Shown in pieces: positions 1 through 64,000 of a DNA stretch of 64,000 bases. A program made the position numbers and the translations under genes. This stretch comes from Octopus vulgaris (taxonomy: Eukaryota). Numbering within the stretch: position 1 is the stretch's first letter; every line of letters begins with the position of its first letter. Below the pieces are notes generated by a model. That model had not been told where the DNA came from. It saw nothing but the letters and a program-made list of their open reading frames with translations, and did not search any database. The stretch covers positions 15,438,001 to 15,502,000 of the forward strand of contig OX597829.1 in the NCBI GenBank assembly GCA_951406725.2, given 5' to 3'.

Positions 1-115
1 CATAATTATAGCATTGTTGTATAAGTTTACCGATAATGGTTCTTTTAACATGCCGAACTACTTGGTAAAATTATTAATTATTAATAAATTAATTTTCCCC
101 TTTATTATTATTGAT

Positions 116-148
<33 letters not shown>

Positions 149-229
149 TTACATATGTATGTATTTATGCGTGTATGTATATATGCATGTATATACAGCC
201 GTATACCTAGTCATGCTTATATATACTTA

Positions 230-445
230 AATGATAAACTTCTGGAAAGTTTTACAGATTTTTACAGTTCCAATGATGGTTTGGTTCTGTAGTCTTCGTA
301 TCAGCTTTTCTCCTTTCTGGTTTTCAGAAGTCTAATTTCTCAAGAATATCATTTAGGCAGTGTATTACATATCCCAAAGCCTCGATAATTACAGGTATAA
401 ACCTGACCTTGTAATCTGGATAGAGTAGCAGTAGATTTCTCAATA
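230..445 (-). mobile_element. R4/Dong-like LINE, extreme 3' fragment (REL C-terminus)
   Basis: Minus strand reads LRNLLLLYPDYKVRFIPVIIEALGYV..., then after a frameshift LQNQTIIGTVKICKTFQKF. This is a typical end of an REL-type ORF. Confidence 0.6.
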
Positions 446-770
446 TGCATGTATATGTGTATATATTTATGTATCAGTGTATGTATGTAGTTTTTACCTG
501 CGGGTATGTATATATATGTACGTATGTAAGTATGTGTGTGAATGTATGTATGTGTGCATGTATGTGTATGTAAGTGTACATGTACGCATGTTTATATTTG
601 TATATATGTGTTTGCGTATGTTTGTGTGCATGTTTGAATCTACGTATGTATGTACGTATGCATGCTTGTATGTATATGTGTATATGCATACACACAAGTG
701 TGTATGCATGTATATTTGCATGCATGTATGTATGTATGTATGTATGTATGTACGTATATGTAAGTATATT
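445..770. repeat. Degenerate (TATG)/(TG)/(TA) microsatellite
   Basis: Seen directly in the sequence. Confidence 0.95.
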
Positions 771-1660
771 TTCGTGGAGGTATCAAAAAGTTCCGGGACT
801 CGTTATGTTTAATTATTTGCCTAACTTTTAACATCATCTTCGAAATAGTCACCTTGCGCGGCCATACAACGTTTCCAGCGTTTCTTCCAGTTCTGGAATC
901 CGGGCTGGAAGTTGTATCCCGTACGCGTATGGAAAATCTTCTGCGATTCGTTCAGGATCTTGATAACGGTGTTAATTCAGTGCCCTTTGGGCGGCATTTT
1001 CATCTTGATAAAGAGGAGGTCCGTTGGTGCTCAATCTGGCGAATAAGGTGGATGCGGAAGCGATATCATGTTGTTGTTCTTGGCGAGGAACACACGAGTG
1101 AGGAGAGCTCGGTGTCAGGGCACACTGTCGTCATAAAGAAACCAATTCTTTGCGCTCCACAAATCCGATCGCTTTCGCCGAATGTCGTCTGTCAAATGCA
1201 TCAAAACGTCTCAGCAGTACTCTCAATTGATGGTCCGGCCCTGGGGGTCGAATTCTCGATGAACAATACCACATTTTCGGGGTTGACGCTCTTTGCAGTT
1301 CTTACAGATTGCTCATCGTTTTCCGCCTGTGAAGCGATCGTGCCACTCGAAACATGGCGTCCGACTCATTGCTTCGCCTTCGTAAGCTTGCTGAAGCACG
1401 CTCAATGTCTCAATAGCAGACTTCCCTAGTTTAACACCTTTCAAAATTTCAAATTGTCTCTTTACTCCAACTTCTTGTCCATGACAAAAAAATCGCAGGC
1501 TAAAACAAATATGTGATCAGAAAAACAAAATTTGTGAAGTAAACACTGCGTTGACACCAGGCACACTGCCTCTTGAAGATCACTGCTCGCTATCACTGCG
1601 CACGCATCCGTGTGATGCTTTATGTTGGCGTACAACAAAACGTTTTGCTACCACCTCGTA
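771..1660 (-). mobile_element. Mariner (Tc1/mariner) element, internally deleted, dead transposase
   Basis: Minus strand from ATG at about 1482 reads VKLGKSAIETLSVLQQAYEGEAMSRTPCFEWHDRF (N-terminal HTH). It later reads WFLYDDSVP*H...LPHPPYSPD*APTD (mariner YSPDLAP motif). Degenerate TIRs: TCGTGGAGGTATCAAAAAGTT (772-792) and AACGTTTTGCTACCACCTCGTA (1639-1660). Confidence 0.9.
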
Positions 1661-1857
1661 TATATTTATGCGTGTATACGTATATAAATATGTGTACGTG
1701 CGTGTGTATGTGTATGTCTGTGTGTGTGTATTCATATACGTATTTATGTTTGTGTATTTATATGTATGCATTTATATTTATGTTCTCTAATTCTTTGAAT
1801 TCTTCATCTGAGGAAGAAGCTGGTTTCTAACACAGACAAAAATTTGTTGTTGGAATG

Positions 1858-2466
1858 TACAAAGTACATTCCAGAAGTTATCAGACATTTTTAGGAAATC
1901 TTCAGGATTATTGTAATTTTAGTAAGTCATTCTAATAATCTGACATGACAATTTTTTTCTAATTCCAGATTGGAAGCGATAGCAATTTGAACACTCCCTC
2001 CTGAATACTGCTTCTCACAGCTATATAGCTTGTCGAAAGCAGTCGGGACGTGTAGAAAATTTGGAAGCCCGCTATGCAATAAATTTTAGTGTTGAAATGT
2101 GCAAAACGACACAGAAACTTATGAAATACCCCAGACGTCTCATTAATCGACTATTTCGCTGGCACAAGAGGTTCAAGTCCGGTAGAGAGGAGTCACAATT
2201 GGATGTTCCAATGTCTTTCTTCACCCCCAAACATCCGAGTTGACTGAGAAAATTTTCAGTTCTCTGGATGAAAACTGTCATGTATCTATAAAGACAATAA
2301 ACAGGTATAGAAGTGGCTGTGTGGTAAGTAGCTTGCTTACGAACCACATGCTTCCGGGTTCAGTCCCACTGCGTGGCACCTTGGGCAAGTATCTGCTACT
2401 ATAGCCTCGGGCTGACCAAAGCCTTCTGAGTGGATTTGGTAGACGGAAACTGAAAGAAGCCCGTCG

Positions 2467-2527
<61 letters not shown>

Positions 2528-3168
2528 CTGTGTTTGTACCCCCAACATTGCTTGACAACCGATGCTGGTGTGTTTACGTCCCCGTAACTTATCGGTTCGG
2601 CAAAATAGACCGATAGAATAAGTACTAGGCTTCCAAAGACTAAGCCCTGGGGTCGATTTCCTCGACTAAAAGGCGGTGCTTCAGCATGGCCGCAGTCAAA
2701 ATGACTGAAACAAGTAAAAGAGTAAAAAGAGAGTTTGCAGTTTGGAGCTGGTTTGACAACTGAGCACAGAATTATTCATAAAGTTCTGAACATGCGCAAA
2801 ATTTGTGCAAAGTTTGTTCTCGTTCCCATCCTGGTAACCAACTATATGACAGTGGTGGGCATCAAATATATCCCTCACTGTCCGTACAGTCCAGTCATTG
2901 CTCCCTGTGACCTTAGGTTGTTCCCCAAGCTAAAGGAGAACCTCGGAGGCAGTTGTGTTGAAGACATTGAGAAGATGAAGTAGGTTGTGAGAGGTGTCCG
3001 GGATACCTTCACTTCGGTGAAATGACAAGGGGCCTTAACAAAGTGGCTGGACCTCCACAACAAGTGCATTGAAGTCAGACGATCCTACTTTGAAAGACGA
3101 TATAGTTTTGTACTTCTTTTAAATTAATATCTCTTGAAAAAGTTTCAAAATTTCTGGAATGCATCTAG
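1858..3168 (+). mobile_element. Second mariner element, internally deleted and split by a SINE
   Basis: ORF 2061 reads EARYAINF...LFRWHKRFKSGREE. ORF 2735 reads HKVLNMRKICAKFV...HCPYSPVIAPCDLRLFPKLKENL, continuing to KWLDLHNKCIE...YFE. Shared TIR core CATTCCAGAA (~1867) / TTCTGGAATG (~3152). Confidence 0.85.
2303..2733 (+). mobile_element. SINE family A, full length (tRNA-like head, internal microsatellite, CR1-like tail)
   Basis: A-box GTGGCTGTGTGGT, B-box GGTTCAGTCCC, internal (TA)(TG)n and a 3' GGCCGCAGTCAAAATGACTGAAACAAGTAAAAGAG tail. About eight copies in the window. Confidence 0.9.
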
Positions 3169-3189
3169 ATAATAAAAAACAAATTCACA

Positions 3190-4190
3190 TTTTAAACTCG
3201 AGAAAAGGCACACATAATTTTACTGTGAAGCCTACAGATTGTATGTGTAACGTATTCGTTTCCGGCTGGTTTTTGCTTCTAATAACATAAGCTTATCCAG
3301 ATTGTAACTTAGGCATTTTATTATAAAACCAATTGCACCTATCATTATTATTATTGTTGCTATAAACGTGAATTTATAATCTATGTATTGGGGCCGGCGA
3401 TTTCGGAGCAGTTATTAATAGTTATTCTCTTTTCTTTTGATTTTCAAAGAAATATTCACATCATGATATCTATATCGGTACGTACTTTTTCTTGTGAGAT
3501 CCAAACAGCATCCGGCCTGTTATATCTACAACTTGACATCAATTTTGATGGGAATATTTACCTAATAACCCTTGCATTGATTTTTGCGTATGTATTAAAT
3601 AACAGCGGAGGGTTCTCTATATTTATTCTACAACAATTTTTTTTTCCAAATGGAATTTTACACAGTTTTTACCGCAGTGTCGTGTCGCATAGAGAGGTAG
3701 TGCCTTCATGATATCATGGAGCAGTTGCTGATCACATGCGCAATGTCTTCCACAGAAATATGGCACGATCTACATTTTCAGTTGCATCTTAGAAGCCCAA
3801 GGACTTTACTGTCCCTTTTCTTTATTGGGTATTTATGGGCAATTTCCTATTCTTGGATTGCAAGTGCATAGATTCGAAGTGTGATTTAATGGTCAAGAGT
3901 CCAAGAGAGACTGCACTTCATGTTGATGCTAATGTCTTCTTCAAGTCTTTCAAAATATACCCATACATAGTCTTCTTTTTTTTTTTCTCATCCCCGGTAT
4001 GCTAAGCATTTCTCAGCAAGATCTTCTTTCGCATATGCAAGTCCAGCTGTTTTGGGGTTGTATAGGAGGAAAAGAGTGCTTCCTGAAGAGCTTACTACTG
4101 ACACACAGGATGTTGTTCTCTTCGATTTTCTACACTGTTTATGTATTTATTTTTACTTCTGCTGTTTAGCAGGTGCTGTCTGAGAAATGT
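3190..4190 (-). mobile_element. R4/Dong-like LINE 3' fragment (zinc knuckle plus REL)
   Basis: Minus strand reads CRSCHISVEDIAHVISNCSMIS*RHYLSMRHD (CCHC knuckle plus RHD), then YNRPDAVW (RPD catalytic motif), then IIMIGAIG. Confidence 0.8.
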
Positions 4191-4361
4191 ATGTATATAT
4201 GCATGAACGTTTGTATGTATGTATATATATATATATATATATACACACGCACATACACACACATATATACATATATATATATATATACATGCATGGATAC
4301 ATACATACATAAGTACGTACGTATGTATATATACATGCGTGCAATATATATATACGCACAT

Positions 4362-4421
<60 letters not shown>

Positions 4422-4545
4422 GCATACAGACATACTACGTACGTACGTACGTATGTATGTATGTATGTATGTATGTATGTATGTATGTATGTATGTGTGT
4501 ATGTATGTATATATGCATGGGTGCATGTATATGTATTTATGTATG
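4190..4545. repeat. Compound (TA)n/(CA)n/(TATG)n microsatellite
   Basis: Seen directly in the sequence. Confidence 0.95.
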
Positions 4546-5299
4546 TCGTCCGAAAATTTAACTGAGATCCATATATTTTATCAAAGACTGAAATATATAT
4601 AAATAGAAAGTCGAATGTTTACAAAATGTCTGCTGTTTGAAAAGAAAGATAAAAATTTAGTAACTTAGCAACATTACTGACTTCTATCTTCACCCTCGAC
4701 ATAATCAATAGCTGTCTTAATTTGTAATATTTAATTTTTTTTTCATTCAAGTAATCGCAATGAAATTATGATCCTATCAATATAGTATGGGATAATATCT
4801 AATTATATAACTTTATTTTATTTTATCTATATGTTTGTGTATTATATATTTATATATATGTATTTCTTTCATTTATTTATTTGATAACATATGGAAGTAG
4901 CTATGACGAGCCACTTTGCTATGAGGTGAATAAAATACAAATGTTGAAAAGCTACAAAAGCTGCAATCATTTATTGAGAATGACTATTCTGAAATATAGA
5001 TTTATTAAGACATAATGTTGTTAAATGTTTAACCTTTGCTGTTTCTTGCAATACGTTTATATATTTAGAAATAATATGAATAGCATCTTAATTTTCAGCT
5101 GCTGTGTTAACAGTTTCAGCAGTAGTATCTCAGCTATTCATTCGATGTGTAGTACTATCTGTAAAAGTAGTGGAGATTTTTGAGGCAGTTTAAACCAGTA
5201 TTAGATGCAACATATTAGATATGTTGTAGTATGATGTTCACGCATTCTGTCACCGTTCGAATCTTATAAGGGTCTACTTTTATATTTCGTAATCTTTAT

Positions 5300-5557
5300 C
5301 TTTTTATTTTGTATTTGTTTCAGTCATCTGACTGCTGCTATGCTGGGTACCTTAAAGAATTAGTAGTCGAATGCATCGATGTCAGTACTTTTCTTTTAAG
5401 CCTGGTACATATTCTGTCGGTTCTTTTACCAAACTGCTAAGTCTTGGGTAAGTAAACAAACCAACAACGATTGTCGAGCGGTGGTGGAGGACAAACATAG
5501 TCGCAAAAATACATACACACACACACACATACACACAACACACACACACACACACAT
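5300..5557 (-). mobile_element. SINE A, diverged 3' half
   Basis: Reverse-complement match to 2520-2733 (TTGTTTCAGTCATCTGACTGC...GACAAACA). Confidence 0.75.
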
Positions 5558-5874
5558 ATAGTCTAATGATGATGAATAGAAAATCAGTTGTTCAGGGTTG
5601 CATCGAGCTGTGCCGATATAATGTAAGATAAATATAATAACAGTAACAATAATTCTTGGATTGAATTTATAACCATTTAATGCATCGCTACGCGCGTTTC
5701 CACAAATCGCACGTCTCTTGAGATCATAGTCCGTATTCCTGAGATGATTATAAGTACGTATGTATATAAGTAGGACGGGCTTCCTTCAGTTTCCTTCTAC
5801 TGACAAAGCTTTTGTTGGGCCGAAGCTTCTTACCATGCAACAGCGCCAAATTGAAGAAAAGAAAATAACGCTAA

Positions 5875-6219
5875 AGCCTAAGGCCGACCAAAGCCTTGTG
5901 AATAGATTTGGTAGGCGGAAACTGAAAGAAGCACATCATATGTATGTGAGTATATATGTGTGTGCGTATGTGTGTGTGGTATGTGTGTGTGTGTATTTAT
6001 GAGTGTGTGTGTCTTTGTGTCTATATTTGTCTCCCTCACCTCCATCGCTTGACAACCGATGATTATGTCCCCGAAACTTAGCGGTTCGACAAAAAGATGC
6101 CGATAGAATAAGTACTAGGCTTACAAAAGATAAGTCCTGGGATCGATTTCTTCGACTAAAGGTAGTGCTCTAGCATGGCCTCAGTCAATTGACTGAAATG
6201 TGTAAAAGAGTAGAAGAGA
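5875..6219 (+). mobile_element. SINE A, 5'-truncated; small inverted SINE A piece at 5772-5826
   Basis: GGCCGACCAAAGCCTTGTG...CAGTCAATTGACTGAAA matches 2410-2733. Confidence 0.85.
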
Positions 6220-6359
6220 TTAATGGAACTTAAATTTCAGCCGTACACATTTTTGATCTCTGTCTAATTAAGACTATTCTATAATCAACTTAGTGGGATC
6301 TTCCTTGCTTGCATGAGATATTGTTGTCACGTGGCTGAAACACTGTAAGGTTGTGAGGG

Positions 6360-6545
6360 AAACCTCTTGAGCTGCTAGAAATAGCACCCGAATATCCCTT
6401 AGAGTACACACTAGCGCCTAAAACAATACAGAGAGAATCGCGGAAATTGATATAAAAAATATATATCTGGAAATAAAGACATGATGGTTATGGCTAGATT
6501 GCTTTAAGTTTCAGCCCTAATTAGAAACTATATAACAAAGACAAG
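6360..6545. repeat. Old degenerate interspersed repeat (GCTAGAAATAGC core)
   Basis: Loosely similar segments occur at about 12870-12920, 15925-16090, 17490-17550 and 29720-29910. Similarity judged by eye only. Confidence 0.4.
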
Positions 6546-6639
6546 AAGAACAAAAGTAAAAGTAAAGAAGTGGAACAAATCAATGAGCGTTTTAAACAAT
6601 AGAAGTAGTACCACAAACACCAAAGGGACTATTTAAATA

Positions 6640-6836
6640 TGTGCGTATGTGTGTGTATAGCCGTTACGTGAGTATGTATGTATGTATGTATGTATGTATG
6701 TATGTATGTGTGTATGTGTATGTATGTATATATATGTATGTGTGTATGTGTGTGTATGCTTGTACATACATACATCTACGTATATACATACATATATGTA
6801 TGTACGTGCGTATGCTTGTACATACATGTATGTATG

Positions 6837-6894
<58 letters not shown>

Positions 6895-6900
6895 TATGGA
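6640..6900. repeat. (TATG)n/(TA)n microsatellite
   Basis: Seen directly in the sequence. Confidence 0.95.
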
Positions 6901-6949
6901 CGTGCGTATGCTTCTAGTTTGTCTTCTCTTTAATCAATAATACCTACTC

Positions 6950-7560
6950 CATGACTTACTAAATATAAATGCCCACAAGCTGATTGCATAAAAGAAGTTT
7001 GCAGCGCTCAAATTGGATTTTGGAAGCTAACAGACACCTAACCTTTTTAGAGATCTTGGAGAGTTCTAGGCAACGCTCGCTCCGTAGGAGTAGAATTAGG
7101 TCGTACGCTTTTCTATATTTGATCCACGTCACGCATAAATTTTCAGATCTTCCCTGTAAGTTCCCAAGGTCACCTGTTTAATCAATAACTACTCTTCTGT
7201 TCCTCTCTTCTTTTTTTGACAGATTTTCCGTTCCTCATATATTAGGTATTTCTCGTGTAGGTTTTGATAAATATGTCTCAAAGTTTATTCCAATTAGGAG
7301 CTCCTACGTAATTGATGCACGCGTAATTAATTGATAATTTGAGGCACGTTTCCTTACAATTTGTCTTATGCAGGTTCTTTCTTTTATTAGTCACAGCGGA
7401 CTTCCTTATTGAATATGTATTGTTAATTTTCACAGAGACTTGCAAACCATATCAACCAGGAACCATGGACAAGATCTGGTTCTGTTGTTTCTCATTTTTG
7501 TAATTTTAAAAATTACTGTTGTGTACTTGTCTTCCTTATGGTAACAATTTTCGCTGTAAT
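6950..7560 (-). mobile_element. R4/Dong-like LINE RT fragment
   Basis: Minus strand reads RGTEE*LLI...RRSENLCVTWIKYRKAYDLI...CLEL, compared with the consensus-like GTKDQLLIDK...NL.MAWIDY.KAYD. Confidence 0.65.
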
Positions 7561-7639
7561 TTTCGACTTGTTTTAATCAATGTGTTATATTATCGTGGTT
7601 GAAGGCACGTGGCTAAGTGGCTCAGGATATTCGGCTCAT

Positions 7640-9600
7640 TGCCAGCATTGCCACCGCCACAACCAGCTCAGAAATTAACAGAATGGAAACAGTCTCCGGA
7701 TCGTTTTAACTTCAAAACAAAATGGAAACGGCTTGCACAAGCTTGTTGTCGAATGGAGAAAGTTAACATGTTGGATAAGACATTTAGTGATGAATCTCAC
7801 ATACCAAAGAATGGTAGAATTATTTTTGTGAACACACCGAAAGAAATACATGAAGTGACAAAGAAGAAATACAATTATCTACAAGTGCAAGTCATTAACA
7901 ACAAGGTGAGTCGAGCGAGTGATGCAGTCTAGATTGAGTAATGCCGCAGATCGATTTACGGAATAAAAACCTATTTCACTCTTCTCAAGTGAAGGAGCCA
8001 AGGAAAATCCAACCACAATAAAATTGTAATAAAAGGCGAAGAATTACAATTAATTCCGATATGCTTCCGCCAGAGTGTATTGAAGGTAAAGTTGCAAAAA
8101 TACCACCAGAAGTAATCTCTATGCTTGTTGCATGGAAGATAAAACAAGAATTCTCCAAGTGCACAAACTGAGAAAAACAAAGCGCAATGGAAAGAACGCT
8201 GCTCGATGGACTCAAGTGGCAGAGCCATAACATGACAAGGAAGTCACAATTTTGTCTTTGGGTGGCCATACTGGACGCATTTTACTCGATGCCTAACGAG
8301 CGTATACGACGCTTTGCTCGACTGTTTAGGATAAATGGTGAACTAGAACACAGTTTGGGATTCAGCCTCCATCTCGACAGCCTGCTGCAACTCTCAGCAA
8401 GAGAGGTGAAGCATTGCGAGTTACCAGTAACAGCTACAGAAACAACGAGAAGCGATGATCGGCTGCATGATGGTGATGGGTCAATTCGCCCTGCTCACCA
8501 GTCTGCCGTACAAGCTTTACCAGGGTTATTTGGAGGCCGCTTAGCAAATATCTATTGCAGAACGGGGTCGTTTATTGTTCTGTGAATCGAGGAGCAGTGA
8601 CACTGCTAAGAAAGAACCCGAACGAGGAGGACCAGATAGAAAATTTTAGGTACATAACTGCAAAAACAGTTTAAATTTTTTTTTACCAAAGTGTTACCGA
8701 AGGGGTTGGTGCTTGTGGTCGAAAGATAGACGAAAAATATGCACTATCCCAAGCAGATCTATTCACAACGACTTGAACCTCATGTGATACATCATACAGA
8801 GCGTGGTTAAAGAACCTAGCATTAGTGGGGCCTTGATCAATTTCGATAAATTAAATACCTTCCATATGATTGGCCATCAATATATGGAAGCCGTTCTCAC
8901 GGCGGCCGGTTTCGGAATCGTCATCCGTGGTTGGATTGCTGAAATGCACAGCGACATCTGATCGGCATTTCAGGTTAATGGTTATCAATCGGAACCATTC
9001 AATATCATGCACTCGGTCCGTCAAGGTTGCCCCCTCTCGTCTTCTCTGTATATACAGACTCTAGAACCACTACTATAGAAATTGAGGGTGCAGTGGGACA
9101 TCCGGCTGAAACTAGGACATCAGAGGACCGTATCGGACATATGTAAATGACGTCACCATCATACTGTCGAGCTTATAGACCTAATCAGCACTGTTCAAAA
9201 AGAATATAAATCGATGTGAGGACCACACTGTAACCAAGTAAAGTCAGTAGGACTGCAGCCTTGAACATACAGAGACAGATTTATGCCATCCGATAATGTT
9301 GTGGTACGCTGGACGAGGGACTGGTTAAACTTCTCAGTTTCTAGTTTCGTTCAGATCTCCAAACGGAGAAGAGCTGGGAAGGGTGACAAACTGAATGGCC
9401 AATATCACCCAGAAATGGGCCGAAAGAGAACGATCCTTGAAAGTCTGAGCAAAGGTGGCGAATGCATGCATCACCTCCGTTATATTATACCGCCTGATTG
9501 TCGTACCTTGTCTCAGTCCACATGTGGCCAAACAGGAGCGCCTACTCTTTCGCTTTATCTAGAAGGCGCGTTTCACTGGTCAGGCACTCCATTCATTGTC
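7640..9600 (+). mobile_element. Tx1/L1-clade LINE, decayed (ORF1 remnant, APE and RT pieces)
   Basis: Reads CTIPSRSIHNDLNLM*YII...GALINFDK...AAGFG...VNG...SVRQGCPLS..LY..TLEPLL (RT motifs). ORF1-like VKLQKIPPEV. Homologous to 38035-38900. Confidence 0.85.
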
Positions 9601-9610
9601 AATATTCGTT

Positions 9611-9809
9611 TATTCTTTTATTTGTTTCGGACATTTCACTGCGGCCATGCAGGTGTACCGCCTTTAGTCGGGCAAATCGACCCCGGGACTTATTCTTTGT
9701 GAGACTAGTACTTATTCTATCGGTATCCTGTGCCGAACTGCTAAGTTATGGGAACGTAAACACACCAGCATCGGTTATCAAGCGGCGGCAGTGGAACAAA
9801 CACAGACAA

Positions 9810-9877
<68 letters not shown>

Positions 9878-10008
9878 GATGGGCTTCTTTCAGTTTCCGC
9901 CTTCCAAATCCACTCACGAGGCTTTGGTCGGTCCGAGGCTATAGTATAAGACACTTGCCCAAGCTGCCACACTGTGGCACTGAACCCGGAACCATATGGT
10001 TCGCAAGC
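9611..10008 (-). mobile_element. SINE A, near full length
   Basis: Reverse-complement match to 2303-2733. Confidence 0.9.
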
Positions 10009-10090
10009 ACATATCGTCAGTCACCAAGGGAAATGCTCAACTGGTTAAGGTCAAACAACTGACAAGCAAATCTGTGATATTGAGCAATTT
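10007..10090. mobile_element. Fragment of microsatellite-flanked element E
   Basis: GCACATATCGTCAGTCACCAAGGGAAATGCTCAACTGG...GACAAGCAAATCTGTG matches about 35210-35290. Confidence 0.8.
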
Positions 10091-11479
10091 ATCATTATTA
10101 TTATTAAGTTGGCGAACTAACAGAATAGTTCACAGGCGAAATGCGTAACAGTGTTTCGTCCGTCTTTACAATCTGAGTTCAAACTCCGCTGAGGTCTGTA
10201 TTACTGCATCACTAAACTCCTAAACTCACCGGTATCTTGGGGATGCGAGGCGATGATCGTTATTCTTATCGAAACTAGTTGCATTTTTTCTTTCTTTTTT
10301 TTTCTTTTGCATTTCAACACGTGGTGTTGGGATTTGTGAAAGGAGACAGAAGCAGGAAGAAAGTTCATAGCGCAACCACTACATGACCACCTTTAACAGC
10401 GTAACAAACTACCGACAACAATGCGACATTTGGTGGTAATGACGGCAACAATAACAACTAAAACAGTAGCTACGACACTGCAGCAACAACAAGAGTAACA
10501 AAAAAAAAAATGGGTGGCACTAGTAAGAGCCAAGTTATCACCACTACCAAAGCTGCAAAAAAAGTTAGCTGTGATGGCAACGACAACTGACGAAATAGTT
10601 AACTATGGCAATAAGCTACAAAGACGGCAGCGATGGAAACAGAAACAATAATAATGAAAGGCGATAAAAAAGCACTATATGCCAGCAGACAAAGCAGTAT
10701 TAAAGATGCTGCTACCATCAACACTAGATTAGCCGCCGTTAAATATGTGAACGTCTCTAAGACTGGGTCATTTGCAAACTTAACACGTGCTTCTAAAATA
10801 AGCTAGCGGTCGGATGAAATTATAACATAAGTGAGGAAACTGATAGAGAAAAAAAATTGAAAGATCTGTATATCTGCATGCACCTGAGTCGATTTGGCAA
10901 TAAAATTATATTTAAATGCATAAGCACGAAAAACAGTCATGTGAATCGATTAACTCAAGTTCAAATAGAAAAATAGCTGACGCCAATATGTGGCGTTAAA
11001 AGTGACATGGCATGAAGTAGAATGTTCAGCACGGTTAAAGTAAGGTTTACGAATGAAATGAAAGACAAAAGGGCGTGCCATGCATTCCATATTAATGGAA
11101 TGATAAACCAATATTACCACGACCGTTGAATTGCATATTTAGGTGTGCCTAGCCTCCCTTTAAGAATCAACATCTGCTGACTGGAGATATCCAGTTTAAC
11201 AGACAGCGAGCCCAAAAGGATTTTTCTCGAAGTCCACAAGCTGAAAAGGGAAACTGGGCCGATGTGAAGATAAAGCTTTCGATCGAAATAAATCAATTGT
11301 TAGGAAAACACCTGCTCCCGCCGATTTAATCGACCTACCTAATAGATGGACATTCAAACATCTTCATAAAACAGCTAAGTAGAAAAACACTGCTGCTGAC
11401 ACGGCCACATAAATCAATGAAAGCAAAAACAATAAAATAATTCACAAAACCTCCTTTTCCTTCCTTTTCACTTTTCAGC

Positions 11480-12650
11480 CATGTCGTCCAACAAGGGTGA
11501 AACGAATCATCGACAAGCAGAAAACAAAAGAAATTTACAGATGAATAGCCAGCAAACCAAAGAAAGTCAGGATGTTCGAAAGGAAATGGATGCCACCAAC
11601 CAACTATACAAACCTATTCCCATTATATCTTACAGCACAGATATAACTACAAATAGAAAAGTACGAATAGTAAACATTAAAGCATGACAGCCATAATCAA
11701 AGGCAGTAATATAACAAACCTTTTACAAAGCAATTCCGCATCGTACCATCCAAGAAAATCATCTTATAAACTATTTAATGCAGCTTCCCAAAGATGTGGT
11801 GCATTTCCTAAGTGCAGAAAAATAAAATACCGTACAAAGTGTAGCTTGGGGATAAATCCACAACTAGCCAAAAGAAAGTCGGTCATCCATTGTATGAAAG
11901 GAAATATATTCGTGGTTTCTCCCACATTCAACATACCGACCAGTATGGCATGAAGAGTAAGTAGAATAAATGTATGGAGCTTGAGATCACCTAAAATCAC
12001 TGGATATTGATGAAGTAACCATCAGCGGGACCAATATTTCTGGAACGCTGACTTTACACCTACAGCAACAGTATGTCGTACATATCCCTCAGTCAGCTTA
12101 GACTGGGAGTTGGAGTGGCAGCGTAGTTCGAAAAGCTCTATATCTCAATCTACAAACCGTATACCTCAACTCTAATGCTAAGCCAACGGTGTTGCATGCG
12201 ATCAGGAGAGAATTCCAAATATTCAATGATCGAGTATATTCTGACAGAAACAGGATTGCTGGATTTCTTCAGGTTCCCAGTAATTTTCTTTAGAAGGTCC
12301 CTCTGTATTGTTAATGAGAATAGAGTGGTATTTTAGACATATACTGGTATCATATAGAGGTAGCTGATAAAATGTCGGGGTGCAAAAGCCTAAAAGATTT
12401 GCTCAGACGTTTACAATTCTATAAAACAGAAAGCGACAGGACTTCTCGAATATGTTGATGTGAACATGAACTAGACACCAGTGGGTCATACAGATCGTAT
12501 CGGAATAAGGCAATTTTTAAGGTAATAGGCAGATATAGCGTAGTGTGGGCATGATTTAAAGTAGCATGCTCCATAAACCAAAAATGTTTAATCAGAACAG
12601 TCAGTAAAATAATACCCACTCACCCAGAGACATGCTTCAGACTTTGGTCC
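11480..12650 (+). mobile_element. Highly decayed Tx1/L1-like ORF1-APE fragment; inverted piece at about 11110-11300
   Basis: Weak APE-like residues (GLLDFFR, SGILD, KDLLRRLQF). Minus 11114-11296 (KGRLGTP) resembles the post-RT segment at about 38830-38890 (SGKLGMP). Confidence 0.45.
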
Positions 12651-12931
12651 TCAGGCACGCTGTCTTATTTCTCTAACTCTTCTATCAGTACTGTAATGGT
12701 CTTTATTTCTCGGAGCTGTCTTTCTCATAGTCTTATTCAATTTGTTTAGCTTCTACTCATCTCTGATGCATAAATTGTATGATCAAAACTGTTCTATGTA
12801 TTTTTCAAATACACTGTATGTAAGTTCGAATTGTACGTGTTCTCCAGTTGCTTAAATTGAGGCAGCATGATCGATTTGATAGAAATGTAGCTATTATTTC
12901 TATCAGGTCCATCTCGCACATTGAATTTCCA

Positions 12932-13360
12932 GGATCATTTCGGTTTGAACGGCAGTTTTTTTCTAGCGGTGTCATATGAAATTGTCACCCATAATTATGA
13001 CCCTAGTATCGATCTATTGCATTTCAATCTGTTTTAGGGTTAGGGTTAGAGTTAGGGTTAGGGGTGGGGGAAATATATCTTTTTTTCTTCACAAATATAA
13101 ATAAACCCAATCTGTTTCTTAAACGAGGGACATATTCATACGGCACAGAATGTTGTTTACCTCAATAGACATCAGGGATTGGTCGAAATTGCAGAAATTG
13201 AAGAAAAATAACAACAAATATCTTACAAACTATTGAATTTTCTCAATAAAGCCAAGAGAAAAAGATGTTTTATAAACACATTCTACCAGTATACGAAGTT
13301 GAAATTTTTTTAGTTACCTAGAAATTATGTTAAAAACTGCCGTTCAAACCGAAAAGATCC
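12932..13360. mobile_element. MITE with about 29-bp TIRs, 8-bp TSD and internal TTAGGG repeats (Merlin-like), copy 1
   Basis: TIRs GGATCATTTCGGTTTGAACGGCAGTTTTT and AAAAACTGCCGTTCAAACCGAAAAGATCC. Perfect TSD AATTTCCA at 12924-12931 and 13361-13368. Second copy at 27026. Confidence 0.92.
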
Positions 13361-13937
13361 AATTTCCATCATTGATATTTCTATTCTGTTATCGTTGTTA
13401 TTTTTATTACTGTTATTGTTGCTTAGCTCCAAATAGACTGTGCAATCATTAAAATAATTCCGACTACGCCGATTGCGTTTTAAAGTTCGGGTGTAATTTA
13501 TCTACATGTAATGTATCAGATGGTACGAACCATCTAGCGTGAACTTACATTTTGTTAATACTGACGTAGGATTGGTGCATTTGTAACAGACAAAAGAACT
13601 CCGAGGTGGTTTAAAATTCTAGACGAAGTAAAAATAGATTTTTGGACAAGTTCGTTTCACCAAGGTAATGAGTGGGAGATACAGTTAGCTCATAAATAAA
13701 CTGTATTGAGCTTGCGTTATTTATTCCACCATTTTATCTTCTCAGTTCAAACCCCAACGAGTCGATTTTGTCTTTCGTCCTTCCAAATACAATAAATTAA
13801 GTAGCCGTCGAGTTTAATGGAATTGTTACAGCATTGGACGAGACGCATTGGTTTCTTTCGATTTTTTACAATATAAGTTCAAATCCTTCTGTGACCTTAT
13901 CCTGTGATACACTTAATCATTCGTGCGATTTAATACC

Positions 13938-14140
13938 TATTTCTTTACTACCCACAAGAGGCTAAACACAGAGGAGACAAACAAGGACAGACAAACGGAT
14001 TAAGTCGATTATATCGACCCCGAAAGGATGAAACACAAAGTCGACCTCGGCGGAATTTGAACTCAGAACGTAACGGCAGACGAAATACTGCTAAGCATTT
14101 CGCCCGGCGTGCTAACGTTTCCGCCAGCTCGCCGTCTTCT
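13938..14140 (-). mobile_element. SINE family B with 15-bp TSD
   Basis: Reverse complement of 31947-32176. TSD GTGCGATTTAATACC at 13923-13937 and 14141-14155. Confidence 0.92.
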
Positions 14141-14502
14141 GTGCGATTTAATACCACATGTCACCTTAGACGCCATTAGTTTTGTGTTGATTTCCCTGTT
14201 CAATAATCCCTTGGACTGAGTTTCCAGATCAAGATTAATTGACTAAAGCTATCACAGAAGCTCTGTAGTCAATTATCGCTATTTCTCTTCCTTCCCTGAT
14301 TAGCAAAGCATTTAACCCCTTCAGTGCCTATGGAAGCGATTCATAAGAGTATCACAGATAATGTATCTTGTATTTAGTTATGTTCCTTTAATTTCTGAGT
14401 TCAAATCACCCCGAGGTGATTAGTCAGTAAACAGTCGAATTTTGAAATTTACTTGATTAACCATCGAAACTGATATGATTAATCACTATTTAAGCACTTT
14501 AA

Positions 14503-14950
14503 AAGGTGATGCACTGGTAGAGTCGTTAGAATGCCGGACAAAATGCTTAACGCCATTTCGTCTGTCTTTACATTCTGAGTTCAAATACCACCGAGGTCGA
14601 CTTTACCTTTCATTCTTTCGGAGTTCATAAAATAAATACCAGTTGAGTACTAGGGTCGATGCAATCGACAGAACCCCTCCCCTGAAACTGCCGACTTTGC
14701 GTTAAAACTTGAAATTAATATTTAAGCACTTTAAAAGGCGGCGAACTGACAAAGTCGTTAGTATGCACGGGGGAAATGCTTAGCGGCATTTCGTCCGTCT
14801 TTACATTCTGAGTTCAAATACCGACGAGATTGACTTTGCGTTTCATCTTTTCAGAGTTGATAAATAAGTACTAGTTATTCACAGGTGTGGATGTAATCGA
14901 TTTACACCGCCCCCGAACCTGCTGGCCTTGTGCTAAAATTAGAAACCAGT
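14503..14950 (+). mobile_element. Two head-to-tail SINE B copies
   Basis: Both carry TTCTGAGTTCAAAT and the TTTCATC/TCTTTC...AATAAGTAC core. Each is preceded by TATTTAAGCACTTTAAAAGG. Confidence 0.85.
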
Positions 14951-15473
14951 ATTCAAATAATTTGTTTCGTTCTTTGCTTATTTGATCTTCACAATCATAG
15001 AAGTGGATAGATACAGTAAATAACATACCGAGTTCCATGCAATGGATTACATGTTATTGTAGTCTAGACCCGAGTCGGTTCTGGATAAAAGAAAACATCA
15101 AAGATATTACAGCCATGGTCATCCAGTCTTATTTATATGTTTAGGAAACCCAGGAACTTATAAAAAAATAGTCCTTTATTAGACGATCGGGTAATCGTCT
15201 TTTAGATAGGGTTATCCTATAATAGCTCTCTCCTTGGACCTTAAACCAAATACAAATACTTCTGTGTATTTCTGGGAAAGATGCAAGTGTACCTGCATCT
15301 GTTCATCTAGATGTCATGTATGTATTGATATCTGATATAGGTACAATGTCGGATACGGAATGGTCAAGACTGGAAAACACCTGGTGTCTAAATAATAACA
15401 AACACAAAACATTTAACATTGTAGAATTGATTACAGACATTATTCTTCAATTTTATTAAAATAAATGTACTAT

Positions 15474-15815
15474 AGGTGTAGGAGTGGCTGTGTGGTAAGT
15501 AGCTTGCTTATGAACTACATGGTTCCGGGTCCAGTCCTTCTATAGCTTCGAGCCGACCAAAGCCTTGTGAGTGGATTTGGTAGATGGAAACTAAAAGAAT
15601 CCCGTCGTATATATGTATGTGTGTGTCTGCATTTGTCCCCCCAACATCGCTTGACAACCGATGCTGGTGTGTTTACGTCCCCGAAACGTAGCGGATAGGC
15701 AAAAGAGACCGATAGAATAAGTAGTAGGCTTGCAAAGAATAAGTCCTGGGGTCGATTTGCTCGACTAAAGGCTGTGCCACAGTCAAATGACTGAAATAAG
15801 TAAAAGAGTAAAGAG
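15474..15815 (+). mobile_element. SINE A with internal deletions
   Basis: GGAGTGGCTGTGTGGTAAGTAGCTTG...AGTCAAATGACTGAAATAAGTAAAAGAG. Confidence 0.9.
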
Positions 15816-16616
15816 TATGTACCACCAGTTTCAGTTTATCATTTTATTAAGCACGCAATTCTCAATATTTATATTCTTTCTTTATTACAATTGTTTACAG
15901 TTTAGATCGAAAGTGATAACTAAAAATAGCGACCAAATCCCATTTTACCACATACCTCAGTCTTACTAAATGAGAGGACAATCTACTTAATAAAGCTTTA
16001 GATATACCGTGCCAAGTGAACAAGACTAAATGGCTATTTTTGTATTACAGAGCTGCTTCATTAAGGATGACCTGGAGTTAAAGTACATCATCAACAATTT
16101 TATTTTCTTATCAATCTATTGTTTTCATTTTTCATTTCTCAGATACTTTTTGATGCCATGAACCAGTAATTCGTGAAGTTTGTTATGTTAACTAATCAAA
16201 TTCACTAATTTCGTTTGGATTATAGAGAAATTTATATTTATAATGAAATGATAACAGCATAACTTTGCTTCAGGGCACATAGAAAGGTATACTGAAGTTA
16301 CCTATTGGCTGTTGGTCATTCAATTCTGAAAATGTTTATCTATGCCTATGAGTTTTCTAATTAGCTCACAGGTGTACGCAGACATGTGTGTACGTGTGAT
16401 TGTTTGTATATGTGTGAGTGCATCAATTTGTAAGTATTCGTAAGTATGTTAATTAGCGCACACCTGCAAAAACGGGCGATAGGTGCTTATGTGAACGAAA
16501 AGGGGTGTTATGGAAGCGTATGTCTTGGCATAATAAGTGAGCACAGTTGTGTAAATACCTCTCCCTCTCTTTTTCTCTCTCCATTTCTCTCTCTGCCTCT
16601 TTCTTTCTTTCTCTCT

Positions 16617-17090
16617 GTATGTATGTATGTATGTATGTATGTTTGTATGTATGTATGTATGTATGTATGTATGTATGTATGTATGTATGTAGGTATGTAT
16701 GTATGTATGTATGTATGTATGTATGTATGTATGTTTGTATGTATGTTTGTATGTATGTATGTGTGTATGTATGTATGCATGTGCGTGTGTATGTATGTAT
16801 GTATGTATGTGTGTATGTATGTATGTATGTGTATGTATGTATGTATGTATGTATGTATGTAGGTATGTATGTATGTATGTATGTATGTATGTATGTTTGT
16901 ATGTATGTATGTATGTATGTATGTATGTATGTATGTATGTATGTTTGTATGTATGTATGTGTGTATGTATGTATGCATGTGCGTGTGTATGTATGTATGT
17001 ATGTATGTGTGTATGTATGTATGTATGTGTATGTATGTATGTATGTATGTATGTATGTATGTATGTATGTATGTATGTATGTATGTATGT
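16617..17090. repeat. Long (TATG)n array with a duplicated variant block
   Basis: Seen directly; the GCATGTGCGTGTGT variant occurs twice about 198 bp apart. Confidence 0.95.
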
Positions 17091-17912
17091 AGAAGCCTAC
17101 ATTCTCTTGCGTCATTATTAATTTCAACCAGTAGACAGTAGACAGTAATATGCTGGACACCGACTATGTCTGAAAGCAAACGAGTAAATATATCTCTGAG
17201 TTTGATGAGATGTGTGTGCGAGTGAGAGTTTTATTAGAATATATCTATGCTACAGTTGATTGTTACTTATACGATGAAGATATATTGTGGTTGTTAGTGT
17301 TGTTGTTGTTGCCGTTGGTGGCGACCAATCACGTGGTCATGCTGCTGCTGCATAGAACCTGGCTGACACTTACCAAAACCTTATATCAAACAAAGGTACT
17401 GAAGCAGTTATTAATACAGACAATTATTGATGAGTAATGCCACATCATATATAAAGTTAATTTTCCTTTACTTAATGGTAAAGCATGATAAGAGGAGTAT
17501 TTCGCTACTATTTCTATGGGTTAGGCGAACATGTAAAGGTACTTTAGTTGACTGAGTTATGATATGAAGTGATGTAACATCAAATAGTTTATTGTTGATC
17601 TAGATGACTCAGCTGATTTAGTATAAGAACCAATGGAGAAATAATTCCTTTATACTAGGTTCAGGCTTCCAATTCCACCAGTATATATATACATATTGGA
17701 AATTCTTCAATTATTGCACGAATCTATGGCTTAACGTACTTGATGTATGGAAATTATATAATATATTATTAGACTGTTTTATGAATAACCACAGGTATTA
17801 AAATTATTTAATATTCAGCTGCATAAACACCTGAATGTTATATAAAATTACTTAAAGCGATATGAGGAAATTAATTAATCTTACTGTTTATGTAAGCATG
17901 TATGATTGTGCT

Positions 17913-18058
17913 GAGTGTGTGTGTGTGTGTGCGCGTGTGTGTATGCATGTGTGTGCATGAGTGTGTGTGTGTGTGTGCGTGCATGTGTGTGTGTGTGTGT
18001 GTGTGTGTGCGTGCGTGCATGTGTGTGTGTGTGTGTCGGTGTGTGCTTGTGCGTGTGC
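17913..18058. repeat. (TG)n/(TGCG) microsatellite
   Basis: Seen directly in the sequence. Confidence 0.9.
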
Positions 18059-18968
18059 AATATTTTCCTGCATAAACGCAAGTTCGAAGCCTTACAACCA
18101 ATACTCGTCAAATATTGTGTTTACTCTCTAAATGAAAACAAAAGTAAAAACAAAAACTATACCAAACTTGTTCGGTATTAAGACACATACTCATTCGGGA
18201 ATATTCCTAATCAAGTAAATAAAACATTTAATTTAGAATTCAATAAGATATACTGTGTGATAAAAGTGAGTATTTCAGGAAAGTTTAAATATAGATTACA
18301 GAAAAACCAACTTCGTTGTTTCAAAATGTAAATAGAATCCAAGTGATTATTTAATCGCGCTCCTGCATGAGTGTGTGTGTGTGCGCGCGCGCACGCATGT
18401 GTGTGTGTGTGCGCGCGCACGCATGTGTGTGTGTGTGTGTGCGTGATCTGTGTTAATGAACAACGGTGTAGCGTCAAAATTTTTGTGTACGTTCTGCATA
18501 TTTGACCAAGATCTAGGTTTGCTGTTTGTTTTGAATTTTGTATCGACGAGTTGAGCAGCTGCAGGGCAATAATGGAAAATCTATTCCATTCCAAATAATA
18601 ACATTTATTTGTGTGGGAGGAAGCTTTTTGTGGATAATTTATCATTCCTTATGTTATCTACACTTTTGTAAAAAAGATAACTGTTCGAACAGTTGAACAT
18701 TTTCGAATCCCATCCGAGTCGAAAACACCCTTTACGTACTATTTGGTGTTCACTTAAAAATTGTTATAGAAAATAACGGCTTAGGGTGACTAGTAATGAT
18801 GAGAGGGTTTCTCTTATAAGTATTAGGCATAGTGTATCATTTTCTTGAAGCAAATATTTTCACTCCTACCTAACTTCATGATCACAAATGCCTCTTTTTG
18901 CTTTCCCGCTTTGACCTGTCGCTATTTGAAAACGGCAATGATGTGTTTGTGTATGTGTGTGTGTGTGT

Positions 18969-19260
18969 AAAGGCACATGGCCTAGTAGTTAGAGCAGCGG
19001 ACTCGCGGTCGAGGGATCGCGGGTTCGAATCTCAGATCCGACGATCTGTGTGCTTATGAGCGAAACACCTAAGCTTCACATGGCTCCTGCAGAAGGTAAT
19101 GGCGAAACTTCTGCTGACTCTCTCGCCACAACTTTCTCTCACTCTTGCAGCTCACCTGCGATGGACCGGCGTCCCGTCCAGGTGGGGAACCTATACGCCA
19201 AGAAACCGGGAAAGCGGCCCTTATGAGCCAGGTATGGCTCGAGAATGAACAAACAACAAA
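18969..19260 (+). mobile_element. SINE family C (tRNA-Arg-like head), tail type 1
   Basis: Head TGGCCTAGTAGTTAGAGCAGCGGACTCGCGGTC...GGTTCGAATC. Tail CCTGCGATGGACCGGCGTCCCGTCCAGG...GGCTCGAGAA. Matches 55261-55565. Confidence 0.9.
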
Positions 19261-19311
<51 letters not shown>

Positions 19312-19578
19312 TGGGTATGTGTGTGTATCTGCGTGTATGTCCATATGTATGTGTCTCTGTGTCTGTATCTGTGTGTATGTGCGTGCCACAGAACATGCCA
19401 AATCTAGACACCGACATCTAAGCGTTATCTAAGCCTAATAAGATTACGTATGAAGAAAAAATAACCCAAATCGCTGTAATCTCCACTGACCAAGAACCTA
19501 CAAAGCCTTCCTGCTTTATAAGAACGAAGAGCATTATCATCACTCGTTCATTGAAGTGGTGGAAAATAATACCCTGGT

Positions 19579-19805
19579 GGAGGCGCAATGGCCCAGTGGT
19601 TAGGGCAGCGGACTTGCGGTCGATCGATCGCGGTTTCGATTCCCCGACCGGGCGCTGTGTGTGTTTATTGAGCGAAAACAAAAACGAAAGCTCCACGAGG
19701 CCCCAGCAGGGGCTGGTGGCGCCCCCTGTTGTACAAAAAAAGAATGGCGGTGGCCCAGCATGGCCACAGCTCGGGAGCTGAAACTGGATGAAATGAAATG
19801 AAATG
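19579..19805 (+). mobile_element. SINE C head with CR1-like tail (type 4)
   Basis: GGAGGCGCAATGGCCCAGTGGTTAGGGCAGCGG head, followed by ATGGCGGTGGCCCAGCATGGCCACAGCTCGGGAGCTGAAAC(TGAAA)n. Confidence 0.75.
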
Positions 19806-19899
19806 GTTTCCTAAACTAATGTTTGCGGCTTGATCTTGAGCAGCCACCAACAAACTCCCAGTTTCTTTAAATTTCCACTCTGCAGGACCATTGTTGAGA

Positions 19900-22470
19900 T
19901 ATATTTCATATTCTTGATGACGTTGAGTAATTGTCCATGCAACTACATGGATAATTCTTCTAGCGTTTCATACCTTTTAAAAATTATCTCGCTTTGGTAT
20001 CATATTTTCTCTTCATGTTTCACGCAAGTAAATCCTTGTTCCAATGCAGCAAATTTATATAGTTATTTTTTACTCTTGGCAACGTAGTGCTTTACTGAAG
20101 TTGTTTGTTCTTCAGTTACACAATCAAAAATATTCTAATAAATCCTTTTTCCTCCAATCTTCCGCTTCATGAATATACGACTGGCATTTGCCTTTCCGTG
20201 AATTGATCCATGCATAGTTAGGTTTCATTTGCTTTCTTTTTGTTTGTATGTGTTTTTTGCTTTCCGTTTTTATCTCTAATGCCTGTTTCATTTTTCGTCT
20301 AATTCACTCTTGCAGTAATATTATTATTATTATTATTATTATTATCACGATTCTCTCTCCTTTTGATATTCTGGGTTATCTATATCATCTTTCAACTGCT
20401 TCCCACTCCTTAGAGACACGTTACTTCCATCAACACATGCGATATTACAAGTATGGTCGTCATCTGTGTACTTCCAATGGTATCTGGTAGTTCCAACTTT
20501 ACACGCTAGATTTGTTGTTGTTGTTGCTATTGTTACAATCGTTACCACGCCTGTCCAAATGCTTAGCGGCAATTTGTTCACGTGTACGTTCTCAGTTCAA
20601 ATTCCGCAGAGGTCGACTCTGCAATTCATTCCCTCGCGATCGATAAAATAATTACAAGTTGAACACCGGGGTCGATGTAATCGACTAGCCCCCTCCTAAT
20701 TTTTAATTTTCCTGTTCCAGCATTGATTATCTCCTATTTTCGGCCGGTATAGTACTCTACACTTATTTTTCTCCTTTACTTCGGTATTAAATGAGAATGC
20801 CATTATGATCACAGTATTTAATGTTTTCTCCTTGTCGACAATTACAATATCCCGTCTCTTGTGTTTTCGTTTTCACTTTTTTCTTCTGCAACAACTTCAC
20901 CTCATTGTTTTTTATGATTTGTGCTTCCATTATTGCAAAATAATTATAGCTATTTATCTGTGCTTGCAAAATCAAATTTCCCGCAAAAATTTCATTGTAT
21001 CGTATCATAATTATACATTTTTTATTCGGTCTGGGCTAACTACGTGTAAATTATTCTTCGATGTGAACTCTGTTTTCATTGGAATCATCTTACATTCTGC
21101 ATTTAGGTGAACAATCTTGTTTATGTATCAACCTATTTACTCCTTAGGATCCGTTCTTGACCTTCCAAAATCATTTCCACAATTCCCCTACTTTTAGTCA
21201 CATCCACCAGTCCTTTATTTATTCATTTATTCATTTATTGTAACAAATATTGAAATGTGATACTTTCCTTCAAAATTTGATCTTCTTCTTTTCCACATTA
21301 TCTTGATTTGTATTTTGAGGTTCTGCACATTCTGAAAACAGCCATTCACTTATAAACTCCTTAATGAGTATTTCTTATTTTTCTTCTGGGCAACTGCGTA
21401 GTTATCTTCTCTAGTTTTACGCTTTTGTTTTTAGCACTCACTAACACTCTCTCCTTTTCAACTCTTTTCTGTTATAACTGGCTTGGATTTGATCGGGTAT
21501 GCATGCTTCAATGCAACGTGAACTACTTCAATTTTTCTTTCAGTATTTGGGACCAGGTCGTATAATTTTCTACAATCTACTCATGCGTTGCATAAATTTG
21601 TCAGTCTCTTCCTGCAATTTTATTTTCTCAATCATTAATTGTTTTTATTCCCTCTGTTCTTCCGTCTACAACCTTCCTATTCGCCATATATGTTGATATC
21701 CTTTCTCTAAAATTATTCCTCTTAGGAGTTTCTATGTATTTGATAGTCAAGAAAACCCGTCCGTAATCTGAAACAATCTTTCTTTTCAATTTGTCTTCCT
21801 TTATCTTCTTGTGAGTACCTCCGTCTTTGCTATGTACTCATTGAGTTATATTACTATCATTTCATGGAGAGTGGTAAACCCTTTCAGCCAGCACCCATGG
21901 GTCAGGTTTCATTCTGTCGCTTTTCATTTAACTAACTTTTTTCATACTGCTCTCAAATATTTTTTTATCTTCTTTGTAACATCATTCTGTGCCTCAATAT
22001 TTTCACTATAATTTTGTGCTTGCTTTTTCCATCCGCGTTGTTATTGCTTTCAGAATTTTCCCCAAATTTCTCCTCAAAATTTCTTGCCATTTTCAGCATT
22101 CGATCTTATACTAACATTTCTCTCTTTTAAATCAAGTATTTCAAATAAATCTTTTTGGTTTTATTAAATTCATTTATTATATTTCTTCGTATTTGTTTTT
22201 TCTGTTTTGTCTTTATTCTCTGCTTTAGTTCTTCGATCTTTCTATCATTTCCCCTTTTTCCTAAATTTATACATTTCCGCTAATCTATCTTTCTCTTCTT
22301 GCTTTAATTTACTCTACTTCCAATGGTGCCGTTAACATGTCATTTCTCAGGCCATTAATCTTCATTAGTAATCACTTTTTTCCACCAGTGTACTAACTGG
22401 TCATTCTTTAGGACTTACCTCCCACACCCATAACACCTCTACGACCACATTGTACTTACTAATCTCAGTT
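19900..22470 (-). mobile_element. Stack of R4/Dong-like LINE fragments (about 19900-20240, 20345-20500, 20700-22470), with a SINE B at 20535-20700
   Basis: Minus strand reads LTMHGSIHGKANASRIFMKRKIGG; STQMTTILVISHVL followed by (TAA)n; HKRRDIVIVDKEK (RPD-like); and THGCWLKGFTTLHE. Confidence 0.75.
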
Positions 22471-22634
22471 TTCTAGAATTTTTAATGTTTTCACAGAAAA
22501 ATCTTAACATATTAACTTTATCTAACATCCTTTTCGGGTTCATAAAATAAGAGCAAGTCATGTACTGTGGGGTCGATATAATTGACCAAACTGATTCCAC
22601 CTACTGGCTGGCCTTGTGCCAAAATTTGAAGCAA

Positions 22635-22820
22635 TCATTAGCATCACCACCACCACCACCATCGTCGTCGTCATCGTCCTCCTCCTCATCATCATCATTG
22701 TTATCATCGTCGTCATCATCATCATTATCGTCATCACCACCACCACAATCATCACCATTATCATCATCATCGTCGTCCTCGTCATCAACGTCATCATAAT
22801 TGACATCATTCTCATTATTC
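22635..22820. repeat. Degenerate (ATC)/(ACC)/(GTC) trinucleotide array, preceded by a SINE B 3' half (22528-22630)
   Basis: Seen directly in the sequence. Confidence 0.9.
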
Positions 22821-23052
22821 TTCTGCATACTCAAATCTGGTGTGATACATTTCTGAGTTGATATTTCTCGATATGTTACAAGTGTAACTAAATGGCCACT
22901 CTTGGTATTCGCCTCTAAATTTCGTCCTCGAAAAGTCGGATGCAAGCTATACTTACTTCTAAAGCATAACGCCACATTTCGATTTAGCTGTGACCAAAGT
23001 TTAGTTTACTAAACTTTGTTCTTTTTAATTTGAAAAGTTAAAAACTACAATA

Positions 23053-23094
<42 letters not shown>

Positions 23095-23098
23095 TATG

Positions 23099-23165
<67 letters not shown>

Positions 23166-23167
<2 letters not shown>

Positions 23168-23468
23168 AGGCGCAATGGCCCAGTGGTTAGGGCAGCGGAT
23201 TCGCGGTTGTAGGATCATGGTTTCGATTCCCAGATCGGACGTTGTGAGTGTTTATGAGCAAAAAAAACCTAAAGCTCCACGATGCTCCAGCAGTGGGTGG
23301 TGGCGATCCCTGCTGTACTCTTTCGCCGCAACTTTCTCTCACTCTTTCTTCTGTTGGCCTGCTCGCTTAGCCAGCGGGGTGGCGTCATTTGAAGGCTAAA
23401 ACAATGCGAAGCGCACTGTGACCAGCGATGTGTAACAACATCTGGTAGTCTGGTCGGTCACGGTGATA
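23166..23468 (+). mobile_element. SINE C, tail type 2
   Basis: Head as at 19579. Tail GGCCTGCTCGCTTAGCCAGCGGGG...GGTCGGTCACGGTGAT. Inverted copy at 46809-47111. Confidence 0.9.
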
Positions 23469-23814
23469 TATATATATATGTATATATATATATACGTGTG
23501 TATGCCTGTATGTGTGTAGGTATGTGTATATGTATGTATCCATGTATGTATGTATGTATATGTGTAAGTATGTATGCATGAATGTATGTCTTTGGTAATG
23601 TTTGTGCATGCGTAATTATAAGTACTAACGGGGAGTGTGTGTGGTGGTGGGTAATTTTTAACTGTGGATATTTGTGCATTCCAGTATATCTTTGTATATA
23701 TTTTTCCTGTTCCGTCAGACACCTTTTTTTAACTCGCCCTTTTTCTTTCAATGTTAAGAAAATGGTTTATCGAGTAGTTCTCTCTGTTTGATCGTTATGT
23801 ATCTGTACAACTGT

Positions 23815-24223
<409 letters not shown>

Positions 24224-24226
24224 AAT

Positions 24227-24286
24227 CATAGTTGATGATGTAACTGAAAGTGAATGAAGAAACAGCTGTAACCGTACGGAATTAAA
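24227..24286 (+). ncRNA. Decayed minimal type-I hammerhead ribozyme (Penelope pLTR-like) followed by ATTAAA
   Basis: CATAGT-TGATGA...GAAAC-AGCT-GTA-ACCGTA. Helix III is palindromic (ACAGCTGT) with a GTA cleavage triplet. The core C is missing and stems I and II are degenerate. Confidence 0.45.
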
Positions 24287-24419
24287 TTTTATTTTCTTCT
24301 CACGACTCCTGGATTTTAATTGATTGTTAATATATGCTCTGAAAATAACCTTTTCCTATTTTATTCGTGCATATACGTATATTTGTGCGCATGCGTGTGT
24401 GCGTGGTGTGTCTCCGTGC

Positions 24420-24463
<44 letters not shown>

Positions 24464-24720
24464 TTATCTTTCATCACTACTGTCATCAAATCCAGCACAA
24501 CTGGCATCAATACCAAAGCGAATACAGCCACCAGTAATAGCAACTTATCAACTACTTAATACCTCAGCAACACTACTACAAACAAGATAAGTTACTCTGT
24601 CTAAAAGTAAAGAAAATCACATAAGTTATTGTGGTACCCTGGTGTATTTGAAAAGTTGAATGAAATACCGTGGATTTTATGTGAAATGGTGTAGGCTTGA
24701 GACTGAACAGCACCAACAGC

Positions 24721-25105
24721 GGAAGCGCAATGGCCCAGTCGTTAGGGCAGCGGACTCGCGGTCAGAGGATCGCGGTTTCAATTCCCACACCGGGCGTTGT
24801 GTGTGTTTATTGAGCGAAAACCCCTAAAGCTCTACGAGGCTCCGGCAGGGGTGAGCGACCCCTATTGCACTCTTTCGCTCCAACTTTCTTTCACTGCTTC
24901 CTGTCTCCGACTTCCTACGCAACCGCTGAGCCTGGATGCGCATTCATCTATCCGTCGATGCTCTCGGTGTCGGGGGTTGACCTGCTTTCTCTTCTGCGGG
25001 TCTTACGAATAGCAAAGGACCACATTTAGAACTTCTCCCACTACACTAAGGCGCGGTCTTGCGAGCTCTGGGACGAAGACTGCTTCGCTCAACAAACAAA
25101 CAAAC
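24721..25105 (+). mobile_element. SINE C, tail type 3
   Basis: Head as above. Tail CGCAACCGCTGAGCCTGGATGCGC...GGGACGAAGACTGCTTCGCTCAAC. Second copy at 36697. Confidence 0.9.
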
Positions 25106-26145
25106 AGCAACAACAATACAATTTACAAGAACAAACAGATCAACCACACCACCGACGATACTCGTTACTACTTACTTGTTTTTGTGGCAGCGCTAAGTCG
25201 AGGGTGGAGTATGGTTGAGCCTGTTTCGACAAACCATGTTCCTAACGCATTTTCACTACATCCGATGGTCGTCCCATACGCTCAAGCAGGTAAAGTAATG
25301 CATCTGCTTCCGGCCCAAAAAATCCAGCTTGCAAATTTAACAAATGTCCCACTGGGGAAGCATAGGCGTCAACAGCTTAACAATATTCCTTAGAATCATC
25401 ATCGCCATCATCCCTAACACCAAAGCCAACTCAGTAAATACTACCGTTACTCTAACCCAATACCTTTTAAATAACCAACTGGCTCCAACATTTAAAAGAA
25501 TCAGCATGATAGCTATATCTGTAGCTACATATGGTGTATGTCAACACAAAGGAGTGCCCTTTAGGGTAGAATGTGGAACTTTTATAGCTCAAGTCAGAAC
25601 TGTAAGGTGCTAAGTGTCCACGAACCTGGTAAGCCTTCAACTAACTCTACTCTCACATTACTTCCTGCCACCTCATTTCTTCACAGTTTCATCTAGCCAT
25701 TTTCATTCTTACATCCATAGGAATACGATAATGTTCTTTTCTAGAACTATTGTTTTGCAACATTTTTGTTGAGGATAACTGCTTATGACCTCCTTTGTTG
25801 GATTTACACACAATTCAAGATGTCTAGAGAGAAGACATCAAGTGGAATAAAATGCATTTGTGTGAAAAAGAAGCATAAAGGGAAGGAGGAAACATCAGCC
25901 ACATTGCTAAAACATTGAAGCTTTTAATGTTTTCGGTGAGAACAACAGATGATAACAAAGAGAGTACTTAAATGAAGTGTTCAAGAAGCTATCCTGTTAA
26001 CTGCTCGGATCTTATTTTTCTTTATAAACCCAATGTGATGCTGAAAATGGATCGACTTTTGGGTGTATAGAGTAAGTTTAATATTCGTCGTAATGTAATG
26101 TAATAAGTACAATGGTACTTAAAATCTCAAAATGTTTGTATCACT

Positions 26146-26432
26146 TATTGTTGTATTTCGGAATGGTCATTTTGCCAGTTTAGCCAATAAAAACACACGC
26201 ACTATATGTTTGGTGTTACTTTGCTTCAGTGTTATTTATTTTTTACATTAAACTTGATCTTATTTCGGCCAGAGTTCTTTCGTCACACTCCTGTGACCGC
26301 ATCAGTGGTCCTTTGCTTTCTTCTTTCTTATTTGTGTGTCTCTCCTTACTAACCGTCAACCATTTTGTATTTCTCTAAGTGTTTCAACACACGATTTCAT
26401 ATAAAAAATCTTGCACAACAAATACATAAACA
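26146..26432 (-). mobile_element. 287-bp non-coding insertion with 11-bp TSD carrying a hammerhead ribozyme fold (retrozyme or PLE-pLTR-like)
   Basis: TSD TTTGTATCACT at 26135-26145 and 26433-26443. It interrupts the Tigger-like sequence and has an internal hammerhead fold with a downstream AATAAA. Confidence 0.8.
26267..26311 (-). ncRNA. Type-I hammerhead ribozyme-like motif (variant core)
   Basis: Minus strand: GGACCA-CUGAUGC-G-GUCACA[GGAG]UGUGAC-GAAA-G[AA]C-UC-UGGCC. Perfect 6-bp stem II, minimal stem III, stem I GG(A)CCA/UGGCC. Confidence 0.65.
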
Positions 26433-27025
26433 TTTGTATCACTATTTGCAGAAAAAGAAGGCCAAAATTCTAATGAAAAACCCTTCTTAACTAGTAAAGA
26501 AAGATTTGAGTTAGAGATAAGAAAGTATTAAGTTTGAACAACATAAAAATCACTGGTGAAGCTGCCGCGAATTATACTGGGTAGCTTAAGGAAATTACTA
26601 GAGCAGGAATCCAGCGTTGATGAAACGTTTCTGGTCGTGTGTGCTTATTAGACCTGTTGTTTCTCGAGAAGAAAAGTCAACAACAGGTTTTAAACTTAGA
26701 AAAATCGTCTGACGCATCTTGGATGATATGCCGCTGGTAGTTTGAAATTAAAGCCTTACAAGTGTAGTATTCGGAACATCAAATTATTTTCAAGGGTGTC
26801 ACAAAGTTTGATGTTGAAATAAGATGACATGGAGGACCCTTTCCGAAAAGCGGTTTGTAACCAACATTTTCTTCTTTCTTACCTGTTGCAGAAAGATGCA
26901 ATACCAGACATATTTCCGACTAAATGTTGTTTCTTTAAGACAATACACCAAACTATATGGCGAACTTGAATGAACTTCCTGATAATGTGAAAATAGAATG
27001 TGTCACCAAGAATACAACTTCTTTG

Positions 27026-27445
27026 GGATCTTTTCGGTTTGAACGGCAGTTTTCTAGCGGTGTCATATGAAATTGTCACCCATAATTATGACCCTAGTAT
27101 CGATGTATTGCATTTCAATCTATTTTAGGTTTATGGTTAGTTAGAGTTAGGGTTAGGGATATCTTTTTTTTCTTCACAAATGTAAATAAACCCAATCTGT
27201 TTCTTAAACGAGGGGCATATTCATACGGCACAGAATGTTGTTTACCTCAATAGACGTCAGTGATTTGTTGAAATTGCAGAAATTGAAGAAAAACAACAAC
27301 AAATATCTTACAGACTATAGAATTTTCTCAATAAAGCCAAGAGAAAAAGATGTTTTATAAACACATTCTACCAGTATACGAAGTTTAAAATTTTTTAGTT
27401 ACCTAGAAATTATGTTAAAAACTGCCGTTCAAACCGAAAAGATTC
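27026..27445. mobile_element. TTAGGG-containing 8-bp-TSD MITE (Merlin-like), copy 2
   Basis: Near-identical to 12932-13360. TSD CTTCTTTG (27018-27025) / CTTCTGTG (27446-27453). Confidence 0.92.
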
Positions 27446-27594
27446 CTTCTGTGTTCCAATCAATGGCTGAAGGTGTGATAGATAACTACCCGACATATTT
27501 TCCGAGTAAAGTATTTCAACAGCTCACGAAGCTAATGACAGGGAGTATAAACCTAAAACTAGAGACATATAGAAGACGTTTAACATAACTGATG

Positions 27595-28022
27595 TTGCAG
27601 TAATATATATCTGGAAGATCCTGGAAGGAATTGTGCCAAATTGTGGCATTGAAAGCTACACCAATGCCAGAACGGGACGACACTGCATGGTGCCAAAGAT
27701 CCCAGCAATGACATCACGCTTCAGGACCAGTTACTGCAACAGCCTGTGTTTCAAGGGCTCACAGCTTTTTAATATTCTCCCAAAGAGTCTGAGGAACTTG
27801 CACAAAGTAGATGTAGAGGTTTTTAAATCAAATCTTGACCTCTTCCTGTCGAGAGACCAGATGAGCCTACCTCACGACAAGAGGTGCAAATGAGAGTAGC
27901 TATATCAAACCCCATTCTTCATCAAGTGCCACATACTAGAGGAGGCTCCTAGTATTAACAGTGTAGCGCAAAATGGCGTTGCATCAGTATGACCGCAGCT
28001 CTGAGCTGAAACTTTTTAAAAA
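27595..28022 (+). mobile_element. CR1/L2-like LINE, 5'-truncated 3' end
   Basis: Reads IYIWKILEGIVPN...RTGRHC...FKGSQLFNILPKSLRN...FKSNLDLFLS. The 3' UTR ends GACCGCAGCTCTGAGCTGAAAC. Confidence 0.8.
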
Positions 28023-28291
28023 AAAGACTATATCATTGAAGTACATTGTGACACTTGGAAATGATGTAGAGTTTGAAGACATTATAGAGGATGAAGTGGC
28101 TAAGGTGCTAGTGTCCCATAGAGAATGTTTATCTAACTAGGGGCTGATGCTCATAGAAGAACAAGTTGAGAATAGAGGTAAGAAACAGAAATCCACCACT
28201 ACCATCCCTCACGCGTTAAGCATATTAGCCTCTGTATATATAGTGATAACTAGTTTATTGGCCTGGTGAAATCGGAAAAGATTCTAAACAT

Positions 28292-28690
28292 AGGCGTAGG
28301 AGTGGCTGTGTGTTAAGTAGCTTGTTTACCAGCCACATGGTTCCGGGTTCAGTCCCATTGCGTGGGACCTTGGGTGTCTTCTATTATAGCCTCGGGCCGA
28401 CCAAAACCTTGTGAGTGGATTTGGTAGACGGAAACTGAAAGAAGCTCGTCGTATATATGTATATATATATGTGCGTGTGTGTGTTTGTGTGTGTTTGTCC
28501 CCTAGCATTGCTTAACGACCGATGCTGGTGTGTTTATGTCCCCGTTACTTAGCGGTTCGGCAATAGAGACCGATAGAATAAGTACTGGGCTTACAAAAGA
28601 ATAAGTCCTGGGGTCGAGTTGCTCGATTAAAGGCGGTGCTCCAGCATGGCTGCAGTCAAATGACTGAAACAAGTAAAAGAGTAAAAGAGT
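28292..28690 (+). mobile_element. SINE A, full length
   Basis: Matches 2303-2733. Confidence 0.92.
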
Positions 28691-30789
28691 AATATACTCT
28701 GTTCGTCGGGCGTTCTCCTCTTATCATTTCTGCACTTTTACCCCTCCCCCGCTGATGAAATTAAATAGCTATTTGAATAAATTAGGGCATTTAGTTGAAC
28801 TTGAAAATACAGTTGTGCTATGTTGTTCTAAGTGAACAACGTCCCCGTTAGCAGTTAAAGATCATTGATGATTAAATATCTTACGTTTCATTACATTTGA
28901 TGTGATCTAGAATATTTGTATTTGCTGCATTTTAATACTAGAAACCAAATTATAATACGGTTGTAAACCGAGCTTTGAAGTGGGTTTTCAAGTCGTCAAG
29001 ACTTAAGTATTTCAATATAATGCAGGTCTGGAAAATTTTATATATGTTGGTTCGCTACATGAGATCATCTCCAACTGCTCTATTTTGTGGTTATTAGATG
29101 TTTGATATTTAAGTCTCGATAAGGTGAGTCGTTTTTACCCGTTTCAGAACATTCAATGTGAACGTGCGAATGAATGTGTGTGTGTTGGGAGAGGGAGTGT
29201 AGCACGAGGGATTTCGGTGGTGTTGGTTGAAGGCTTGAGTGAAACGACGAATGAAAGATGGCAGTAAGGAAAAAGAATAAGTGGTAATTCCTATATCAGT
29301 ATATCTGTAGGGAATGTGTGTATGAGCGGATAGTAAATTGCACAGACAGATGATTATGGAAGATTTAATTACTTCAAGACATGCAAAGTAATATACATCC
29401 TAAAAACAGAAAATTATATAGTAAAACATCTGAATTTAATCGAAAAAGTTTAAGAAACTGTAGACAAGAGCAGGGTTTCACGCGGAAGTCCTTAATACTG
29501 ATACCATGTGAGTTTTATGTAGAGAGGATTGATTGTACGTATAAGAAGACACCGAAGTCTGAAAAAGATAAGTGGAATAGCTGGAGGAAAGGGTTACGAG
29601 ATTTGTGCCTTAGGGAGGAAGTTACGTGCAGCTTTCCTTGCTGTTAGTCTCTCTGACGACAACGATGATGATTGTGATGACGATGATGATGATGATGAGG
29701 AGGAGGAGGAGGAAGATGTTAAGATCTGATTCAGACTTTTATTAAAAGCATTCCAAACATGACAATTTCGTCTTTTTATTTTCAAGCTGTGGGCTATATT
29801 AACCAAAGTATCATGTTTTTTTGTTTTGTTTTTTTAAATGGTAGTGTGATTTGAAGGATATTTCGCTGCGGTTACACCTGAACAAACACAGAAAGACTCC
29901 CACATTGGCACATAAAAGAATACGCCATGATTAAGCTATAATTAATTTTCTGTATCCAGCTAAAGTGATCGATCTGATTAGTTATAGCAATTCTTAACGT
30001 CTCGTCAGATATCCATTACTCACTCCTGTCCGTTCGTATCAATAGAAGTTTGGTCGGTGAGTATATATTGGACAGAAGCCAACAGACTTTTGCAGCATAG
30101 CTTCCATTTTGTAATATGTACTGTAATTTACTTGAAGCATGGCAATGTGCAAATGATGAATATGTTTTCTAAAAAGCCCTTTAAGCAATGCAGTTGAGAA
30201 TTTGGGCAAATTATGTAAAGTTATGGCAATAAATAAATACACAAAAAGATATTGCTTCGCCACGCAAAGGTTGTTTAATATTTCTATTATATTTCGAGAA
30301 GGTTTCGCTTTATTAAATATAAGACAGAAAATAATCCAAGAGCTCGGAGAAAAAGTGTTAGTATCGGTAGGCCATTCTCGCTTCTCGATAATAGCTGTAG
30401 TGCGGTATTTGAATTTAAAAAGCTTCGCTACCTAACACACTTACCCTTCCCATGACCAGCAATATATCTCATGAGAAATTCTTGGAAGTTGTTAGGCTGA
30501 ACCTGGTGAATAAGCAGACTATAATCAACTTATCTTCTTATTCACTCAGTAGGAACACCTGCGATCATAGCACTACGGCGCAAACCAAACTCCGCTGCTT
30601 TGTACAGGAAACTGATCAATATTTTTTTTTTTTTTTCGATGTAATTCCTGCTTTCTTAGTCATTTAATTTAATAGTCATTCAGTTTGTACTATGTCAAAA
30701 TCAGTAAACTTCCACATGGCACTCTTAGAACAACACCACGAAGTGCCTGGAACCTAATGCAATAAACTAATCTACAAAAATAAAACTGA

Positions 30790-30945
30790 ATAGGTGTAGG
30801 ACATATGGCTCTCTTGAGACCGAATTACGTTCAAGTCGATTTTACCTTTCATCTTTTCGGGATCACTGAAATAAGTACCAGTTACGTACTGGTGTCAATG
30901 CAATCGACTATCCCAAGAATTTCAGGCTTTGTGCCTATACTAGAA
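30790..30945 (+). mobile_element. SINE B-type core and 3' part with a divergent head
   Basis: GTCGATTTTACCTTTCATCTTTTCGGG...AATAAGTACCAGTTACGTACTGG. Confidence 0.65.
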
Positions 30946-30999
30946 AAAATATTTCGCAAGTGCATGCGAATTTAGTCAGCAGGTATTTTACCTTGAGGC

Positions 31000-32235
31000 T
31001 TGGTGGCAACAAGTCACCTCAAATCTCAAGAAACTTTCTTAAAATTCTTGGAAAATATAGAACTGTTCTTTGCTGCTGGTCGACAATGCAAGTTTCTGTT
31101 CCAATTTCTTTCAGTCTTTTAGATAGCATTTCGGGTGTTGTGCCAAGTGCGCTAATTGTTACAGAATAATTGTTGTCTTGCTCTTCCACAGTCTCCTCAG
31201 CTCTCTGGCTAGATCCCTGTTATTTCTCAATTGTTTCAATTTCTTTCTATCGACTCTGCTATCATAGGGAGTTACAAAATCTATTATCTTACAGTGCTTG
31301 TTTATTTAGTCCCTATTACAATATCCAGTTATCTTGCTTCAGTAATATGTTCAGTTTTTATGGGAAAATCCTACAACCTCTTGTAATACTCATTTTCTCT
31401 CACGGCTTCTGTTTTGTGTTTATACCACATTTTTTTTTGTTTTGAAGTCACACACTCGGCTAACATCCCAATGCATACTTTTGCCTACACAGTCATATCT
31501 GCTATTATACTCTTTTTGTTCTACAATACTGCACTCACTCAAAATGCTATTCATACTTTTCGTCACCATCCCTGAGTTTTGTCGATCTTAGCCTTTATCA
31601 GATTTGTTCCTGAGCGGCTATAATTAACATGTCTGTCTCCCGTTTGAAGTTCCCGTCCGTCAACCAGAGCCAGCCATCTTTACTTCCAATGTTTTTGCAT
31701 GAATTGGTCGGGTTGTTCTATTTCTTTCCATCTATTTGTTCTGTTGTTCCTCCTTTACTCTTTGAATTTTCCTATTGTTCCAATCACTTTTCGATATCTC
31801 TGGCTGCCGATTGTAATCTCTCTTTACTCTGCACAATATTATTTTTCAGACCCAGTATCGCAATATTAACAGTGTCTTCCGCGTTTAGTAATCCTCCGCC
31901 GCCTTTCTTTCTTAATAAATTGAGCCGGTCGGTATTGCTTTCAGGAAGGCGGCGAGCTGACAATCGTTAGCACGCCGGGCGAAATGCTTAGCAGTATTTC
32001 GTCTGCAACTACGTTCTGAGTTCAAATTCCGCCGAGGTCGAATTTGCCTTTCATCCTTTCGGGATCGATTAAATAAGTACCAGTTACGCACTGGGGTCGA
32101 TATAATCGACTTAATCCGTTTGTCTGTCCTTGTTTGTCTTCTCTGTGCTTAGCCCCTTGTGGGTAGTAAAGAAATAGGTATTGCTTTCAGGATGGAGTGC
32201 GTTGTGCATTGAGCAACTTCCTAAGTCTTCGTTTT
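31000..32235 (-). mobile_element. R4/Dong-like LINE 3' fragment interrupted by a SINE B
   Basis: Minus strand reads MHNALHPESNT|DRLNLLRKKGGGGLL; GWLWLTDGNFKRETDMLIIAAQE; EYNSRYDCVGKSMHW; DLARELRRLWK; and ISALGTT...RILRKFLEI*. Confidence 0.85.
31947..32176 (+). mobile_element. SINE B, full length with 16-bp TSD
   Basis: TSD GGTATTGCTTTCAGGA at 31931-31946 and 32177-32192. B-box GAGTTCAAATTCC. Core GCCTTTCATCCTTTCGGG..GAT.AAATAAGTACCAG resembles the Nin/Deu SINE domain (from recall). Confidence 0.93.
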
Positions 32236-32236
32236 C

Positions 32237-32460
<224 letters not shown>

Positions 32461-32469
32461 TACAACACA

Positions 32470-33180
32470 GATCATTTATGTAATTATGTCTCAGCTCCTA
32501 CCCACAACCCAGAGGCACAACACCTTCAGCACATTAGCCGTTCCAAGCACCGCAGCCATCTGTGCACTCTCTAATATATCTGTAAAGTCGAAGCCCTTAG
32601 TTATTGTATCATGATTCTTTGAAATCGTTATGAGTGCACCGATAACACAAGGGAAAATTGAACTGCTACTTGATGTATTTCCTCGTAGCAGGCTCTCCAA
32701 ATTCTGGTATTTGATTATCTTCATTCTTTCGGAGATTTCAACAGTGTAGTCAGCAGAAACAGCGATGCCTATAATGACCCATTCATGTGTGTCTTAGTGC
32801 AAAATTTGGCGATTAAGCCCCACACGCCTGTCAGTAAAGATAATCATGTTCCACGTGAACTTCATTCGCACATTCTCAACCAAGGCTTGTGCTATGGTGA
32901 CATTTATCTCTGCACGGAAGATCGTGCGTTTTTTTTTTGTATTTCTAGAACATGCTAATAACGATATTGTCAAATCGACCTCCGTGCTCTTTTTTGTGCT
33001 AACCGTGAGCAGTCGCCGATAATGTAAGTACCCTCTCAGTTCCTGCCAACACTTTCTGCACATTGATGGCTCTCTCTTGTGTGGTCTGTTGTGTGGTCGA
33101 TGTATATGTCGCTTAGTGACTGACAATATGTGCATAGGAAACAAATGGAAGATTTGAAAAAGAGAAGAGTATGTCATGGA
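32470..33180 (-). mobile_element. R4/Dong-like LINE 3' fragment ending next to the trinucleotide array
   Basis: Reads MCRKC..., VENVRMKFTWNMIIFTDRRVGLNR and KIIKYQNL...PCVIGAL...SAQMAAVLGTANVLKVL. Confidence 0.8.
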
Positions 33181-33349
33181 CTGAGAGGGATACTTTAAGT
33201 TTTGAATAAATGTGACAAGAGCAAATTTTCAAGGAGATATTAACCATTTTGTATAGTTTCTAAGGATAAGCAAATAGGAAATAACAGTTGCGACCGAAGA
33301 GCAAAAGTCGTGTTACAATGTTATTAGATTTGACTCGGTTTGGTCTTAT

Positions 33350-34720
33350 TCCTGAATTTATATGGCTAACAGATTACTACCTGCAACCTTAGCTATCCAC
33401 AAGCTTTCAATAATCTTTCAAGCGCTCTAAACCCTTCTGATAATCTTTCATTATCCTAAGAAGATTCTGCAGGAAGTTCTACAGGAAATTCCATTTCTAT
33501 CTTCTTCAACCATTTGTCTATATAATTACTCACAGTTCCTACTGCACCAATTATTACAGGCGCAACCTTTACAGTTTCCAGATTCTGAATTCTCGCAATT
33601 TCAAAACCTTTGCATCTAGTATCATATCTTTTCTGTTTGGCCTTTAACGCAATTACCCTTTGTGAAAATCCTTCATGCACTGTTTGCTTTCCTCTCTTTT
33701 CTAACATGTACTGTCCATTCAATTTTCTGATCGCTATCTCATTCTCTTCCCATTATCCTATACGATTGCTTCAGTTCTTTCTGCGTCTTCCCAACTTCAT
33801 TCGTAACCTTTTCCTCCAGTTTAGTTCATTCTTTTCATTACCCTTCTTTTTTTTCAGGTCTTCCATTTGCATCCTATTATGTCAGCTACATTAGCAGCAG
33901 CTATGATTAATCGTTTTGTTTCGCTAACATTCTCTGTTTTAACCAAGCTCAAACGGCATTTAATTTGCCTCTGGCTGTACTTATTTTCCCTCTGTCTATA
34001 TAGTTTACATATGGCGGCACTTCATTCTTCACACCAAACCTTGCATCATTTCTACATTCTGCTTTTCTCCATCATTCAGCTCCTGTGCCACATTTATTGT
34101 CACTTGTCCAACTAAATCTCCTTCACTATTTATTTCATCAGCATAGTGATTTCTTCCTTTTTTCATTTTCTGTATCTCTTACTCCTTCATTATCAATTCC
34201 TGACATTGTTGTTTCACACTCTTCGTGCTCATTTTGCATTCTTCTCTGAATTTCTTCCACCTCTAATCCTGTAATCCTCTCGTCCATACGAATTTCCTTT
34301 GGCCTCGTCTATCAATCGCTGGGAGAATGCTTCATAGGCTCCCTCTTCATCCCATTTTCTCATCATTCGTTTCATGAAACCTTTTTTTTAATTTCGCTTA
34401 TTTCTCAGCCGGCTATCCAATCACAATCTTGATCACCTCTTTTTCTCATTTCAATTTCCTCCATCTGCACTTTTAACTTCGAGTCTGGTCCTAATCAATG
34501 GCCTGATGACAACCTGTTGGAGCTCGGTCAGATAGTTCTTGACTGTCGTACGCGATACCTTCTCTGATAGCAGTTCCGTTCCCGTTAACATAGCTTTAAT
34601 TACTACTTGAATATTATTCATTTTGAGATAGCATTTATAAGGTTGTGCGATCACCAGTATTTTATCGTCACACCATTACAGGGTTAGTTGTCAACCAAAG
34701 CTCAGAATCCATACCTACAC
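33350..34720 (-). mobile_element. Internally deleted R4/Dong-like LINE (N-terminus fused to C-terminus)
   Basis: N-terminal RLIDEA.EIR...GLEVEEIQRR and KQRVIA.KAK..RY joined to EIARIQNLETVKVAPVIIGAVGTVS..IDKWLKKIE. Confidence 0.75.
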
Positions 34721-34727
34721 TCATATA

Positions 34728-34730
34728 CAT

Positions 34731-34791
<61 letters not shown>

Positions 34792-34798
34792 GCTACTG

Positions 34799-34833
<35 letters not shown>

Positions 34834-34850
34834 GTTATTATTATTATTAT
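34728..34850. repeat. (ACT)n-(ATT)n microsatellite
   Basis: Seen directly in the sequence. Confidence 0.95.
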
Positions 34851-35405
34851 GAGTGTGAGAGCAGTGCATGCCATCAAAGTGACGTTGGGGTAAAATATAT
34901 GAAGCCCAGTATACCCATCATGACTTCACGTATAATAAGGGTACATTAAGCACATGCATCACAACCATATGTGCACGACATGGTGGTCTTATATCAAGAT
35001 AAACAATACATGACCTTGCAGGTGGGGCCCAGTTAGAATTTTCTTCAGGTCGAGTAGCCCATCCCGCTCAAAAGGTCCCTGAATAAGGATTGTTTAAGGG
35101 TGTTGAACGAAGCACCTATGTTTCCAGAAGTGAATTATTCAAACGCCAAAGAATTACTTTCAACGCATGGCTATGATGCTCCCCACTACTTCTGCGCGTG
35201 ATCAGAGATGCACATATCGTCAGCCACTAAGGGACATGCTCAACTCGTTAAGGGTCAAACAACTGACAAGCAAATCTGTGGTATTGAGCAGAATATTTGC
35301 TGTAATCCATCTTTTATACCAAGACAAAACAATGTACATGATAAGACTTCCAATCAGTTAAGATCAGAAGCCATGAGAGCCACTGCCTGGTACTGCATCA
35401 GGGCA
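34851..35405. mobile_element. Element E: about 555-bp non-coding repeat embedded in (ATT)n
   Basis: Flanked by ATT repeats on both sides. Partial copies at 10007-10090 and 37897-38035. No tRNA head, TIR or ORF recognised. Confidence 0.7.
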
Positions 35406-35493
35406 TTTATTATTGTTGTAATTTATTTGTTTAGTTATAGAGTTCGGATGTATAAGTCCTTGTCCAAATCACGGTGTGTGTGTATAATTTTTG

Positions 35494-35715
35494 TTACTCT
35501 TTTACTTGTTTCAGTAATGTGACTGTGGCCATACTAGAGCACCACCTTTAGTCGAGCAAATCGATCCCAGGACTTATTCTTTGTAAGCCTAGTATTTATT
35601 CTATCGGTCACTTTTGCCGAACCACTAAGTTATGGGGACGTAAACACACCAGTATCGGTTATCAAGAGATGTTGGGGGACAAACACAGACACACAAACAT
35701 ATACACACACATACT

Positions 35716-35792
<77 letters not shown>

Positions 35793-35981
35793 GTATATAT
35801 ATATATATACGTATATACGACGGGCTTCTTTCAGTTTCCGTCTACCAAATCCACTCACAAGGCTTTGGTCGGCCCGTGGCTATAGTAGAAGACACTTTCC
35901 CAAGGTGCCACGCAGTGGGACTGAATTCGGAACCATGTGGTTCGTAAGCAAGCTACTTACCACACAACCACTCCTGCACCT
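35494..35981 (-). mobile_element. SINE A, full length with expanded internal (TA)n
   Basis: Reverse complement of 28292-28690. Confidence 0.92.
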
Positions 35982-36098
35982 TTTTTTTATTGAAAGCACC
36001 CGGAATGTTTTGGTTGATGTTTTGTAGTTGTTTTTTTTCTCGTTAGTGGACAAAACAGCCTGGGTAGCGTGAAGTGGGTAAAAATCCACTTTGTAGAT

Positions 36099-36412
36099 CA
36101 GTGGTTCTCAAACTGAACAGTATTGCTCCCCTGGGGGCGGCGGACAGTTCGAAGGGGTCATTGAAATAAAGTGGGCCGATGATGGGTAGCGATTCATGTA
36201 AAAATTTAGGTCGATAATAGTGTGGTAATTTATGTAAAATTAACAAAATAATGGGTTTCATTAGGTTAAGTCTTATTTGTGAAATACAGATGCTTTGAAT
36301 TTGCTTTTGAAAGAGGCCTATGTTTGTGAAGGTTAGCTGAGGTCGGGGCGCTAGGAATGTGGCCTGAGTGACAAGGATGGGGCGGTAGCCCAAATAAGTT
36401 TGGGAACCAGTG
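36099..36412. mobile_element. hAT/Charlie-like MITE
   Basis: TIRs CAGTGGTTCTCAAACT and AGTTTGGGAACCAGTG. The 8-bp flanks TTGTAGAT / CTCTAGAT fit the NTCTAGAN target consensus. Confidence 0.85.
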
Positions 36413-36696
36413 CTCTAGATGGTGGCATCAACAGAGACGCCCATCGTCGAAATATTAATCGGAAGAACCCGTCATTCCTCAACCCTTTTCACACTTGAGG
36501 ACTTACCCCCACACTTCACTCACTCTTTCAACTAGCAGCAATACTAACAAGAAGACTAATAACGTCACACTGATCGGTGGTACAGCAGAAAAAAGTCAGC
36601 ATTAGCAGATGGAGTACCACCACCGCCACCACCAACAGTTACAGCACGATGTTAAGCTTGTAGAGTGACAGTGAAGATAACGGCAGCAACAGCAGT

Positions 36697-37075
36697 GGAG
36701 GCGCAATGGGCCAGTGGTTAGGGTAGCGGATTCGCGGTAGGAGGATTGCGGTTTTGATTCCCAGACCGGGCGTTGTGTGTGTTTACTGAGTGAAAACACC
36801 TAAAGCTCCACGAGGCTCCGGCAAGGGGTGCTGACGATCCCTGCTGTACTCTTTCGCTCAAAATTTCTCTCACTCTTTCTTCCTGTTTCTTGTCCCCGAC
36901 TTCCCACGCAACCGCTGAGCCCGGATGCGCATTCATCCATCTGTCGATGCTCTCGGTGTCGGGGGTTGACCTGCTTTCTCTTCTGTGGGTCTTACGAATA
37001 GCAATGGGCCACGTTTCGGACTTATCCCATCTTGCGAGCTCCGGGACGAAGACCGCTTCGCTCAACAGCAACAGC
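36697..37075 (+). mobile_element. SINE C, tail type 3
   Basis: Matches 24721-25105. Confidence 0.9.
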
Positions 37076-37577
37076 AACAGCCCCAACAGTCATAAGGAAA
37101 CCATAATATTAACAGCAACCACGACAACAATAATATTAAGAGTAACGATAACAGTAATATAGTAATACATTCAGCAGTAGCAATAGCGGCAACATAAACA
37201 CCATCAAAAACTCACCAAACAACAACATTGACTGCAAACCAACTTTGCGGGCATAGCAAGGCAGATGGAACTAATTAACACAAGTTTTAGAAGAAAAGAA
37301 CCAAAAGATAGAGGAAACTGCTCGTTATAGAAACATTCAGGTGAGGAAAGCATTAATTGAAAATTATCAGCCCCGCCCTCAAGACTTCTCAAATGACATT
37401 TTAAAGAGAGCAATATGCTAGTGCTGCATCTCAGCGAGGAGCCGTCGCCTGGTGAACGCAGCTAATGCTCTGGTGGAAAGAATTGTGATCACACAGTACT
37501 GGGAACATGGATGTCTTATTCAAAACTGAAACTCTGGCTCTGCAATATCTGGGTAGTCCTGAAGGAGTGATGGCATA

Positions 37578-37911
37578 CTTCTGTGTCCCAAATACTTCCA
37601 GGAGTAAATTCTTCTGTACCCCGATTACTTCCATAGGTGATTTTTTTTTTCTGAATCCCAAGTACTTCTAGAGGTGAATTCTTCTGTATCCCAAGTATTT
37701 CCAAGGGTGAGTTCTTCTGTATCCCAAGTACTTCCAAGGGAGAATTCTTCTGTATCACAAGTACTTCCAGGGGTGAATTCTTCTGTACCTCAAGTACTTC
37801 CAGGGGTGAATTCTTCTGTATCCCAAGTACTTCCAAAGGTGAATTCTTCTCTATTCCAAGTTCTTCCAGAGGTGAATTCTTCTGTATCCCAAGTTCTTCC
37901 AGAGGTTAATT
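37578..37911 (+). repeat. 33-bp minisatellite, 10 units (CTTCTGTATCCCAAGTACTTCCAGRGGTGAATT)
   Basis: Seen directly; gives the repeating VNSSVSQVLPE reading. Confidence 0.95.
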
Positions 37912-38034
37912 ATTCAAACATTAAAGAAATCCTCTCAACACTTGGCTATGATGCTCCCCCACTACTTCCGCTCATGATCAGAGATGCACATATCGTCAGC
38001 CACAAAGAACATGCTCAACTAGTTACGGTCAAGC

Positions 38035-52554: not shown

Positions 52555-53676
52555 GTAAACATTCTCAAATTTGAATTTTTCCTGTTACATCGAGCCCTCC
52601 CTTAAATCTTCCGAGAGGAAACATTCTTGCTATAACCGCGAAATATTTATTCCTGAAATCCGTCACTAATACTTAGTATTGAAAGGTGGGCGAATTCAGT
52701 TGTAGAGATAGTACACATCTGAGAAAGAATTGGCGAGGAAGGTTATTTTGATTCGGGGGTTATTTTTTGTTGTTCCATCTTCGTTTTCTTTTTTTGGCTT
52801 TGTCTCATTTTCGACTTGTATCAGCAAATGCCAGCGGTTTAAAAAGTATTAACAACTCCACTGTATGTAAATATAAGCTCTGTTCGACACAGTGCATAAT
52901 TTAGCACGTGGTAGTAAACGTGAAGTACGACTGTATGAATCTATATACATATTTCCGCGAAGAATCTTGCTACATATCCGGAGAAAAAGAATAATAGAAC
53001 GTGTATTTATTTTCATGTATATACTTCAACAAATTTCCAACGTGTTATTCCGACAGATTTACATATATATATGTAGAGGGAGAGAGAGATTTATATATAT
53101 ATACATTTACATATATGCATCTATTGAGAGAAACATATACACATAAATATATACTTACATTTACATTTATATATGTGCGTATGTGTGTGTGAATGTTTGT
53201 GTTTTATATATATATGTAAATATATACATGTGTGTGTGTTATATAGATGTATGTATGTGTGTACATATGCATTCAAATCAGCGTTATACTAGTTTAAAAT
53301 ATTTATGATGGTTCCAGAATCTGACAGTTCTTTGGTTAATCCAAGTCTTGAGAATGGAACGTAGGGAAACATAAAATTTACATTGTAATAGAGATACTTT
53401 CACAACTGACACGATATTATTTTGTCTCCATTTAAAACGCAATATCCCCTTCTTTAAGGGAAGCGATTGATTTCCACGTCATAAAACATTGGTATTGAAG
53501 CTCAACATTTGGAGCGGAATCTTCCAGCAAGGGTAGTTTGGATTAGTGTGTGTATGTGTGTATGTGTGTATGTGTGTGTGTGTGGGTGTGTGTGTGCATG
53601 TGTTGTTTCTGTGTGTATAGGTATGTGTGTGGTGTGCATGTGTGTGTGTGTGTGTGGTATGCGTGTGTGATTATAT

Positions 53677-54080
53677 TCTTCTTCTCTTTACTTATTTCAG
53701 TCATTTGACAGCAGCCATGCTGAGGAACCAGCCTGAAGAGTTTTGTCGAACGAATCGGCCCCATGATTAATTTGGTTTTTTTTAAACCTGGTACTTAAAA
53801 TATCAGTTTCTTTTGCTGAACCGCTAACGTATGGGAGGGGGCTAAACATATCAAAACCGGTTGTCAAGTGGTGGTGGGGGACAAATGCAGACGTAAAGAC
53901 ACACCCATAGATATATATGTGTATACGCCGGGCTCCTTTCAGTTTCTGTGTACCAAGTCCACTTACGCGGCTTTGGTCGGCCCGAGGCTATAGTAGAAAA
54001 CACTTGTCCAAGGCGCCACGCAGTGAGACTGAAACCGGATCCATAGGAAGCAATCTTCTTACCTTACAACTGTGCCTGCA
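53677..54080 (-). mobile_element. SINE A, diverged
   Basis: TTTCAGTCATTTGAC...GCTTTGGTCGGCCCGAGGCTATAGTAG...GCCACGCAGTG. Confidence 0.85.
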
Positions 54081-54180
54081 TCAATACTCTGTGGAAAATT
54101 TGCAAATATAACCCAAAAGCAAGCCGAGAGTTTCTATCATGACACATATATAATTAAAATCACATATTTAATAAATATTG

Positions 54181-54183
<3 letters not shown>

Positions 54184-54240
<57 letters not shown>
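54184..54240. repeat. (TC)n microsatellite
   Basis: Seen directly in the sequence. Confidence 0.95.
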
Positions 54241-54243
<3 letters not shown>

Positions 54244-55260
54244 ATACACTCCGTGGTTGAATTGTAAAGGATCAATTGGATTATTATACTAACGTTCGAG
54301 CCATCTCGGGGGCTCTCTTGTTCTGCCTTTATTGATGGGAGAACGTGGTGGTCACTAATTTCGAGATAATGGAAATGAAGACCAGATTAGATCAGAGTTA
54401 CCTGAGTTCCGTTGATGAAATTAACGAAAGGTGAAAATATTTATTTGCGACACGATCTTTCTCTCCCTGGCTGCTCCCGTTGTTTAGCCATAGTGGTTAT
54501 TTTCGTAATGAAGCTAAAAATAAGTTTAGTAAAGATATTGCGACTATTTTTCGAAAATTTTACATTGTGCTGGTGCACCAGTTAATAACTAAACCAAATT
54601 TGTTTTTCTTCGCGGCGTGTTATTAATATTTCTGTTTTAATATTTCCAGCAATTTTGCAGTCCCTATGTCAATATTTTGTATGTGTCCTCTATGTGTATC
54701 AAGCTCGTCGACATTATTTGTAGGATAAATATATATTTTCTACATCAGCATCATAATGGTGGCTTCGGAATACAGTTAATACACAATTTACTTGCCTGTC
54801 ACTTTATTATATTGAAGCTGTAGAATTACAATTGGAGCGGCTAGCGTATTAATACCTATTATCTTATTTCCATTGAGTTCTTTTTATGTGATAAGTGTAA
54901 CAATTCTGTAGGAACAGTTGTTGGGCTTCATCATTTCTAGATTTTTATTTTATTCCTTTAATCTATTACTTTCTAGTTGTAAGATTTTTTTTTCTGCATC
55001 GGGTTATTTGATTTCTGTAGGTATGTCAAAATTAATATTCTACATTTTAAAATCAATTTTCCAATTACACTATTAGATTTCCTTTTTTTTTTCCGTCTAG
55101 GATTCATGAACAAATCTTCATAGGGCATCTAGATAGGCAAGACGGACATTGTATCTTGTCCGGAAATATGGTAGGGAGTCTATATAGAGGAGATGGTTAC
55201 TGTTATTACTATATCTAAGGCGGCTAGCTGACATAATAGTTACCACTCCGTTAAAAGTGT

Positions 55261-55565
55261 GGAGGCACATGGCCTAGTGGTTGGAGCAGCGAACTTGCGG
55301 TCAAGGGATCGCGGGTTCGAATCTCAGACCGGACGATGTGTGTGTTTATGAGTGAAACTTCTAAGCTCCACGCGGCTCTGGCAGAAGGTAATGGTGAACT
55401 TCTGCTGACTCTTTTGCCACAACTTTCTCTCACTCTTTCTTCCTGTATCTTGCAGCTCACCTGCGATGGACCGGCGTCCCGTCCAGGTGGGGAACCTATA
55501 CGCCAAGAAACCGGGAAACCGGTCCTTATGGCCGACGCATGGCTCGAGAAGGAACAAACACAACA
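55261..55565 (+). mobile_element. SINE C tail type 1, inserted into a SINE B (55217-55745)
   Basis: TSD ACTCCGTTAA(A/C)AGTG at 55245-55259 and 55566-55580. The flanks rejoin into a SINE B. Confidence 0.9.
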
Positions 55566-56403
55566 ACTCCGTTAACAGTGCTTATCGGCGTTTCTTCCGA
55601 CTTTTTGCTCTGAGTTAAAACACCGGGGTCGACTTCGCTTTTATCTTTTCGAGGACTATAAAATAGGTACCAGTCGAGCACTGGGGTCGATGTAATCGAC
55701 TGAAGTGTCTCCCAAAAATTGATGGCATTGTACCATCAATTTTAACAGAATCAGAAACAGTTATGGTACAGCATTGGTTTAACAGAATCGTTAGAGTCTC
55801 GGAAAAATGTCTTCCATTATTTGTTCCAATCATTTAAAATCTGAATTGAAATCCAGTTGAGGTGTAGTCAATTTTCATTTTTGATACTTCGTGAGAGTCG
55901 TACATTGAGTACCACCAGTCAAAGTGTGAAAGAAATAGATACGGACTCACCTCGCTGGACTTGTGCCTGTTTCGTTTCTTTCCTTTCACCGAGAAGGAGT
56001 AGGCAGTGTTTATCTCTCTCGTGGCCATGGATAAAACTGAAATGGTACCAGGAAATGGTACTTTCCTCTTTGACTAAACCCTCATTAATTTTTTTCAGAA
56101 GTGAGGGTGTAAAGCAGTGTACTGCCTTTCAGCAAATTTGTTGAAAGTTAGATGAGAGTGGTGAACATAAACCAAATGATTGAGCGTATTCTGAGAATGG
56201 TCCCGTAGTCAGGAGGAGAAATTTGCTTTAGTAACTCTGAAAGTCTCCTTTATTTTAAGGATATTTTCCCTTTTTTTATTTTTGTTTCCGTTGTTTACAC
56301 TTTTTATCTAATCCCACGTTGCATCAACCTTTTATCCTCTTCAGCTTTTATCAATCCTTTGTGTTAAATGCAGAAAGCATTGTTATTATTATTGTCATTG
56401 GAT

Positions 56404-57105
56404 AAGGTGGCAAGCTGGCAAATGCTTGGCGGCATTTTGCCCGTCTTTACGTTCTGAGTTGAAATTCCGCCAAAGTTGACTTTGCCTTTCATATTTTAGG
56501 GATCGACGAAGTACCAGTTGAGCACTGGGGTTGATGCTATCGAAATACTGGCCGAAAATACTGGCCTTGTGCCAAAATTTGAAATGATTGTTATTGTTGT
56601 TGTTATTGCTATTGTTACCCTTATTACTATCGCTATCATCACTACTAGTTTCAAATTTTAGTACAAGGCCAGCAATTACGGGTGAAGAGAAAAGTTGATT
56701 ACATCAACCCCAGTGTTAAACTAATGCTTATTTTATCGGTCCCGAAAGGATGAAAGGGAAAGTCGATCCCGACAGAATTTAAACGTAGAGCGTGAAAAGG
56801 GACGACATGCCGGTGAGCATTTCGCCAGGCATGGCGAAAATTCTGCTAGCCCACCACCTTATCATTCCTATTATTGTTATTATCATTATATAAGGCGGTG
56901 AATTGGCAGAACCGTTAGCACGCCGGGCAAAATGCTTAGTGGCATTTCATTTGTCTTTATGTTCTGAGTTCAAATTCTACCAAGGTCAACTTTATCATTC
57001 ACCCTTTCGGGGTCGATGAAATAAGTGCTAGTTATGCGTTGGGGTCGTTGTAATTGACTAGCCCCACCTCTCCTAAAATGTCAGTCCTTGTGTCTTCACT
57101 AGAAA
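56404..57105. mobile_element. Cluster of three SINE B copies (+ 56404-56585, - 56650-56860, + 56892-57105)
   Basis: Each carries the SINE B head and core. Confidence 0.88.
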
Positions 57106-57116
57106 TTATGATTATG

Positions 57117-57196
<80 letters not shown>

Positions 57197-57221
57197 CATT
57201 AATATCATTATTATTATTATT
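57105..57221. repeat. (ATT)n array at the 3' end of an R4/Dong element
   Basis: Seen directly in the sequence. Confidence 0.95.
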
Positions 57222-57820
57222 GCATAGCTTCTAACGCTGAGATGTATTACAGTGTCAGCTGTTCACTACCAGTGAACTAAGGTGACAACTCTTATTTTTC
57301 GACCACCTTCCGGAGTATACGAGCAGCTCTAAGCAGTGCTGTTTTCTACAAGTGCTCCACCCTTATTGCAGCCCCTGTTTGTTCCGCGTACTTCTCGATA
57401 TTTTTTCTCGCTATTCCCAGGCCTCCGACAATTATTAGTACTACTACTACCTTTTTCATCGACCACAACTGCTTAACTTCCCAAGTTAACCTGTCATATC
57501 TCTCGACTTTTGTTTCTTCCTTATCGATTACCTTGTTGTCAGCTGGGCATGCTATATCTATGATCCAGCATAGTTTGTTTTCTTTCTCAATTAAGACTGT
57601 GATTTCCTATTCTCAATTTCATGGTCGTACTGAATCATAAAATCCCATAGGATCTTTGCATTTCTATTTTCGACAATGCTTTCAGGTTTGTGGTCGTACC
57701 AATTTTTTGCTCTGTCAAGTCCATACATGTTGCAAAGTGTCCAATGGACAAGCCTGGCTATATTGTCGTGGCGTCTCTTATATTCCTTCTGGGCTAGTGG
57801 CGTACATTGGCTGGTAATAC

Positions 57821-58040
57821 GAGCTGGCAGAAACGTTAGCACGCCGGGTGAAATGCGTAGTCATATTTCGTCTGCCGTTACGTTCTGAGTTCAAATTCCG
57901 CCGAGGTCGACTTTACCTTTCATCCTTCCGGGGTCGATAAATTAAGTACCAGTTACGCGTTGGAGTCGATATAATCGACTGAATCCGTTTGCCCTTGTTT
58001 GTCCCTTCTGTGTTTAGTTCCTTGTAAAGGAATAGGTATA
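57821..58040 (+). mobile_element. SINE B inside the R4/Dong element
   Basis: Matches 31947-32176. Confidence 0.9.
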
Positions 58041-58263
58041 ACCTTCAGTACAGTCTTTAGGATGTAAATACCTTTGTCTTTCTTGTTCTACAATCTATAC
58101 CGCTTAGTTCTGCTTTAGTCCAAGTAAGGAAGGCAGCAGAATATTGTATTAGATGACTATCCATGAGTTAATAACAGATATGCTGTTCTCTTCTGTTTTG
58201 AGCTTATCACAGTTTTTATTCTCCTGGGATATTCATTTCTCACCTTTTCTTTCATTTCTTAAC

Positions 58264-58566
58264 TGAGAACTAGTTATTGCAGGTAGATTACAATATATTA
58301 CCCAGTGAGATGAATGAAAATAGTTGCCATCAATTAAAAAGATAAAGAAGAACAGTATGGCGAAAGAGTTACAGATATTTAATCAAGTCTTGGACAAAAT
58401 TAGAAATAATGAGATCACCATGACCAACAAATTAATGTACGAGGGGATGCTCAAATGTTCCTTGTTTTAAGGGTATCGTGAAAGGCTTGGCTGGAGGCTT
58501 AATCTTCCGAGCTCTTGTATATGGCTTACAAAAACTGAAGGACTACTGCAATAAATGTGTGAATCT
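58264..58566. repeat. 303-bp inverted copy of 60093-60395
   Basis: Reverse-complement identity with only scattered mismatches. Confidence 0.95.
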
Positions 58567-60000
58567 TTGATTTCTTCACTATGAATTTCATCTGCCTCGA
58601 ATAGACCTAGGTCTTCTAGGTGTAACTCTTCTTCATTGCTCAGATTGATGTCTCATGTGGGAGCTTCATCGCTTCTGACTTGAATATTTTCCCTCTGTTC
58701 ATAACTAGCATAGCACATTTATCTTTTCAAAACTTCACGCTAATATCATCACTCACTGTTCTAACGGTTTGAACCAGTGAATCGAAAACTTTCTCAATTT
58801 GAACAAATAATTTCAGGTCACCCATAAACAAGAGGTGTCTTGTTTACTCCCCATTGGAAAATTCGAGGCATAATTTAATCTCTGTTATGTTAAATATAAG
58901 TGGTGAGAGTGTATCACCTTGCAATATTCCCCCAGTTTTGTTTACATCACCTATCTTATCTTGACCCGATGTTAGAATAGTTCTCCATGTTGGCATATTG
59001 TTTTGTAGAAGCAGGACAATATTCTCAGCCATCCCAAATATCTTGAGGCATTCTGGAATCCACAAGTGAGCCTTTTAGTAAGTTTATCTTTCTGCTTTTG
59101 ACGTCCCTGAGACTTGCTGACATACTTATAGTAGATTGTGTTTTCCTTAGAATCTTTTCTACATCCTTTCTCTTTTATTTATTTATTTATTTATTTATTT
59201 ATTTGGCAAAGATCTCCCTCTTCAAGATACTTATTTCCTTCCCAGTAACGTCTGTTTGCAACTTCTACATCAGCGGTGGGCAAAGTTATTGGTCGGTAAT
59301 CACTTGCTATAAGTAATTTCTTTTGATTCAATATCAACATCGCCCTGCCTGCCTCCATCCATTCAGGGACATCCCCTGTCTCAATATAGCTATCTAGTTG
59401 TGTTTTATTCTATCATGAAGCGCAGTGAAACGTTTTAGCCAAAATCCCTGGACCGAATCTGATCCAGGTGATTTCCAGTTTGGCATCCCTTTCAAGACAT
59501 TTTAAAACTTTTCTCCTGTGATCTCTACGTTTCTCTATTTTGGCAAATCTGCGTTGTCTTTATATTTTTTAACCATTCTGCATCACCATTGTGTTTCACT
59601 TCATGATTCCTAATATTTCACCAAAATTTCTTTGTCTCTTCTTTGTTAGGCAGTACGTTCTTTGTACCATCTCCATTTAGTTCCTTGTAAAATCAACTTT
59701 GATCTGTTTCGAACAACTTAGTTTGTCAAAACTGTTCAGTTTGTTTTTGTATCTCTTGATCTCGGCAGCTTTCGCTTTTATCTTTTGTCTTAATTCTCCT
59801 ATATCTTATTTTTTCTGCCAGTACTTTCTTTGGATTGCTTCGTGGAATCTTAAACTCGTCGCAAAGAATTTCTACCCTCGCAAGACCTTTTTACAACTAG
59901 TCTACCTGTCCTTGCGACCGCTTTCCCACGAGGGTTCACTTTCTCTTGAGATTGGGATATCTTCAATCTAAGTCTTTCCATTAATACCACTGCTGCAGCA

Positions 60001-60221
60001 TACGAGTTGGTGCTGAAAAGTTCCTGGCTTTGGATAAATGAAAATACAGCAGGATTAGTTAATAATGATTTTATTCAACATATTCTCTTCTCAGATTCAC
60101 ACATTTATTGCAGTAGTCCTTCAGTTTTTGTAAGCCATATACAAGAGCTCGGAAGATTAAGCCTCCAGCCAGGCCTTTCACGATACCCTTAAAACAAGGA
60201 CCTTTTTAGCAGCCCCTCGTA
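60001..60221. mobile_element. Mariner-type MITE with TA target
   Basis: TIRs TACGAGTTGGTGCTGAAAAGTTCCTGGCTTT and AAAACAAGGACCTTTTTAGCAGCCCCTCGTA. It splits the host reading TNKLM|YAAAVV. Confidence 0.85.
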
Positions 60222-61548
60222 CATTAATTTGTTGGTCATGGTGATCTCATTATTTCTAATTTTGTCCAAGACTTGATTAAATAACTGTAACTCTTTCGCC
60301 ATACTGTTCTTCTTTATCTTTTTAATTGATGGCAACTATTTTCATTCATCTCACTTGGTAATATATTGTAATCTACCAGCAATAACTAGTTCTCAACCAG
60401 GAAAGTTAATTTCTTGTTCCTCGTGCACAGTTAGGTGTATTTCGATACGTGGTATCTAAACCTCCATACCTCTGCATTCAGTATCATTAACATTTATCTA
60501 TCTTACATTATTATTTTCAGTTTGGTAAGTTCTACATTTGATTTCTTCGATTCGTACTTCTGTTAACCAGCATTTCATTTTTTTTATGCCTTACATGATC
60601 ACTTAATCTCCACCGGGACTCATCAGATATTCCATGTTCAAGTCAATATCTTTCACACTTCTGTCCATATAGCCAAATCTGTTAGGTTCACTTCGGATAT
60701 AAGATTCCATCACGGGTTTCGTTCAGTCTGCTCCAGTCAATCTTTCCTCCTTTCTTTTGTACCACATTAACTCGATGACGAACGGTCCTACCCTTTGGGG
60801 TATCATCCTCCCCCTCATCATCATCATCGCCATCGTCATCATCATCATCCTCATCATCCTCATCATCATCATCATCATCATCATCAGTATCAATAGCATC
60901 TTCGCAATCAGTGTGTTAGCGTATGCATGTGCAAGTGTGCCTCTACACACAGCAACACACACACACACCAAAAAGCTCACACAGACACACAAATACACAT
61001 AACAAACACACATGAATACAAACGTTAATACATACCTACGTTATAAACACACAGTGTAGCACAAAAATGTCTTCTCGTTTTTATGTTTTATTACTTTCTC
61101 AACGCCATTAATGGCCCGTGTAAAAATATTTGTTGCCGTCATAAATGCATGCTATTGTTGTTCCAGGAATACTGTAAACAATTATTTGCTTACACTCTAA
61201 ATAACACATTCATCACAATATTTCACTATTTCCTATAAATGTTGTAGGCTGTTGTTAATGATATTACTCCTGTTGTTATTGTTGTTGTTTAAGTGTTTGC
61301 TGTTATAATACTTGTGTCTTTTGGTTTATTTTGTTATTCTGCTTTAGTTGTTGTCCTACATATATTTGCTAGATTATTTTTCACTATTATTCTTATGTAT
61401 TTAATATTTTATTAAATCATTTTTTGTTTGTTTAACTCTTGATTTTTCTTTCCGGTCATATCATGGAAACCCACTTAGATATCATATTTAATACGTATTT
61501 ATAGCTGTCTGCCTCCCACAAACCTATATGCATATACATATACACATT

Positions 61549-61597
<49 letters not shown>

Positions 61598-61839
61598 ATG
61601 TAATATAATATATATGTATGTATAAATATATATATGTATATATGTGTATGTATATGTATATATGTATGTGTATATATGTATGCGTATATATGTGTATGTA
61701 TTATGTAAGTCTATACGCATGTATATGCAAGTATATATGCATATGTGTGCCTGTATATGTATAATCAGTTTTATGATACTTATATGTCGTACAAGGATTT
61801 CAGATGAAGTAATAATTTCTTCTTGTTTTTAATAACATT

Positions 61840-62020
<181 letters not shown>

Positions 62021-62473
62021 ACTGTTGTTTTCCTTGTAGAGTTAGTTTTTATTACCCTTAATATTATTAATATGATGATTATTTTGTTGTCCGTCCTTCA
62101 TTTTATATCTGCAAAATGTTCTGCCTTTTACTACTAAAGATGAATAATTTAGTATGTGTCGTTTTTATAAAGATAACTGCTCGCATATTTACATGCATTT
62201 ATCCGCCATAAATTTCTAAGAGAAAGATCGGCCATTAGAAATTATTTTTCTAGTTGATACTTAGCTCTCGGCTAGCCATGATGGAGAAGACGTAAGATAA
62301 AAGTCCATCCTGCTGGATTATATAAGCCTGGATTACATTGTGCAATATGGCCTTTATCTTTCATTATGGCATAGTTTGTGATTTACTATTGGCATGGTTT
62401 GTATTTATCCCATTTGGATGGTAACTAATAGGAGACCACCTATAATATATGATATATGTACATTTGGTATTTG

Positions 62474-62520
<47 letters not shown>

Positions 62521-63129
62521 CATACATACAGAAAAGCATATATATTAATGTTAGTGTACGTAAATATAATATATGCATACATGCATTTATATATGTATAT
62601 ATATATTGGTGCGTGTGTGTGTGTGTGTTTAAAATGTATCAATAGTTTGTTGAAAGTAAACCAACGAACAAATGAGCTCAGGGATTGGGTTTTTGGTTTC
62701 CTTTGTTCAAGTGACAAGTTTATCAAATAAATGTCGAGATTTTTTATAATTTTCAATAAATCTTTGATTTTAATCTAGGGAAGTCATTAAACAGTTGACT
62801 GATTTTTGTCTATATGAGGGATTTTTCAAGGTATATGACTGTGATTTAGGAGTTTCTATATAAATATATGTATGCTCGTGAGTATTTGGTGATTATTTCA
62901 AAAATATTCTCCTCAATAGTTGTTAAATAACAACAGTAACAAAAATATTAATATCTGACGGTGACTTGCTTTGGTTCATATGGGAAAGTCATTCTGTAAT
63001 AAAGTTTTCAGTGTCTCTATAAATAGTTTTAATGTATTTAATTTCGGAGTAAATATTTTGATAAATTACTTTTCCATTTTTTTCTATTATTGAACATCAT
63101 CCCTTGAGGACTTATAAAATAGGGAAATC

Positions 63130-63790
63130 TTGAATTTGGTATTTCTGCAAACTTCTATATGATCACTCAATGGAATTCTCCTTCATTCCAGTTGTCTTAT
63201 CGGCTGTTTATATAGAATCCTACAGAGAAATAAAAAATGAGCAACTCAAAATGGCCTTTATCACCAGAGCTATAAATTAGCGCTGAAAGAGAACACGCTT
63301 GCTTTTACAGAAAAGGTATAGGAAGAAATGGTATAACTATGGGCACAATAGCGTCACTTAGCTTTGCTAACTTAGTGATTGTTTATTTAAAAATGTGAAA
63401 TCATAGCAAGAAGTATTGAGAACATTTGTTCAACGTTTTAAAATCTATGTTATAGAGAAATAGTAACCCTTCTTGATGGGTATTATATATCTTGAGCCAA
63501 ATCAAATGATGAACTTCATATATTTTACAACATTTTGAGCAAGTTTTATCCATCCAATGAATTTACATCAGAAACTAGTCAAAGTAACGTTCTTACAAAC
63601 TTTCACTCATCAAACGGAACGTTCTTCTGAATTGTAAGGCACGACATACTTGTAGAACAGATGACCTAAAAATCCGATAAATTAAACTATATCAACCTAG
63701 AGGCTTTCGACATCTTCATTAACAACTCCTGGGAGTTAACAAACAAAGAGTTTTAAAATGTAAAGGAATAGCGTTTATCACAACTTAAGA
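63130..63790 (+). mobile_element. Penelope-like element RT fragment, decayed
   Basis: Reads GITMGTIASLSFANLVIVYL (compare PLE GTAMGT..AP.YANL.M..LE), then ELHIFYNILSKFYPSNEFTSETS (compare L..F...LN..HP.I.FT.E.S). Confidence 0.65.
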
Positions 63791-64000
63791 CGCTGAGGAA
63801 AATTTGAAAAAAATATTATTGTTCGTCTCCACACATTACTCTTGAATGATTAACTTGTTCACTACCATACAAGCAAATCTATCAATCCTATTTCGAAGTC
63901 CCAAAATAAAGGGAAAATGTAGTCGATGGAAATTGACTACATATCGCTCACTTTATTAGTATTTGCTTTGTATAGTAATAATGATTTTTCACGTTAGTAG

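What the first reader, a model, noticed from the sequence alone, without database searches (positions are those of the whole stretch)
26135..26443. Small TSD-flanked non-coding mobile element carrying a variant hammerhead ribozyme and a poly(A) signal
Seen: an exact 11-bp duplication (TTTGTATCACT) brackets 287 bp that interrupt a Tigger-like transposase, so this is a discrete insertion. Its minus strand folds as a type-I hammerhead: GGACCA-CUGAUGC-G-GUCACA[GGAG]UGUGAC-GAAA-G[AA]C-UC-UGGCC. AAUAAA follows (26240-26235), then a GU-rich tract. Known: hammerheads with a minimal helix III are typical of Penelope-like element pseudo-LTRs and of non-autonomous retrozymes, and some cleave as dimers. 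Unusual: the core has C where A9 is normally invariant plus an extra G, helix III is not palindromic, and the element has no tRNA head or ORF. Inference: it belongs to a ribozyme-bearing retrozyme-like family, possibly mobilised by PLE RT (a PLE fossil lies at 63130-63790).
Basis: partly seen in the sequence, partly recalled or inferred. Interest (0 to 1): 0.8.

Follow-up and report, generated by a model that had tools for sequence, protein, structure and literature searches.

The report
Penelope retrotransposon stub, mutated hammerhead core
The 287-base insert is a truncated end-piece of an abundant Penelope-like jumping gene rather than a new kind of element, and the one unusual point is that this family kept multiplying after a normally invariant base of its self-cutting RNA motif changed, which likely weakened the cut.

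Summary
Observation confirmed; interpretation mostly not. The 11-bp duplication and the empty site in paralogues of a Tc5/DDE (Tigger-like) fossil are real. The insert is not a retrozyme. It is the last 229 bp (pLTR) of an autonomous Penelope-like element plus its 52-bp 'tail', inverted. It holds the first codons of the element's 1309-aa RT + GIY-YIG ORF, and its internal junction is unique in the genome. The family has 7410 exact 3'-end matches, and 43 of 44 two-armed insertions carry the tail on one arm only, the published PLE signature. The 'extra G' is normal for PLE hammerheads. C9 is real and derived: older subfamilies have canonical A9 (221 exact matches), while C9 (3004) is fixed in younger ones, including the near-identical copies with intact ORFs. 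Whether C9 still cleaves is untested. Side finding: the RT and 118 relatives carry a ~65-70 aa insert at the telomerase IFD position, which the papers I read do not report for C-terminal-endonuclease PLEs. The scan has reported PLE stubs and variant-core PLE hammerheads on other DNA. New variant of a known kind.

The parts
26135..26145 (+). left target-site duplication (11 bp)
   Evidence: empty site in 3 of 7 paralogues
26146..26374 (-). main arm: last 229 bp of the Penelope-like element (pLTR core), 5'-truncated, ending at the first of the family's two 3' end points
   Evidence: 93% to both pLTRs of full-length L049; 3 differences in 227 positions from its subfamily's commonest bases
26267..26311 (-). 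type-I minimal hammerhead motif; C9 at 26299 (older copies A), extra G at 26298, predicted cut between 26272 and 26271
26235..26240 (-). AAUAAA hexamer; not the template end
   Evidence: copies end about 89 or 145 nt downstream; 4 such hexamers in 681 nt of AT-rich 3'UTR plus core
26147..26170 (-). start codon and codons 1-8 of the element's ORF, lying inside the pLTR
   Evidence: ORF of L049 starts inside the pLTR
26375..26379 (.). 5-bp junction between the two arms, unique in the genome
   Evidence: 1 match (itself) at <=1 mismatch
26380..26432 (+). inverted second arm, reduced to the PLE 'tail' (about codons 10-26 of the ORF)
   Evidence: 92% to L049:3099-3150
26433..26443 (+). right target-site duplication (11 bp)
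25800..26134 (+). left part of the decayed Tigger/pogo-like host repeat (boundary approximate)
   Evidence: aligns to paralogues
26444..26860 (+). right part of the decayed Tigger/pogo-like host repeat (boundary approximate)
   Evidence: 49 matches at 65-85% incl. self; paralogue L071 hits HTH_Tnp_Tc5 and DDE_1

Best explanation
The insert is a 5'-truncated, partly inverted end-piece of an autonomous Penelope-like retrotransposon, likely made by the element's own RT and GIY-YIG endonuclease, and its hammerhead carries a derived A9-to-C core change that likely lowers self-cleavage without having stopped the family from spreading. Shown: the full unit is pLTR - 1309-aa ORF - pLTR with a period of about 4.6 kb. 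The window holds the last 229 bp on one strand and the 52-bp tail on the other, between 11-bp duplications. Inferred: the endonuclease made a staggered cut. Both target ends primed reverse transcription on a read-through RNA, one at the pLTR end and one about 55 nt further on at the tail end. Both cDNAs stopped early and were joined. Shown: A9 marks the older subfamilies, and C9 is fixed in the younger ones, including the near-identical copies with intact ORFs, which also changed the cleavage-site base from C17 to U17. Inferred: efficient hammerhead cleavage is not needed for this element to retrotranspose. The window copy is an inactive stub with no ORF of its own.
For: Longer copies run upstream into an RT (YVDD) + CxxC linker + GIY-YIG frame. 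tblastn lists open frames up to 1312 aa. In 12 stretches taken for their long ORFs, all 31 hammerhead matches are C9 and all 30 complete ones are U17. The RT model (pLDDT 95) matches telomerase RTs best (Foldseek E 3e-9; VIA Z 16.9). Among 102 arms chosen by a 3' anchor outside the ribozyme, 3' ends cluster at reference positions 795-799 (52) and 848-859 (40). 43 of 44 two-armed insertions have the tail on exactly one arm; one of the 43 is cut by the locus end. This matches the one-sided tail in PMC8557442 and the two RT start sites in PMC11167929. Exact 30-mer counts: C9 3004, A9 221, T9 61, G9 4. Mean private divergence by subfamily: 2.56% (24 of 28 A9), 2.29% (12 of 12 A9, by definition), 1.49% (25 of 26 C9; the window copy's group), 1.31% (39 of 45 C9), 0.14% (55 of 55 C9). 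A more distant relative (L173, EN 82% identical) has A9. 1315 exact copies of the C9+U17 form. In vitro, catalytic hammerhead mutants did not affect insertion by the anole PLE (PMC11167929), and Naiads amplify without canonical hammerheads (PMC8557442).
Against: No cleavage assay exists for this motif. That A9 substitution impairs cleavage is recalled knowledge (sheared A9-G12 pair); my searches gave no measured A9C rate. All other core positions and the stems are unchanged across subfamilies (1 shared-variant column of 35 in core plus stems against 10 of 143 outside, Fisher p 0.69), which neither shows nor excludes selection. Deep branches of the tree are weakly supported and the bootstrap had not settled. 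Most A9 copies were picked by an exact A9 pattern, so their numbers are not a random sample; among 68 anchor-picked arms covering the site there were 8 A9, 57 C9 and 3 T9. Five A9 copies sit in the younger S4 group (reversion or recombination). 'Active today' is inferred from near-identity and open ORFs only.
Confidence: 0.88

Rival explanations
1. The C9 hammerhead is still a working, perhaps down-tuned, ribozyme that cleaves as a dimer or with help from the element's protein, and it processes read-through transcripts of tandem arrays.
For: Ten other core bases and all stem pairs are unchanged from the oldest to the youngest subfamily. Natural core variants can retain some activity (PMC3088659). 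Tandem arrays put two or three motifs on one RNA (L051). U17 still fits the NUH rule.
Against: A9 is part of the consensus core (PMC3088659). The swapped helix III would hold two A-A mismatches (duplex +1.4 kcal/mol), though the A9 ancestor shares this. Even canonical PLE minimal hammerheads cleave poorly (PMC4209133). The family spans only a few percent divergence, so lack of further change is weak evidence.
Confidence: 0.3
2. The motif is kept for a non-catalytic role, such as a binding site for the RT or part of the pLTR promoter or 5'UTR, so position 9 is free to change while the stems are kept.
For: The motif lies about 135 nt upstream of the start codon and of the RT start sites. Changes shared by many copies fall at 9 and 17, not in the stems.
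Against: No statistical excess of conservation: mismatch rates are 1.47% in the core, 1.61% in the stems and 1.5% in the flanks without diagnostic columns; p 0.69 for shared variants.
Confidence: 0.25
3. The 287-bp unit is a member of an independent non-autonomous retrozyme-like family mobilised in trans.
For: Short copies are common: 30 of 102 arms start within about 55 nt after, or 25 nt before, the window copy's start. One other short junction recurs 7 times. Short tandem repeats of the core exist (L065, L066). A preprint argues that animal retrozymes derive from PLE pLTRs (10.64898/2026.07.22.740005).
Against: This junction is single-copy. 5' ends form a continuum up into the ORF (15 of 102 arms reach it). 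The unit is not tandem, contains ORF codons, and obeys the one-sided tail rule of the autonomous element.
Confidence: 0.03

Closest known systems
C-terminal EN+ Penelope-like elements with a CX2-5CxxC linker (Neptune/Nematis type; PMC8557442)
   Same: pLTR-ORF-pLTR tandems, 5' truncation, inverted arm, one-sided tail, (TA)n targets, RT + linker + GIY-YIG, hammerhead in the pLTR. The short spacer after CxxC resembles the Nematis rows of Fig. S2.
   Different: RT3-to-RT4 span is 148 aa, against about 78-80 aa in the Penelope and nematode rows of Fig. S1 (counted by hand). The tail is about 55 bp rather than 30-40. There is an Asn-rich stretch (32% N, residues 240-510) before the RT.
Minimal hammerheads of metazoan PLEs (PMC4209133)
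   Same: Type I, long helix II (6 bp), 5-bp helix I, extra nucleotide between 9 and 10.1, G10.1-C11.1, minimal helix III.
   Different: C at position 9 in most copies. Loop 3 (AA) is not self-complementary. A9 variants are not mentioned in the parts I read (1-2 of 4; one of three supplements could not be searched).
PAc, Poseidon element of the green anole (PMC11167929)
   Same: Two internal RT start sites bounding the tail, which lies in the start of the ORF; the hammerhead was dispensable for insertion in vitro.
   Different: Different clade. The PAc hammerhead overlaps the start codon and is catalytically active; here it lies upstream and has a changed core.
Non-LTR retrozymes (10.64898/2026.07.22.740005; PMC7229834 seen as search listing only)
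   Same: Short, carries a type-I hammerhead, related to PLE pLTRs.
   Different: Not a tandem repeat, junction single-copy, includes ORF codons and an inverted tail.

Membership tests
Penelope-like elements, C-terminal EN+ | Single ORF with telomerase-like RT followed by GIY-YIG endonuclease in full-length family members | tested here: met
   P0002, 1309 aa; RVT_1 and GIY-YIG hits, both below Pfam's cut-off; best fold matches are telomerase RTs
Penelope-like elements, C-terminal EN+ | pLTRs formed by partial tandems | tested here: met
   core repeated on both sides of the ORF with a period of about 4.6 kb; three units in L051
Penelope-like elements, C-terminal EN+ | Inverted 5'-truncated arm and a tail on one side only | tested here: met
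   43 of 44 two-armed insertions; the window copy has the same layout
Penelope-like elements, C-terminal EN+ | Hammerhead motif in the pLTR | tested here: met
   canonical core in the A9 subfamilies, C9 variant in the younger ones
Nematis clade | CX2-5CxxC linker with short spacer before GIY-YIG | tested here: met
   P0002 and 105 of 110 aligned sequences with that region against Fig. S2 rows
Nematis clade | No insertion between RT3 and RT4 (as in canonical PLEs) | tested here: not met
   span 135-154 aa in 119 of 119 sequences against about 80 aa in the nematode rows of Fig. S1
Nematis / Neptune clades | Placement in an RT phylogeny with reference elements | not testable with these tools
   no reference PLE sequences were available from a tool
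Naiad/Chlamys | N-terminal GIY-YIG | tested here: not met
   the endonuclease is C-terminal
Minimal PLE hammerhead | Core C3 U4 G5 A6 N7 G8 A9 G12 A13 A14 A15.1 U16.1 H17 | tested here: not met
   all present except A9, which is C in the window copy; met in 221 exact A9 copies
Minimal PLE hammerhead | Extra nucleotide between 9 and 10.1, G10.1-C11.1, long helix II, short helix I | tested here: met
   features from PMC4209133
Minimal PLE hammerhead | Self-cleavage as dimer | not testable with these tools
   needs an assay; only contigs were available, which cannot show RNA ends
Non-LTR retrozymes | Tandem repeats of a short unit, each with a complete hammerhead, propagated as that unit | tested here: not met
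   single unit, unique junction
Non-LTR retrozymes | Circular RNA form | not testable with these tools
   no raw RNA reads offered

The most novel reading that the evidence does not exclude
The parent element belongs to an undescribed, widespread clade of C-terminal-endonuclease Penelope-like elements whose RT carries a conserved, telomerase-length insertion in the fingers, and its octopus lineage lost hammerhead catalysis through A9-to-C yet went on to its largest burst: a natural experiment showing that PLE ribozymes are dispensable passengers in vivo.
Probability: 0.3. Interest if true: 0.55.

Novelty: new variant of a known kind. Interest (0 to 1): 0.33.

Why it matters
The stub itself is ordinary PLE debris. 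The family is useful because the function of PLE hammerheads is stated to be unclear (PMC8557442), and this genome holds natural, dated versions side by side: A9/C17 (old), C9/C17 (middle) and C9/U17 (young, with intact ORFs). Three short RNAs assayed together would show whether a lineage that amplified to thousands of copies had lost cleavage. It also warns that descriptor searches requiring CUGANGA miss most motifs of such a family. The long RT3-RT4 insert bears on how PLE and telomerase RTs are related, if the clade proves undescribed.

Tried and rejected
Rfam scan: no hammerhead model at E<=10. Folding z-score not significant. Preferential conservation of core and stems among copies: not seen; this is expected for neutral decay after insertion in a young family, so it does not refute the motif. 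No compensatory stem changes were found within the family; older relatives show a one-sided 10.2 U-to-C change that breaks a pair. Expression: no RNA holder on record was listed; four runs laid as contigs cannot show ends or levels. They do show both bases at position 9, with A as 13-29% of depth in runs labelled as four organisms. Poly(A) signal as template end: rejected. The 63130-63790 fossil as mobiliser: no tblastn match; its translation shows only decayed Penelope-type motifs by eye, and I obtained no Pfam result for it. Full-length P0002 gave no Pfam hit; its parts did, weakly. Paper searches for a measured or reported A9C variant found nothing (passages; supplement search, one file not searchable). 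Lünse et al. (PMC5785218), the most likely place for such variants, was not held, so prior description cannot be excluded. The structural aligners gave ranges only, so I did not show that the RT insert superposes on the telomerase IFD.

Full report
Observation. The 11-mer TTTGTATCACT occurs exactly twice in the window, at 26135-26145 and 26433-26443, against 0.04 expected. The flanks belong to an old repeat with 49 matches in the genome. With the insert removed in a script, 3 of 7 paralogues align across the site; the other 4 did not span it. Paralogue L071 encodes HTH_Tnp_Tc5 and DDE_1 above Pfam's cut-offs, so the target is a Tigger/pogo-like fossil. Rfam gives no hammerhead hit and the fold is no more stable than shuffles.

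What it is. The window lies in a 2.8-Gb genome; a stretch of the family's RT is 100% identical to a protein that NCBI names as Octopus vulgaris. The insert matches a large repeat family in two separate pieces: 26146-26374 and 26380-26431, the second usually on the opposite strand in other copies. Longer copies continue upstream through an AT-rich 3'UTR into a frame with YVDD, a CxxC linker and a GIY-YIG domain. A protein search lists open frames of up to 1312 aa (109 matches scored of 9399 candidates). In L049 the order is pLTR core (2870-3096), tail (3099-3150), ORF (3072-7001, 1309 aa), next pLTR. The ORF therefore starts inside the pLTR, and the 'tail' is codons about 10-26. The window insert is the last 229 bp of a unit on the minus strand, a 5-bp junction, and the tail on the plus strand. 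The junction matches only itself in the genome at up to one mismatch. A 20-mer from the 3' end has 7410 exact matches.

How it was made. I took the 102 arms found in loci L075-L144, which were picked in genome order from the first 80 or so of the 100 listed matches to that 3' anchor, outside the ribozyme. Their 3' ends fall in two clusters about 55 nt apart, and their 5' ends form a continuum; 15 of 102 reach the ORF. Of 44 two-armed insertions (these loci plus L047-L064), 43 have the tail on exactly one arm; one of them is cut by the locus end and the exception has a partial tail. Most sit in (TA)n. This is the published PLE signature: inverted truncated arm and one-sided tail (PMC8557442, passages; PMC3846280, passages), with the tail lying between two RT start sites (PMC11167929, passages). 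The priming model is inferred from those papers. The AAUAAA lies about 89 and 145 nt upstream of the two ends, so it does not set the template end; its use in other transcripts is not excluded.

The ribozyme. [quoted passage not shown] Position 9 is the real departure. Exact 30-mer counts are C 3004, A 221, T 61 and G 4; A far exceeds the other transversion, so it is a lineage state. Sorting 166 arms (after dropping 7 duplicate loci) by diagnostic columns gives a ladder of private divergence: 2.56% and 2.29% for the A9-dominated groups, 1.49% for the window copy's C9 group, 1.31%, and 0.14% for the youngest, which is C9 in 55 of 55 and U17 in 55 of 55. The tree (120 rows, most youngest copies left out at random) fits this order but has weak deep support. 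Relatives with an 82%-identical endonuclease have A9 (that search required A9, so it shows presence, not exclusivity). All 31 motif matches in 12 long-ORF stretches are C9, and the C9+U17 form has 1315 exact copies. Contigs from four runs labelled as four organisms show A at 13-29% of depth and C for most of the rest, so the change is not peculiar to this assembly. Against a strong functional reading: core, stems and flanks decay at the same rate (1.47, 1.61, 1.5%), and shared variants show no significant avoidance of the motif (p 0.69). That A9 matters for catalysis is recalled; PMC3088659 (passages) treats it as consensus core and shows that some core variants keep low activity. My searches for A9C found nothing, but Lünse et al. 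was not held and one supplement of PMC4209133 could not be searched. I put reduced or lost cleavage at about 60-65%.

The parent's RT. The span from motif RT3 to RT4 is 148 aa in P0002 and 135-154 aa in all 119 aligned sequences (P0002 plus 118 of the 120 listed homologues; the identical octopus protein and one chimeric host protein left out; 189 found in all), with conserved residues inside the insert. Counted by hand from Fig. S1 of PMC8557442, the span is about 78-80 aa in Penelope and nematode elements, about 104 in a Naiad and about 135 in human TERT. That paper says canonical PLEs lack the IFD, and a search for other mentions found one further paper, seen as a listing only. The model is confident (pLDDT 95) and matches telomerases best, as any PLE RT would be expected to; homology of the insert to the IFD is not shown. 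The endonuclease linker is Nematis-like. Clade placement could not be tested. The Asn-rich stretch has a precedent in rotifer PLEs.

Comparison and verdict. It works like, and is a member of, the C-terminal EN+ Penelope-like elements; it fails the retrozyme test. The preprint 10.64898/2026.07.22.740005 (part 1 of 5 read) links retrozymes to pLTRs, which explains the resemblance. The fossil at 63130-63790 has no match to this ORF. Earlier scan notes on other genomes describe the same kind of stub and other variant cores; none matched this sequence, and I did not test them. The stub is ordinary; the fixed core change in an amplifying lineage and the long RT insert are modest, testable novelties. 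Interest 0.33.

Noticed in passing
L049:5343-5786 (P0002 residues 758-905) and homologues P0004-P0122: Conserved insert of about 65-70 aa between RT motifs 3 and 4, at the telomerase IFD position, in a C-terminal-endonuclease PLE; present in 119 of 119 aligned sequences.
   Followed up: partly
L166, L171, L175, L183, L186, L187, L190, L192, L194 (around position 1500) and many rows: A second hammerhead family in this genome with a canonical core, a 5-bp helix II and an apparently longer helix III; often in inverted pairs a few hundred bases apart, so probably another PLE.
   Followed up: no
L065:1150-1890 and L066:960-1930: Three head-to-tail short units (about 250 and 340 bp), each with an A9 hammerhead and no ORF: retrozyme-like arrays arising locally from this PLE.
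   Followed up: no
L195-L201 (also L002, L003, L016): One short inverted-arm junction with 5-bp microhomology recurs at 7 loci: repeated template switching or a small non-autonomous subfamily.
   Followed up: partly
L049:3807-4679, minus strand: An antisense open frame of about 290 codons over the Asn-rich region in every intact copy; probably a by-product of the repeat composition.
   Followed up: no
L049:2938 in runs X1 and X19: A U4-to-C variant of the hammerhead core at 10-14% of depth in two runs and almost absent in the other two.
   Followed up: no
window 63130-63990, minus strand: Decayed Penelope-type RT motifs by eye, with no detectable match to this family's ORF.
   Followed up: partly
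protein P0095: An Octopus vulgaris predicted protein with F-box/leucine-rich-repeat domains that includes about 150 aa 98% identical to this RT: exon capture or a gene-model artefact.
   Followed up: no
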